This document shows positions 1-64,000 of a stretch of DNA of 64,000 nucleotides, one piece after another. Location of the stretch: assembly GCA_000004985.1 (NCBI GenBank), contig GG738885.1, one strand, 5' to 3'. How positions within the stretch are numbered: the first letter of the stretch is position 1; each line of letters starts with the position of its first letter. Below the pieces are notes generated by a model. It ran no database searches, was not told where the DNA came from, and saw nothing but the letters and a program-made list of their open reading frames with translations. The position numbers were made by a program, and so were the translations under genes. The stretch comes from Naegleria gruberi (taxonomy: Eukaryota).

Positions 1-792
1 TTTGTTTGAATTGAGAAAAACGGTTCGCTTACCCTCAGCGCTTTAAATTCTCTGCCAAAACGACGCAGCAAACAACATCAAACTTTGCTCTCTGTGTTCT
101 CGCACACTTTATTAATAGCCGATCGACTTCGTCCAATGAAAATCAAGAGAGTTGAGATGATGATGTGATTCTCAGCGAATAAACAATCGACAGAGACATA
201 TTATTAGCCACACAGTTAAAGTTCTGTTGGAAGGGAATTTTGCTGTGTGCATCTGCTGTGTGATTATTCAATATTGGGCGTTGAATACCCTGTTGGGATT
301 TTTGAGACAATTCAAAGCCTACAGAAATTTAACCTTGATGATCAACTCGCTGTTTAGAAATGGAATTGATGACTTTTGCAGAGAAGGTTGGAAATGAGGA
401 ATTTCTCAGTAATTCACGTTGGCCGGTTGTATCAGGATTGACAAGTGGCAGATAAGAGAATTTGTTAAATGAAGGATTGAGTATTTACCCTTCTGCTCCT
501 TAGCTAGAGTTTACAAAAAGTAAGGAAAATAGCACAGATTCAATGGTCCATTCAGATTCGAATACTAATGTACAGTATTTGAATGTTATCTTGAGGTTAG
601 TTAAAAATAGAGTTTAGTAAGGAAACCTCCTTCTTCGAATAAGGATAACAATAGCAGTTCAAATTAGAAAGTTAATTTTATAAATAGCCATTCCACAAGT
701 TCTAAAATTCGAAACTAAAGTTAATTTTGGACACAGACTATAGTTCACAAGTAAAATGAAGTTTAGTTTACAATAATTGACTACAGTAAATC

Positions 793-1548
793 TTAACAAT
801 AATAAATTTCATCCTCAATAAACTCATAAATCAAAGATTCCAATCCTTTCCACTTTGATTTGAGTTTCAATCTTCTCTTGAGTGCAGAGAATTTATCACT
901 CAAAATCTTTACAATGCAAACAGTTAATGGTTGAGTGGATTCTTCATCGTGATTATCTGGACACCACATTTCTAAAAAATCTTCACTTCGTTCCACTAGC
1001 TCAATAATATCGTCATCATTGAAGTGGTTTCGTCTTGCTTCGATGAGTTCAATAGATTTTGAGAATAATTTTGGATATTGTAAAATTCTTGACAAGTCCA
1101 ATAATTTGAAGATAAATTCCAAATAATTGGTTCCTTCAATAACTGATGACAAGTCACAAGTCCAAATGTCGTACATTAGTTTGAGAGTTGTTTCCAATGC
1201 TTGACAATTTAAAGTCTTTTCACCTTGACTCATTTCATTCTTGAAGCATAATTTTACAATATCCAATGGTTTTGTATCGTCGTGGGCACTATTGGAAAGT
1301 TGCTTTCTAATAGTTTCAGAATAACTCGATAACACATCCTTATGGAGGACCAAGTTGGTCTTTCCTATCTGAATCTTTAAATCACTCGATTCCTCAATGT
1401 TAAATAGTTTGTTAATTTCTACTGGGTCAGAAATTTGTTCATTGTGTGAAATTTCATTCATCATGGTCAATTCATACACTCTACAAGTTCCTTTGAAAAG
1501 ATTTGGAAGTTTGCTTTTAGTTTCTGGTTTTTCATCGCTGTGTAATTC
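793..1548 (-). CDS. BTB/POZ + BACK-like domain segment; probable 3' part of the RCC1 gene upstream (RCBTB/IBtk-like architecture)
   Basis: ORF 793..1479 starts at an alternative start codon, and its frame stays open upstream to about 1548 (KTIKELHSDEKPETKSKLPNLFKGTCRVYELTMMNE...). The BTB-like core is NLVLHKDVLSSYSETIRKQL...IVKLCF. The frame joins the RCC1 ORF if the A5 run near 1546-1550 is read as A6. Confidence 0.5.
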   Translation of the reverse strand, partial: ELHSDEKPETKSKLPNLFKGTCRVYELTMMNEISHNEQISDPVEINKLFNIEESSDLKIQIGKTNLVLHKDVLSSYSETIRKQLSNSAHDDTKPLDIVKLCFKNEMSQGEKTLNCQALETTLKLMYDIWTCDLSSVIEGTNYLEFIFKLLDLSRILQYPKLFSKSIELIEARRNHFNDDDIIELVERSEDFLEMWCPDNHDEESTQPLTVCIVKILSDKFSALKRRLKLKSKWKGLESLIYEFIEDEIYYC

Positions 1549-1550
1549 CT

Positions 1551-4070
1551 TTATGGTCTTTTTGTAAAAGTTGCAAAATCTCTTTCCAATAGACAGAATC
1601 GAATGGGAGAAAGTGAAAGTCCTCTCAATTTCTCAATATTTAAACCCATTGCCTCTGGGTTGAATTCATCAAATTTCAATAAACTATTCATATTTGTCAT
1701 TTCATGAATCATTTCGTCAGATAATTTTGAAACATGTCTTACATTACTCGAGTTGACCTTTTCAAACAAATTTTCCAGCAAGGTTGTTTTTAAATTAATT
1801 AAATATCCAAAAGGAACACAAATTGACACTGTAAAAAGCATCTTGACAATATCCTTTGCCGATAACTCATTAAAAAATCGAGAATCAAATCGATCATTAT
1901 TAATGGTTGCATTAATTATAAATTGAACGTGTGAAATGTCGAAATGAACTGTCATCTTATCGAGTAAATTCAAGAAGTGAATCGTCATTGGACAGAATCT
2001 ATTCAGTAATGGCTTGAATATGTATAAATCTCCTGATTTAGTTTGAATTCGTGTAGATCTTGGTTCTATCAATACATTCGATTTTGAAAGCATTGACTGA
2101 TTATCAACCTTGTTCACATTTGAATTATTATAGAAAATTGTAAAACTCTCTCCACATGCAACCGAGTTAAAATCCAACTCTCCAACTTTCTCCTTTGGAA
2201 ATTTAACTCTTTTCAGATAATTCTGATACTCGTTATCTTGTATTCCATTAATGAATCCCAATCTTCCATCTTCATTCTTTCCACATGCAAAGAATTGATC
2301 CAGATAATTTACAAACACTGAGTGGTGATAACCACAAGTCAGGTTTTTAAAACTATTCTTTGAACTTTCGCCATCTCCAAAAGTAATAAACTTGAAAGTT
2401 GGATTTGTCACATGAGTCTTGAATGAGGATAAGGAACCAACAGAGTAAATATCAGTCCTAGATCTAGGACTGTCATTATGTGAATCTGCAGAGAATGGTC
2501 GAGGAGAACACAAATCCTGAAATAAATTTGAAGGAGAATAATTTGGATTCGAATGAAAAATGTAAATTTTCTTGGAAGAGTTTGAAATAGCCAATGTAAA
2601 ATAAATTCCACTACTCAATTGGTCCACTTTCTCATTAAGAGGAACTTTCTTAAAGAATGGAATGATTGAATTCTTTCTATACATGGTTGACCTCTTTTCT
2701 TCAGGCATTGTTGATACATCCACAACTGATGCAGCATCATTCATATCACCACCAATTCCACAACTGAAAATTTCACCATCCATTGATAAAATTGCAGCTG
2801 TGTCTATATTAAAAGAAATTGATTTGATTGGAATGTTGAAGAGTGGAATTTGTGTAAAGACTGAAATTTTAGTCTTGTGAAGAAAAAGTCCCAATTGAGC
2901 ATTTGCATTCGATCCACATACGAAAACTTCTCTTTTTGAAGTGATTATTGCAGAATTATTGAACTGACAATGAATATCATCAATATGTTGATCCTTATTC
3001 AGGTAAAAATTGACTTTTGAAAAGACAAATCGATCACTAAAATCACCCAATCCCAATTGACCATCATTATTCCTTCCCGTTGAATAAACATCCCCATTCT
3101 GAGTCACAATCATTGTGTGCTTATCTCCACATGAAACCAACTTGACATTGTACAAATTTTTCAAATTCAAATTTCTAGAAATTGTCCTCGAAGGTCTCCT
3201 CATTGGTAACATGGGTTTTCCAATACTCTCAACGAGTGGTAAGAGGTTAGTGAGATGGACCTCTCTCAGGAAATTCAATTCCAAATCTTCGTGTGGTTCC
3301 AATTCGGATTGTATATGAGAAAGTGTGGAAGGAGAAGACGAAACTCTTGGTGAGTGAATAGGTGTAATGTCTGGAACATCAGAGTCACTTCCAATCGAAT
3401 CATTACTCGAATTTAAATCGGAATTTTGACCCCTTCTATGAGTTATTGTTTTAGGAATTCCCAATTGACCGAAATCATTCCATCCAGAACAGAATAATCT
3501 TCCACCATGTGTTAAAATCATGTAATGTTTGGATCCACATGAAATTTTCTTAATTTTCTCTCCAAATGGAATTGTTTTATAATAATTCAATCGATCCCTT
3601 AATGAAATTGTCGGCAATAACGTTGCTGACTTTCCCATATAATTATCCGAATGTTGTTTTGATTTTTGCTGTTGTTGAATAAATTCCAATCTCTTTTGCT
3701 GTTCTCGAGATGTGTTGTAAATTGAGCCACACAACAGGAGTCCGTCAAATTTTCCTCTTGACGAATCTTCATAACATGTTTGATTTGCAGCTTCACTATT
3801 AGACGATTCGAAACTTTGATTTAGAGTTTGGTTTAGGTTAGTTTCCTTGTTGTTGATTTCAACACGGAGTAGTGGTGGTGTATTATCGGCATCTAGAGAA
3901 GATGCTTGACTTGTTGCTGATGAATAGGAAGAAGCATCTTCTTCATCTCCTTTCCCACAATCATTATTCGAATGAACGTTTAGAAAATTATTCGAATTCA
4001 TTAAATACCCATCATCACTATATTCCAAAACACTACTGATCGAAAGAGAAGGAACTCTTTTCTTATCCAT
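1551..4070 (-). CDS. RCC1-repeat (regulator of chromosome condensation-like) protein, N-terminal S-rich low complexity region
   Basis: 839-aa ORF with ATG at 4068-4070. Several RCC1 blades are seen directly: SCGSKHYMILTHGGRLFCSGWNDFGQLG and KLVSCGDKHTMIVTQNGDVYSTGRNNDGQLGLGDFSDR. The C-terminal 150 aa looks BTB-like. This is probably the same gene as 793..1548 (see finding). Confidence 0.8.
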   Translation of the reverse strand: MDKKRVPSLSISSVLEYSDDGYLMNSNNFLNVHSNNDCGKGDEEDASSYSSATSQASSLDADNTPPLLRVEINNKETNLNQTLNQSFESSNSEAANQTCYEDSSRGKFDGLLLCGSIYNTSREQQKRLEFIQQQQKSKQHSDNYMGKSATLLPTISLRDRLNYYKTIPFGEKIKKISCGSKHYMILTHGGRLFCSGWNDFGQLGIPKTITHRRGQNSDLNSSNDSIGSDSDVPDITPIHSPRVSSSPSTLSHIQSELEPHEDLELNFLREVHLTNLLPLVESIGKPMLPMRRPSRTISRNLNLKNLYNVKLVSCGDKHTMIVTQNGDVYSTGRNNDGQLGLGDFSDRFVFSKVNFYLNKDQHIDDIHCQFNNSAIITSKREVFVCGSNANAQLGLFLHKTKISVFTQIPLFNIPIKSISFNIDTAAILSMDGEIFSCGIGGDMNDAASVVDVSTMPEEKRSTMYRKNSIIPFFKKVPLNEKVDQLSSGIYFTLAISNSSKKIYIFHSNPNYSPSNLFQDLCSPRPFSADSHNDSPRSRTDIYSVGSLSSFKTHVTNPTFKFITFGDGESSKNSFKNLTCGYHHSVFVNYLDQFFACGKNEDGRLGFINGIQDNEYQNYLKRVKFPKEKVGELDFNSVACGESFTIFYNNSNVNKVDNQSMLSKSNVLIEPRSTRIQTKSGDLYIFKPLLNRFCPMTIHFLNLLDKMTVHFDISHVQFIINATINNDRFDSRFFNELSAKDIVKMLFTVSICVPFGYLINLKTTLLENLFEKVNSSNVRHVSKLSDEMIHEMTNMNSLLKFDEFNPEAMGLNIEKLRGLSLSPIRFCLLERDFATFTKRP

Positions 4071-4723
4071 TTTTTAATGATGACAAGATTGCAATCAATA
4101 ATAATACACTTTCGAATAGTTTTTTTCACAGTGTCTACAACTACCCTTTCTGCCTGTTTTTTTAGAACTGTATTGATGTTGCCATGACAGCAAACTTTGA
4201 CTCTTTGCTAGTTGATACCTTTTTTGGAAGATGGATGATTACTATTTAACAAATGAGCCAGTTGAAGTATTTCCACAACGTAAAAAAAGATTTTAGGAAT
4301 GAAAGAGATAAAAAAATTTTTGAAAATTATTAAATATCGAAAATCGAGTTTTGATAATGAAGGAATTGATGAGGAAAAGCAAAACTGAAATTGGAAAGGA
4401 ATGGGAGATGGGTTATTGGTGTGGAGATTTGATGGATTTTTATGGATGTTGTATGACAAAAGTATGGTTGGACTTGTTGTTTATTGATTGGATGGGTTAT
4501 TTAGTAAGGTTTCTTTAGTATACACATTACAATATATTCGAAACTTGTAAAATTATAAAATGTGAAAAAAACATAGATGATGAAATATGTTATCTTCGAT
4601 CATTTTGACCTTAGAGGAAATCCGCCTTTAAGTTTATTAACAAAGAGATGATGACGCGCTTAATGCGATACTGAACACATTTTAATTGACACCTGAATTA
4701 ATTTCTCTGACATTTAGAAAAAA

Positions 4724-6562
4724 ATGCAAAGAAGGTTCCAACATCAAACTCTCAAGAATTTATTCTCCGTGCTTCATCAACAACAAGATCAAATCCTGTT
4801 GAGAAAATTCTCATATTCTTCTTCAGTTTCCAATTCAGCTGAAACTAAAGTTCAACAAGACGAAACAGCAAAATGTCCTTACCACCAACAAAAACAAGAG
4901 AAAATTCTCACCTTTGATGATCTCCCTGGTCCTAAAGGTTTACCACTCGTTGGAAGTCTCTTTGATTTGATGAGAGCTTCGAATGGAATTCAAAATTATT
5001 TTTCACAACTTGTTGGTGATTATGGTAAAACTGTCAAGATCAAATTGTTGAATAAGAGAATGATCATTACACAGGATCCTGATTTGGCTAATGAAATTGC
5101 AAAACAGGATGAAGGAAGAGAAACTCTTGAACCAGGTAAGTTTTCTTCACATTGAGTTGATAATTTTAATTTGAATAGCAAGAAAATTCAAGGTTGAAAG
5201 AGGATTGCCTCAGAATCCAGTCGAATCTTACAATTATGAAGATTGGTATGATATGAGACAATTGTATAATATTGCAATGCGTAAGTTGACTATTTATTGA
5301 GATTGCCAAAATTTATATGGATAGGTCCTGAATTTGTTCAAAATGTTATCATTCCACAATTAACTGAACTCAATAGTGAATTTTTACAATATCTCACCAA
5401 AAATTTGGCCTATGACAAGGAGAAGGATCATTTCGAATTACAAAATGGAACAAGAGTTGTCAATAGATATACTTTCAATTCTGTTGTAAAGGTTTTCATG
5501 GGTGCCAAGATGACCGATGAAGCTGCCTCAAAGCTCTCTTACTCAATTGATGAATTTGTTAATTTGGTTGTTGTGTTTTTGGATAACATTTTGAAACTCC
5601 AAAATGGATCTCAACTTTACAAATTATTTAAAACCAAGGAATATCGTGATATGGAAAATGGATATGAATTGGGATTGAATAGATCAAAGGAATGTATTGA
5701 CATGTTTGATAAGGGTGAATATGCTGGAAAACCAAGAATGAAAGAACTCATTGAAGAAAGAGCTTCAAAATTCCAAGATAACAAGGATAAGCAACTCTAT
5801 GTAAATGTTGTGTTGAGCTCCTTCTTGATGGCTGGTGTTGATATCACTGCTCGTACCATAGTAGGTGAGTATTCTTTGTATTGAGAATTTTTCAATAATT
5901 CAATTTTAATGTGTTTGTTGTTTTGTGGAATAGTCTTAATGTATAGATTGGCCACTGAGAAGGAATTCCAAGAGAAACTCTACCAAGAAACTGTTGAAGT
6001 ATTTGGAGAACCAACATTGGATGAATTGACTTCAGAAAATGGTCTCACAATCACTCCAGAAACTTTGAAGAAACTCAAGTTATGCAGAGCCTTTGCAGAT
6101 GAAAGTTTGAGATTGAATCACATCATTAAATCGACAAGCACCAGACAATTGAGTAAGGATATTGTTGCTAGTGGAATTAAGATTGAACAGGGCACAACTG
6201 TCATGTTCTTGGAAGATCCTGCCAGGTATCAACAATGGGTTAAAAAGAGTACTGAATTCATTCCTGAAAGACATGAAAGAGGTTCTGACCTTGCCGTTCC
6301 AAAGACATTCTCTGGACCTTTCGGTAAAGGAGCTAGAAAATGTCCTGGTGAAAGAGTTGCCTTTACTGAAATTTACTTTGCCTTGATTAATCTTGCAAGA
6401 CATTTCAGATTATCTCACTCTAATGGAAACACTCTTCCTCCACTCAATGAAACCACAACTTTGGGGTATTTGGATATGAATAAGTATCATTTGTATTTCA
6501 AACCAAGAGAGCATTTGGCTGAATACTTTGAACAATTAAAGAAGACCCAAGCAAAACATTAA
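4724..6562 (+). CDS. cytochrome P450 (mitochondrial-presequence-like N-terminus), 4 exons
   Basis: Exons are 4724..5135, 5179..5280, 5325..5864 and 5934..6562. All junctions are phase-consistent GTAAGT/GTGAGT...AG. Exon 2 carries the C-helix WxxxR motif (EDWYDMRQ). Exon 4 carries ExxR (ADESLRL) and the heme-Cys loop FGKGARKCPGERVAFTEI. Confidence 0.9.
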
Positions 6563-7148
6563 TTTGCATGTGGGATTTTGTACTAGAAAGTCAAATAAAC
6601 AATGTTATTATTGAACACCCATGAGGACTAGTAAAACGACAAAGATGATATTCCATATATGCCATTGATGTTAATTTTTTTGTAATCTCCTTCGTTCATC
6701 TGGTTGTGATTCTAATCAAGAATGTTTACAATACCAAACAATGATTTAGAAATGAATCCATTTAAAGACCTACCCTCTATCTATTCAGAATTGAAAACTC
6801 CTCAGTAATAATGTATTTCATACTCTCCCAATAATACACCCTCAATTATATTCTTCATAAAATCCTATTAAACTTCCTCTCCTCAATATTCCATTATCAT
6901 CATCACTACAACCTTCTCTCCCTATTACATAACACCTCCAGAAGAACATTCCTCCAATAATAACAGCACGTTTATCAACTTCTTACTTTGAGGCTTATTT
7001 AAAATTGTTTGTGCTTTAGAGAAATTTTTTAAAGTTTGAAAAAAATCAGCGAAGAGCTTTTGATAGGTCGGCACCTCATCGTTAGCACAACAACAACAAA
7101 ATAATATTGATTATTGCTGCATCAATAGAATCATCAGATATATAGAAT

Positions 7149-8326
7149 ATGAGTCGTCCAATTAATGTGGATCCGATAGCGTCTGGATCATACGGAGCCA
7201 TTGAATCGAGTAAAAAGTTTGATAAACCAAAGGATGCTGGTAAAACAGAATTATTTATTGATGAGAGGGATTTTAGGAAGGACGATGATTTGGAGGAAAA
7301 TTATAGAATTGTTGATGAAGGGAAGAAAAAATCGGCAGCACGAAAGCTTTGTTTGAGTATTGTGAAGGCTTTTGTTATCTTGTTGCTTTTTGCAGTTTTT
7401 GTTGGTATTGTCGTTTTGATTGTTGAATTGGTTGAATTGTTCCACACAAGTCAGGTGAGTTTTTCATTGTCACACCATATATCAATGATGGAATTAATGT
7501 GCTTGTACAATTATTATTATTATTATTGAATATTATTATAATTATTTGAAAATTATTGAATCACACATGATGAAAATATCTATTGGAATGTTCGGAATAA
7601 TGATAACAGGTTGCTGATTTGAATATTCACTTTAAATTGAGTGCTGAATGTGAAGCATCTGCAATGGATATCAATAATATTATTACTGGTTTGGATAAGA
7701 ATCAACAAATTAACTTTAATGTTACCCAACAACCACACGTTACTTTATACTTGACAAGATTCCTCAGTGAATTTACTGACACTATTATTTCAAGTGTCAA
7801 TCAAACATTACTTGCTGAAAGTAAACTTTACAATCTGACTGATTGTACTGCCACTACCAATACATTTGTCAATGTAACTGGTTCCTATGCATTATGGAAC
7901 ATGCCAATTCCAGCTTGTTTACAAAGAATGAGTGATATCATTGTAAATGCCACTTCTCAATTTGTAGATCCTAGAGTTAAGAACACTATTCCATCATGGG
8001 TCAATAATTTACCAAATGCTCTCAAGGAAGTTAAAATCAAAATGATTCACTTTTATGGATCTCCAAATGTTTATTCTCAATTCCAACCTCAGTAAGTTTT
8101 TCAAATATATATTTCAATTTTGAATCTCATACATTTATACAGTGTGACAGTTGCTCACGACGACGTCAATCCAAAGGAATTAGAACATGCCTTTGCCACC
8201 TTAGGACCTGTCCAATCATGCTCCTTCAAGATTAAGACCATTGCTATTGGCCAAACTGGCGATTATGGTACTGTTTTGAGAGGAAAGGACATTGCCTCTT
8301 TTGATCTTTCTCAATATTCCAATTAA
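7149..8326 (+). CDS. 2H phosphoesterase-superfamily protein (LigT/cyclic phosphodiesterase-like) with N-terminal signal-anchor TM, 3 exons
   Basis: Exons are 7149..7454, 7610..8091 and 8143..8326 (donors GTGAGT at 7455 and GTAAGT at 8092). A hydrophobic anchor LLLFAVFVGIVVLIVELV is present. The first H-x-T-x motif is QQPHVTLYL. The second, FQPHVTVAH, is formed only across the exon 2/3 junction (ca|t gtg aca). Confidence 0.55.
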
Positions 8327-8697
8327 TTAATCTATGTTAATATATTAAACATTTCAAATTATTATTTTGTAACATTTATTGTAAAACATTCACAAAATCA
8401 TCACATAATGCTACAAGTTGTTAACAATCTATTTTTAAAAAAAAATAAAAAGTTTGGCGCTCTCTTTGTGTCCTTCATCACCAAGATCAAACTTTTTCGG
8501 GATCACAGAGAACAAATCCTTTGATTGCGATTTTACAGCAATCATTTGATAACTAACAACACATCTTATTACCTATATTGATAATATTAAACATATATAA
8601 TAGACGAGAAATATTGTAATTTAATAACAAACATTACCTCAAGAAACGCTAGAGAGAATTTATCACATCCTAATCACACTGATTTAATTGTAAAATT

Positions 8698-10194
8698 ATG
8701 CTTCCATCATCATCAAATAATAATATATTCACTACTCCCCAATTACCTTCTGCATCCTCATCAACACCAAGTGGAAATAATGGCATGATACCGTCCTTTC
8801 AAAGTAATAATAATAATAATACTAGTAGTAGTAGTGTGGATTCACAACAACAACAACATCAATATTCATCACACCTCCAACCCACCTTTTCAAATCATCC
8901 TCCCTATCATTCTATTCATTCAACAGCTAGTAATGGACCTGGACTCTCCCATCATCATCACCATCATGGACATCATCAAGCCTCTCTCCAACCTCCAATC
9001 CCGATCATGAATGGAAATCAAAAGATTCCCAATGCAAATAATAGATTTGTTTTTCCAACACATCCATCCATGTTAATGATGAGTAATCCTTCACAACATC
9101 CCTATATGCCTCCACATCATGGTGGTGTAATGCCATCCTCCTCCACAGCTCAACAACCTCCTTCTCAATACTCTCAAGAAGTAGTATCAAATTCTAGGAC
9201 AATACCCCCAAATGTTAATAATATTCCAATGAATACTACCGTAAAATATAGTAATAGTACAATAATGAATAACAAGTATTCGACAACTATAGCTGATAAC
9301 TCAATCCCAACAACAACACCACAAGAATCCTACATATCAACAACAGTTCCATCAACAGCTTTACCTGTTTGGCAAAATTTAGTGTCTGAAATGGTCAACC
9401 CAACATCTAAAAAACCAAAGAATGAACTCCCACTCGCCAGAATTAAAAAGATTATGAAATCAGATGAAGAAGTAAGAACTAAAACAATGATTAGTGCAGA
9501 GGCACCAGTATTATTTGCCAAAGCATGTGAAATGTTTATTATTGAACTCACACTTCATGCATGGGTTCACACAGAGGAATCAAAAAGAAGAACACTCCAG
9601 AGAAATGATATTGCTGCAGCAATTGGAAAGACAGACATCTTTGACTTTTTGATAGATATTGTTCCGAGAGAGAATGAAAAACCAGCAACCAACTCTAATA
9701 GTCATCAACAATCTTCACACAGTCATCATCAACATGCCTCCAACAGTGGTGGAGGTGGAAAAGGAGTTTCTGCTACTGCTTCCTATCATCACAATCAACA
9801 AACATCACTTCCACAACAACAACAATTAATTGATCCACAAGAAGAAGAACACAATACTGTCGAAGAGGAAATTGATGATGAGGATGGTTTTCAAATTGAT
9901 GATGAAGATGACACTCATTCCGATGATGAATTCGAGCCACCTCAACAAGATATTACTCCAACAAAGAATGAAGATGTCTCCAAGCTGCTTTTGCCATCCC
10001 TAGATCCAAAGAATATGAGCGGAGAAAACTCTATCAAATTTGTACCAGGTCTTGGTGTTATTGGTTCTTCACAGAAACAAGCGAATATCGAACGAGAGAC
10101 AAGTGCTATACTTGTAGATGCTCCCGAGCTGACATCAGAGCCTAGCCAATTCTTAGATGATTCCCAGACATTCCTTCCACTCGATAATCAATAA
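8698..10194 (+). CDS. NFYC: CCAAT-binding factor subunit C (NF-YC/HAP5) histone-fold protein with long Q/N/S/H-rich flanks
   Basis: The histone-fold core [82 protein letters not shown] matches the NF-YC family signature almost residue for residue. An ATG is at 8698. There is a poly-His run and an acidic C-terminus. Confidence 0.9.
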
Positions 10195-10452
10195 ATTATT
10201 GAACAATGGTTGTTACATTTACGTTTTTTCGTTATTTAGAGCAAGCAATAGGGAAAAGAAAATTGCTGCTGAAATTGAGTGAAATGGATATCTTGGTAGC
10301 AAACTTTCGGAGAATGTATAATTTAACTACAACATTTAATATAACTACTACAATGTTTGCGCATCATGGAATTAATACTAACAAACTTCATCAACTGCGC
10401 AATTATAATAACCAAAACCATCATGAATTTTAATATGATTTATTGGTTAAAT

Positions 10453-10710
10453 TTAATCAGTCTTAACTCTGAAAGAGCAACCTTCAGTCAAACGGGCCTT
10501 ACCACCGGTTGGTTGGCACAAGACAGTTGAACAAGTACCACACAAAACGACTCTCTTAGCATGGGAGAAAACAGTGGTGATCTTATAACAACCTGGACAC
10601 TTAACATCCATGAAGAAAGAGTTTGGAGTTGGGATCAATCTCTTCAACTTATGTTGAGTAGCTTGTTGCTTGGCATTAGGATAAAGGAGATCTTCTTCTA
10701 AAAAGCCCAT
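10453..10710 (-). CDS. RPS27: 40S ribosomal protein S27e
   Basis: The 85-aa product contains [49 protein letters not shown], including the C4 zinc knuckle. It is a single exon. Confidence 0.95.
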
Positions 10711-11470
10711 GGTGATATTGTTGATTTTTTTTCGAACAAGAAAAATGAATTTTGGTTGATATGAATTTTACAATGAAAACTCACTAGCTAGGCAAACAAT
10801 AAAAAATTTGTTATCTTACCATCTACTCCTTGTTGTGCTGTTGTGATAACCTTCCAAGAAACTAATTTTGATAAGAAGGAATTGGTAAATTAATAGGAAA
10901 GTACTAAGAGGAATATCTTGGATATCTTCTAAATTATTGTTGAACATACTTGCATAGATTGAATTATAGTATTGCAATGTTTCAATCTAATCATGGAAGA
11001 GGAGAAGCCTCTCCAAGTCTATTCACTCACATCAGGGATTGGCTCTTCTCGCATAATGAACACAATTTGGATCTGTGTGGTGGCTTGGAAACTATTCGTC
11101 AATGTTTATCTCGATCGAAGGCTTTCCAATTTTCGTAGGTTTTTCTCTTCTTTGATCATCTTGATATTTATTGTCTGTGATGGAATTAAACAATTAATAA
11201 TAACGGATTAATTAACTATGGAATGATATGGAATAATTTAATGCCAATGATGAGAATAGGAATAATCTTCGTTATCAAATCTATAAAACAATTACTCAAG
11301 TGGAGGGGAAATCTTTCTATCAACAATTCATCAAACATTGTCCAAACTTGAAATTAACAATTGAGCAACATGAATCAACCGATGAAGAAGGAGAACAAGA
11401 TAACCTCTCTGTTAATTTGAACTATTCAACTCTATTTAATTGTTATTTAAACGTAAAACACTTGTCCAAG

Positions 11471-13576
11471 ATGGACCCAATGATATCTGGTGTGCTTGAT
11501 ATTCTCCAACAGAATCATCATCAAACAGAACCATTTAATGATTCCAATCATCCGATTCATCTTTACATGTTCCTTACAAGGAATGTCATTGAATATTTGG
11601 GAGAATGTTTAATTAATTTCATGGATCTGTACTTTGAATTCATTATTCAATTATTCATTTGTGGAAATGTTAGTAGGGGGGAATTATTGGCCAATCAACT
11701 ACTAGAGGACATGGAACAAATTTCCGAAGAGAGCTTCATCTTGTTGGAAAACATGTTGAATGAAATTTACATATTTGGTATCGATTTTCAGGATGAATTT
11801 ATAACAAGCAAGCAAAAACTGTCCAAATTAATCAATTTAATATTTGGAGTGATTTATTTCAATAAGGGTAACGAGACCAAATACCTGCAATATATGGAAC
11901 GTGTATATTCTGACGAAATAATCGAAAGGAAAATACTGAGAGTGATCTTCTTGAATAGAATAGGAGATTTTGAGAAGGCCTATGAAGTAGTGAAAGGCCT
12001 GATTCATTTCCATGATTTTTACAAATACCTTGATGAATATTGCAAGACCATGATAGGACTGAATAGAACCGAAGAGCTCTTCCAAGACCTAGAACCGATA
12101 GTGAGTGTCAAGATTCAAGAAAGTGATGCTAGAACTTTTGTACAGGAGAATTTTGGAGTAATTTATTGCCTCTACCTTTCTGCCAGCTTATCAGGTAGGC
12201 TTAATGAATTGGAGCATTTGAACAAATATAATGTAGAATATGCAGCTTGCTTTAGTAACAAGCTTAAAATTCTCAAATGCTACGCGAAATTCCAAATAAG
12301 CATGTCATATGGATTTTTAGAGCAAATGAATCGATCCTCATTCGTTCTACTTAATAGTTATTGCTTGTCAATGTTTGATTCCAACAATCAGTTCATGCAG
12401 CAAAGTAAGGAACATACAAAAGTTATTCATGGAGATCAATTGAAACTTTTCGTTAACATGTACTCTACAACAAGTTTCCGATTCCAAGTTGATTTTGATT
12501 TTTCCAAATTGATTTCTAATGAAGCAATTCTAACTGAATTCAAATATTCCTACAATCCAAAAAATCTTTCTCTGCTCTATGACCCAGAGAACAGTCCAGA
12601 GAGGGAAATATATAGCGATAATACCACCAAAGTATTTGCCAATCTTGATAGTGTTTATATTTGTAAACCTGATGATTGTTGGGCAAAAGAAATGCCTACT
12701 GAATATGGATCACAAATCATCTGCTACAAGAACCATTTACTACTCAAGAAGGACTTTTCCATAAAGTCAGTATCATTCAATAATGGAAAGGAAAAGAAGC
12801 TTAAATTATCTAACTGTAGATCACTTGATGTGAAATATGATACAGAGAATTGGATTTCCTTTTTATTTAATAGAGAAGATGAGAATTTAATAGCTCTTGG
12901 ACAGGACTGTGGGCCGAGTATTATAGCTTCTTCCCTGCACGGTGTAGATATTGTGAGTTTTGAGGAAATTGAGGATGGCATTGCATGTTATTTAGCGATT
13001 GAAAGATTACCATCACGAACATCTAATATATGTAAATACTACATCAGTGTTGAAAATGGGCATTTACATCAAAGAAAGGTATTATTTTCAGATGATAATC
13101 ACTTCTCGATTGATTTTTATCACGAGAAGGAGAAAATTATTGGCTATTCCTGCCCTGAACATTTACAATTTTACAATGTCAACACAAATAAGTTGCTCTA
13201 TCAAACGACTGTAAAATCATTATATTTACTTGACCAATTTCAAGACATGATTCTAATTGCAAGCGATGTGGAAAAAAGATTAATGGTATTTAATCTGAGT
13301 AAGGATTCAGTTAAGGTACTTGTAGATTTATCCTACAAGAATAGCCCTTCAATTGTGCTAGGAAGATTTTGTGGATCTCGTTCGTTCATTATTGAAAGAG
13401 AAGACACCACCCTCTATGAGTACTCTTTATCCAATGGTGAATGTCTTGCTGTTTATCCCTTCAAGATTAATTTTACAACATCTGTGGAATATTTCGAGCA
13501 TTCCCCTTCACAAAAGAGATTTCTTCTCGTATTGGAACTTGATTGCATTCATCTCATTGAATTGTCATCAATTTAA
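11471..13576 (+). CDS. hypothetical protein (about 700 aa)
   Basis: The long ORF is open from 11300 (GTG). The first in-frame ATG is at 11471 (MDPMISGV...). No domain is recognised. An upstream spliced exon cannot be excluded. Confidence 0.45.
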   Translation: MDPMISGVLDILQQNHHQTEPFNDSNHPIHLYMFLTRNVIEYLGECLINFMDLYFEFIIQLFICGNVSRGELLANQLLEDMEQISEESFILLENMLNEIYIFGIDFQDEFITSKQKLSKLINLIFGVIYFNKGNETKYLQYMERVYSDEIIERKILRVIFLNRIGDFEKAYEVVKGLIHFHDFYKYLDEYCKTMIGLNRTEELFQDLEPIVSVKIQESDARTFVQENFGVIYCLYLSASLSGRLNELEHLNKYNVEYAACFSNKLKILKCYAKFQISMSYGFLEQMNRSSFVLLNSYCLSMFDSNNQFMQQSKEHTKVIHGDQLKLFVNMYSTTSFRFQVDFDFSKLISNEAILTEFKYSYNPKNLSLLYDPENSPEREIYSDNTTKVFANLDSVYICKPDDCWAKEMPTEYGSQIICYKNHLLLKKDFSIKSVSFNNGKEKKLKLSNCRSLDVKYDTENWISFLFNREDENLIALGQDCGPSIIASSLHGVDIVSFEEIEDGIACYLAIERLPSRTSNICKYYISVENGHLHQRKVLFSDDNHFSIDFYHEKEKIIGYSCPEHLQFYNVNTNKLLYQTTVKSLYLLDQFQDMILIASDVEKRLMVFNLSKDSVKVLVDLSYKNSPSIVLGRFCGSRSFIIEREDTTLYEYSLSNGECLAVYPFKINFTTSVEYFEHSPSQKRFLLVLELDCIHLIELSSI

Positions 13577-14371
13577 CTGTATTTGCGTAACAGAAGCTTG
13601 CGATCAATTTATGAAACACAATAGTTGGATTAATATTACAAAAGAGTCACATTACTATGAATGTTATTATTTATTAAATGGATGGTGAACTTTTAAAAGT
13701 AACATGTTAATACCCAAGGGTAATATCCAACAACAGAGAACATATCATCTATTGAAATGGTAAAGAATCTTTTTATGATTAATCACTCTGTCATTAAAAC
13801 ATCCAACAAAACATTAATTTACAGTGTATTGAATTCAACTAAACTACATGAACATTTGAAACATTTTATTTAATTCAAAATTTAAGAGTGATTGGAAACT
13901 GTAGCAAGTTGAAGAATAATAGGTCACATGTTCCCAATTTGGTTTCAAAGTCAAAAATCGTCGAAAGTCACAACCAAAACAATAATGCTCCTAGACATTT
14001 AAGAACAACCCTCCAGCAAGATATGACATTAGCCCTTCTATTAGAAACCTTCAAGAAGAAAAAAGAAAAAAAACATCTCTTACTAAACTCTGAGTTTCTC
14101 TCATCCTCTTGATTGAAACGATAGAATAATCTAATACCACACACTCTCTATTGTTAATACCACTCCAAACGACTATTGTGTTCCAGGGTAATATCAGCTT
14201 ACACTCAACATTTTTTGGATTTATCCAGCCAACATATCAAAATCTTGAAAGTTATTGCTGGCATTTTACTAAAAAACAAGGCAACGAAGGTCTCATCATT
14301 CTCTTCTTCTATTTATCCTAAACTTTGATCTGTTTATTTCATCATCGAACAACTTTCGTCTACTTTATCTC

Positions 14372-16624
14372 ATGACCTTTCTAACACCAACTGTTGATAA
14401 CAGTACCACATCTACTCGAAAGAATAGTACACTTCTGACCCCTCCTCCAACTGGAACCAAATCACCTTCTTCCACAACACATTCAGCCACCAATCCAACA
14501 AACCAAGACGAAACTCGATCAGCAGTCTCTAAAGCAGGAGGAAATTCTTCTATTGAAAATGGCAACATTAAGAAGGAATTATACATGAAGAGAAAGAGAA
14601 TCACATTACTGAGCAGTATCTTGGGTTTAATATTTGCAGTATTAGCTGTTGCTGTTCTGTCACCAATCATTGTCATTGTCATTCACTCATTGGAAAAACA
14701 GAGAAAAGATGGATATGTAGAGAGAGTGAAACAGATTGCAATTACTGCAGAGCTGCTAATCAGAAAACAAGTTGAAGTTTCGTTTGGTTCTCTACAAATT
14801 ATGAGTCAAGTCGCCCAAGAATGGAATTATTCGATTAATTTGGAAAGATTTAACAATTTTGCTTCAAGGTTGACCAAAGATTTTCCAGAATTGAATACTT
14901 TTGAGTATGCTCTGACGGATGAGTTTGTTTTGGAGTATATTTATCCATTGGCAGGATTGGAATTTATGATTGGACATCACATGGGTCTTAATACGTATGT
15001 AATTTTTACAATTTTTGTAATTTTTTAATTTTTTAAATATTTTGTAATTTATTTAATAATATTTAATAATATTTAATTTGAAATTGTAAAATATTGAATG
15101 AAATTGTATTGAAATAGACCTGCTCATACAACAATTATTAAGGAAGCAGTTGCTACGAAAAAGACAAAAATCTTTGGACCAATCAATATGATCAATTTGG
15201 ATCCTAATTCTGTGGCTGTAATTGCTCAGAATCCAATTTACTATCCGAATGGAACTTTCTTTGGTTTGAGTGTGGAACTGTTCGATTTTATGAAACTATT
15301 CGAAACTATAGATTTACACACAGTTCTATCAGGATTCCAATACCAACTATTCGAATATGCTCAAAATCAAATCTTTATGCAAAATCTCAATGGAACCAAA
15401 TCAGGAACCATTGGAACTATAGGAAATCCCAATGTGAAATATTTAACAGATTCAATCGAACGAAACATGACAGTCATGAACAGTAATTGGAAAATTATCC
15501 TTCGTCCAATTGATGGCTGGGACACTGACAGCTTACTCTGGCTTGAAGTCTGCATTGGCATTGCAGTTGCCTTAGTAGTTTTCATTCTCGTCATTTTAGG
15601 AGTCAACCAATTGGTTCAAGATTATTTCAGAAAGAAGGAATATCAATATATTCAAGATAGTTTGGAAATGAAAGTTAAGGAGAGAACGAAAGATTTGGCT
15701 AGCTCACATTCTCAATTATTGTTGCTTTTGGATAGAATTTCATTTGAGGAGCAGAGAACGAAAAAGATTATGAATTCTCTGGAAGATTCGGTTATCACGA
15801 TTGATTCGTCAGCTATGGGAAAGATTATACATTCGAATAATGCATTTTTTAAGAATTTTGGATATACTGATTCGGATTTGATTAGAAATTTGTCAATTTC
15901 AACTCTTTTACCAAAGTTAAATTTGAGTACGATTGTGACAGAGTTGAAGAATCAAGCCGATTTGAAAGTAGCCGAAACTACTGCCAATACAAAGACAGGA
16001 GTTTCGCTCAATGTGAAAGTTTCCATCTCCATGAGTCAAATTTACAATCAACCTTCCAATAATCAACAAAATTCGATTGGTCAACCAGGAATTCCAACCA
16101 TTACCATCACAGACGAAAAGGAAAGAGAAATGGCAACCATCAGAGAATGCAAACTCCAAACTGTCTACGTTATCCTAATCCACATCCTCGACACAATCAT
16201 CCATCCAACAGGTTTCAACGAACACTATCAACTCACCAACCAAATCACAAATGAATTTCTGGAATTTTTCACAGATATTGAAAATCGAAAGAAATTTAAA
16301 GAATTTTGCTCGACTGAAAGAAACGATGAAAATATTTGCTTTTTGGAAGATGTGGAATTTTACAAAAGTTTGGGGAATATTCAAGAAAGAGTTACAATGC
16401 AAGAGGAAATGTATAACAAGTATCTTAAGGCTAATTCTCCAAAACAGTTGAATATTTCAAAGAAACAATTAGAAACTCATTCGTTCAAGATTAGTCGAGG
16501 TTTGGGAGAATTTGAACTGTTTGACGAGTTGGAGAGGACTGTTATCTTGACAGTTTCAATGGATAGCTTTAAGAGATGGCAAGAGAAGGAGAGAAGAAAT
16601 GAGGATCATCTCAATTATCTGTAA
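14372..16624 (+). CDS. two-TM receptor-like protein: extracellular CHASE-like sensor domain, cytoplasmic PAS-like region and C-terminal RGS domain; 2 exons
   Basis: Exon 1 is 14372..14994 and exon 2 is 15118..16624 (donor GTATGT at 14995, acceptor AG at 15116-17, phase 2/1 consistent). TM1 is ITLLSSILGLIFAVLAVAVLSPIIVIVIH. An ectodomain of about 270 aa follows (...KIFGPINMINLDPNSVAVIAQNPIYYPNGTFFGLSVELF...). TM2 is LLWLEVCIGIAVALVVFILVILGV. The RGS signature is NEFLEFFTDIENRKKFKEFCSTERNDENICFLEDVEFYKSL. Confidence 0.65.
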
Positions 16625-16727
16625 TTTTATAAATTCTATTCGAATCCATTCGAAACTCTTTTCAAAGGTTACACATGGTACTCAGACGTTGTACGCACTG
16701 TATGAACTTTTTAAAGTTACAAAAAAA

Positions 16728-17291
16728 ATGCAACAACTTCTCCATACGTTATCCAAACACTTGCCAAGGAAACAAATCTTTCACTCATTGAACGATCAAA
16801 CAAACGTTCTAATTTTGGAAAGATTCAATTTATTATCTTTTGAAAATGGACCTGGTTTAGTGTTACATCGATTTGTGCATTCAGATCCTGATAGAGGGTA
16901 TCATGATCATCCGTGGAGGTTTGGCATTAGTTTGATATTAAGTGGTTCGTATAGGGAAATTAAAGTTTCGCATTCGAATAAAAAGATGAGTGAGAAGGAG
17001 TTTCGTGCAGGAAGTGTTAATTATTTCAGTGGGAAGGATTATCACCGAGTCTTGCTGAAACCTCAACCGAATGAGAATAAGGAAATCAAGGAATTGGATG
17101 AAAATAATGAGGAAATTGTGGACGAATGTGAGGTGTGGACTTTATTCTTTCATTGGAAACGAGTTAAAATGTGGGGATTCCTCAAAGAGGAAGAAACCTC
17201 TCCGGATGGATGGAAATTCAATCAATACAGCAAGACAGTGGAAGATATGGATGGTGCTTGGTGGAAGGATGAAATCAAAGTAAAGAATTAA
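16728..17291 (+). CDS. hypothetical small protein (possible cupin-like His cluster HSDPDRGYHDHPW)
   Basis: ORF 16599..17291 with its first in-frame ATG at 16728 (MQQLLHTLSKH...). No confident family assignment. Confidence 0.4.
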   Translation: MQQLLHTLSKHLPRKQIFHSLNDQTNVLILERFNLLSFENGPGLVLHRFVHSDPDRGYHDHPWRFGISLILSGSYREIKVSHSNKKMSEKEFRAGSVNYFSGKDYHRVLLKPQPNENKEIKELDENNEEIVDECEVWTLFFHWKRVKMWGFLKEEETSPDGWKFNQYSKTVEDMDGAWWKDEIKVKN

Positions 17292-17483
17292 AGTTATTTA
17301 TTTTTTTTCAGAAATTATATAGGTTACTGAACTGAGGCAATTTTCTCAATAGGTTCAAATTGTCAGCCAGAGAAAGTAGATTAGATATGATATTACGTGA
17401 TATATAATATTCATATGTAGACACGCATTTTTCCAATGAACATTTTTAATATTCCTTATTATCATTGTATTATCAATATGAAT

Positions 17484-17604
17484 GGCTACGGCCATATCAC
17501 GATTCATGCACCTCATCCCGTCCGATTTGAGAAGTTAAGCATCGTCGAGCCACATCAGTACTGAGGTTGGAGACAACTTGGGAACCTGTGGTGCTGTAGT
17601 CTTT
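17484..17604 (+). rRNA. 5S ribosomal RNA, copy 1
   Basis: GGCTACGGCCATATCACG...CCCGTCCGATTTGAGAAGTTAAGCATCGTCGAGCC...GGGAACCTGTGGTGCTGTAGTC. Helix I pairs 5' GGCTACGGC with 3' GCTGTAGTC. A T5 Pol III terminator follows directly. Confidence 0.9.
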
Positions 17605-17606
17605 TT
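17602..17606 (+). terminator. Pol III T-run terminator after 5S copy 1
   Basis: TTTTT immediately after the 5S 3' end. Confidence 0.5.
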
Positions 17607-19072
17607 GCCTTATCAGAATGTGATACTAGTGTTACTTATCAAGTTTGCCATCTTTATGGTCAATCCAGTTTGCTTCTCTCTTTCTTTCCATTATTCCAAA
17701 CAGCTTCGTTGGATTGATTACCTACATTGCTCCATCATCAATTAGTAATTAAGATTCACTACATGTTCAATAATTGTACTAGGCATTATTATTTATTAAA
17801 ATACCACAAACATTTAGCCAATCCTCACTCGACAACAAACAGAATAAATACAATGATCCTTATGTAATACTCAAAACCATCTTTCTCGGCCAATTGGCTT
17901 TGATCGAGTATCTATTCTTTTCAGTTTAATAGCTGAAAGCAGCCCACGGGTTGCATTACTATTAACTCAATTTTTTGTAGGGATCAGGGGTTGAGCTTAA
18001 TTGCTCACTTTGATTTGGTTTCAATCAGACATTGCACAAACCGTCAGATTAGGAGCCACCCAACTCTTTTTATTAATTGAAAATTCATTGCGCATTGAGA
18101 ATCTCAATCAGAGTAAAATTGAGTTTTTTTTCAAATTCCGAGCTTGTATGATGACGAAGATATTAAATTAAATAATAGTAAGCATGATGAGGGACCCAAA
18201 CCATGAACAAGATGGAGGATAAATTGAATCCATCAAATATCAAATGCAGTCCTCCAACTTCGTGTACTGCATTCATTAAGGCTGCTCCTTCATTGAAAGT
18301 AGAAACAAAAAAACAATTAGTTCCTTTGAATACAAACAAAATTCTGGATAACTTTCATTGTTTAAAGAAAAATGGAAGGTAAAGCACAAGAAATCCAAAA
18401 TGTAATTTCATTAAAGTGAAAAACATTATTTGGTAAATTTGTTCAATTTCAAGAGGCACAAGATTTATTACTGGACAAAGCAGTATTAAAATACATCAGA
18501 TGCATAGAAAACGTTCATTGGTTTTTTGAGCTCAACTTTGCCAAGTTCAGTTGAGTATCTGCTTGTGATTTTTGCAGAAAATAGGTCAGTATAATCTGAG
18601 GTTATCTTCTTTATGGTTTTAAGAGATGATCATTTGAAAATCGAGAATTAGGTAGACTAGATGCTTTTATCGATATTTTGAATATTAAAATTAAGAGATG
18701 AAGTGAAAAATTAATCTCGAGTGCCGGGAATTGAAACGCTCCTGCCTTTTGGTTGAAGTAAAATTTCAAACAACCTTCACTGCAATTCTTCTTCTTTGTG
18801 TTATTAAAAAAACAAAAGGCATTGAGAGCATTCAAATTGAATTTGCTTCAAAACAGACTTTCTTAAATCATTTATATCCACTCTAGATACCTTACTTAAA
18901 TTATCAAGTGCTGACGGATCATATCTCTCTTATATAGTACAGTATCGAGAAATTTAAGTTAATGGAAGGAACATTAGGTAAAGGTAATGACTCGAAAGCA
19001 TCTCCAAAATTCCACATACACGATTTCACAATTTTCAAATATTCTTTTGAATTGGTTTATTTAGCAATCACA

Positions 19073-19951
19073 TTATGATCCACCTCCACTCACTCCATCA
19101 TAAATAATTTCAGTCTTTCTCAATAATTCTCTATCCTCCACTGTGGTGACATTCCTTTCCCTCCAATTTTCATAAAAGTTTCTCATAATTGAGGCACACA
19201 AATTTCCCTCATACTTATTACATCCAGCCAAGTGAAATATAAATGATTTACCCTCCCTATAATCATACATGTACGAATTGAGGAATGATTTCAAGGCAAC
19301 TCGAACATTCTGAGATTTTCCATGTTCGAGTTCCATAGCGAGTGGAGTTTGTTCTGCATACCAATGCATGGAATAGAGAAAGTATTTCCAACTGAGTACA
19401 TTATTCAATATCTGATGTGACCATTTACAATTTCTAATAGCCATTATTCCACTATTCAATCCATTTCTATCATATGAAATGATTAGGTTAATTTCTCTAT
19501 TCTTATTCGGATCTCGTTTCAACGATTCCTCAATAATTTGATCCAAATCAACTTGATGCAATAACACAAGTGCATCAGAATCAATCCAAATAATCCAATC
19601 ATAACTACTCAATTGACTTTTGATAAGTGGAATCTTATTCCAAGCAGGTTTCACAAACCATGATTTATAGAAAGGTTGATTGAATAGGATAAAATCATAA
19701 TTATGTTTTAGAGAGTAGAAAATCTTGTTCAGACTTGTCATTCGTCCAATTTCTTGAAAGCTTTTCGTATGGAATGAAACGATTGCAATTTTAGCTTTCG
19801 AATATTTGTTTCGGATTATGATTGGATGAAGAAAAGTTAATTTTTCATCAATATTTGGTTGATAGAGAATGAAGAGAAATATATACACGAGACAACTAGA
19901 TATTGTCAGTAAAATAAAGGAAAGTATTGTTCTACGTCTTGTTATCCACAT
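19073..19951 (-). CDS. GT34-family glycosyltransferase (alpha-galactosyl/xylosyl/mannosyl-transferase-like), type II membrane protein
   Basis: The ORF is open from a TTG at 19981; the first ATG is at 19949-51 (MWITRRRTILSFILLTISSCLVYIFLFIL signal anchor). A DxD motif is present (IIWIDSDALV). The overall layout resembles galactomannan galactosyltransferase/MNN10. Confidence 0.6.
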   Translation of the reverse strand: MWITRRRTILSFILLTISSCLVYIFLFILYQPNIDEKLTFLHPIIIRNKYSKAKIAIVSFHTKSFQEIGRMTSLNKIFYSLKHNYDFILFNQPFYKSWFVKPAWNKIPLIKSQLSSYDWIIWIDSDALVLLHQVDLDQIIEESLKRDPNKNREINLIISYDRNGLNSGIMAIRNCKWSHQILNNVLSWKYFLYSMHWYAEQTPLAMELEHGKSQNVRVALKSFLNSYMYDYREGKSFIFHLAGCNKYEGNLCASIMRNFYENWRERNVTTVEDRELLRKTEIIYDGVSGGGS

Positions 19952-20439
19952 TTTTTTTAATATTCGAATAGACAGAGACAAATGACATTTATTTACTTCT
20001 TTGATGTTTGTTAAATAACAATAATTTAATAGTACTCACGTTAACTGGATACAACAAGCTCCTCTGGATTTGTTTCATTTAATATTTGGAATCAATTTAA
20101 TGGAAGCAGCTGTGGGAATTTCAAGAGATGTACAACAACAGTTCCCAACTAATGAACTAGCAAGGTTTTTTAAAGAACAAGGTTTTAAATGTAAAACAAT
20201 GAAAGCATTTCTTCGTCAGTGAGGATTTTATTGGATTGGATTCTGGCTTGAAGAAAGTTTGGTTTCGTTTAAATATTCTTTGCATAATTCGAAACAGTTT
20301 ATCCATAATTTATCCAAATCCAAAATATCTTTTTGGGGAAAATTCAGAAGAGCAATTAGAGCAGCTCAATAAGGGTATGCTTTCAATCTTTTTTGTTAGG
20401 TGTGTTTATTGATTTAAAAATATACAAGGTGACTTACTT

Positions 20440-21340
20440 TCATACTTCCTGTATAATACTACTTAGTACTAAGTGATGTTAATTGTTTCATTTCACTTAT
20501 GAATTTGAATCCTTCTACACTAATTTGATTTCCACCAATATCAAGTGATTTTAATTGTCTCATTTCACTTATAAATTTGGCTCCTTCATCACCAATTTGA
20601 TTTCCACCAATAACAAGTGATTTTAATCGTTTCATTTCACTAATAAATTGACTCCTTCATCACCAATTCGATTGTTATAAATAGTCGAGTGATGTTAATT
20701 GTTTCATTTCACTTATTAATATGGCTCCTTCATCACCAACTCGATTTCTACCAATACCAAGTGATGTTAATCGTTTCATTTCGCTTATTGATTTGACTCC
20801 TTCATCACCAATTCTATTGTAACTAATATCAAGTGATGTTAATTGTTTCATTTCACTTATAAATATGGCTCCTTCATCACCAATTCGATTTTCAGAAATA
20901 TTAAGTGATGTTAATTGTTTCATTTCAATAATAAATTTGACTCCTTCATCACCAATTCGATTGTTATAAATATAAGTGATGTTAATTGTTTCATTTCGCT
21001 TATTGACTTGGCTCCTTCATCACCAATTCGATTTCCACCAATACCAAGTGATGTTAATCGTTTCATTTCACTTATTGATTTGACTCCTTCATCACCAATT
21101 CGATTGTTACTAATATCAAGTGATATTAACTGTTTCATTTCACTTATAAATTTGGCTCCTTCATCACCAATTCGATTTTACAAATATCAAGTGATGTTAA
21201 TTGTTTCATTTCAGTTATGAATGTGGGTTTTTCTATAGAGTCAAACAACCTTTTAGTAAATATAACATTAACAATACTATTCATAAATTGACTTTTCGTG
21301 AATAATTCATTCTTTTCACCAATTCTTTTTAAATATATCA
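20440..21340 (-). pseudogene. degenerate tandem partial copy of the adjacent F-box-like/LRR gene (frameshifted LRR repeats, no N-terminal region)
   Basis: About 12 copies of the 72-nt LRR unit are present (MKQLTSLDISNNRIGDEGVKSISE) with 1-3 nt indels. Three ORF pieces lie in different frames (20675..20923, 20920..21138, 21144..21341). Piece 21144..21341 repeats ELFTKSQFMNSIVNV..RLFDSIEKPTFITEMKQLTSLD from the intact gene. Confidence 0.55.
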
Positions 21341-21960
21341 AGTGATGTTAATCGTGTCATTTCACTTATGAACTTGACTCCTTCATCACCAATTTGATTT
21401 CCGCCAATATCAAGTGATTTTAATTGTTTCATTTCACATATAAATTTGGCTTCTTTATCACCAATTCGATTGTAACATATATCAAGTGATGTTAATTGTT
21501 TCAGTTCACTTATAAATATGGCTCCTTCGTCACCAATTCGATTTTCAGAAATATTAAGTGATGTTAATTGTTTCATTTCACTTATTGATTTGGCTCCTTC
21601 ATCACCAATTCGATTGTTATAAATAGTAAGTGATGTTAATTGTTTCATTTCACATATAAATTTGACTCCTTCATCACCAGTTTGATTGTTATTAATATCA
21701 AGTGATGTTAATTGTTTCATTTCGCTTATTGACTTGGCTCCTTCATCACCAATTTGATTTCCACCAATACCAAGTGATGTTAATCGTTTCATTTCAATTA
21801 TTGATTTGACTCCTTCATCACCAATTCCATTGTTATAAATACCAAGTGATATTAACTGTTTCATTTCACTTATAAATTTGACTCCTTCATCACCAATTCG
21901 ATTGTTACTAATATCAAGTGATGTTAATTGTTTCATTTCAGTTATGAATGTGGGTTTTTC
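20440..21960 (-). repeat. 72-bp tandem coding repeat array (ribonuclease-inhibitor-type LRR units)
   Basis: The unit ...gtgatgttaattgtttcatttcacttat(a/t)aattt(g/t)gctccttcatcaccaattcgatt... is reiterated about 20 times across the pseudogene and the intact gene. Confidence 0.8.
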
Positions 21961-22332
21961 TATAGAGTCAAACAACCTTTTAGAAAATTTAACATTAACA
22001 ATACTATTCATAAATTGACTTTTCGTGAATAATTCAATTCTTTTCTCTGTAAATTTCTTTTTAAATTTAATAAAAAGTTTTGAACGTTCCTTGATCACAT
22101 TAAAGAATTGTTTTGAAATCAAGGAACAATTATTCAAAATAAACCACGAATCATCAATCATGGAAATTATTTCAAAACAAATATCATCGGAAAATATTTC
22201 TTCTCGTTGGAGCGACACTAGTTTTTTCTTTTTTGCCTTCTCCTCCATGTTATTATTATTATGATTGATCACGAGTAGCAGTTCCTCCGAAGTTTTTAGC
22301 TTTTCGAAATCTTGTCTGTTTCGTTTGCTCAT
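21316..22332 (-). CDS. F-box-like N-terminus + leucine-rich repeat (ribonuclease inhibitor type) protein
   Basis: ATG at 22330-32. The N-terminus reads LVSLQREEIFSDDICFEIISMIDDSWFILNNCSLISKQFFNVIKERS (F-box-like). About 9 LRR units of 24 aa follow (EMKQLTSLDISNNRIGDEGVKFIS). A near-identical paralog is at 51994. Confidence 0.8.
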   Translation of the reverse strand: MSKRNRQDFEKLKTSEELLLVINHNNNNMEEKAKKKKLVSLQREEIFSDDICFEIISMIDDSWFILNNCSLISKQFFNVIKERSKLFIKFKKKFTEKRIELFTKSQFMNSIVNVKFSKRLFDSIEKPTFITEMKQLTSLDISNNRIGDEGVKFISEMKQLISLGIYNNGIGDEGVKSIIEMKRLTSLGIGGNQIGDEGAKSISEMKQLTSLDINNNQTGDEGVKFICEMKQLTSLTIYNNRIGDEGAKSISEMKQLTSLNISENRIGDEGAIFISELKQLTSLDICYNRIGDKEAKFICEMKQLKSLDIGGNQIGDEGVKFISEMTRLTSLDIFKKNW

Positions 22333-22556
22333 TTTTTTGTTTGTTAATTTTCATCAGATGCTTACAAAAAAACTGATTCATATTATTAATATTGTAAAAC
22401 CAAGAAGAAAAATAATACTTTGAATTTCGTTGCTGAATCTCATTAGACATGAACTTGCTTTTTGTAAAAAAATCAAAAAAAAAAATGTCAAGAACACTCT
22501 ACATTGCTAATACCCTTCAGTTTGATAGTGAGTTTTTTAAATCAAATTTTTAGATC

Positions 22557-23751
22557 ATGATGATGACGATGATCAACAAAATAGATTTTGTTTCATACAC
22601 TTATACTGATAAATTTGTCAGATTAGAGATTGATGGTAAATCTTCCTTTGCTTTTAGTAATATTATCGGAGGAGATAAGAGTATATTCTTTGTTTGTGCA
22701 TCTTCTAATAGACTGGTCGAGATCAATGCTAAAGAATTTATTAGGCATAAAACACACAATACAGTAAAAACACCTATTACTTTGATTGATCACGATAAAG
22801 ATAATAGAATAGAAATGACAAAGATTGAATACCCAAATTTGATGGAGGACTCTATTGTTTATAATATTCAATATGTTATGGGAAAGGATTATGTGTATTT
22901 AGTGGACAAAAAAGATGGGAATGTTGGATCTTTTTCTCTCACTACAGGTCAATTATTAGTTAACAATTATTCAGATCATAGAGGAATCAGAAAGTTTATC
23001 GCTGGACCTCTTTCTTCTTGTCATGTCGTGCTGACCTATGACGGAACTATTTTTGAGAATGGAAAGGAGGTTGTTTTTTTTTCTACTGATCCACAACCGA
23101 ATATTTTGAGAGCTGCATGTTGTGGAAGAGGATCAATTCTGGCTTCTTCTCATGATCTTTATGCAAGAGGAGGCGATAATGTATTCTTTGTGTTTTCAGA
23201 AAAGTTTGGAGACTACAATCAAAATGTTTCATCAACACAGTTTGTGCATATTGCTAAATTTGAACACGAAATTAGAGATATCCAATGTGGATACTTTCAT
23301 ACTGTGGTTCTTTTGCAGAATAATGAATTATTTGCATGTGGCTACAATTGTTTGAATCAAGCCACTTGGGATAATTCCAGTGGTGAGATTAAACAATTTA
23401 CCAAAATTCAATACTCATTCGGTTATATTGAGAGATTTGGATGTTCCTCAAGAGGTACTTGGGTTGTTAGTGGTGAGTATTTTGTTCTTCTTTTGCTAAT
23501 CTTTTTAAGGTGATGAGGTTACAATGGTAGGAGAGGTTGTTGAACATTTTACAACTTTAGTTTCAAATACAGTTGTTCCAAAAATCATAAAGTTTCATCT
23601 GGAGGGCTTTGCTTGTGATACATTGACGAATTGTGGATGGCACTACGTAATGTACAAGCAAAACTCAAAGAAGAGTAACTATTTCAAAGAAAGACTTCAT
23701 ACCATGGTTGACTCGGAACGAATTTCTGACCTTGATTTCATTTACCAATAA
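22557..23751 (+). CDS. RCC1-like repeat protein, 2 exons
   Basis: Exon 1 is 22557..23472 and exon 2 is 23510..23751 (donor GTGAGT at 23473, acceptor AG at 23508-09, phase-consistent). RCC1-like blades are IQCGYFHTVVLLQNNELFACGYNCLNQ and AACCGRGSILASSHDLYARGGDN. Confidence 0.5.
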
Positions 23752-23912
23752 TTTATGTAAAATCATATTTTTAACTTAATGCCTGTGTAACCATTAATAT
23801 GGTCATTATCCTTCCTTTTGTTACATCCACTAACTCTACCATCCTAAACTGGAATCCATGTCACAGTTAAATCTGATTTGACTTGCAATACCACCGCTCT
23901 TCAACAAAAAAA

Positions 23913-25202
23913 ATGCCAAAACAACAAACAACCAAGAAAACCACAACCAATATCACTGAATCAAAGCAAGCCAAGACAAATATCTTGTTAGCACAGAATG
24001 AATTCTCTTCTGCCCTTTTCTCCCAAGTTGTCGATGAGAGTGCAGTAGATTCCAATGTAATTATTTCTCCATTTTCTATTTACCTGGCCATGATTAATTG
24101 CATGATGGCAACTGGAGGAAATACATTGAAGGAAATGATAAACGGTTTATTCCTTAAGGATAGTTTCGACAGTTGTAAGATGAACGATTTCAATGAACAG
24201 TTCCAACAATGGAAGGAAAGTGAATTGAAGCAGTACTCTACAATGATCAAGAAGATTGTTCAAAATCAGGATGTTTTATCAATTGCAAACAGAATTTATG
24301 TTGAAAAGTCTGTCGATATTAAGAGCGAATTTATTCAAGAATTAGAAGATCAATTTGATTCTGAAACTCAGTTGGCTAATTTCAAGAATGGTACCAAATC
24401 AGAAGTTTCAAAAATTAACAATTGGGTTGCTTCCATCACAAAGAATTCCATTAGAAATTTGATTACTGAACTTGACAAGGAAACACTCATGGTTCTTGTA
24501 AATGCCATCTACTTTAATGGTAAATGGAAGCATCAATTTCTTAAGAATAGAACTGTGGAAACTGCATTCAGAACTGTCAAAGATCCAGAGGGTGACTCAA
24601 CCAATTGCCAAATGATGAGTTTGGAAGATTGTAAAAGTAATTTTTATTTTGAAGAAATAGAAGATTGTCACATTTTAAAATTACCATACACAGACGAAGA
24701 TTATTGTATGCTCATTATCAAACCAGATGATTCCATTGATGTAGACGAGGAAAATGAAATTAGCTTCAACAAATGGATCAATTCAAAATTAACTGATATT
24801 ACCCAAATCTATCCTAAAGAAATGGTAAAGATGAGAAAGATTAGAATTCCTAAATTCAAATTTGAAAAGCAATTCGCCAACATTATTTCCAAAATGTCAG
24901 GCAACCCATTCAATATCAAGTCCTTATTCAATTCTAACACAGCTGATTTTTCCAACATGCTCTCTAATCCAAACACTGATGGAATCTATGTAGATCAAAT
25001 AATTCACAAGGCATGCATTGAAGTGGACGAATGTGGAACTGTTGCAAGTGCAGCAACTGCCATCTCAGCCAGAAAAAAGAGTAAATCTAGCTCTTCTGAA
25101 AAGGTATACGAATTTATTGCAGATAGACCTTTTGCATTCGTATTGAACCACATTCCTACCCAAAGTGTTCTCTTTGTTGGTAAAATTAATCAAATAAATT
25201 AA
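23913..25202 (+). CDS. serpin (serine protease inhibitor)
   Basis: Serpin hallmarks are VVNAIYFNGKWK, a hinge-like EVDECGTVASAATAIS, and the C-terminal FAFVLNHIPTQSVLFVGKINQ. The ORF is open from 23883 (TTG); the first ATG is at 23913. Confidence 0.85.
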   Translation: MPKQQTTKKTTTNITESKQAKTNILLAQNEFSSALFSQVVDESAVDSNVIISPFSIYLAMINCMMATGGNTLKEMINGLFLKDSFDSCKMNDFNEQFQQWKESELKQYSTMIKKIVQNQDVLSIANRIYVEKSVDIKSEFIQELEDQFDSETQLANFKNGTKSEVSKINNWVASITKNSIRNLITELDKETLMVLVNAIYFNGKWKHQFLKNRTVETAFRTVKDPEGDSTNCQMMSLEDCKSNFYFEEIEDCHILKLPYTDEDYCMLIIKPDDSIDVDEENEISFNKWINSKLTDITQIYPKEMVKMRKIRIPKFKFEKQFANIISKMSGNPFNIKSLFNSNTADFSNMLSNPNTDGIYVDQIIHKACIEVDECGTVASAATAISARKKSKSSSSEKVYEFIADRPFAFVLNHIPTQSVLFVGKINQIN

Positions 25203-25240
25203 TAGAATTCTCATTGTTAAATTGAGTATATTTGATAAAG

Positions 25241-26889
25241 TTATAAAATGATAACTTCTTGTGGTGGAGGCGTTAAAGGCTTTGGATTATTTACAATTAT
25301 TGAAATATCTGTGTAAAAATCTGTAACTAATCTACGCTTCATTCTAGCAAATGTCCAAGCTAGCCTAGTATTCTCTTTCTTAGTGAGATAAATGCTACGA
25401 GATTTAGAGCTAGTAAATAATTGATAAGAAAAGGAAGGGTTTTGTAGAAAAGAGTTGGGCAAGAGAATTCTATGAGGTACAGAAATGTCTCCCTCAATCT
25501 TTTCACAATAACTTGAACCAGTGATGTAAAAGTGTCCCTTTTTGGTTCCAAATACAGAACATGCTCTTCCTGCATGAATTGAAGTAATGAGCTCGTTAAC
25601 AGTGTTAATTCTTGTAGGCATATTCCTATCGGAATAATCTCCTAATCCTAATTGGCCATGCTTGTTTCTTCCTGAACAATAAAGCTGATTATTCCTAGTA
25701 AGGAAAAGAGTATGATTCCATCCACAAGCAATCATTGAAATGGATTGGTTGGAAAAGTGCTTCTTATCGATCAGAGTAATATCTGACCTCGATTTAAAGT
25801 CTTGTAACCCAAGTTGACCATAAGAATTCCTTCCACATGCAAAAACTTGTCCTAATTTTGTCAGAAATACAGAATGCAACTCGCCACAAGATGCAAATAT
25901 AACATAATCATTACTCTCCACCAATTCATCAAAGAATGTCAGTCTACTTGGTATTTTTATATCAACATCTCCATACATTTCTCCACAGAAATAGACCTTG
26001 TTGGTTCTTGTTATCATGATGGTATGATACGATCCACAAGCAAGTAGTTTGACCTTCTCATCAATTCTCGTCTTGGAAAGTGTGTTTACTCTACAATAGT
26101 CCTCTCCCAAATAATTTTCATCATTGACACATCCAATCTGTCCATAAATATTATATCCTAATTAGCCAGTTGCATGAATTTTGTAATAATATTAGACCAA
26201 AACCAATGTTCCACCAACAACTTACCCACTCCATACACCTGTCCATCTTTTGTCAATATCATACTATTTCTTTTACCACAAGCAATGTCTTTAATTTCTA
26301 AATCTTCCAAACAAAATTTCAAAATGTGTTTGTATACAGTAGAGTGTACAGTGCTACTAATATTCAATTGAGAATCAGCATTCTTTCCAATTGCAAATAT
26401 CCTATTCTTACTTGTTAAAATTAGAGTATGCCAAGATCCAGATTCAATCTTTTCAATATTTTCATCAATATCCAATACAGTAGACTTGATACTTTTCACT
26501 TGATGATCAATATTATTCATGCACAAGACTCCACCTTTACAGAATGCATTCATCCTATTGTTTTTGTGAGGGATCTTTACAAAGTGATCAATTTGCTCTG
26601 TTTCTTCTTGTTGTTGCAACTGGGAATCAACAATTAAAACATGTTCTTCAACAAATTCATCACCATACACAAATAATTCATTGGTTCTTAAAGGCTTTCT
26701 CTGTAAAATCTTGATCAACTTGTCATCATCAAGCACAGTTTCGGAACAATTAATTTCCTCATTAAATAATAGCAAGGAACCACTACTAGATGAATGTTGA
26801 TGATTACTACTACTAGTAGTATTATGATTATTATTAATTAATAGAAAGGGAACAACAGTCGTATCATCATCATAAATAATTTGCGTCAT
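25241..26889 (-). CDS. RCC1-repeat protein, 2 exons
   Basis: Exon 1 is 26226..26889 and exon 2 is 25241..26157 (donor GTAAGT, acceptor ...AATTAG, phase-consistent). The junction gives ...GQVYGVG|GYNIYGQIG. RCC1 blades are ACGWNHTLFLTRNNQLYCSGRNKHGQLGLGDYSDR and ASCGELHSVFLTKLGQVFACGRNSYGQLGLQD. Confidence 0.75.
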
Positions 26890-27087
26890 GGATGATGATA
26901 ATTTGGAACTAAATCACGGAATATTATCGGTTGTTACTTGTAAATAATTCAAGTCCTTTCGGGACATTAAATTTGTTGCTTTTGGTGTTGTTGGATTTTT
27001 TTGATTTTTTTAAAATACAAAAAATAATATTAAATTATTTAAAAAATTAGTTTTAAATATTGTAAATTAATAAATAGAGAAATGATT

Positions 27088-28729
27088 CTAAATCAATAGA
27101 GCAGTTGGTTTTTTCTTCTTTTCACAATCAACTGGTGCAACAAATTTTTCCAAAATAAAAAAGGCAATCAAGCAAGCAACATAGGAGCAAGCAATAATAA
27201 TTTGAATCGTATTTACAGTGAGATAAATTCCACAGAAAAATCCAACAGCTGATGATAGAGATTGAGTCATCTTGAATGCTGCAAAGGCCTCAGCAGTATT
27301 CTTCTTCTTGTAGTAATTCTTACTTCCCAATATTCCATAAATTGTGTTTGTGAGGAAACTATCTGAAAGTCCAAATAAGGCCATATTCACAAAGAATAAC
27401 AAATAAATTGGTGCATTAAAGCTTTCATCCAATTTGTTATCCTTCAATTCCTTTCCCCAATAGACCATTTGAGAACTAAGGGCAATTGCAATACAATAAA
27501 TAACCAGAGTAAAGATCATGGTCACTCGTTTTCCAATCTTGTCAAGCATTTTACCAGAAATTAAAGCACCAGACACTTGAGTAATACCAAACATTATCAT
27601 GACCCATCCCAACATTGTTTTACCAACAATAGGTGGTAAACTGCCAGTAAAGTATGAAGATCCAAATCCACTGTGGAATGAAATGACACTAAAGACCAAC
27701 ATTTTAGGAGAAACCAACACCAGAATGGATTCTTTCAATAGAGCTACAAATTGCTTTGCCTGGCCAGATAATTCCTCAGTGAAATATACCTTAATTTTGT
27801 GAATAATCTTGTTAAAGTAAGATCCACCAATAGCTCCATAAGTTGGTTCATCTGTTGGTGCTTTTTCTTCATCTATATCCTCAACTTCGCTCTTCGATAT
27901 TGGTCTAATAGCAAGCATTAAACCAACACCCACAACAGCAATAATTGACAAGATGAGAAACAGTTGAAAATTAGACATTCCAGCTCCAAACAAAGCTCCA
28001 GCAAGAGAATTTCCAAAAATTGAATTCAATTGAAAAATTGCAAAGAAAACTCCAGAAAACAAGCCCATAACTTCCACACTCTTTTTTCCACTTTCATCAT
28101 TCGATTGAGATTTCTTCACCTTATTCTGTGCAACAACTGCACTTTGTGTAATCATTGTTCCTTGAGCACACCATACTATTCGATGAATTTGAATCATTGA
28201 AATTCATTTACCACCAAAACAATTACTTACCCATAGCTGCACCAAATCCATTCACAACTGATGCCGAATAGAACAAGACTGTCGACTCAAATCCAGCAGC
28301 AAACACAAACAAACAATAACACAAAGCTCCTATAATGCATGCATACTTTGGAGTCAATAATTGACAAAAGGAAGGAGCAAAGAAATTGGAAAATGCAAAT
28401 ACTGCATACAATATCGAGAGTGACACAAATCCCTCCGACTTTCTCACAGTAGTAACAAATGATTGTGTTGTACCAAAGGCTGCAAATAACAAAAAGAAGG
28501 AAAATCCAAGAATGACCACATTGAAGAATCCCTTATTTAAAAACGAAGGTCCCAATACTTGTTTTAAAAATCCAAACTTTTGTGAATTCATCTTCTTATA
28601 ACTCGAATCTTTTGTTACTAATGAAATTTCCACTACAACTTCTTCGGAAGGTGGATCATCACCATCATTATTGGTACTTCCTCTCCTCGGTGAGTGTATC
28701 ACCATATGTAATGGTTTATCTTCATCCAT
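27088..28729 (-). CDS. MFS-type transporter, UNC93-like/MFSD11-like, 2 exons
   Basis: Exon 1 is 28231..28729 and exon 2 is 27088..28175 (donor GTAAGT, acceptor ...GAATAG, phase 1). About 11-12 hydrophobic TM segments are present. The layout resembles UNC-93-like proteins. Confidence 0.5.
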
Positions 28730-29070
28730 ATTATTATTACTATTATTAATTGTTATCCAAAATATATATTAAAATATATATAATAATTTAAATGAATTTA
28801 TGTGAAGCTGAACGTTCAGACAACAAGTAACAGGACGACAGTGCTGTTTGCTTTTTCTTTTTTTTGATGATTTTCCTTGGATTTGCTAAACAAGCATGTC
28901 GGAGAGCGGGAAAATGAACCGTTGAATTGTCATAATATTTTGTAAACTGTGTATCAATTTGTTAGTGTTGCCAAAGGTAGAATGGGAAGAACAAGTTCAA
29001 TAGATGATATTTCAACTGAAATGTTTAAATAATAGAATATCTTTAAAAAAAATACGAAACTTTGAGCAAG

Positions 29071-30147
29071 ATGGGTTTGATGGAAAAATTCAAGATTAAA
29101 TCGAGTAAAGATGATGATGATAATTCCATCAAATTACCTCCAATTAATAGCAATAATTATTCTAATACTAATTTTCGAATAATTCCTGAGGAAAGTTCTT
29201 TAAACAATGTCAAGAATTTGAAGAATACAAAAGTAATCAAGATTGAAAATTCAAAACTCATGATGAAAACAATGCAAATTGTGCAAGATTCAATTTTTGA
29301 TTTTCTTACCATTGTCGATTTGATTCAAATTGAATCGGCTTGTCATGCTTTTAATGAGATGGTAGTTTCGTATTTTGAAAGTAGAAATGCTGTTTGGTGG
29401 GCAAGAGCTTGGCAAATTCACTTTCTTAATGAAATGGACAAGGAGATTGATTCTAATTATCAATCGGTTATTGGAACTATCAATTCGAGAACTGAAAATA
29501 CCTCAACACGAAATACTTATACTGCCAGTAGAAATTCAATTGAGGAAATTGAAAATAATTATCCATTTGTGTATTCAAATAATCAAAACGAAACAACTGA
29601 CGATACAAATGACGAACCAAATGATGAATATTACGGACAAAGGAATTATACTGAACTAGTCATTGATTCCAAACAGCAAATTGATCAATTATTCGAAAAT
29701 GGAGGATTCATCCAAGATGCCACTCATTTAAAATACTCATCCAGTGGTAAGAGTGGCTCAGCAGATGGCATATTCTCAATTCCTCTCATCAACTTGATTG
29801 ATTTTAAAGAAAATATTCCTTCACACTCCTTCTCCCAACGAGAAAAACACGAAAGATCACCAATTGTTCTGACAATTGAATCTTTTTTAAGGAAATTCTT
29901 CAAATTACTTTTGAATAATTGGTGGCTCGCCTCCAGAAATCAAAAATCAAAAAATCAAAACACAAATGAAGAACAACTCATTCTCACAAATTCACACATC
30001 TCACGAAAGCAACAGAGAGGTTACGATAAATATGGACCTGTCTACAGTACAGAGAATATCAAGACATTTTCAATTAGGTATAGAGCACATAACACACCTG
30101 AAACTATTCTTTGCTCCCTCACTAATGTTTGTTCATACTATGGATAA
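29071..30147 (+). CDS. hypothetical protein (N/D-rich, possible F-box-like segment)
   Basis: The ORF is open from 29062 (TTG); an ATG is at 29071 (MGLMEKFKIK...). Only a weak F-box-like stretch is seen (IVQDSIFDFLTIVDLIQIESACHAFNEMV). Confidence 0.4.
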   Translation: MGLMEKFKIKSSKDDDDNSIKLPPINSNNYSNTNFRIIPEESSLNNVKNLKNTKVIKIENSKLMMKTMQIVQDSIFDFLTIVDLIQIESACHAFNEMVVSYFESRNAVWWARAWQIHFLNEMDKEIDSNYQSVIGTINSRTENTSTRNTYTASRNSIEEIENNYPFVYSNNQNETTDDTNDEPNDEYYGQRNYTELVIDSKQQIDQLFENGGFIQDATHLKYSSSGKSGSADGIFSIPLINLIDFKENIPSHSFSQREKHERSPIVLTIESFLRKFFKLLLNNWWLASRNQKSKNQNTNEEQLILTNSHISRKQQRGYDKYGPVYSTENIKTFSIRYRAHNTPETILCSLTNVCSYYG

Positions 30148-30441
30148 TGTAAATGAATAAGAAAGATTTGAATTTTTTATGTTACAATATGAAATTTCAA
30201 TACATACTTTGCTAAATTTCCCGATTTGCTCCAATCAATAGATTACAACATTGTTCAAGTAGTAAATCGGTTGTGTGACATTTCGAATAGTATCTTCCTT
30301 TACGCTAAATCGATTCTAGTTGACAGCAGTGATGTTTTATGTGTTCTAACTTGTTATTGATGAGAAAATGGATGGTTCCAGTTTGTAGATCTTTTCAAGT
30401 CATGACATCAGTCAACAATCAACAATTCAAACTTTAAAAAA

Positions 30442-32261
30442 ATGTACAATTGTGTGTTGAAAGGAAACTTTTATGTGTGGAATACTGATTTCGCAAAGGC
30501 TAAGGAGTATTTGAATGACAAGATTCATATTCCAAGAATGGCTATGGAATTGGCAACAATTCGTAAGTTTCTTCTACTTTCTTTTCTTTTCGAATAATGA
30601 AAGCTGCCTTCAGTTCTGGTATTTCTGGTGAAACTAATCAAAGAGAAGTTGCTTTCGAACAAATCGTAGCTGCTGAAAACAGTTTAAAGAAGGTCCATCG
30701 TCAAGATGACATTTTAAAAATGATTCATGACATTAAACAATATAATAAGGAACTTTATGACATGCCATCAACTTCCAGCAATTCAGAATTAGATGTTGCT
30801 GTCGATTTCTTTGATTCTGCAGATAAATCTCATCCAAATTACTGTCTTTTAGACGAAATGACAGAAGAACAACAACTTTCGAATTTTGAACTTGATCTGA
30901 AACTTGTCGATGCCGAAGCTCACTTAATTAGAGGTCTTTTACAATTCATGGATGGTTCCTATCTGAGAGGATTTTACAATTTCAGAAATTCCTATTTGAA
31001 ATTCAAAGAAGTTTACCACAAAATTGAAACTCTCAAAGATGAACCAAAAACTTCATCAAAATTTGTTCACAGTGATGTGATTTTCCCTTCCTATTTTGGA
31101 ATGGGTGTTTTCAACTTTTTAATTTCAGTTTTGCCTCCAACTTTGGCCTCCATTTTAAGTGTTTTGGGTTTTGATGCTGATAGGGAATTGGGTTTGAAAT
31201 TAATGACACAAGCTCAGGAATATGGTGGCAGAGGATTGGGAAATGCCAGTTTCATGTTGTGTATTAATTATTTGTTTGTTCCACGTGCATTGCAAGATCG
31301 TCAAGTGAATTTGAATTTGGTCAAGCCAATTCTTGATAAGATTTATAAGCAATATCCGAAAGGAGGTTTCTTTAAATGGGTTCTTTCACATTACGAGTTA
31401 AAGATTGGTGATTTGACAAATTCTGTCATTCACATTAAGGAAGCTGTTTCATTGTTGAAGGAAGCTATGGGTACCTCTCCAAATAATTACCTATTCGAAA
31501 CTGGTTTTACATTGGTCGTTGCCATGCAATTCGAGGAAGCTCAAGAGATATTGTACGAATTAATCAATAAGGAACATGCCAATGACTCCAAAGGTAATGC
31601 AGCTCTCATTTTGGCCGTTTGCAAATTGAAATGTGGAGATATCAAGGGAGCCAATGAAATTATTGACAACTTGTCAAAATATGTTCCAAAACAAAGCAAA
31701 TTCTCCAATGAAAAGATTGAAACTTTGAAATATGCCAAGAATGAAGAAGAAAGACATCTCATCCTGTACTTGAGTTTCTTCCAATTGATGTATTTGAGAA
31801 GAGATTTGGCCAACTTGAAACCAGAACATGCCAAGCCATTATATGAACTATTCCAAAAGACATGTCTCTCTAAAACTATCGATGAAAAATCCAAAGTTTA
31901 TCCAGATATCCAAGCTTGCTTATCAGTCATCAGAGCTCAATTCACCAAGATTTTGGATGATGCAGAGAAGAGTTTGCCAGAATTCCAAAATGCCATCGCC
32001 TTTGAAAATAAGATCAAGATTGAGAAGCAATGGATTGCATTCTCATATTATGAATTGGCTGAATCACTCTACTTGACCAAATATAAGAAATGTGATGATT
32101 CAGTTTCAAAGGATGATAAATTGAAACTCTTGCATGATGCCAAACACAACTTGGAAAAGTGTAACAAGATTAGTGGATATTCATTTGAGGAAGTATTGCA
32201 CACAAGAGCCAAATTGGCACTTAAACAAGTCGAAGATGACATTAAACATTTGAAACATTAA
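30442..32261 (+). CDS. TTC39/Iml2-family (DUF3808) tetratricopeptide-like protein, 2 exons
   Basis: Exon 1 is 30442..30562 (MYNCVLKGNFYVWNTDFAKAKEYLNDKIHIPRMAMELATI, missed by the ORF track), followed by a GTAAGT intron. Exon 2 is 30604..32261. The family-typical block is FGMGVFNFLISVLPPTLASILSVLGFDADRELGLKLM. Confidence 0.6.
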
Positions 32262-32304
32262 AGTGTTTTAATAAACTTTACAATAAATTAAAATATTTAA
32301 AAAA

Positions 32305-33261
32305 ATGACGAGAATTATTCTAGATGAATTTCCCTTTCGGGATCGCAAAATACTCAACAAATTGACAAAAACACTTAGAAAACCAATTCGATATTCCTTT
32401 CCCGAGGAATTTAATGTAACTGATTGTATTAATGTTTTGGAATTTGCAAATGTATCATCATTGAAAGGATTATACGTTTCTAACAAATGGCAGTTGATAC
32501 TTGCCTGTGCAAAGACTCAAATTTTAATATTCGATCTTCATTCAAAGGAATTAAAATTGATTTTTGAGCCCGATCGAGGAGATCAACCTTATTACATTGA
32601 TAATTTTAATCATGTGGTCATTGAAGAGGTGAGCCAAAAGGGAATGGAAGGTGATGCTCTGATTCTCTCGCATGCAGGAGTACATAATGGGTTTATTATT
32701 AAATTTGATTTGAGGAGTATTTTGGAAAAGAGACAAGAAATAATAATTTGGAAAAGAACCCTCACACATGTTCCTTGTGGAATGGTTCTTCGGTACAATA
32801 TCTTTTATGAGAATGAGTATCACAATTTCATTTACAGTGTAGATTTTAGTGAGATTGTAATTTTAAACTCAAAGGATTCAAATATTATTGCCAAGATTCG
32901 GAAAGGTGCAGAGCTTTCACCTTTTTCTTTATGTTTCGCTGAGGAAGAACGTTTTATTTTTGTGTGTGAGTTTGTTATTGTAACAATGCTGAAAGAGGAA
33001 GGGCTTAAACGATGGACCAAGGTTGCAGAATTTAAAAATCCTTCCATGCTACTTCCCTCAAACATTATTGTAGATCCAATCACTAAACAATTCTTGGCTC
33101 TATCAGATAGCTATATGCATGTCTTTAATTGGGAAACCAAGGCACTGATTCATCAGTACAATCTTTCAATCAAGAACCCTTTAGGAGCATTCTGGTCTGA
33201 TAGGACTGGTGAACTGTTCGTTAGTGATGCCTTTTCCAAGAGAATATTCATTCTGAAATAG
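32305..33261 (+). CDS. hypothetical protein (beta-propeller/NHL-like C-terminus)
   Basis: 318-aa ORF with an ATG start. The C-terminus GELFVSDAFSKRIFILK resembles 41287..42201 (LMYLADGNKISILR). Confidence 0.4.
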   Translation: MTRIILDEFPFRDRKILNKLTKTLRKPIRYSFPEEFNVTDCINVLEFANVSSLKGLYVSNKWQLILACAKTQILIFDLHSKELKLIFEPDRGDQPYYIDNFNHVVIEEVSQKGMEGDALILSHAGVHNGFIIKFDLRSILEKRQEIIIWKRTLTHVPCGMVLRYNIFYENEYHNFIYSVDFSEIVILNSKDSNIIAKIRKGAELSPFSLCFAEEERFIFVCEFVIVTMLKEEGLKRWTKVAEFKNPSMLLPSNIIVDPITKQFLALSDSYMHVFNWETKALIHQYNLSIKNPLGAFWSDRTGELFVSDAFSKRIFILK

Positions 33262-33282
33262 TGACATATCTAGTTTTTTTCA

Positions 33283-35032
33283 TTAAGCATTCTTATGGGT
33301 GGGAGAGAGGAAAAGTTGAGGATATTCTCTGTCTGTTCTTGATTTTTTCAGGAGATTAAATTGTTCCTTTGATATTCTCCTCTCCATTAATAGACCATTC
33401 TGTGAAACTGCCTCCAAAAGGAAATCAAAATCTAACTGGAAATTATATGGAATTATTGGAAATATGCCTGCATCTCTCTTTAAAATATTAAAGAGAAATT
33501 CTCTGTCAAAGTTGTAATTGTAAAAGCGATAATGTAAAATGGATGGCATTTCATCTACCAATTCTAACACCAAAGAATTATCATTTTTCAACCTTTTAGA
33601 AATGTTTCTGTAAGAATTAGGGCTAATTTTTACAACTTGTTTGACAAAATCTCTGTCATCCTTTAATTCATAAGAGGCATACTCAAATAAATCAAACCGA
33701 TCTCCTGCATCTTTGGGAGGATTTCTTAATGCTTCCAAAATGGCTGTTCTATCAGAATGTAAATGAGGTAAATGAATTAATGCTGCTCCATTCTGTCTTA
33801 TTGAATCCATGGCAATATCCAAATCATTAAGTATATCCTTGTGAGCAAAGTGGATGGCATATCCACAATTGGATATTGCAATTCTTACAATCTCCTTATC
33901 AGCTCTCAATTCTTCATTTGACAAATTCAAGCAATTCTCCCCTCTTTTTCAGGGCTAAAACTGCCAGTTCTCTATCACTTCTCAATTCTTCTGATAAAAG
34001 TTCGTACGTTATCGGATTGAGATTAATCAACTCCCTCATAAAATCCTTATCATTGCATAGATTATCAGGTAAATTATTGAATGGAAGAGTGCCCAGGGTT
34101 ACCAAACTTTTTTTGAGAAATTCCTTGTCTCCTTGTAACTCCTTACTTAAACAATTAATGAAATATGGATTTGATTCAAGAGAAGCAATTAAAATCTCTC
34201 TGTCATTATAAAATTGCTTTACCATTTGTGAATCAATTGAGTAGCCAGTCTTACAAGCTGCTAACAGCAATTCCCTATCTTGCTTAAATTTATCAGTACT
34301 GATTTGATTCAACAACGAACCATTGATCTTGATTGCTTCATAAACTACATCTCTATCACGTTGCAAATTTGTTGGTAAATAAGGTAGAACATGAGGAAAC
34401 GCCTTCACTATTTCTATGGCTAGATCCTTATCTTTAACATCTCTGGCCTCTCTAGGATGCCTCAGAAGATACTCTTTTACAAACTCTTTATCACGAAGAA
34501 AGGCAAGAGGAATTGATCCTCCACTCCTCACAGATAACAATCCAATTTCTCTATCGCTGTCAAACATGCTTAATGAGTCCAATATTTCACCATTTGCCTG
34601 CACTAACATCTTAACCTTCTCTCTATCCTTAATAATACTTGCTGGCAAATGATCTGCAACTTTGGTATCATACTTGACCATCTCCAAGACAATTTCAAAA
34701 TCTTTGAGAAACTCCGAGCTTGCCCAGTCAAATACAGGACCAACCTTAGCAGCATGTAAGACCAATTCTCGATCCTTCTTCAATGAATCATTAAGGAATT
34801 CAGGAAAGATTGTATGTCCCTCCTCAAAGGCTCTCATCAAGACTTGCCTATCATCGTAGAATTCTATTGGGAATTTGTTTGATTCAGATGCAAAGAATTC
34901 ATCAATATGCTCCAGATACTTTTTCATACTCTTAGCTTGAAGTAGGAAGCGAGCTTGTAACTTGTCCAGTAAACAATTACTCTTCATACCACTCCAATCT
35001 TCATCCAATTGTAATACAACATTTTCCGACAT
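33283..35032 (-). CDS. DUF4116-repeat protein (apparent 1-nt frameshift at a G-run near 33935-33940)
   Basis: ORFs 33914..35032 and 33283..33930 both carry reiterated ~35-aa units of the DUF4116 type (DRELVLHAAKVGP...FLKD, ELRSDRELAVLALKKRGELL, ELRADKEIVRIAISNCGYAIHFAHKD). Removing one G from gaggggag joins the frames (…ALKKRENCLNLSNEELRADKEIV…). Confidence 0.55.
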
Positions 35033-35600
35033 TTTTTAAAAGGTAATAGAGCAAGTTCATCTTGTTAATATTAAGAAATGTTCTTGTCATTGGTAATTAT
35101 TCTTGTTGATGATGAATGATAGAGCCAATACTCTAACCATGGCAATGACTATGAAGATGACAAAAACATGATGAATATCACAGTATTTTTTGAAGTATTT
35201 TTTATTCTTATTCTCCGTCATGCTCTACATCAATGTTGAACAAGCTAGACATTATCACATCACATGCCGCAGAAGACAATTCAGACAAACCTTCTTTCCT
35301 CCCTCCTCTGTGCTCTGTGCTTCCTCAACCTCTGAATGTACTCTTCACAAGCAAATGCTTATTGTGTGAGGTACAATATTCATCTCTCCAACTCTGTTCA
35401 CTACCACACTCTCAAAAATGCCAATTCTCTTCAATATTTTCGCTGCTCTCCAGCTTGTAACCAGAGCGCAATTCATCAACAAATTCTTTGAAAAAAAATA
35501 AGCTATTCTAAAACCAATCACCGGCTCGATTTTTTTTTCATCATCACACGAATTTATTAAATAATAATCGTAGCCAACAAATAGTTGATAGTTATTTAGG

Positions 35601-37340
35601 ATGCCATCATATATTTTGTTTGAAAGTGCTTTGGGCTTTGCCATCTTTGAAAAGAAGAAGGTCGATGAAGTCGCCTACTCTAAAATTGAAAAACAAGTTG
35701 GAGAATATAGTCGCTTCAAGGATATGGTCAAATTCATTGCTTTCCAACCATTCGATACACCAGAACACGGTTTGGAAAACATGAACGCCATCTCTGAAGG
35801 TATTTTGACAGAGTTTTTACAAAACTTCTTGGAAGCTAATTTGAAAGCTAAGAATGACACCCAACTTGGTGTTTTGGAAAACAAATTGGGAGGTGCTATT
35901 CAAGAACACTTTGAAAAGAAGATTACCTGTTTCACTGATGATTCCGTATTGGGATTGTGCCGTGGTATTCGTATGCATATTCATAAATTCATTGATAACT
36001 TGAAGAAGGGTGATTTGGAAAAGGCTCAATTAGGTTTAGGTCACGCTTACAGTAGAGCTAAGGTGAAATTCAACGTTAACAAGTCCGATAACAACATTAT
36101 ACAATCTATTTCTATGCTCGATCAATTAGATAAGGATTTGAATACATTCACCATGAGATTGAAGGAATGGTACGGATGGCATTTCCCAGAACTTGTTAAG
36201 ATTGTAAAGAAGAATGATGCCTATGCTAAATGTGCACTTGCCATCAAGACTCGTTCCAGTCTTTCCAAGGATAGTGAAAAGTATGATGAATTGGTTCACC
36301 AACTTAATGATATAACAAAGGATGAAGAAGTCACTGAACAAGTTGTCAGAGCTGCTCGTTCTTCTATGGGTCAAGATGCTTCCGAATTCGACATGATGAA
36401 TATGGAATTGTTTGCCAAGAAGGTTGTCGATTTAACTGAATACAGAGCTCAATTGTTCGAATATTTGGAAACCAAGATGCACGACGTTGCTCCAAACTTG
36501 ACTTGTATTTTGGGTGAATCTGTTGGTGCTCGTTTGATTTCTAAGGCTGGTAGCTTGATGAACTTGTGTAAATGTCCTGCTTCAACTGTCCAAATTTTGG
36601 GTGCTGAAAAGGCTTTGTTTAGAGCTTTGAAGACCAGAGGTAAGACACCAAAGTATGGTTTGCTCTATCACTCTAGCTTTGTCTCAAAGGCTTCTAAGCA
36701 AAATAAGGGTAAGATTGCTAGATACTTGTCAAACAAGTGTGCTATGGCTGCTCGTATTGATGCTTTCCAAGATTTCCCAACTTCTAAATTCGGTGAATTG
36801 TTGAGAGATCAAATTGCTGAAAGATTAGAATTCTACGAAAAGAAGGCTTCATCTGGTAATGCTAAGATCACTGTCAAGCTCAAGAAGAATATTGAATTGA
36901 TGAGAGATGCTATCAAGCATGCCAAGAAGGACGAAAAGGAAGCTCCAAAGAAGGAAAAGAAGCCAGCTGAAAAGAGAAAGAGAGATGCTGTCGAAACTCC
37001 TGTTGAAGAAGAAAAGAAATCCAAGAAGGAAAAGAAGGACAAGAAGAAGGACAAGAAGGATAAGAAAGAAAAGAAGTCCAAGAAGGAAGAAGAAGTCATG
37101 GAAGATGAAAAGCCAGCCGAAGAAGAAAAGAAGTCCAAGAAGGAAAAGAAGGATAAGAAGAAGTCCAAGAAGGAAGAAGAAGTAGAAGAACCTGTTGCTG
37201 AAGAATCCAAGAAGGATAAGAAGAAGAAGGACAAGAAGGAAAAGAAGGAAAAGAAGGAAGAATCGGTAAAGGAAGAAAAAGAAGAAAAGAAAGAAAAGAA
37301 GGAAAAGAAAGATAAGAAAAAAGATAAGAAAAAGCATTAA
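35601..37340 (+). CDS. NOP56: nucleolar protein NOP56 (box C/D snoRNP core protein) with K/E/D-rich tail
   Basis: NOSIC/Nop domain blocks are seen: AQLGLGHAYSRAKVKFNVNKSDNNIIQSISMLDQLDKDLNTFTMRLKEWYGWHFPEL and GARLISKAGSLMNLCKCPASTVQILGAEKALFRALKTRGKTPKYGLLYHS. The KKEKKDKK tail is present. These blocks are closer to NOP56 than to NOP58. Confidence 0.9.
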   Translation: MPSYILFESALGFAIFEKKKVDEVAYSKIEKQVGEYSRFKDMVKFIAFQPFDTPEHGLENMNAISEGILTEFLQNFLEANLKAKNDTQLGVLENKLGGAIQEHFEKKITCFTDDSVLGLCRGIRMHIHKFIDNLKKGDLEKAQLGLGHAYSRAKVKFNVNKSDNNIIQSISMLDQLDKDLNTFTMRLKEWYGWHFPELVKIVKKNDAYAKCALAIKTRSSLSKDSEKYDELVHQLNDITKDEEVTEQVVRAARSSMGQDASEFDMMNMELFAKKVVDLTEYRAQLFEYLETKMHDVAPNLTCILGESVGARLISKAGSLMNLCKCPASTVQILGAEKALFRALKTRGKTPKYGLLYHSSFVSKASKQNKGKIARYLSNKCAMAARIDAFQDFPTSKFGELLRDQIAERLEFYEKKASSGNAKITVKLKKNIELMRDAIKHAKKDEKEAPKKEKKPAEKRKRDAVETPVEEEKKSKKEKKDKKKDKKDKKEKKSKKEEEVMEDEKPAEEEKKSKKEKKDKKKSKKEEEVEEPVAEESKKDKKKKDKKEKKEKKEESVKEEKEEKKEKKEKKDKKKDKKKH

Positions 37341-37485
37341 TTCTACCCAAAACTCAAAAACCCTATAAATATATATTTCTAAATTATTAGTTGGCCAATC
37401 TTTATTTGTATTATTTCCTCTTTTGGTAGATAAACACATATAATGTTTGAGTTTCAACCTTGTTATCAAAATCAAAGCAGAACAA

Positions 37486-37860
37486 AATGAAAAAACTAAC
37501 AAAGAGCATCTTTGCAAACAATAAGAAACTATTCTCGAATCAAATTAGATTCGTTAGAGTAAGTAACACATTTGTGCTAGCTTTCCTAACATTCAACAAC
37601 AACCAAATTAGACTGAATTGGTTACAGAGAATGCAGAGAGGTATGAGAAGGAGGTACAGAAAACACTCAAAGGAGATGTTGCCAAAACCTTTGCAGATTT
37701 TGATGGATGGAATGAAACTGTAGGGTCATCGAGTGAGGCAATCATAAAGGCCGAACGTTCTGAGCAAGTGAAGAATGCACCAATTGAAGAACTTCAAAAG
37801 CAAACCATTGAAATCCTTCATGAAAGAGAGGAAAAGAAACAATTTCCATTTGATCAATAA
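37486..37860 (+). CDS. small conserved-looking protein (about 100 aa), 2 exons, basic amphipathic N-terminus (possible mitochondrial presequence)
   Basis: Exon 1 is 37486..37558 (MKKLTKSIFANNKKLFSNQIRFVR), followed by a GTAAGT intron. The acceptor is at 37628-29. Exon 2 is 37630..37860 (NAERYEKEVQKTLKGDVAKTFADFDGWNETVGSSSEAIIKAERSEQ...). An alternative acceptor 2 nt upstream would give a short R-rich product instead. Confidence 0.4.
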
Positions 37861-37966
37861 CAAGTTATAATCAATAAATAACCGTGATAATTTGGAATTC
37901 GAATTGGCTTAAATGATCATGTGGCTTTTATTCTCTTTTATTCTCTTTTTATATCAATTATTAATT

Positions 37967-40900
37967 TCAATAAAAAGCACAGACAAGAGCAACCAACATC
38001 AAGATCAAACATTGTAAACCACTTCTTGAATTGAGTGAGTGAGCTGATGATACAGCACGTGCATTGTCACTCGATACAATAAAATTGGAAATTACAAAAC
38101 CTTCAGCTTGATCCAATTCATCTTGTAATGATCTTTTTGAAACTGAAGCCAAACCAATATTTGTCTGAACGAAACAAGATCTTGCTTGTGCACTTGATGA
38201 TGGGAAGAGAGAAGGTTCAAGGGCAAATGAAAAGGTGGAAACATAATTAGAACTTGATGGATAAATAATTGTGGAAACTTTGGAATTGGCAATATTATTG
38301 GAAATTATTGAATGTTGGACATCCATTGAGGAAGAATTGAATTTGGAGCATCCAAATTGACCAAGTGATGGATTATAAATCAATGAGAATATTGTCTCTT
38401 TGAAACAGCAGAAATAGGCATCAGTGACAGCTAGACGTGAGCTAGAACTTGTAAAGGTTGATGATTGTACATTGGAAAACACTCTGTCACCTGTTTTGAA
38501 GGTTGTTTTTGGAGACCAATCATTTCCTGCCAAGTACATTGATCCCTGTATTGTGATATTCTTTTCAGTTGGTGGGGTAACAATGGTATATTCGATTTGG
38601 ATTGGGAAATATATAGTTGTAATGTCTGTAACACCCTTTCTAGTGAATGTTCCAGTGAAATAGGTAAGAGCTCTATAATCATTGGATGTAGTAAGGGATT
38701 CGAATTGAATTTGATAGAAATTCGAATCACCATTTTGGAATAAAAAAGTAGATTCAGTAACTTGCATGGAATAAGCAGCTGTAGTATTGAAGAAAGTAAA
38801 CGAATTCAATGTCAAATTAGTTGCTTTCAATACAACTGAAATAGAGAGCTTTCCACTAGATGTAGTTGTTACCTCTTGTGGATAAACATTAGTTGCATAG
38901 CCATAGATTGGATTATACTGAGAGAATGATCCAATTACTGTTCCAGATTGAATGTAAACTAATTGATAAGTTTTGAATTCGTATGATCTACAGAATCCAC
39001 CATTTTGAGAACCATCTCTATCAAGGTAATTCATGGAAATAGGAAGCTTAAGAACCAACATATTTGAAGAGTATTGCTTAATCACGAGAGGATTTGAGAT
39101 TAAATCATCAATTGTGAATTCTGGAGTTGAGTAAATGGCTTGACATTTAGATTTACCAATCAAATTCAAGGCGATACTTTGATTTCCATTCACTGAACAA
39201 TTCTTGAACTTGGATTCACCAACAAAGAATAAATGTTCGTAAGGAACAGCATCAAGTTTGTACGAAACTGTAAATGAAATGGCCTTTCCAACAATGCTCG
39301 ATGAAATAATTGGACTTGGAGCACCAAATGCTTGAACATTAGTCCACAAACATTCAGAACCTACTACTGGAATACTACAATTCAATCCAGTAAATCCAGC
39401 ATTGCATGTACAATTATTACTTCCAGAGCAGTAACCTCTTCCCAAAGCAAAGGAGCAATTATTCAATGAAACATCATCACATGAGAAGGAGGAGCAATTG
39501 GTTGCTGATTTCCATCCAGAGCTGCAGTTACACTTGTTTGGAGCAAAACAATCACCATGTCCAGAGCAAACTGTTTGATTTGTACTGATCTTACCATCAC
39601 AAATAGGGAGATTACAATTGACACCACCATATCCAGTACTGCACACACAAGTGTATGGAGCTACACAAGATCCATGTCCAGAGCAAACTGTTGGATCTGT
39701 ACTGAGTTTACCATTACAAACTGGGATATTACATTGAACACCTGCATAACCGTTCAAACACCAACATGCACCAGGAGCAATACAAGCTCCATGTCCAGAA
39801 CAAACAGCACTTGCATTATTACTGAGCTTTCCATAACAAATAGGAAGACTACAATTGATACCACCATATCCAGTACTGCACACACAAGTGTATGGAGCGA
39901 CACAAGATCCATGTCCAGAGCAAACTGTTGGATCTGTACTGAGTTTACCATCGCAAACAGGCAGATTACATTCAGAACCTGCATAACCATTCTGGCAATA
40001 ACATGAATCTGGAGCCAGACAAATACCCCTTCCAGAACAAACACTTGCATTATTACTGAGTTTACCATAACAAATTGGAGTTTCACATTTAGAACCAGCA
40101 TATCCAGCATTACATGAACAAGTATCTGCTGCAACACATTGTCCATTTCCATTACAAACACTTGAATCATTTTGGAATTTACCATAACAGGAAGCTATTT
40201 CACATGAAGAACCATGGTAACCTGGTTTGCATGTGCAAATATTATTGGAAAGACAAGCACCTCTGGATGGTCCACCACAAGCATTACTCCCACTTTGACC
40301 AAAACAGGTAAAAGCAGAAGCACATTCACTTCCATAATATCCATCCTGACATTGACACTTATTATACGAAACACATGTACCCTTCGAACTGCATGCAGCA
40401 CTTCCAACCTTCAAGTAGCACATTGGCTTATCACAATTAGCACCACCATACATTACTGCACTTTCGGCCAATGGGAATACCAATTGTTGCCAACAAATTT
40501 TCCCCACTGAATCATAAACCATAAAATTTCTATCTGGTCTAACCACCAATCTGAAAGGACTAACACCTCCACTGCAACCAGAAGAGAATGTAAGATAATT
40601 CGAATTTCCATTATTTAGATTAAATGCTCCATTACTATTATCCAATTTAATGTAATAATTCGAATAACCTGGATAGTAACCTTGTGCCCAATCTGCATAT
40701 CCAGCACGTTGATACAGAACGAAATTACCATCATTTTGAAGAATAAGATATTCATCATTTTGTGGGTTGTAAATTTGTACTAATTTTGGGATGGATCCAT
40801 TGATGGAGGAGTGCATGTAATTTCCAGACGAAAGGTCAAGACATTCGCAGGTATCTTGAGCTTTGCAGAGACCGTTTCCACCACATACTTGCATGTCTGT

Positions 40901-40993
40901 TGGAAGCTTACCGAAACATGTGTGGGCGTGAGATTGGTGGATCAAGCAAAGCAAGAGTAGGACGAATGAGATTCGAACAACTATTTGCATCAT
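37967..40993 (-). CDS. secreted/membrane-anchored EGF-like (tenascin/laminin-type) repeat protein, about 1008 aa
   Basis: The signal peptide is MMQIVVRISFVLLLLCLIHQSHAH. About 12 Cys-rich repeats of the form CxCxxGYxGxxCxxPxCxGKLSxxxxVCSGHGxC are present. A hydrophobic C-terminus (GLQCLILMLVALVCAFY) indicates a TM or GPI signal. Confidence 0.8.
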   Translation of the reverse strand: MMQIVVRISFVLLLLCLIHQSHAHTCFGKLPTDMQVCGGNGLCKAQDTCECLDLSSGNYMHSSINGSIPKLVQIYNPQNDEYLILQNDGNFVLYQRAGYADWAQGYYPGYSNYYIKLDNSNGAFNLNNGNSNYLTFSSGCSGGVSPFRLVVRPDRNFMVYDSVGKICWQQLVFPLAESAVMYGGANCDKPMCYLKVGSAACSSKGTCVSYNKCQCQDGYYGSECASAFTCFGQSGSNACGGPSRGACLSNNICTCKPGYHGSSCEIASCYGKFQNDSSVCNGNGQCVAADTCSCNAGYAGSKCETPICYGKLSNNASVCSGRGICLAPDSCYCQNGYAGSECNLPVCDGKLSTDPTVCSGHGSCVAPYTCVCSTGYGGINCSLPICYGKLSNNASAVCSGHGACIAPGACWCLNGYAGVQCNIPVCNGKLSTDPTVCSGHGSCVAPYTCVCSTGYGGVNCNLPICDGKISTNQTVCSGHGDCFAPNKCNCSSGWKSATNCSSFSCDDVSLNNCSFALGRGYCSGSNNCTCNAGFTGLNCSIPVVGSECLWTNVQAFGAPSPIISSSIVGKAISFTVSYKLDAVPYEHLFFVGESKFKNCSVNGNQSIALNLIGKSKCQAIYSTPEFTIDDLISNPLVIKQYSSNMLVLKLPISMNYLDRDGSQNGGFCRSYEFKTYQLVYIQSGTVIGSFSQYNPIYGYATNVYPQEVTTTSSGKLSISVVLKATNLTLNSFTFFNTTAAYSMQVTESTFLFQNGDSNFYQIQFESLTTSNDYRALTYFTGTFTRKGVTDITTIYFPIQIEYTIVTPPTEKNITIQGSMYLAGNDWSPKTTFKTGDRVFSNVQSSTFTSSSSRLAVTDAYFCCFKETIFSLIYNPSLGQFGCSKFNSSSMDVQHSIISNNIANSKVSTIIYPSSSNYVSTFSFALEPSLFPSSSAQARSCFVQTNIGLASVSKRSLQDELDQAEGFVISNFIVSSDNARAVSSAHSLNSRSGLQCLILMLVALVCAFY
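39510..39990 (-). repeat. near-perfect internal tandem duplication (2-EGF unit, about 234 nt) inside the EGF-repeat gene
   Basis: PVCDGKLSTDPTVCSGHGSCVAPYTCVCSTGYGGINCSLPICYGKLSNNASAVCSGHGACIAPGACWCLNGYAGVQCNI is followed by PVCNGKLSTDPTVCSGHGSCVAPYTCVCSTGYGGVNCNLPICDGK. Confidence 0.75.
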
Positions 40994-41286
40994 TTTTTTT
41001 CTGATGTTTAACTTGTGAAGTGCAACACTAATACGCTCGTGACAGTTGGCAGTCTCATTCCATGGTTAATTGTTGGGTTCTTTTCTATTGAATGAGAAAC
41101 TTCAAAATTGACCATAATTCCATTTTGGGAACTTATAACTTTAAGAAGATTTTATCATTGTAAAAACTGTTTCTTGTCTTTTTTGTCACTTATTACAAAC
41201 CACAAACTTCAAACTTGGTATGTAATAAAATTGTAAAACATTTAAACTTGAGATTTAAATATATTTAAATAATAATTACAAAAAAA

Positions 41287-42201
41287 ATGTTTACACATCA
41301 AGCAGATGAGGAAGATTATTGTGTGGTGGAATTAATTGATTTCTTGAGAGGGAGAAATGAACATTCTCCACTGATCGGAATGTTGAAACAAAAACTCAGA
41401 TCACCCAAGCGAATAGCCTTCTCCAACAAATTTGAAGAATTTAAATGTATTAATTGTACATGTGATGTGTATGATGTGAGGATTTCCCGAGCCTGTTCAG
41501 TGATTGTTGCCGTTACAGGTGAATATTTTTTATTTATTGATTATGAAACTTTGGAACCTAAGGGAAGGGTAGCAACGGAATCTTTTTATTTTGAATTGGA
41601 GGAGGATTATGATCAATGTGGGAATGATGCCTTGTTGCTTTTTTATGATAAGGAAATTTCAAAGTATGATTTGAAACAATTTATTGAAGAGAAGGGTTGT
41701 AAACCACTTTGGACCTACTCGAATGAGATTGGATATGATACGAGTGAGCCGATTAATGTGATGGTTTTGGATGGGAAGAAGGCTGTGGTTTTTAATAGTC
41801 AGAATAGTATGGGATTTCTTGATGCAAAGAATGGAACACTATTGGATTACACTATTAAATTGGAGGGTGCTATATCTGGATGCTTTGAAGCTGATCGTAA
41901 GAAACCAAATACCCTCTACATATTCTTGAAGGAAATGATAAAGTTTGAATATGAGAATGGGGATTGGAAACGTACCTCATTTTCTGTTAATATAAGGAGT
42001 GTTGATGGGTTGTGCATGGATAGAGAATCTGGTGTTCTTTATTTCAGTGGATATTGTGATGGTAAATGTTACATTTCTGCATATACAACATCAGGAGATC
42101 TTATTGCAATGCATTCTGTCAACTGTGCTGGGATATGTATTGACGAGAGAACAGGATTAATGTATTTAGCAGATGGAAACAAGATTTCAATTTTGAGATA
42201 A
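41287..42201 (+). CDS. hypothetical protein (beta-propeller/NHL-like)
   Basis: 304-aa ORF with an ATG start. It is weakly similar to 32305..33261 at the C-terminus. Confidence 0.4.
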   Translation: MFTHQADEEDYCVVELIDFLRGRNEHSPLIGMLKQKLRSPKRIAFSNKFEEFKCINCTCDVYDVRISRACSVIVAVTGEYFLFIDYETLEPKGRVATESFYFELEEDYDQCGNDALLLFYDKEISKYDLKQFIEEKGCKPLWTYSNEIGYDTSEPINVMVLDGKKAVVFNSQNSMGFLDAKNGTLLDYTIKLEGAISGCFEADRKKPNTLYIFLKEMIKFEYENGDWKRTSFSVNIRSVDGLCMDRESGVLYFSGYCDGKCYISAYTTSGDLIAMHSVNCAGICIDERTGLMYLADGNKISILR

Positions 42202-42324
42202 TTATTACTGGAACTTTTCATGACAATTATTATCTCTGTGGGAAAACACAATAAAATTTGGTTGTTACCACTGTTGAAATAAATTGTAAAACGCATTGAA
42301 ATTACATATTTTAATAAAATGGAT

Positions 42325-42445
42325 GGCTACGGCCATATCACGATGAATGCACCTCATCCCGTCCGATTTGAGAAGTTAAGCATCGTCGAGCCACATCAGT
42401 ACTGAGGTTGGAGACAACTTGGGAACCTGTGGTGCTGTAGTCTTT
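42325..42445 (+). rRNA. 5S ribosomal RNA, copy 2
   Basis: Same 118-nt body as copy 1 with 2 internal substitutions (GATGAATGC versus GATTCATGC). A T5 run follows. The flanks are unrelated to those of copy 1. Confidence 0.9.
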
Positions 42446-42447
42446 TT
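42443..42447 (+). terminator. Pol III T-run terminator after 5S copy 2
   Basis: TTTTT at the 3' end. Confidence 0.5.
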
Positions 42448-42641
42448 GCTTTTGCCCAATTATAGTTTCTTTATTACTTGTCTTTAAGAAATAGAAATGA
42501 GTGGTAAGACGAATTGTTAAAGTTTCTCAGAGTGTAATTTTCCTTTCTCTTCCAAAAACACACAATTTTGAGCTAATTCGTTTAAACTGTTGTACCCACC
42601 ACCTTCACATAACGCGTTGATAGTCCAGTTGACAGAAAAAA

Positions 42642-44741
42642 ATGCGGCCACAAGTTACTGATGACAATTACTTTTCAGATGTTTACCTTGTAACGAGAGA
42701 AGGTGATCAGGATCAACATAATGATGAAATAATTCACAATTTATTTAAAAGTTTATTAAAATTGATGAAGAAAATATCTCACTCCCGATCTCTGCATCTC
42801 ACCAATGAAAATGTACAATATTTAAGAATGGCAGTTAGAGTAAAGAGAAGAAGTGCTTCGGAATTGTCTAAACTGGAATCAAAATATGAAAATGATCGGT
42901 TATTTGCTTGGTTGGCTGTTCGATCGTTTGGCACAAATGCATTGAAAACTATTCGAAATGAAAAGTTTAAATGTGATAGAGAAATTATAAAGGCAGGATT
43001 GGAAAGTGATGGAAGTATTCTATTTGCATGTACAATTCCAAGAGAAGAATTGAGAGAGGATGAGGAATTGATTTTGAAGGGATTGGAAACTTGTCCCAGA
43101 GTTTTGGAGTTGGCAAATGACAGAATTAGAAATGATCGTTCTGTTGTTGAATCTGTATTGAAAAGAGATGGAATGCAATTGAAATATTGTGGAGAATCTA
43201 TCAAAAATGATAGAAATATTATTGGAATAGCTCTCAAACAAAATATTGAATCGTGTAAATTTATTCCAGCAGGAATAGTTGATGAACAATTGGTATTTAG
43301 AGTAGTGTTAATTAATGGATTGTTATTGGTCCACTTTCCTGAATTCAATTCGAATAGAAAAGTTGTAATTGCTGCTGTGAAACAAAATGGGTTGGCATTG
43401 GAATTTGCATCCAATGAATTGAGATCGGATGAGGAAATTGTCAAATTGGCAATGGAAACACAGAAAGATGCTCTTTTGTTTGCTAGCCCAACTCTATTGA
43501 TCAGGAAAGAGTTTATGGATAATCTTGTGAGTAAAATGATAGATTGGAGAGATATTTCGTTTAAAATTTCTGAAATAATTAAGAAATATTATTCGGATTA
43601 TGAGGAGTTTATGTTAAGCAGATATGAGAGAGGATATGAATACCCAACTTATTTATCTAATAGTTTAAGTATCGATAATTGGATTCGAATATTGGCAAAG
43701 AATATAAATTTATTCCGGCCTTTCTTGGAATACTATTCAAAATCTAAGGAATTAGTTAAAGATGTGAGCTTTCTATTGAAACTAGCACAAAAAATGAAAA
43801 TTGATGCAGATTTCAAAGAATCCTATTCTGATTATTTGGAATTGCAGAAAGCAATGATTCTTAAACAGCCATACCTGTTATATCACTTTGATCCTAGTTT
43901 GAAATCTGACTTACCACTCATGTTTAGGATACTTAGAGAAACTTCTCTTTATATTGACCTCAAATATTTTGACAAGTCATTATTGGAAAACAGAGAATTT
44001 TTATTAGAAGTACTTAAAAAATATTCCTATAATTGGGATATCTTAACCACATTTGATGATGAGCTGTACGAATGTGGAGTGGTCGATTCTTCATACTGTT
44101 TTGGAAAATATTTGGAAAAATATTGTAATAATAAGGAATATTTAATAAGGGCCATCAATAGGAATTCTAATTTATTTGAACTTCTTTCTCATAAGTTAGA
44201 TGAAGAGGATCGTATGCAACTAAAAAACAAGTTAAAAGAGGTCAGAGCTACGAATCATTTGACAGATAGAATTGAGAAACTTTCTGATGAAGAAAAGAAA
44301 GATAAAGAGCTAATTATTGGCCACCTCAAAATATCACCCATGTCCTTCCCATTCATAGATCCATCTTTAAAAAACGATATAGATGTGGTAATGACAGCCG
44401 TAACCAAACATGGAGGTGTTCTAAAGTTTCTCTCTCCAGAAATGAAAAAGAATAAGGAAGTTGTAATGGCTAGCAAACATCAAGGTTTTGCCTATGCAGA
44501 TAAAACACTTCAGAGAGATAGACAAGCCATTCTTAATGCGGCTCAACATTATGGAGGAATTTTAGAGCTATTAGATAAGGATTTGAGAAATGATGAGGAA
44601 ATTGTTCTTCAATGCATCAAGACAACGCCCATGTCATTAGAATTTGCAAGTGAAACTCTGAGAAATAATCCAGAAATTGTGAGAGTAGCTTACAATTTAG
44701 ATCCAAAAGTTGTGGAATTTACTGATCTTGTTTCTTTTTAA
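42642..44741 (+). CDS. DUF4116-repeat protein
   Basis: 699 aa with an ATG start. The units are reiterated (DREIIKAGLESDGSILFAC, NDRSVVESVLKRDGMQLKYCGESIKNDRNIIGIALKQN, SNRKVVIAAVKQNGLALEFASNELRSDEEIVKLAMETQKDALLFAS). It is a paralogous family to 33283..35032. Confidence 0.6.
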   Translation: MRPQVTDDNYFSDVYLVTREGDQDQHNDEIIHNLFKSLLKLMKKISHSRSLHLTNENVQYLRMAVRVKRRSASELSKLESKYENDRLFAWLAVRSFGTNALKTIRNEKFKCDREIIKAGLESDGSILFACTIPREELREDEELILKGLETCPRVLELANDRIRNDRSVVESVLKRDGMQLKYCGESIKNDRNIIGIALKQNIESCKFIPAGIVDEQLVFRVVLINGLLLVHFPEFNSNRKVVIAAVKQNGLALEFASNELRSDEEIVKLAMETQKDALLFASPTLLIRKEFMDNLVSKMIDWRDISFKISEIIKKYYSDYEEFMLSRYERGYEYPTYLSNSLSIDNWIRILAKNINLFRPFLEYYSKSKELVKDVSFLLKLAQKMKIDADFKESYSDYLELQKAMILKQPYLLYHFDPSLKSDLPLMFRILRETSLYIDLKYFDKSLLENREFLLEVLKKYSYNWDILTTFDDELYECGVVDSSYCFGKYLEKYCNNKEYLIRAINRNSNLFELLSHKLDEEDRMQLKNKLKEVRATNHLTDRIEKLSDEEKKDKELIIGHLKISPMSFPFIDPSLKNDIDVVMTAVTKHGGVLKFLSPEMKKNKEVVMASKHQGFAYADKTLQRDRQAILNAAQHYGGILELLDKDLRNDEEIVLQCIKTTPMSLEFASETLRNNPEIVRVAYNLDPKVVEFTDLVSF

Positions 44742-45300
44742 AGTGTCCAAAAGATGCAATAAAACAAGTATTATGTAATATTTAAAAAAGATAAAACTGC
44801 AGAGAACACTTCAGTCGTCGTATTTATTTGCCGTATGATTGCTACTAGATTATAAAACTCATCATCTACTCGATTAGTTTTATTGAAAAAGTTGTTTTAA
44901 CTTGTGGTTTCCAATATTTGAATTTTGTTTCCAAATTGAACTTTCATTGAGTCTATTGAAAACTGTTGAAATGGATCTTTCAATTCTTCAAGGTTTTGCT
45001 AAGTATTGAAACGCATTTTCATCCAATGAACGATAATGGTGAAATATTGAGAAATTGTACAAATTGTTTATCAAATGGAAATACAGAAATTATTAAATTC
45101 CGTAATATTGATTTTTGATTCTCTGGATTGTAATCTCAATAATTAATAAAAATCTGTAATTGAAAAAATCAAAAATTACATTTAAAAAAAATGTCTGAAA
45201 GCAATCAAGTAAATTTCCTTCCAATTTATTTTTAAGAAACTTTAATATCATCTTGTTTTAATAATATATTAAAATTATTTAATATTCTTACTATTTACTA

Positions 45301-46377
45301 ATGAAATTACAGAAAATTCTAATACTCGATGGAGGTATTTCTACATACATGACAGAATTAGGACTAGAATTGAATGGTTCCTTGTGGGGAGCAAATTATT
45401 TACTGGAAAATCCGAAAGCCATCGCGAAGGTACATTCCGATTATGTTCATGAGGGATTGTGTGATATTTGCACAAGTAGTAGTTATCAAATTTCTCAGGA
45501 GGGACTTGCTGCTGATCATGTTTCAATGAAGGAGGAGGAAAGAATTGAATTGGCCAGTAGGATGTTTCGGGATTCTGTTCAGATTGCTAGAAAAGTTGTT
45601 AGAGAGAAGGAGAAATTGGTGGCTGCAAGTGTTAGTTGTTTTGGAGCATCAATTTCAAATTTACTTGGAGAGGCAAAGGAATATTTTGGTGATTATTTGG
45701 ATGAGGATGCTGATTCGAATAGTGGACATTATGTTCACAAGTTTGTGAAACAATTGAGTGAAAAATTGGGTGAAACTTTGGAAAAATCTGGAATGGAACA
45801 AGTAATTTATGATTTTCACTATCCAAGAGTGAGAGAATTGATATTGGCTGAGCCAGATTTTATCTTGTTGGAGACAATGCCTGTTTTGAAGGAAGTTGAA
45901 ATTTTATGTGATCGAGTCATTCCAGATATTTTGAAGGAGTTGAATAAGAAAGGTATCAAAGTGATGATATCATTCTATTGTAAAGATGGCTTACACACTG
46001 GACATGGAGAAAGTATTGAGAAATGTGTCGAGTATGTCAATCAAGATAGGTTTAATCCATCATTATTTGAGATTTTTGCTGTTGGGGCAAACTGTATTTC
46101 TCCATCTATAGTTCCAATTTTAATTGAAAATATTCACACTCATCTCAGAAAGGATATTTCCATCATTCTCTATCCTAACAGTGGTGAAATTTACGATAAT
46201 CTCACAAAATCTTGGAGCATACCACAGGGTGGATTGGATTGGCTTTATGATAGAGATTTTATTCCATTCATCAAGAAATGGAGTGAAAACCATCCAGAAA
46301 GAAAGTTGGTAATTGGTGGCTGTTGTAGAACTAATCCAAGAAATATTAAGAAATTGGCCAATTCCTTAAACCATTAG
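45301..46377 (+). CDS. homocysteine S-methyltransferase (Pfam S-methyl_trans family)
   Basis: The N-terminus is ILDGGISTYMTELG...LWGANYLLENPKAIAKVHSDYVHEGLCDICTSSSYQ. The C-terminal zinc-ligand motif is VIGGCCRTNPRNIKKL. Confidence 0.7.
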   Translation: MKLQKILILDGGISTYMTELGLELNGSLWGANYLLENPKAIAKVHSDYVHEGLCDICTSSSYQISQEGLAADHVSMKEEERIELASRMFRDSVQIARKVVREKEKLVAASVSCFGASISNLLGEAKEYFGDYLDEDADSNSGHYVHKFVKQLSEKLGETLEKSGMEQVIYDFHYPRVRELILAEPDFILLETMPVLKEVEILCDRVIPDILKELNKKGIKVMISFYCKDGLHTGHGESIEKCVEYVNQDRFNPSLFEIFAVGANCISPSIVPILIENIHTHLRKDISIILYPNSGEIYDNLTKSWSIPQGGLDWLYDRDFIPFIKKWSENHPERKLVIGGCCRTNPRNIKKLANSLNH

Positions 46378-46414
46378 ATATTGCAATATTATAAATAGAA
46401 AAACTTGAAAAAAA

Positions 46415-47626
46415 ATGGCAACAGATCCAACAGACTCATACCGATTCGACGAACCAGTACTTTTTGAAACTATAGAACTAGATGAAGCCTTACTTGTGGA
46501 AAAACATTCCGCCTTAATGACGACATCTTTGTCACCATTCAGGACCACAACAATACCCAAAATGCTCCCTTACACCGAACTACCAAGAGATTTTTCCAAA
46601 ATTTGCTTGGGCTCTGTGATAGTGAAGAGTATGTTTACACCACATGATGATGAGCACATTACTAATTTACCACTAATTGGTGCCGGGTCTTTACTTTCTC
46701 CAATTATGAAAAATTGTGGCTCAAAGGTTTTCATTTCAACTGCACTCCACAATGTTTTAAAGCTTGGAAATTCTTTGGTGAAGTTGGAGGTCCAGTTTGG
46801 TAAACAAGCAGCCCATCCATTATTTGTTTTGTGTGGAAAGATTGTTAGTCATGGAAGACCTTTGTTTCCACTGAAATGTTATCCGAATGAAGATTGGGCT
46901 ATTTTGGAAATACTTGAAAAAACAAGTGGGGAGATTTTTGAAATGTTTATAGATCACCACGATTATACTTTTGTACCAAGCTTTATGATTCCGAGACCTT
47001 CAAAAGTGGAGAAAACTATTCTCAATGATAGATATTCATTGGCTTTGTTCTCCTTTCTTTTGCACCATTATGGACCAACAAGTGAAGATATTGAGGTTTT
47101 GAAACGACAAGGTCATCATGATATTCCTCTCCTAAAGGAACAAATCATGGAATGGATTGAGACTGGTGTAATGTATGGAAGTTTTGGATATGGAACAAAA
47201 ATCTCCAAACAAACTCTCCTTCATTCAGTTGGAACTTTAAGTGCTTGTTCAGGAGCAATGGTTATTGGTGTAGATTTACCATTGGGTAAAGATATGGTTA
47301 TATTTAAGGACCATCTCAAGTCGGTTAGTTTCAATAAGATAAATGCTATTGGAATACATGTTGGTTATGGAGAGGACCAACAACATAATGTGTTGTGTCC
47401 AGTTAGTGTATGGTTTGAAAATTATTATAGAATTGTCTATCCAGAAATTTGTAATTATTTAACCAATGATGACAAAAGAAGAATTCAAAAAGAAGCCATA
47501 TTCATGCAGAGACTGGATAAATATCAAAGACATAAGATGATGACATTAGCATTTTGCGACGTGAAGATTATTTGTCAAGAAAAATCAAATAGCAGAGAAG
47601 ACGGAGCTTGTTGTAAAATAGTTTAA
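46415..47626 (+). CDS. hypothetical protein (possible trypsin-like fold: ACSGAMVIG)
   Basis: 403-aa ORF with an ATG start. No confident domain is recognised. Confidence 0.35.
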   Translation: MATDPTDSYRFDEPVLFETIELDEALLVEKHSALMTTSLSPFRTTTIPKMLPYTELPRDFSKICLGSVIVKSMFTPHDDEHITNLPLIGAGSLLSPIMKNCGSKVFISTALHNVLKLGNSLVKLEVQFGKQAAHPLFVLCGKIVSHGRPLFPLKCYPNEDWAILEILEKTSGEIFEMFIDHHDYTFVPSFMIPRPSKVEKTILNDRYSLALFSFLLHHYGPTSEDIEVLKRQGHHDIPLLKEQIMEWIETGVMYGSFGYGTKISKQTLLHSVGTLSACSGAMVIGVDLPLGKDMVIFKDHLKSVSFNKINAIGIHVGYGEDQQHNVLCPVSVWFENYYRIVYPEICNYLTNDDKRRIQKEAIFMQRLDKYQRHKMMTLAFCDVKIICQEKSNSREDGACCKIV

Positions 47627-47682
47627 GATTGCAATCGAACCCACAAGGGAGTATTTAAATCCAAGTTATCATCAAATTTTAT

Positions 47683-50600
47683 TTAAACAATTTCAATATC
47701 ACAAATTTCAATATTTTCCTTGTGTGAAGAAAGTCTAATGGTTACCATTTGTCTCTTTTCATCTGGTCTCATATAATTAGAAAAGAAGGTACACAAAATA
47801 GTTGTGCCACCAGTTAAGCTTTGGGAATGGCTACTGAAATAATTGGTTGTTGCCTTGTATGTTCCCTTTGGAGCTTTCTTTACCATGTATTCCTCAGGTC
47901 CGTAACCTTGTCTGAAATCTCTACTCACTAATTGGGATAGAGAAAATGAAATTTAACATAATACACCTTGTGAATTACTTACCGTATCCTCCAATTCTTG
48001 TTCTATTATGAGCAAAGTATGCATGTTCCCCGTGTGGAGCTGGCTCATTAACGTGCAAATCCTAATTGAATTATTAATACAAATATCTTACAATAAAACT
48101 TACAATATCCTATAAAGGTGTGATTAACATGTCAAAGTGATTAAAAATACTTACAACCATATCTGTATCCCATGCCATTGAGATACGAATATCCAAATCA
48201 AAGTTATGAATGAATCTCTTATCAATAATTGGAAGATCTGGATTCTTGAGTAAGAGATGGTTCATCTCAGTGGCAACTGTTAATTCAATTTCATCGAAAC
48301 GAGAATCCCATTTGTCAGTGATAACTCTATTGAATAATTTCATAGATTCTTCATACTTTCCCATTCTTTCCTTGACAAGGGCCAAATCTCTGTAAGATTG
48401 AGGCTCGTGTGGTGAAATCTTTTTAATCTTTTCGAATACCCATTCAGCAAGTTCCAATTCATCTGCTTGATCCAAACGATATCCAACAATACGATACAAT
48501 TGAACATTTTCCAATTCCAATTCAGCAACATTTGACAAAACTCTAACTCCCAACTCTCTAGAATTGAGTGATGTGAGGAACATGTCAGCAACATCCAAAT
48601 AGAAAGCTGGTGAATCTCTGTAGGATTTTCTTTGTTTAAGATATTCCTTGTATGGATTACTTGATGATTTGATCAATGAGTAATAAGTAGCATCTGGACT
48701 CCATGCTTTAATTGAGATTGATCCAGAAACACTAGATGATGATTCCTCAACTACACTAGCTACACTGGAGGATTGTTGCTCACTTGATGACAAAATATTT
48801 CTTTGTCTAATATCACCAAGTAATGATGAACTTGCAGTGACGCTACTCTCTGCACAACGAGATCTACTGAGTACAGGTGAAATAGCTGATCTACTTATAC
48901 TTTGTGATTGAGGAATACTTGACATGGAAGGTCTTGAAGGAGGGGGACCAGATGATAATGGTGGAGGAACTGCTGTAGACTGTTTTCCTGAAGAAGGTGG
49001 AGGTGGCAAACAGTCAGATCTCATCGATAGAGAAGGTGGAGGTGGAGGTGGACTTGACAAACATTCATCACGACTCATAATTAGTGAGTCGGCACTATTC
49101 TCAGTGCACCACTCTTCACACTCTTCGTCACAACATAACTCCACTTCTTCATTCAATGTAATAGGGCAAGAAACAGCATCCATTCCTGGAGGAGGAGGTG
49201 GAGGTAACAACAGATCATTGCTATTGTTATTATTATTATTATTATTGTAGATATTAATGGAACCAGTTGTTGTAATTTCACTTGTAGTACTTGTAATTGT
49301 ACTTGAAGGTAATTCATTGAGTCTAATTTCATTTACAGTTTGACGAATAGGTTGAATTTCTGGCAATTTAAAGTCAGTTTTGTGCCAATCGACACGTTGC
49401 TTCCACATTGAAAGAATTCTTTCAGTCTTTTGTTGTTCTTGTTTGAGTTTTGAATCAGCTTCTTCCTTCTTGAGCTTTTTAAACTCACCCAAAACAAGTG
49501 GAAGAGACTCTGGTGGAGTAATGTCATGTTTCAAGTATTGATCTAACTTTTCCAAAACTACAAGTGAAGAAGAATCAGTTACAATTCTGAAATCAAAGCC
49601 AATTTGTTTGATTTCTTCCTTAAATAAGTGTGGGAATGCTGAGAGACATTCAATTTTCTTTTGAGCCCACAAATAAGGAACAATTGGAGCATCAGTTTGA
49701 GTCATTTCACTAATTGGAAGGACAAGTTCTTGTACATGGAAGACGTTTGATCCGTATCTGAAGGAAACAGCAAGTTTTGTACTGGAATTGGTTGATTTCT
49801 TATTGAACATACCATAGAGTTTGAAGATTTCTCCTTCGACCAAGGTAATTGGTTCATTTGGATAAACTTCTGTCAAGTCTGCATCTTCAAAATCTGCAAC
49901 TGCAAATGAAAGCACTGGTTTACCAATGGAATTAATAAGTTCGTCATCGCTCAATTCATTAGCATTCAAATAAATGCCACCACTCTTTGTGGAAATGTGT
50001 TTCAATAGAGTTGAGTTGACAATTGAAGAAAAGTTGACAAAGTAAATTGGCTTTCCGAATGAGCACATTGGTCCAATTTCATGTCCAAATGTATGGACAC
50101 CATCTGTAAAGGCAATGCAGTAATCTACACTATCATTCAATAAATTCTTATCAAAGAGTAACATGTTAGATCCACCATCATAGACAAACTCTTCAGATTC
50201 GACATATTTCAATAAATCATCAATATTGGTGAATGTTTGACTCTTAATGGTGGTACAACTGAATTGAGTCAATTCAATAGAGGTAGCACCTACACCTTCA
50301 ATGATCTTTCTAAGTTTGGCAACTTTCTTTGAGTGTGCTGCTTCTTGAGAAAGAGAGCAATCCCAAACAAGTTGAATCTTGTCTCCAATTCTTGATTGAT
50401 TCTTCAATTGTTCTGGAATTTTAGGAACTGGAACTGATGTCATGAAATAACCATTCTCAACTGCCAAGAGAATGTCATTGACACTTGTGGCTTCCTTCTT
50501 GATTGAGAAATTGAAACCTGCCATGTTTTCGCTCATTTGGTTTTTAGTAATTTGGAAATAGGCGCTTCTCTTACTGACATTCTTGCTTGTCCACAATAAT

Positions 50601-51493
50601 TGATTTTCCTTCTCAATCTTTTCTCCACCAAATTTAGATAAACTCATTGACAATTCAGTTTCATATCCTTGTAGAGAAGTTTCATTCAATGTGAATTCAA
50701 TATTGGTATCAGAACGTAACTTTTCAAAATCCAAATATGCAACTGGAATGAAAACACTTCCTTGGAGAGTTCCTGTTTCTTGATCTTTAGATTCAACTTT
50801 TTCTTTCAACATCATTTGATATTTGACTTGAACTGTCTTGTCTTGATTTGGATGCATTGGATAAACCTTTGTCTTGAAACAATTAGAAGCTTGAGTCAAC
50901 TTTTCAACAATTGAAACAGTTCCTCCAGCTCTAACTTCACTTTCGAATACAGCTTTTGCCTTTTCCTTCTCAACTGGGACAGCATCAACCAATTTACCAT
51001 TCACTTCCATTGCATAACCCATCATAGTTGCTCCATCAGGCATTGGCAACACTAATTCACCTTCAATTGTTTTACCATGTGGACTATTAAATGTCATAGT
51101 AGAAACCACTTGAACAATAGGATAAGTAACATGACATTTAACATGATGAGAAACTAATGGCAACAATGTGGATGCTTTATCGGAAAACTTCTCTCCAGTT
51201 ACTTGGACATGAATAAAACTATCGGTTGGAAGATCCTTCTTGCTGGTAGTAGTTGTGGTTGCAATTTCTTTTTTGTCATCGGTTGCATTTGTGGTTGTAT
51301 TTGTAGTTGAACTAATTGATGGTTGACTTGTTTCTTGTGGTTTGTCCAAAACTTCAGTTTTTGCTGGAGTTGTTGCCGTTGGTTGTTTGCTGGATGTTGT
51401 TTCTGTGTTGTTTGGTGTCGTTGATGATTTTTCAAGTTCACTTATTTCTTCATCGACAGCAGCTGCTGATTTCTTACTTTTAAAAAAGCCCAT
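47683..51493 (-). CDS. VIT + von Willebrand A domain protein with poly-Pro/Ser linker and conserved C-terminal region; 3-4 exons
   Basis: The main exon is 48110..51493 (on the minus strand it runs from 51493 down to ~48141; the ORF-track stop at 48110 is intronic). A VIT-like block is HVKCHVTYPIVQVVSTMTFNSPHGKTIEGELVLPMPDGATMMGYAMEVNGK. A vWA-like block is QLVWDCSLSQE...FVYDGGSNMLL. PPPPPP runs are present. At the 3' end, a donor GTAAGT after ...DTDMV is followed by a small exon (~48004..48082, DLHVNEPAPHGEHAYFAHNRTRIGGY), another GTAAGT intron, and a final exon 47683..47928. All junctions are phase-consistent. Confidence 0.6.
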
Positions 51494-51708
51494 TTTTTTT
51501 TTTTGATTTTCTGAGATTATGTTAACTCCATCTGTTCTTTTTATGATCTAAAGGAAGAAGGATGTGTGAACATGATCCAGGGAGTTACGATTAGTTCTTC
51601 GAGACCAAAAATTCACTAAAACAATGGCTTGTAAGCAAATGGTAATAGATAACTCCTCTATGACTTTTGATAATGAGAAATAATCATCATTTAAGTTTTT
51701 TTAATGCG

Positions 51709-51714
51709 AAAAAA
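51709..51714 (-). terminator. Pol III T-run (T6) terminator downstream of tRNA-Ile
   Basis: AAAAAA on the + strand, 5 nt beyond the tRNA 3' end. Confidence 0.5.
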
Positions 51715-51719
51715 CTGCA

Positions 51720-51792
51720 TGCTGACGGACGGGATCGAACCGGCGACCAATGGCTTATTAGACCAACGCTCTACCGACTGAGCTACGCCAGC
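51720..51792 (-). tRNA. tRNA-Ile (anticodon AAT)
   Basis: The minus-strand read is GCTGGCG-TA-GCTC-AGTCGGTA-GAGC-G-TTGGT-CTAATAA-GCCAT-TGGTC-GCCGG-TTCGATC-CCGTC-CGTCAGC-A. The D-arm and T-loop (TTCGATC) are canonical. The acceptor has one G-U pair and the T-stem has one mismatch. Confidence 0.8.
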
Positions 51793-51993
51793 TTCACAAT
51801 GATCTAACACCTTAATGAACTAGCCAAATACCTAATTTCCAATACAAATTATAGTTGTTTTCTTTTAGCTGGTGGGAATTATAAAAGATGTCACATTTCA
51901 AAGAACATCAGAAAACTTGCAAAAAAAATAGCAAACAAAGCAGACAAGATTTTGAAAATTAATTTCGGAGGATGAACTATTCATCAATACAAC

Positions 51994-53173
51994 ATGGAGA
52001 AAGCAAAAAAGAAAAAACTAGTGTCGCTCCAACGAGAAGAAATATTTTCCGATGATATTTGTTTTGAAATAATTTCCATGATTGATAATTCGTGGTTTAT
52101 TTTGAATAATTGTTCCTTGATTTCAAAACAATTCTTTAATGTGATCAAGGAACGTTCAAAACTTTTTATTAAATTTAAAAAGAAATTTACAGAGAAAAGA
52201 ATTAAATTATTCATGAAGAGTCAATTTATGAATAGTATTGTTAATGTTAAATTTTCTAAAAGGTTGTTTGATTCTATAGAAAAACCCACATTCATAACTG
52301 AAATGAAACAATTAACTTCACTTGATATTAGTAACAATCGAATTGGTTATGTAACAGCCGAATCAATAATAAGTGAAATGAAACAGTTAACATCATTTAA
52401 TATTAGTGGAAATAGCATTGATGATGAAACAGCCAAATCAATAACTGAAATGAAACAATTAACTTCACTTGATATTAGTAACAATGGAATTGGTGATGAA
52501 ACAGCCGAATCAATAATAAGTGAAATGAAACAATTAACATCATTTAATATTGGTGGAAATATCATTGGTGATGAAGGAGCCAAATCAATAAGTGAAATGA
52601 AACAATTAACATCACTTAGTGTTAATAACAGTGGAATTGGTGTAGCAGGAGCCAAATTTATAAGTGAAATGAAACAACTAACATTACTTGATATTGGTGA
52701 AAATTCAAGTGGTGTAGCAGGAGCCAAATTTATAAGTGAAATGAAACAATTAACATCACTTAATATTGGTGGAAATAGCGTTGGTGTAGAAGGAATCAAA
52801 TATATAAGTGAAATGAAACAATTAACATCACTTACTATTTATAACAGTGGAATTATTGAAATTAACACTACTTGATATTGGTAGAAATGATATTGGTGAT
52901 GAAGGAATCAAATCAATAATTGAAATGAAACAATTAACTAAACTTGATATTAGTGGAAATAGCATTGGTGTAGAAGGAGTAAAATCAATACGAAAACTGA
53001 AACAATTAATATCACTTGATATATGCTACAACGAAATTGGTGTAGAAGGAGCCAAATCAATACGTAAAATGAAACAATTAACATCACTTGCTATTCGTGA
53101 AAATGGTATTCGTGATGAAGGAGCCAAATTTATATTTGGAATGAAGCAATTAAAATCACTTGATATTCAGTAG
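51994..53173 (+). CDS. F-box-like + LRR (RI-type) protein, inverted paralog of 21316..22332; reading frame broken near 52855-52865
   Basis: ORF 51994..52875 has an N-terminus more than 95% identical at nucleotide level to the 21316..22332 gene. ORF 52847..53173 continues the LRRs in another frame. The junction NSGIIEINTT lacks about 8 nt relative to the repeat consensus (gaaat[gaaacaat]taaca). Confidence 0.7.
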
Positions 53174-53402
53174 TATTATACAGTCAATCTTTTTTGTTAA
53201 GCACTACATATGTCTAATTCTGAGCAATGTGAAGAATGGACTTGGTTGTTGAAAAAACTATGAAGTGGAGCTTGTCTAATTGATAAGAAAACCTAATACG
53301 GAAGTGAAAGTACCAACCGGCAGTATCTTCATCAGTTCAACCATTGTAAATAATTGTAAATAGTCCAAAAAAATCAAACAATCCACACAAAAAGCCAAAA
53401 AA

Positions 53403-54233
53403 ATGGGATCCCGATCTTCCACTCCTTCAAAACATAAATCAAACACAGCCACTCAACAACAAATGTCAGTCGCTAAACCTTCTGCAGAAGAGAAACCAGC
53501 CATCATTATTGATAATGACAAAATATCCTATCCAATAATTGCTCTCGGAGATTCCATTACTAAAGGTTACTATGCTCGGGGAACAAACTTTCATCCCTAT
53601 TCTGTTAAATTAAATCAATTAATTTCCAAGGCTAGTACAAGAGTTTATGAATTTGGATTATCGGGAGAAACAACAGAAAAGATGAAGGAAAGATTGAAAC
53701 GATTGATTGATAAAAAACCGAGTATTGATGATCAATTGGCGCACTTTATTGGAGATAATTATGATAATATTCCAGAAAATGATAGAGGACCAATGCACCT
53801 TCCTATTAATGAGTTTAGGGGTGCCATCATTATTGGAGGAACGAATGATCTTGCTTATGGATTTTCAAGTGAAAAGATTGCAAACAATATTATTGGAATG
53901 TATGAGTATTGTTTTTCGAGAAATGTAGATTGGATAGTTGCTTGCTCGATACCTTCTTCAAAATATGATGCAGATGATAGCCCTTCACTGGTGAAAGTGT
54001 TGGAAAAGAAGGCTAAAGTTAATGAACTAGTCAAGGAATATATAAGAGCTGAACAAGAATCAGGAAGAAAAATTATTCATGTTGATTTCATGAATGAATT
54101 GAACTATAGCACATGTTCAGAGGAGGATAAAAACCTGTGGGATGATTCTCTGCATTACACTCCCGCTGGTTCGGATAGAATTGCTGACATTCTCTTTCAA
54201 CATTTGGAAAAAACTGGATGGGTTACAAATTAA
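53403..54233 (+). CDS. SGNH/GDSL-type hydrolase
   Basis: Block I is IIALGDSITKGY (GDS-x). Block III is IIIGGTNDL. Block V is DDSLHYTPAGSDRIA (DxxH). Confidence 0.7.
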   Translation: MGSRSSTPSKHKSNTATQQQMSVAKPSAEEKPAIIIDNDKISYPIIALGDSITKGYYARGTNFHPYSVKLNQLISKASTRVYEFGLSGETTEKMKERLKRLIDKKPSIDDQLAHFIGDNYDNIPENDRGPMHLPINEFRGAIIIGGTNDLAYGFSSEKIANNIIGMYEYCFSRNVDWIVACSIPSSKYDADDSPSLVKVLEKKAKVNELVKEYIRAEQESGRKIIHVDFMNELNYSTCSEEDKNLWDDSLHYTPAGSDRIADILFQHLEKTGWVTN

Positions 54234-55230
54234 TATAATTTGAATTAATTGAACAAATTGGATAATAATAATTTGTTTTTTTATGAGGTCATCTTCCCCT
54301 ACATAACACTTTCCTTTGATTCCATAAATTACAGAATAGTCAATACACTTGGAGAGGCACAATAAGAAACAAATTTGTAGAGCGATTGTTCGAATCTTAC
54401 TGTTTTTCAACATGAACGCAATGAAATGGATAATAACTCATATGGTCGTTCATTTTTGATACCATCTTTGTCATCCCCCTTGCGAGATATTCTTTCTTCA
54501 AGTTCCACCACCTTAAAAGACCACTCACTTGTTTATAGCTTCATCTCTGATTATAATTGATACTACTTCTCTCAATATAGCCACGCTTATTGATACCACA
54601 TTTGATGATCGCAAAGATACCACATCCACAATACACGATATCGAACATTAAGCGAATCTACCTGCGGTTCGAATACCTTAATAAGATTGTTCAATGGTTC
54701 TATTCCGTAGCTCTTTACAACCATATCAGAAAATTTTCGATAAATAAGGCTTGAGAAATTTGTCTGTTCACATGTTTTTGGCCTCCAAAAAACAAGTCTC
54801 CCATGTCGTGGTCTCAGTTCCAGTAGTCCCTTTCTTCCGCTCTAGCATCTTAAGCAAAGCAGGTGATAATGCATTTGTTGGTGAGGCAAAAAGGGGAAAT
54901 TGTTGGTGTTGATGATGTTTTGCTTAAGAAAAAATCAAACAAGGGGTATTCTTCATCATATCACCTTGATTCGCACTTACCATCATACTCATCATCACGT
55001 TCATCGATTAACTGAGGCAATATTATTGCTTAGTGGTGCGGTAATCCTAACATTATTGATTTTTTATTGTCGAAATTCAGATTTTATCTGAGAGAAAACA
55101 TACTTTCTAAAATAATTGGAGTCTAACACTCAGTCGTGTTGTGATTGATAGACTTACAAGGAATTCATTTTCTACTACTCTGCATACATATACTCTTTGA
55201 ATTTTTACAAATCATCTCACCTTAATATCA

Positions 55231-56841
55231 ATGGCATTGGTTATAGTGGATCCAGATGGAAAATCACCTTCCTATATAAATGATATTCGATCATCTCAAC
55301 AGCATCAACAACGGGAGCAGGTTTCCACCGATCATTTATTGATTCATCATCAACATTTATCCAACTCTGCATTAGATGCATCACCAACACAATGTGAGCT
55401 ATCATGCAACCACCCCATCTCTCGTACAATTCCAATGCATCATAATGTTACTATGGGAGCCTCAACTTTGTTAACAACACACTCAGTCGGCGCTCAAGAC
55501 AAATGCCCAGAGAAGGATATATCAAGAATGAATAGCTCCATAAATACGTATGACCTTAATCAATACTCACCTAGACCAAATATGCCCAGTGAACCCTCGC
55601 GCTCTGATGGCGAATTATCTAAAAACGAAGGCACGCAACTCTCAATCTCTGTTCATGGTCACTCTCAATTGTTTACTGTTGACAAAGTGGGGCAATATGT
55701 CCAACAAGTTTATAGCCAAGACCCTAAAAACAGTGAGGATTGCCTTCCAAAATCAGATACTCGAATCTGCACGTTCTCCAAATATCAAAGTAATTTCCAA
55801 TATTACGCAAAAAAAGAAAGTGAACATTATCGCAATCAATCAATGAACTGGGTTCATTCAAACAATCACCTCATGATGATGGATAATAATAAGGGTTCAC
55901 AATTAAACCCATTACAGAAAGATCAACCATCACACTCTTCAACACAGCAGCAGCAATTGTCCCAACATCATCACATAATTGACTCTACTCAGAAAAACAC
56001 CCTTAATTCTCCACAGCATTGCATCATGAACCAAGAGAATAAGTCCATGCCCACTACAATGCCAAATAATACTTCTAGTAGTAGTAGTAGGAGCAGTAAC
56101 ATGGTAAATCATTACATGTCTCCATCAAAGAATCACATCTTAACTCTTAATAATACTATTCCTCTCACAACTACCTCATCATGTACATCAACTAAAATCA
56201 TATCTACCTCTTCACTCTCTGAAACAAATCAACAAATCACATGTCCTACAAATCATCATGTTCTCCAGCAACACATGTACCCATCCTCTCAACATGCCTT
56301 AACAACATTGGGATCCTGCTCTGGTAGCTCATGTAACAACAGCTTGAGTGGAGGGGAAGAGAATAGTACCACAACAACCAGTGAAAAGGTTCAAAGCTCA
56401 CAAACCAAAACAAGCAATAGCAGGTCGAGAGCAACCAAAACTCCTCGTAAAAAGTACCGAAGAAGTCTATGTATTGAGGAGAGAGATTTACTTAGAGTAT
56501 TGCATTTACCACAAACTCAGGCATGTAGCTCGTTGGGGTGTAGTCTTTCAACTTTAAAGAGGAGATTTTACGAACTCAAAGATAAGATTGGTATTGATAA
56601 ATGGCCACAATTCTACAATGATATTAGACATTTAGAGGCCTTTCCACACATTTATCCAATGTCTTTGGAGTTTGTAATGAACGATGAACAAGCCAATGAA
56701 AAATATCTATCAACAGAATGTATGCATGCATTATCAAAAGCATTTGAATGTAGTACATTGGCAAAACCATCACAGAAGGGATATGCCAAATTGGTTTTTG
56801 CTGACCCTTCACATGGCATTTCTAAAAAGAAAAAGAAGTGA
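55231..56841 (+). CDS. low-complexity (Q/S/T/N-rich) nuclear-type protein with C-terminal RWP-RK-like domain
   Basis: The C-terminus SLCIEERDLLRVLHLPQTQACSSLGCSLSTLKRRFYELKDKIGIDKWPQ resembles the RWP-RK motif (L-G-x-S-L-T-T-L-K-R...W-P) in a divergent form. Confidence 0.45.
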   Translation: MALVIVDPDGKSPSYINDIRSSQQHQQREQVSTDHLLIHHQHLSNSALDASPTQCELSCNHPISRTIPMHHNVTMGASTLLTTHSVGAQDKCPEKDISRMNSSINTYDLNQYSPRPNMPSEPSRSDGELSKNEGTQLSISVHGHSQLFTVDKVGQYVQQVYSQDPKNSEDCLPKSDTRICTFSKYQSNFQYYAKKESEHYRNQSMNWVHSNNHLMMMDNNKGSQLNPLQKDQPSHSSTQQQQLSQHHHIIDSTQKNTLNSPQHCIMNQENKSMPTTMPNNTSSSSSRSSNMVNHYMSPSKNHILTLNNTIPLTTTSSCTSTKIISTSSLSETNQQITCPTNHHVLQQHMYPSSQHALTTLGSCSGSSCNNSLSGGEENSTTTTSEKVQSSQTKTSNSRSRATKTPRKKYRRSLCIEERDLLRVLHLPQTQACSSLGCSLSTLKRRFYELKDKIGIDKWPQFYNDIRHLEAFPHIYPMSLEFVMNDEQANEKYLSTECMHALSKAFECSTLAKPSQKGYAKLVFADPSHGISKKKKK

Positions 56842-57180
56842 TTACAAAGTGTTGGGATTGAAAGGTGTAAAGTGAAATAATCGCAAAGTATCTCAAATAA
56901 TTTGAAATCAGATTATTTCCTTGTTAGATATTGGTATCCATCATCTTTTTGTGGTTATTTCATTAATTTTCATAATCATGATATTTCGAGAGATTGTATT
57001 GAGAAGAATTTGTTTGAATGAACATGGAACAAGATATGTCACCTGTTCATCTTCAAATTGAAAGTTCGACAGCAGTTAAAAACGCAAAATGAGGGATTTA
57101 ATGAGTCGACTCTGAAGTGGCGGAAAGAATAATATACAGTAGAGAGGAGAAGTTATAATAATAATAATGGTTTCAATTGT

Positions 57181-58201
57181 TTACAACAGACTACATTTGC
57201 CAGACTTCTTCTTTTCTGAGCTTTGATCTGGACTCTTTGGATCCAAAACACATTCGATAACATAGTTGAAAGTTTCCTTCAATCCTTCTTGTGATTTAGC
57301 AGAACATTCCGAATAGTATTGAGCTCCAACTTCCTTGGCTACTTTTTGTCCTTCTTCTGAAGACACTACTTGTAATCCTTCTCTTTGAAGATAGTCTTTA
57401 TCCTTACGAAGATCAGCCTTAGTTCCTGTGAGAACAATTGGCACTTTTGGACAGTGCTATTTAAATAATTTAAAGTTGTTTGTTTACATGCATGTAACAA
57501 CAGATATGTGTGCACACAAATTTCAACATATATTGATGTTCAACATGTTAAAAGTATAAAGAATAAATAAATCTTTTCAAGTGGTGTAGAGTACTACTTA
57601 CATGTTTAACTTCCGGAACCCACTTGGCCTTTACGTTCATTAAACTTGTATGATTGACAACAGAGAAGCAGACGAGGAAAACTTGAGCATCAGGATAAGA
57701 CAATGGTCGCAAACGATCATAGCTGAAAATTATTTAGCCTAAAAATTCTTCTACTAGAAGATTACTTACTCACTATTAGAAAGTACAATAAATATTGTTG
57801 ATGAAAATTTGAAATTACTTACTCTTGACCAGCTGTATCCCACAAACCCAAAGATACTGTTGTATTCTTGTACATTACGTTAGCAGACTGTATTTTCACA
57901 ATAAAATTGACGTCAAAATAAAGAGTTTGACAGGTAAATTGTCAAGTAAAAGATGATGAAATAAAGCAGCACCAGCAATGATATTAACAATAATTATTAG
58001 AAACACTCTAATCTCTCAAAATACTTACATAGTTATCAAAGACTGTTGGTACATAGTCTTCTGGGAAAGTATTCGAAGAGAAACTAAACAACATGTCAAG
58101 CTCTCAAAAACAAAACTCATCAACACTACTTACGAAATCAATAAACAAGTTTTACCGACAGCACCATCACCCACAACAACACACTTTATAGAGGTATCCA
58201 T
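57181..58201 (-). CDS. Rho-family small GTPase (Rac-like), 5 exons, CAAX = CSLL
   Basis: Exons on the minus strand are 58134..58201, 58029..58083, 57823..57887, 57602..57722 and 57181..57456. All donors are GTAAGT and all junctions are phase-consistent. The product is [85 protein letters not shown]...[25 protein letters not shown]...[14 protein letters not shown]...[10 protein letters not shown]. Confidence 0.85.
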
Positions 58202-59047
58202 TCTTATTAATTTTTTTCAAGTTGCGCGCGAAAGAGTTTGAATTTTTTTTTGAGTTTTTTAAATTTCAACCGTCGCTGCGAGTTTTTCGCTTCACCCATC
58301 AAATCATTGAGAAAATTTTGTGCAGCCTGAAATTTTGGCTCTTCATAGAATGGCAGCTGTGATGATGATTGGAAATTGTTTGGGCAAATAGTGTGTTGGG
58401 GAAGTGCATTGTTCAGTTGATGTATTGAGTGCTGACTTTTTCTTGGAATGATAAAACACTCCCGAAAGGGGAAGCGTCTTTACAAAAAGAACTTGGAACA
58501 TGTAAGAGCTTATTTGATTGGTGTGGATTAAGGATCATTGTGGTGTAGTGAAGTGGTTTTTGAAATGAATTGTAAATAGCTTGTTCTAAGGGAGAGAAAA
58601 GTTTGGTATTGAGGAATTCGAATAGGCAAGACGAAAGTTGTAGACAATGATGATTTAAATTGGAAATTATTAGAAAAATATGTACGTTGATGAATAAACT
58701 AGTCGACAGGCATCTTTACACATCAAATTTTGGAAACATAGTGCATAATTTACTAACTGACTATTCGAAAGACCTATAATTATAATCAGAAACTGCCATT
58801 TATTCTTGAATTAGTTACCAAGGTCCATTTCCATTATTATGAGATCCTTTTTGCATTCGCTATCCATTGTGTTCGAAACAGGTCATTAGAATTTGCTCAT
58901 CATTTTGAGTTGTCAAAGTACTTTCTCTTCATCTATTAGAAAATGTCAGATCATTGAGACTCTTAACATTTCAAAGAATTTGCAAAGGCGGGAAATATTT
59001 CACATTACAATGATGAGCTAAAGCACAACCATAAAAAAAATCATCAC

Positions 59048-60739
59048 ATGATTTCGTCTGTGCCTCCTCCACAACCTTCTGCAACGGTTGCTGTTGAGGA
59101 TCTCCATCATCAGCCTAGGACCAAATTTACTAACCAGGGCAATAATGAATTGCCTCATCATCATCATCAGCATGATGGTATGGTGGATGATGAAGAGGAG
59201 AGTGTTATGATTCGTTATCATGATCGTCAGAATAATTTTGGAATTTCTGGTAAATTAATTCATGATCGAGATGATGATCAGCAGGGTGTTGGTGGTTCCG
59301 ATCATATGAAGAACAATATCGAATTTCAAAATGTTGAATTATCTTCAAATAATAATGGAAAAGTAATAATGGAGAGGAAGGAGAAGGAAATATTGAGTGA
59401 TCATGGAAATAGAATTGATAGTCAACAACAGGAAGTGGTAAATAATTCATCATTGGAACCAAAAGACAAATATCACATGATTACAATAATATTCTTCATT
59501 CAGGGAATGGGTGAATTATTTCCATGGAATGCAATGTTATCAGCTGTGGATTACTTGTTGGCTCTTTATTCTGAACAAAAAGTCATGTTGTGGATGACAT
59601 CTGTATATAGTTTGATTACTTTAGTGACATTGTTGCTATTGATTAAGTTTGGAACTCATATTAGGTACAGATATAGGATTTATATACCTTATGTAATATT
59701 GATTGGATTATTGATTGCTGTTCCATTACTTTATGTGATTATTGGAAATAGATTGGCTGAATTTATTATTCTAATGGCGATTGTCTCAGTAATGGCTGTT
59801 TGCACAGGATCTATTCAGTCTTCAGTTTATGGAATTTCCAGCAAGTTACCTCATCACTATATGAATACGGTAGTGTCTGGAAGTGCTTTTGCTGGTCTAT
59901 TTATTAGCTTATTGAGGATTTTAACAAAGGTTACCATAGAGAGTGGGTATGAGGAAGTTCCTATTGAGATATTATCAACCTCAACAATTATTTACTTTTC
60001 GTTTTGTGCAGCTCTCAACGTGGTTTGCATTGCTACCTTTATCATTTTGGAAAGGTCACCATTTGTTCAATATTATTTGAATCAGAAAGTGGAAGATCAA
60101 GCTGATGCTAATAGAGATCATGCTGAAATTACATCAATTAAGAACATTTTGACAAATATTTTCAAGAATGTTTGGATTAATTGCTTGACTATATTCTTGA
60201 ACTTTTTCGTATCATTAACAATTTTCCCAGGCCTTTCAAGTGCCATTCCATCCATTTATGTTGGAACCTCTATGGAAACATGGTTGCCAATTTGGTCAAA
60301 TTTGACATTTCAAATCTATGATTTTCTTGGAAGAATTGCATATTATTGGATTGATATATTACCATCTGGAAAATTCATCCCGATTGAGTCACTTCCACCA
60401 ACAACTTCCAAATACGAATTATTTAAAAGAAAATTGAGAGTTTCTACTCAAGAGATAATACTTCTCGTTTTGGTTTTGATGAGATTTATCTTGATACCTT
60501 TATTTATATTTTGCTTGAATCCAATGCTTTTTAAACATGATGCAATTCCATTGATATTCATGTTTGTCATGTCATTGTCAAATGGTTATTTCAACAGCAT
60601 ACTCATGTCGAGTGCTCCTAAGAAATTTGTAAATTTACATGAGAAGGAAATCACAGCAACAACAATGACATTCTTTTTATTGTTGGGAATTTCTGTGGGC
60701 TCAAATTTTGGTCTAATTTTAGGATTAATACTGCTTTAA
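59048..60739 (+). CDS. equilibrative nucleoside transporter (ENT/SLC29)-like membrane protein
   Basis: The ENT-type first TM is IIFFIQGMGELFPWNAMLSAVDY. About 11 hydrophobic segments are present. The N-terminal extension is hydrophilic and H/D-rich. Confidence 0.55.
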   Translation: MISSVPPPQPSATVAVEDLHHQPRTKFTNQGNNELPHHHHQHDGMVDDEEESVMIRYHDRQNNFGISGKLIHDRDDDQQGVGGSDHMKNNIEFQNVELSSNNNGKVIMERKEKEILSDHGNRIDSQQQEVVNNSSLEPKDKYHMITIIFFIQGMGELFPWNAMLSAVDYLLALYSEQKVMLWMTSVYSLITLVTLLLLIKFGTHIRYRYRIYIPYVILIGLLIAVPLLYVIIGNRLAEFIILMAIVSVMAVCTGSIQSSVYGISSKLPHHYMNTVVSGSAFAGLFISLLRILTKVTIESGYEEVPIEILSTSTIIYFSFCAALNVVCIATFIILERSPFVQYYLNQKVEDQADANRDHAEITSIKNILTNIFKNVWINCLTIFLNFFVSLTIFPGLSSAIPSIYVGTSMETWLPIWSNLTFQIYDFLGRIAYYWIDILPSGKFIPIESLPPTTSKYELFKRKLRVSTQEIILLVLVLMRFILIPLFIFCLNPMLFKHDAIPLIFMFVMSLSNGYFNSILMSSAPKKFVNLHEKEITATTMTFFLLLGISVGSNFGLILGLILL

Positions 60740-60865
60740 TATATTAAGGATTATAATCTTTGCAATATTTCATTCAATTAATCGTATGAAACCCAATTTA
60801 CCATTTTTTATTAAGATTATTAAGGCGAACTTGGTCTGTTATTGAAAATTTGAACACTACCAAGA

Positions 60866-60939
60866 GCGCCGTTAGATCAGTTGGTTAGATCGTCAGCTTT
60901 ACACGCTGAAGGTCAAGGGTTCGACTCCCTTACGGCGTA
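60866..60939 (+). tRNA. tRNA-Val (anticodon TAC)
   Basis: GCGCCGT-TA-GATC-AGTTGGTTA-GATC-G-TCAGC-TTTACAC-GCTGA-AGGTC-AAGGG-TTCGACT-CCCTT-ACGGCGT-A. The anticodon and T stems are perfect. Positions 1:72 form a G:U pair. A T5 run starts 3 nt downstream. Confidence 0.85.
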
Positions 60940-60941
60940 AC

Positions 60942-60946
60942 TTTTT
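60942..60946 (+). terminator. Pol III T-run terminator after tRNA-Val
   Basis: TTTTT. Confidence 0.5.
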
Positions 60947-60964
60947 ATCATATTGATTATTTTA

Positions 60965-63900
60965 TTATTTGTGATTACAAAAATCTTGTGGTTTGGGTCT
61001 TTTACTTGGATCCCGTCTAACCATTTCTGTAATTTGTGTTATCAACTCGGCAGAATATTTGTTGCCAGAACCAGTATTCATTTGATTTTTCAAAATCTCT
61101 TCCACTTGTTCTTCATTCTTTGTCAGGAAATAGTGACTAATGGAGGTGCTTACATCTTTTGAAATAAGTTGATAAAGAGTCACTCCCAATGAATAAATAT
61201 CAGTCTCTGGTCCATAATTCGATCCAAGACCTAATTCAGGAGAGCAATACAATGGCGTTCCAGCGTATGATTTGTTTGAAGTGCTATTGTCTCTGGCCAA
61301 GCCAAAATCTGCCAAAACAATTTGAATGTTAGTATTGGAAATCTCCTTAATAAAAATATTGGACGGCTTAATATCTCTGTGAATTAGTTTCTTTTCATTG
61401 TGAATAAAATCGAGGGCCCTGCCCATTTGTTCAATGATTTGTCTCAAAATTTCCTCCGTACAAAACTCAGGGTTTTTAAGTAAATAGCTCAAATCTCCCT
61501 TCTCATAGTAATCCATTTCAATGAATAGAAGTTCTTCCTGATCAATAAAAAGATCATTCACCTTGACAATATTTGGATGATTCATATTCAATAATTGGAG
61601 ACCTTCCTTCATAAATAAACTCAATTCAGAGTATGAGTTAAATCTCATAGCTTTAAGAACTCTAGGATTATTGTTTTGATCTAAACATTTAAATACTGAT
61701 CCAAATCCTCCAGCTCCAATCTTTTGCAGATTAGAATATCTTGAAAGCGGATTAAAAGCATCTGTTATACTTGAGCTTGATCCGGATTTAACAGATCTAA
61801 CATTAGTTGAAGTTTTAAAGAAATACGAAACCTCGTCAGGATAATCTGAGAAAGTTCCAGTTGTGGTCGAAATATCCAATGTGGAAAGGTTTGAATTTTT
61901 CAATTCTACATCTGAAACTGTAGCAATGGAACTATTAGATTGTTTCTTCTTTTTCTTACATAGCACCACCACAGCAATGACAATTATTATAGCAATTAGT
62001 ACCAAAATCAATAGAATTGAGAGAATGGGCACGAGGGTTGCTATTAAAATGATTCTTGTTGTTGATTCCTCCACAGATGTATTTGAATTGATTTCACACT
62101 GAGTTCCATTCCAATTCTTTTGACAGGAGCAAGTATTTGGAGAAATACATTGTCCTTGATTGGCTCCTCCACAAGCTCCATCTTCAGTTTTTCCAAAACA
62201 AATTGGAATGCAAATTGTTGCATCAATTGAAGATACAGAAAAATTATCTGAGCAGTATGGACTCATTAAGGTAACTCGTTTTCTCAACTCAATCATGGCA
62301 AAAACACCAGTTTTCGAATTGAATGAAAGAGAGATTGGAGTTCCAATGCTAGTATTTGTTGGATACATTGTTGGGGAAGATAAAATATTTGATCCATTAC
62401 CTGCTATAGTAAAGAGTGTTCCATTGGTTGATATTTTCCTAACTCGACTCAATTCTATAAAAAAGACCTCTCCTATTGTATTGACAAAGATGGATTTGGG
62501 ACTTGTCAGCAATGTAGATGATGCAGCATTGACATTTTCTCCAGAATATCCATTACTTCCTTTCAGTCCAGCAATGGTTGAAATAGTTCCCTCTTTTGAG
62601 AATTTTCTAATTCGGTAGATATCTGAAAAGTAGAGTTCTGATTTTTGTTCATGGAAGAATAACCCAGCTGGTTTGTAAATCCCAACAAGAGATCGATCAA
62701 TTCCATCTGAAGTATCATCAGTTCCATTTCCTGAATAAACCTGAAAGTTATTTTCGAAACCGACATAAAGATAAGTTGTTGTGCTTTGAACAGCATCCAT
62801 AAAGTAAATCTTTCCACTTGAATCCACATGAATGAAATCTTTGACGATTGTGAATGAACTGAATAGTGTTTTCACATTTCCATCTTTCGAATATTTCAAC
62901 AATCGTGAATTGTCAATTACATAGAGATTATCATTATGTGAAAAAACAGCTGTCGGTGTCTGCATCTTGAATGAAGAGATGGATCCTTCAGCCATATTAA
63001 TTCCTCCAAGGAAAGGACCTGCATAGGTGTTGAATGTTTTTTGAGCTACATTTCCTTTGATAATTCTATTGTAAGTAATGTCAGTAACATAAAAATCACC
63101 TGTGGAAGCCAATGAAACTCCCACAATTATCTTCTTTCCTTTTGGATCGTTAACGATTCTGTCAGGAAGTCTCCTTGTTCCAAATCCTGCTATTGTTGTG
63201 AAAATAGTCGAATTGGTCGAGTATTTACGAATGACACTATTCAAAGTATCTCCTATTATATAATCTCCATTATTATCCAAACAAAATGAGTGTGGATATC
63301 TCATTCTCGCAAGTGTTCCTGATTGATAATCTCCTAAAAACCCCTTAGTTAATGTTCCAATAAGCTTTTGTTGTTTTATGCTTATATCTAGCACATAGTG
63401 TCCAAATGCATTGACATAATACTTTTCATTGGCATTGGTATAAACAATTGAGGTTGGGGTATGGATAGTGCTAAGAGTTTGAGAGTTTCCGTATACTGAT
63501 TGTGTTGAAATGTCAAAATCTCTAATTAAATAGTTTTTCGTATCAGCCACAGCCAATATTGTCCCTTTCAGAAGAGCAAATCTTGGAAATTTCAACATGA
63601 TATCAGATAAAACTAAAGTGCTAGGTGGTTCTTTGCCTCCGAATTGAGTTCCTAAAATGGTGGAACTGGTTGAATTGAAGACTTTTCGAATTCTATGATT
63701 GAAAGTATCTGAAACAATTAAAATATCTCCAGAAAAACTCAAACCTTGTGGATTATTCAATTGTAAATTCAGTAAATCACTTCCTTCACCATTATATCCA
63801 GGAATTCCACTTCCCATGAATCTATAAATTCGTCCACTTGTTGAATCAACTCTCAAAATCCGATGATTATGTGTATCTGAAATGAATAAATCTTGTGTGG

Positions 63901-64000
63901 AGGGTTGAATTGCAATTTCGTATGGGTAATTGAGTGAAACATCGGTGGCCAGTAATCCATCAATATTATTGTCGAAACCTGCAACTCCTTTTCCTGCCAC
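60965..64000 (-). CDS. receptor-like protein kinase: NHL-repeat ectodomain + EGF-like module + single TM + Ser/Thr(-like) kinase domain; 5' end beyond window
   Basis: The ORF is open to the window edge. NHL-type units carry NHRILRVD/FNHRIRKVF. The EGF-like module is CGGANQGQCISPNTCSCQKNWNGTQCE. The TM is IILIATLVPILSILLILVLIAIIIVIAVVVL followed by KKKKK. The kinase motifs are IGAGGFGSVFKC, VLKAMRF, HRDIKPSNIFI, DFGLARD, GTPLYCSPE. Confidence 0.75.
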   Translation of the reverse strand: MAGKGVAGFDNNIDGLLATDVSLNYPYEIAIQPSTQDLFISDTHNHRILRVDSTSGRIYRFMGSGIPGYNGEGSDLLNLQLNNPQGLSFSGDILIVSDTFNHRIRKVFNSTSSTILGTQFGGKEPPSTLVLSDIMLKFPRFALLKGTILAVADTKNYLIRDFDISTQSVYGNSQTLSTIHTPTSIVYTNANEKYYVNAFGHYVLDISIKQQKLIGTLTKGFLGDYQSGTLARMRYPHSFCLDNNGDYIIGDTLNSVIRKYSTNSTIFTTIAGFGTRRLPDRIVNDPKGKKIIVGVSLASTGDFYVTDITYNRIIKGNVAQKTFNTYAGPFLGGINMAEGSISSFKMQTPTAVFSHNDNLYVIDNSRLLKYSKDGNVKTLFSSFTIVKDFIHVDSSGKIYFMDAVQSTTTYLYVGFENNFQVYSGNGTDDTSDGIDRSLVGIYKPAGLFFHEQKSELYFSDIYRIRKFSKEGTISTIAGLKGSNGYSGENVNAASSTLLTSPKSIFVNTIGEVFFIELSRVRKISTNGTLFTIAGNGSNILSSPTMYPTNTSIGTPISLSFNSKTGVFAMIELRKRVTLMSPYCSDNFSVSSIDATICIPICFGKTEDGACGGANQGQCISPNTCSCQKNWNGTQCEINSNTSVEESTTRIILIATLVPILSILLILVLIAIIIVIAVVVLCKKKKKQSNSSIATVSDVELKNSNLSTLDISTTTGTFSDYPDEVSYFFKTSTNVRSVKSGSSSSITDAFNPLSRYSNLQKIGAGGFGSVFKCLDQNNNPRVLKAMRFNSYSELSLFMKEGLQLLNMNHPNIVKVNDLFIDQEELLFIEMDYYEKGDLSYLLKNPEFCTEEILRQIIEQMGRALDFIHNEKKLIHRDIKPSNIFIKEISNTNIQIVLADFGLARDNSTSNKSYAGTPLYCSPELGLGSNYGPETDIYSLGVTLYQLISKDVSTSISHYFLTKNEEQVEEILKNQMNTGSGNKYSAELITQITEMVRRDPSKRPKPQDFCNHK

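Follow-up and report, generated by a model that had tools for sequence, protein, structure and literature searches.

PknD of Mycobacterium tuberculosis is a Ser/Thr kinase with an NHL sensor (PDB 1RWL; Good et al. 2004, as cited in PMC6107167), and it shares with the Naegleria gruberi protein described here a Hanks-type kinase, a single transmembrane (TM) segment, and an extracytoplasmic NHL propeller that is thought to control the kinase. The two proteins are arranged in opposite directions: PknD has an N-terminal kinase and a single C-terminal six-bladed propeller, whereas the Naegleria protein is predicted to start with a signal peptide, followed by about three propellers and an EGF-like module, and to have the kinase at its C terminus. 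In plants, CRINKLY4/ACR4 (bioRxiv 10.1101/2020.08.10.245050) combines a propeller, a Cys-rich domain, a TM segment, and a kinase. Like the Naegleria protein, CRINKLY4 is of type I, with an N-terminal propeller, a disulfide-rich module, one TM segment, and a Ser/Thr kinase, and the RCC1-type propeller of one relative in the Naegleria family (P0275) is a further likeness. The plant receptor differs in having one seven-bladed propeller, a TNFR-like Cys-rich domain, and an RLK/Pelle kinase, in place of NHL blades, an EGF-like module, and a kinase that scores best with NEK, STE20, and ULK kinases.

Other systems share some of these features. The ectodomain finds its best matches, both in structure and in sequence, in teneurins and teneurin-like proteins (PDB 9ifo, 9g2f, and 6fb3), which combine teneurin-type EGF modules with an NHL propeller, the EGF modules lying nearer the membrane. 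Teneurins, however, have type II topology, carry a YD shell, end in a toxin-like domain, and lack a kinase; no Pfam matches to YD/Rhs or Tox-GHH domains were found in the Naegleria protein. LRP2, LRP4, and LRP6, also among the top Foldseek matches, are type I proteins with tandem six-bladed propellers, each followed by EGF, but their blades are of the YWTD and not the NHL type (10–13% identity), and they lack a kinase, relying on co-receptors for signaling. The transmembrane kinase (TMK) family of Entamoeba histolytica, for example PATMK (Boettner et al. 2008, as cited in PMC4053784), offers another likeness, being an expanded, lineage-specific set of single-pass kinases with variable Cys-rich ectodomains in a phagotrophic amoeba. 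Its ectodomains are built of CXXC/CXC repeats and have no NHL propeller. Entamoeba belongs to a supergroup unrelated to that of Naegleria. Finally, NEK, STE20 (MST3/STK24), and ULK kinases are the highest-scoring solved kinases and have the HRDxKxxN and GTPxYxSPE motifs in common with the Naegleria kinase, but they are cytoplasmic, with neither an ectodomain nor a TM segment.

The gene lies at one end of the window, the stretch of 64,000 nucleotides of N. gruberi DNA (contig GG738885.1) that was analyzed. An open reading frame (ORF) on the minus strand (positions 60,965 to 64,000), to which all coordinates below refer, encodes 1,011 residues followed by a TAA stop codon (60,965 to 60,967) and runs uninterrupted to the window's final base; 1,011 stop-free codons would arise by chance with a probability of about 1e-34 at the base composition of the window. 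The translation is 100% identical to residues 425 to 1,435 of the N. gruberi predicted protein XP_002674300.1 (NAEGRDRAFT_70624; 1,435 aa), and the apparent GTG start of the ORF is Val425 of the full-length protein. The window holds the 3′ three-quarters of this real N. gruberi gene, which is already in GenBank/UniProt as an uncharacterized predicted protein. The sequence has been public since 2010; searches of the literature on Naegleria NHL/kinase, kinome, and receptor kinase, together with three genome papers, returned nothing describing the family.

An earlier note, made from the letters of the window, had read the locus as a receptor kinase truncated by the window edge, with a signal peptide expected upstream and ectodomain and kinase in one frame. 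We agree on each point: 424 residues fall outside, extension via the database protein reaches a hydrophobic, signal-peptide-like N terminus (residues 5 to 29 of XP_002674300.1), and neither a stop nor an intron separates ectodomain and kinase within the window. A contig search found no DNA record encoding the full-length protein; the 5′ part is a gene model, on which the predicted signal peptide and first 7 blades, all outside the window, rest. No tandem paralogues were seen, with 0 kinases among the 20 ORFs of at least 220 aa scanned between 22.5 and 60.7 kb. The domain order put forward in the same note, from NHL propeller to EGF-like module, single TM segment, and complete eukaryotic protein kinase, is the one we find, with a reservation about the second element that is given below.

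Several lines of evidence identify the ectodomain as an NHL propeller, and no other propeller type was found. Pfam detects NHL (E = 1.8e-14; 53.3 bits, cutoff 20) and TEN_NHL (E = 1.5e-15; 57.5 bits, cutoff 27.1) in the window part of the protein, and the scores in the full-length protein are 123.7 and 112.7 bits, respectively. PDB sequence matches of the ectodomain are NHL proteins only (SOQ1, a teneurin-like protein, NHLRC2, teneurins, and TRIM71), and AF2 predicts four-stranded blades. The two repeats quoted as its hallmark, HNHRILRVD and FNHRIRKVF, lie at residues 44–52 (63,845 to 63,871) and 100–108 (63,677 to 63,703) of the ORF translation, whose numbering we use unless stated otherwise. 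Foldseek, run with an ectodomain-only model (a search with the whole ORF was swamped by generic kinase matches), places a teneurin-like protein, the propeller-EGF tandems of LRP2/4/6, NHLRC2, and SOQ1 at the top. For the kinase, the top Foldseek matches are PAK, Nek2, and ULK1.

In the AF2 models, the window part of the protein folds into 11 four-stranded blades. The first five (B1–B5; residues 1–275, positions 63,176 to 64,000) are supported by Pfam NHL/TEN_NHL, by AF2, which places five four-stranded blades at residues 26–272 with pLDDT mostly 75–95, and by a blade HMM trained on the clean repeats of the N. gruberi relative P0039, which matches residues 436–477, 492–533, 575–584, and 644–683 of the full-length protein. 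They are followed by a low-confidence linker (residues 276–290; 63,131 to 63,175), the sole stretch of the ectodomain before the EGF region with pLDDT below 50 in the ectodomain model, which may mark the junction of two propellers. The membrane-proximal propeller (B6–B11; residues 291–582, positions 62,255 to 63,130) is modeled as six four-stranded blades between residues 292 and 589; these are of NHL type but degenerate in sequence, with weak blade-HMM matches, the best TEN_NHL match spanning residues 487–549 and teneurin NHL regions matching residues 487–550 in the PDB sequence search. We interpret B1–B5 as the last five blades of a middle propeller, the first blade of which lies beyond the window edge along with an entire N-terminal propeller. 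With about 7 blades upstream, the total comes to about 18, which, judging from the blade counts and the one low-confidence linker, are probably arranged as three six-bladed propellers. The complete ectodomain, these blades and then a six-Cys EGF-like module, is about 1,000 residues in size. There are 14 NxS/T sequons in the ectodomain.

The Cys-rich module between propeller and membrane (residues 583–637; 62,090 to 62,254), which the earlier note had also called EGF-like, is the weakest part of the architecture. Its six-Cys core (residues 601–635; 62,096 to 62,200) has the canonical EGF spacing C-x8-C-x7-C-x5-C-x-C-x8-C, and the module aligns to the EGF_2 domain of the N. fowleri relative P0241; the aligned module exceeds the Pfam threshold in P0241 (31.3 bits, cutoff 22), P0248 (25.8 bits), and P0254 (30.8 bits). 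In the window protein itself, the Pfam EGF scores (EGF_2, 11.4; EGF_Teneurin, 10.3; EGF_DL_JAG, 12.1 bits) are all below their cutoffs of 22–27, and AF2 models the region poorly and with low confidence. The name is retained for its Cys spacing and its homologs, and membership in the EGF-like class, which rests on these two grounds, appears probable.

A single TM helix follows (IILIATLVPILSILLILVLIAIIIVIAVVVLC; residues 650–681, positions 61,958 to 62,053). It reaches a Kyte-Doolittle maximum of 3.95, there is no other internal hydrophobic segment, and AF2 predicts a helix at residues 646–681; the KKKKK directly after it (61,943 to 61,957), on the cytoplasmic side, fits the positive-inside rule. 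A signal-like N terminus, one TM segment, and a C-terminal kinase on the predicted cytoplasmic side are together the features of a type I single-pass protein. The cytoplasmic juxtamembrane segment (residues 682–754; 61,739 to 61,957) is rich in Ser/Thr (26 of 73 residues), has pLDDT below 50 and is predicted to be disordered, and is not conserved among paralogues.

The kinase domain (residues 755–1,011; 60,968 to 61,738) forms the C-terminal end of the protein and matches Pkinase (PF00069) far above threshold (E = 9.5e-51; 173.1 bits, cutoff 31.7) over profile positions 1–261 of 263, with AF2 pLDDT above 90. The three motifs on which its completeness had been argued are all located: HRDIKPSN at residues 874–881 (61,358 to 61,381), DFG at 898–900, and the SPE that ends GTPLYCSPE at 914–922. 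Also present are GAGGFGSV (762–769), VLK with Lys783, Glu799, DIYSLG (934–939), and Arg1001. In 25 kinases of the family the catalytic residues are conserved, and in set A2 they are invariant. The Lys in HRDxK and the GTPxY P+1 loop are marks of Ser/Thr specificity (Hanks and Hunter), and the catalytic loop HRDIKPSN is unlike the HRDLAARN or HRDLRAAN of tyrosine kinases. By its motifs, this is an RD-type Ser/Thr kinase with every catalytic residue intact. SPE in place of APE is a normal variant among Ser/Thr kinases and is present in the NEK1 alignment too.

When PDB kinases are scored with the family profile, NEK1 (143.0 bits) leads STK24 (142.3 bits) by just 0.7 bits, ahead of NEK2 (140 bits) and ULK1 (132 bits), margins that appear too small to place the kinase in NEK, STE20, or ULK. 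The top 60 PDB matches are all eukaryotic, and no RLK/Pelle, TK, or TGF-beta-receptor kinases occur among them except one EGFR chain (9p9u_A), whose 123 bits are a sum over two matched stretches. A plant S-receptor-like kinase is 31% identical to the kinase domain and scores 90 bits. A bacterial origin of the kinase was considered and rejected, the high bacterial scores being sums over two tandem kinase domains (102 + 89 bits); per domain, the bacterial kinases (102 and 89 bits) are no closer than the plant kinase (90 bits) or human NEK1 (93 bits). Neither similarity scores nor a rough NJ tree ties the kinase specifically to plant RLK/Pelle, animal RTK/TGF-beta-receptor, or bacterial kinases, and the receptor layout was therefore probably assembled independently in this lineage.

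An exhaustive search recovers about 25–40 relatives with an ectodomain, a TM segment, and a C-terminal kinase, and the named members come only from N. gruberi (at least 11–13), N. fowleri (FDP41_002843, FDP41_013523, FDP41_011216, and FDP41_008832), N. lovaniensis, and Willaertia magna. Most ectodomains are of the NHL/EGF type, some with many EGF modules and one, P0275, with the RCC1 propeller. Every full-length member with a kinase score of at least 120 bits has a TM segment about 100 aa upstream of the kinase and the kinase at its C terminus; fragments and models of the kinase alone do not include the upstream part. For some N. gruberi relatives, the annotation gives just a kinase of 283–290 aa, and these models are more likely 5′-truncated, because the near-identical ENA protein P0127 has both ectodomain and TM segment. 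Within the family, the kinases are 46–57% identical, compared with 24–41% for the ectodomains, and this combination of a conserved kinase with fast-diverging or swapped ectodomains is the pattern expected of diversified sensors of the environment, of prey, or of cell contact. The description of the protein as a lineage-specific, unusual NHL receptor kinase is borne out in its first half, all named members being from Naegleria or Willaertia, and has to be softened in its second: the protein is one of a multigene family, and NHL Ser/Thr kinases are known in bacteria, albeit with the opposite topology.

We consider it likely that this member of the Naegleria/Willaertia family is a receptor Ser/Thr kinase of type I and that ligand-driven clustering activates it, clustering being proposed by analogy to other receptor kinases. 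The propellers, of which the well-conserved distal ones are probably exposed, would bind an extracellular ligand or surface, and the receptor would thereby be reoriented or change its oligomeric state; the cytoplasmic kinases would then phosphorylate one another in trans, on the Ser/Thr-containing activation segment (DFGLARDNSTSNKSYAGTPLYCSPE) and on Ser/Thr residues of the juxtamembrane stretch, relaying the signal onward.

A different emphasis, which we regard as possible but distinctly less probable, is that the protein is an adhesion or phagocytosis receptor whose ectodomain binds prey, substratum, or cells and whose kinase only tunes local cytoskeletal responses instead of responding to a soluble cue. 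Among solved structures, the ectodomain is closest to the NHL regions of teneurins and teneurin-like proteins, its EGF is of the teneurin type, and some relatives carry long EGF-repeat arrays typical of adhesion proteins; teneurins mediate contacts, PATMK is described as acting in phagocytosis in work cited in PMC4053784, and Naegleria is a phagotrophic amoeba. The structural matches, however, also include the soluble-ligand receptor LRP6 and the bacterial glycan sensor BT4663, and adhesion differs from activation by ligand-driven clustering just in the kind of ligand, the same clustering mechanism applying to both.

An origin by horizontal transfer, from a PknD-like NHL sensor kinase of bacteria, seems improbable. 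The best non-Naegleria matches of the NHL region are bacterial (about 26% identity), bacterial Ser/Thr kinases ranked directly after the Naegleria family in the initial kinase search (up to 148 bits), and many laterally acquired bacterial genes have been reported for N. gruberi (PMC4053784). Yet bacterial top matches of the NHL region are expected regardless, because the database consists mostly of bacterial metagenomes, and the eukaryotic character of the 60 best PDB kinase matches and the reversal of domain order and topology relative to PknD both speak against transfer. Nor was a specific sequence relationship to PknD detectable, its sensor being absent from the PDB matches at E < 0.01 and the per-domain kinase scores giving no sign of one. 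Least probable of all, and very unlikely in our estimate, is an artefact, be it neighboring genes fused in the model or assembly or a decaying paralogue or pseudokinase: the public annotation is automatic, kinase-only relatives are annotated, and the membrane-proximal blades are degenerate in sequence, but a single uninterrupted frame runs through ectodomain, TM segment, and kinase, over 20 paralogues and orthologues from four species have the same layout, and the catalytic residues are all intact and conserved.

Several separate origins are assumed for receptor kinases, represented by animal RTKs and TGF-beta receptors, plant RLKs, Entamoeba TMKs, and bacterial PASTA and NHL kinases. A heterolobosean family with NHL ectodomains would add a further independent case, in Discoba, a deep eukaryotic branch whose signaling is poorly studied. 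For annotation, the family suggests that some kinase-only models of N. gruberi are truncated receptor genes. In the lethal pathogen N. fowleri, its members are predicted surface receptors with a druggable kinase and are candidates for studies of host or prey recognition and for inhibitor targeting. Whether vahlkampfiid heteroloboseans invented receptor kinases independently, by joining an orphan NEK/STE20-like kinase to NHL/EGF (or RCC1, or poly-EGF) ectodomains, and then expanded them into a fast-diversifying sensor repertoire is in our judgment an evenly balanced question; such a repertoire may serve to recognize prey or partners or, in N. fowleri, surfaces of the host.

A single unbroken frame of 1011 codons plus stop occupies 60965-64000 on the minus strand and runs up to the window's last base. 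The window is ~33% G+C throughout, where random codons would be stops 7.4% of the time, so that a stop-free run of this length has a chance probability of ~1e-34. Translated, the frame matches residues 425-1435 of a Naegleria gruberi protein of 1435 aa (NAEGRDRAFT_70624; XP_002674300.1, EFC41556.1, UniProt D2VNU7) at 100% identity, and what looks like a GTG start codes for an internal valine. The window edge thus cuts the gene short, as the earlier note had stated. The central observation of that note, an NHL/EGF ectodomain on a receptor kinase, is confirmed and its interpretation supported, with three qualifications: the gene is already annotated, as "predicted protein"; it is part of a family; and bacteria also have NHL sensor kinases. 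Inside the window, neither a stop nor an intron separates ectodomain from kinase.

The window ORF contains NHL repeats (Pfam, E=1.8e-14) and a teneurin-type NHL domain (E=1.5e-15), both exceeding the curated cutoffs, and the full 1435-aa protein reaches 124 bits for NHL. In a search of PDB sequences with the ectodomain by itself, all matches are NHL-propeller proteins (SOQ1, a teneurin-like protein, NHLRC2, teneurins, and TRIM71), which bears out NHL as the propeller type. With a blade HMM trained on a Naegleria NHL protein of clean repeats, the full protein gives 14 blade matches; these recur every 55-60 aa in its N-terminal half and degenerate toward the membrane. Two AlphaFold2 models, one of the whole window ORF (mean pLDDT 71) and one of the ectodomain alone (mean pLDDT 79), show 11 four-stranded blades over window aa 26-589, with aa 276-290 as the sole low-confidence break between blades. 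We read this break as a linker that joins a middle propeller, five of whose blades would lie inside the window and the sixth beyond its edge, to a membrane-proximal propeller complete with six blades. The N-terminal 424 residues, outside the window, are estimated to hold about 7 blades, bringing the predicted total to ~18, i.e., three six-bladed propellers.

The last blade is followed by a Cys-rich stretch with canonical EGF spacing in its core (aa 601-635), C-x8-C-x7-C-x5-C-x-C-x8-C. Pfam EGF models reach a subthreshold 10-12 bits on this module, where AlphaFold2 confidence is also low; the aligned module of relatives passes the EGF_2/EGF_Teneurin thresholds. The label "EGF-like" is acceptable, yet this is where the observation is weakest. 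The one TM segment originally proposed is evident as a single, very hydrophobic 32-residue stretch (aa 650-681), helical in the AlphaFold2 model, followed directly by KKKKK; the 73 juxtamembrane residues after the membrane segment are predicted to be disordered and are 36% Ser/Thr. Upstream of the window, the full protein begins with the hydrophobic, signal-peptide-like N terminus for which a check had been suggested, and its ectodomain has 14 N-glycosylation sequons. The predicted topology is type I, with propellers outside and kinase inside.

A full protein kinase domain spans aa 755-1011 (Pfam, E=9.5e-51, above the curated cutoff), complete as the earlier note had it: GAGGFGSV, VLK (beta3 Lys783), alphaC Glu799, HRDIKPSN, DFG, GTPLYCSPE, DIYSLG, and the subdomain XI Arg are all in place. 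HRDxKxxN and a GTPxY P+1 loop are Ser/Thr kinase signatures. This kinase is of the RD type and its activation segment contains Ser/Thr residues, so control by activation-loop phosphorylation is expected. The kinase group of the family cannot be assigned from scores, which are close together both for the single sequence (NEK1, STK24, ULK3, NEK2, and MARK, all 82-93 bits) and for the family profile (NEK1 143, STK24 142, NEK2 140, and ULK1 132 bits); Foldseek matches are PAK1, Nek2, ULK1, and CaMKII. A plant receptor-like kinase is as distant from this kinase as bacterial kinases are. Many bacterial Ser/Thr kinases (Chloroflexi, Planctomycetes; P0128-P0147, ~550-750 aa) are among the matches and carry two tandem kinase domains, which inflate whole-protein scores and can mimic a close relationship.

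The EGF-to-kinase region served as query for an exhaustive HMMER search over 1.84 billion representatives. Local per-domain scoring then set apart a family with kinase-domain scores of 120-314 bits from generic kinases, which score ~100 bits. All full-length members share a TM helix placed ~100 residues ahead of a protein-ending kinase, and the majority also have a hydrophobic N terminus. Named members come from N. gruberi (NAEGRDRAFT_70624, 72652, 71976, 58454, 70916, 49308, 59090, 68566, 50593, and 70317; XP_002678153), N. fowleri (FDP41_002843, 013523, 011216, and 008832), N. lovaniensis (six C9374_ loci), and Willaertia magna (ABK040_001103). Two N. gruberi models, P0122 (NAEGRDRAFT_31119) and P0123 (XP_002677979), hold the family kinase domain only (283-290 aa); since the closely similar environmental ENA protein P0127 has ectodomain, EGF, and TM upstream of its kinase, both are probably 5'-truncated receptor genes. 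The N. fowleri homologue FDP41_002843 appears in the ENA assembly ERZ2098899 of that species (locus L001, 7358-11818) as five consecutive short ORFs and a 653-aa ORF on the same strand, evidently predicted with gene-finding software for prokaryotes; introns or sequencing errors could account for the breaks.

Family ectodomains are mainly NHL blades, in some cases interleaved with long teneurin-type EGF arrays in proteins of up to 2807 aa. In P0275, a 1399-aa protein from an environmental ENA contig, an RCC1-type propeller (331 bits) replaces the NHL blades ahead of EGF, TM, and a family-type kinase, a layout that converges on plant CRINKLY4. NAEGRDRAFT_70624 shares 46-57% identity with relatives in the kinase and 24-41% in the propellers, and its juxtamembrane region is unalignable, save weakly with the paralogue P0252. 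Its nearest relatives are three N. gruberi paralogues in a rough, low-resolution NJ tree, which points to species-level expansion. Literature searches, with many subscription papers and possibly the original genome paper's supplements outside reach, found no publication on the family.

Convergent with the kinase gene is an equilibrative nucleoside transporter gene (59048-60739, plus strand; PF01733, E=1.9e-43), in whose product an unusual N-terminal extension (~240 aa, with abundant His, Asp, and Gln) precedes the transporter domain. The 225-bp gap between these two protein genes holds a tRNA-Val (anticodon TAC; 60866-60939, plus strand) 26 bp past the kinase stop codon, so the 3' end of the kinase mRNA must lie inside the tRNA gene or beside it. 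Other window genes are ordinary for Naegleria (including Nop56/58-like, serpin, RCC1, DUF4116, GDSL lipase, LRR, RWP-RK, and EGF-repeat protein), and a scan of 20 other ORFs of at least 220 aa between 22.5 and 60.7 kb found no second kinase. The EGF-repeat gene (37967-40993, minus strand), which no kinase ORF adjoins in that scan, encodes 1008 aa, almost wholly teneurin-type EGF repeats (EGF_Teneurin 112 bits, EGF_TEN 101 bits), the type found in the NHL kinases' membrane-proximal module. RCC1-like propeller models match each of two neighboring minus-strand ORFs (25241-26110 and 26158-26889), which resemble a single gene interrupted by a short intron or a frameshift; another ORF with RCC1 repeats is found close by on the opposite strand (22557-23513, plus). 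Repeats of DUF4116, an uncharacterized family, make up two proteins encoded within 10 kb of each other (42642-44741, plus, 272 bits; 33914-35032, minus, 158 bits).

NAEGRDRAFT_70624 is most likely a type I receptor Ser/Thr kinase, catalytically competent as judged from its sequence. If it acts as other single-pass receptor kinases do, the propellers would bind an extracellular ligand or surface, binding would change receptor clustering, and the kinases would trans-phosphorylate their own activation loops and the Ser/Thr-rich juxtamembrane segment. A role in adhesion or phagocytosis, by analogy with teneurins or Entamoeba PATMK, would be a variant of the receptor-kinase idea, inseparable from it on these data. 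Descent from a PknD-like gene acquired by horizontal transfer is disfavored: the apparent bacterial affinity of the kinase is spurious, produced by proteins that contain two kinase domains each, and the PknD sensor is absent from the PDB matches of the ectodomain at E<0.01. A gene-model fusion is disfavored by the unbroken 1011-codon frame and by the TM-then-terminal-kinase layout of all full-length members, and a pseudokinase by catalytic elements that 25 family members conserve and that do not vary in an alignment of 7 sequences.

The protein would work like a receptor kinase but is not a member of any of the known systems compared. Bacterial PknD (PDB 1RWL, cited in PMC6107167), the classic Ser/Thr kinase with an NHL-propeller sensor, has the reverse topology, one propeller, and no specific similarity to NAEGRDRAFT_70624. 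Plant CRINKLY4 has the same order of propeller, Cys-rich module, TM, and kinase, but its propeller and kinase families differ; teneurins share the NHL and EGF building blocks but are type II and lack a kinase; LRP4/5/6 share the tandem propeller-EGF geometry but have YWTD blades and no kinase. Across this multigene family the kinase is conserved while the ectodomains diverge fast or are swapped, a pattern that fits a diversified set of sensors or recognition receptors in an amoeba that feeds on bacteria. NAEGRDRAFT_70624 takes its place among single-pass receptor Ser/Thr kinases and is not a categorically new mechanism; the family deserves phylogenetic and experimental attention, chiefly for its N. 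fowleri members.
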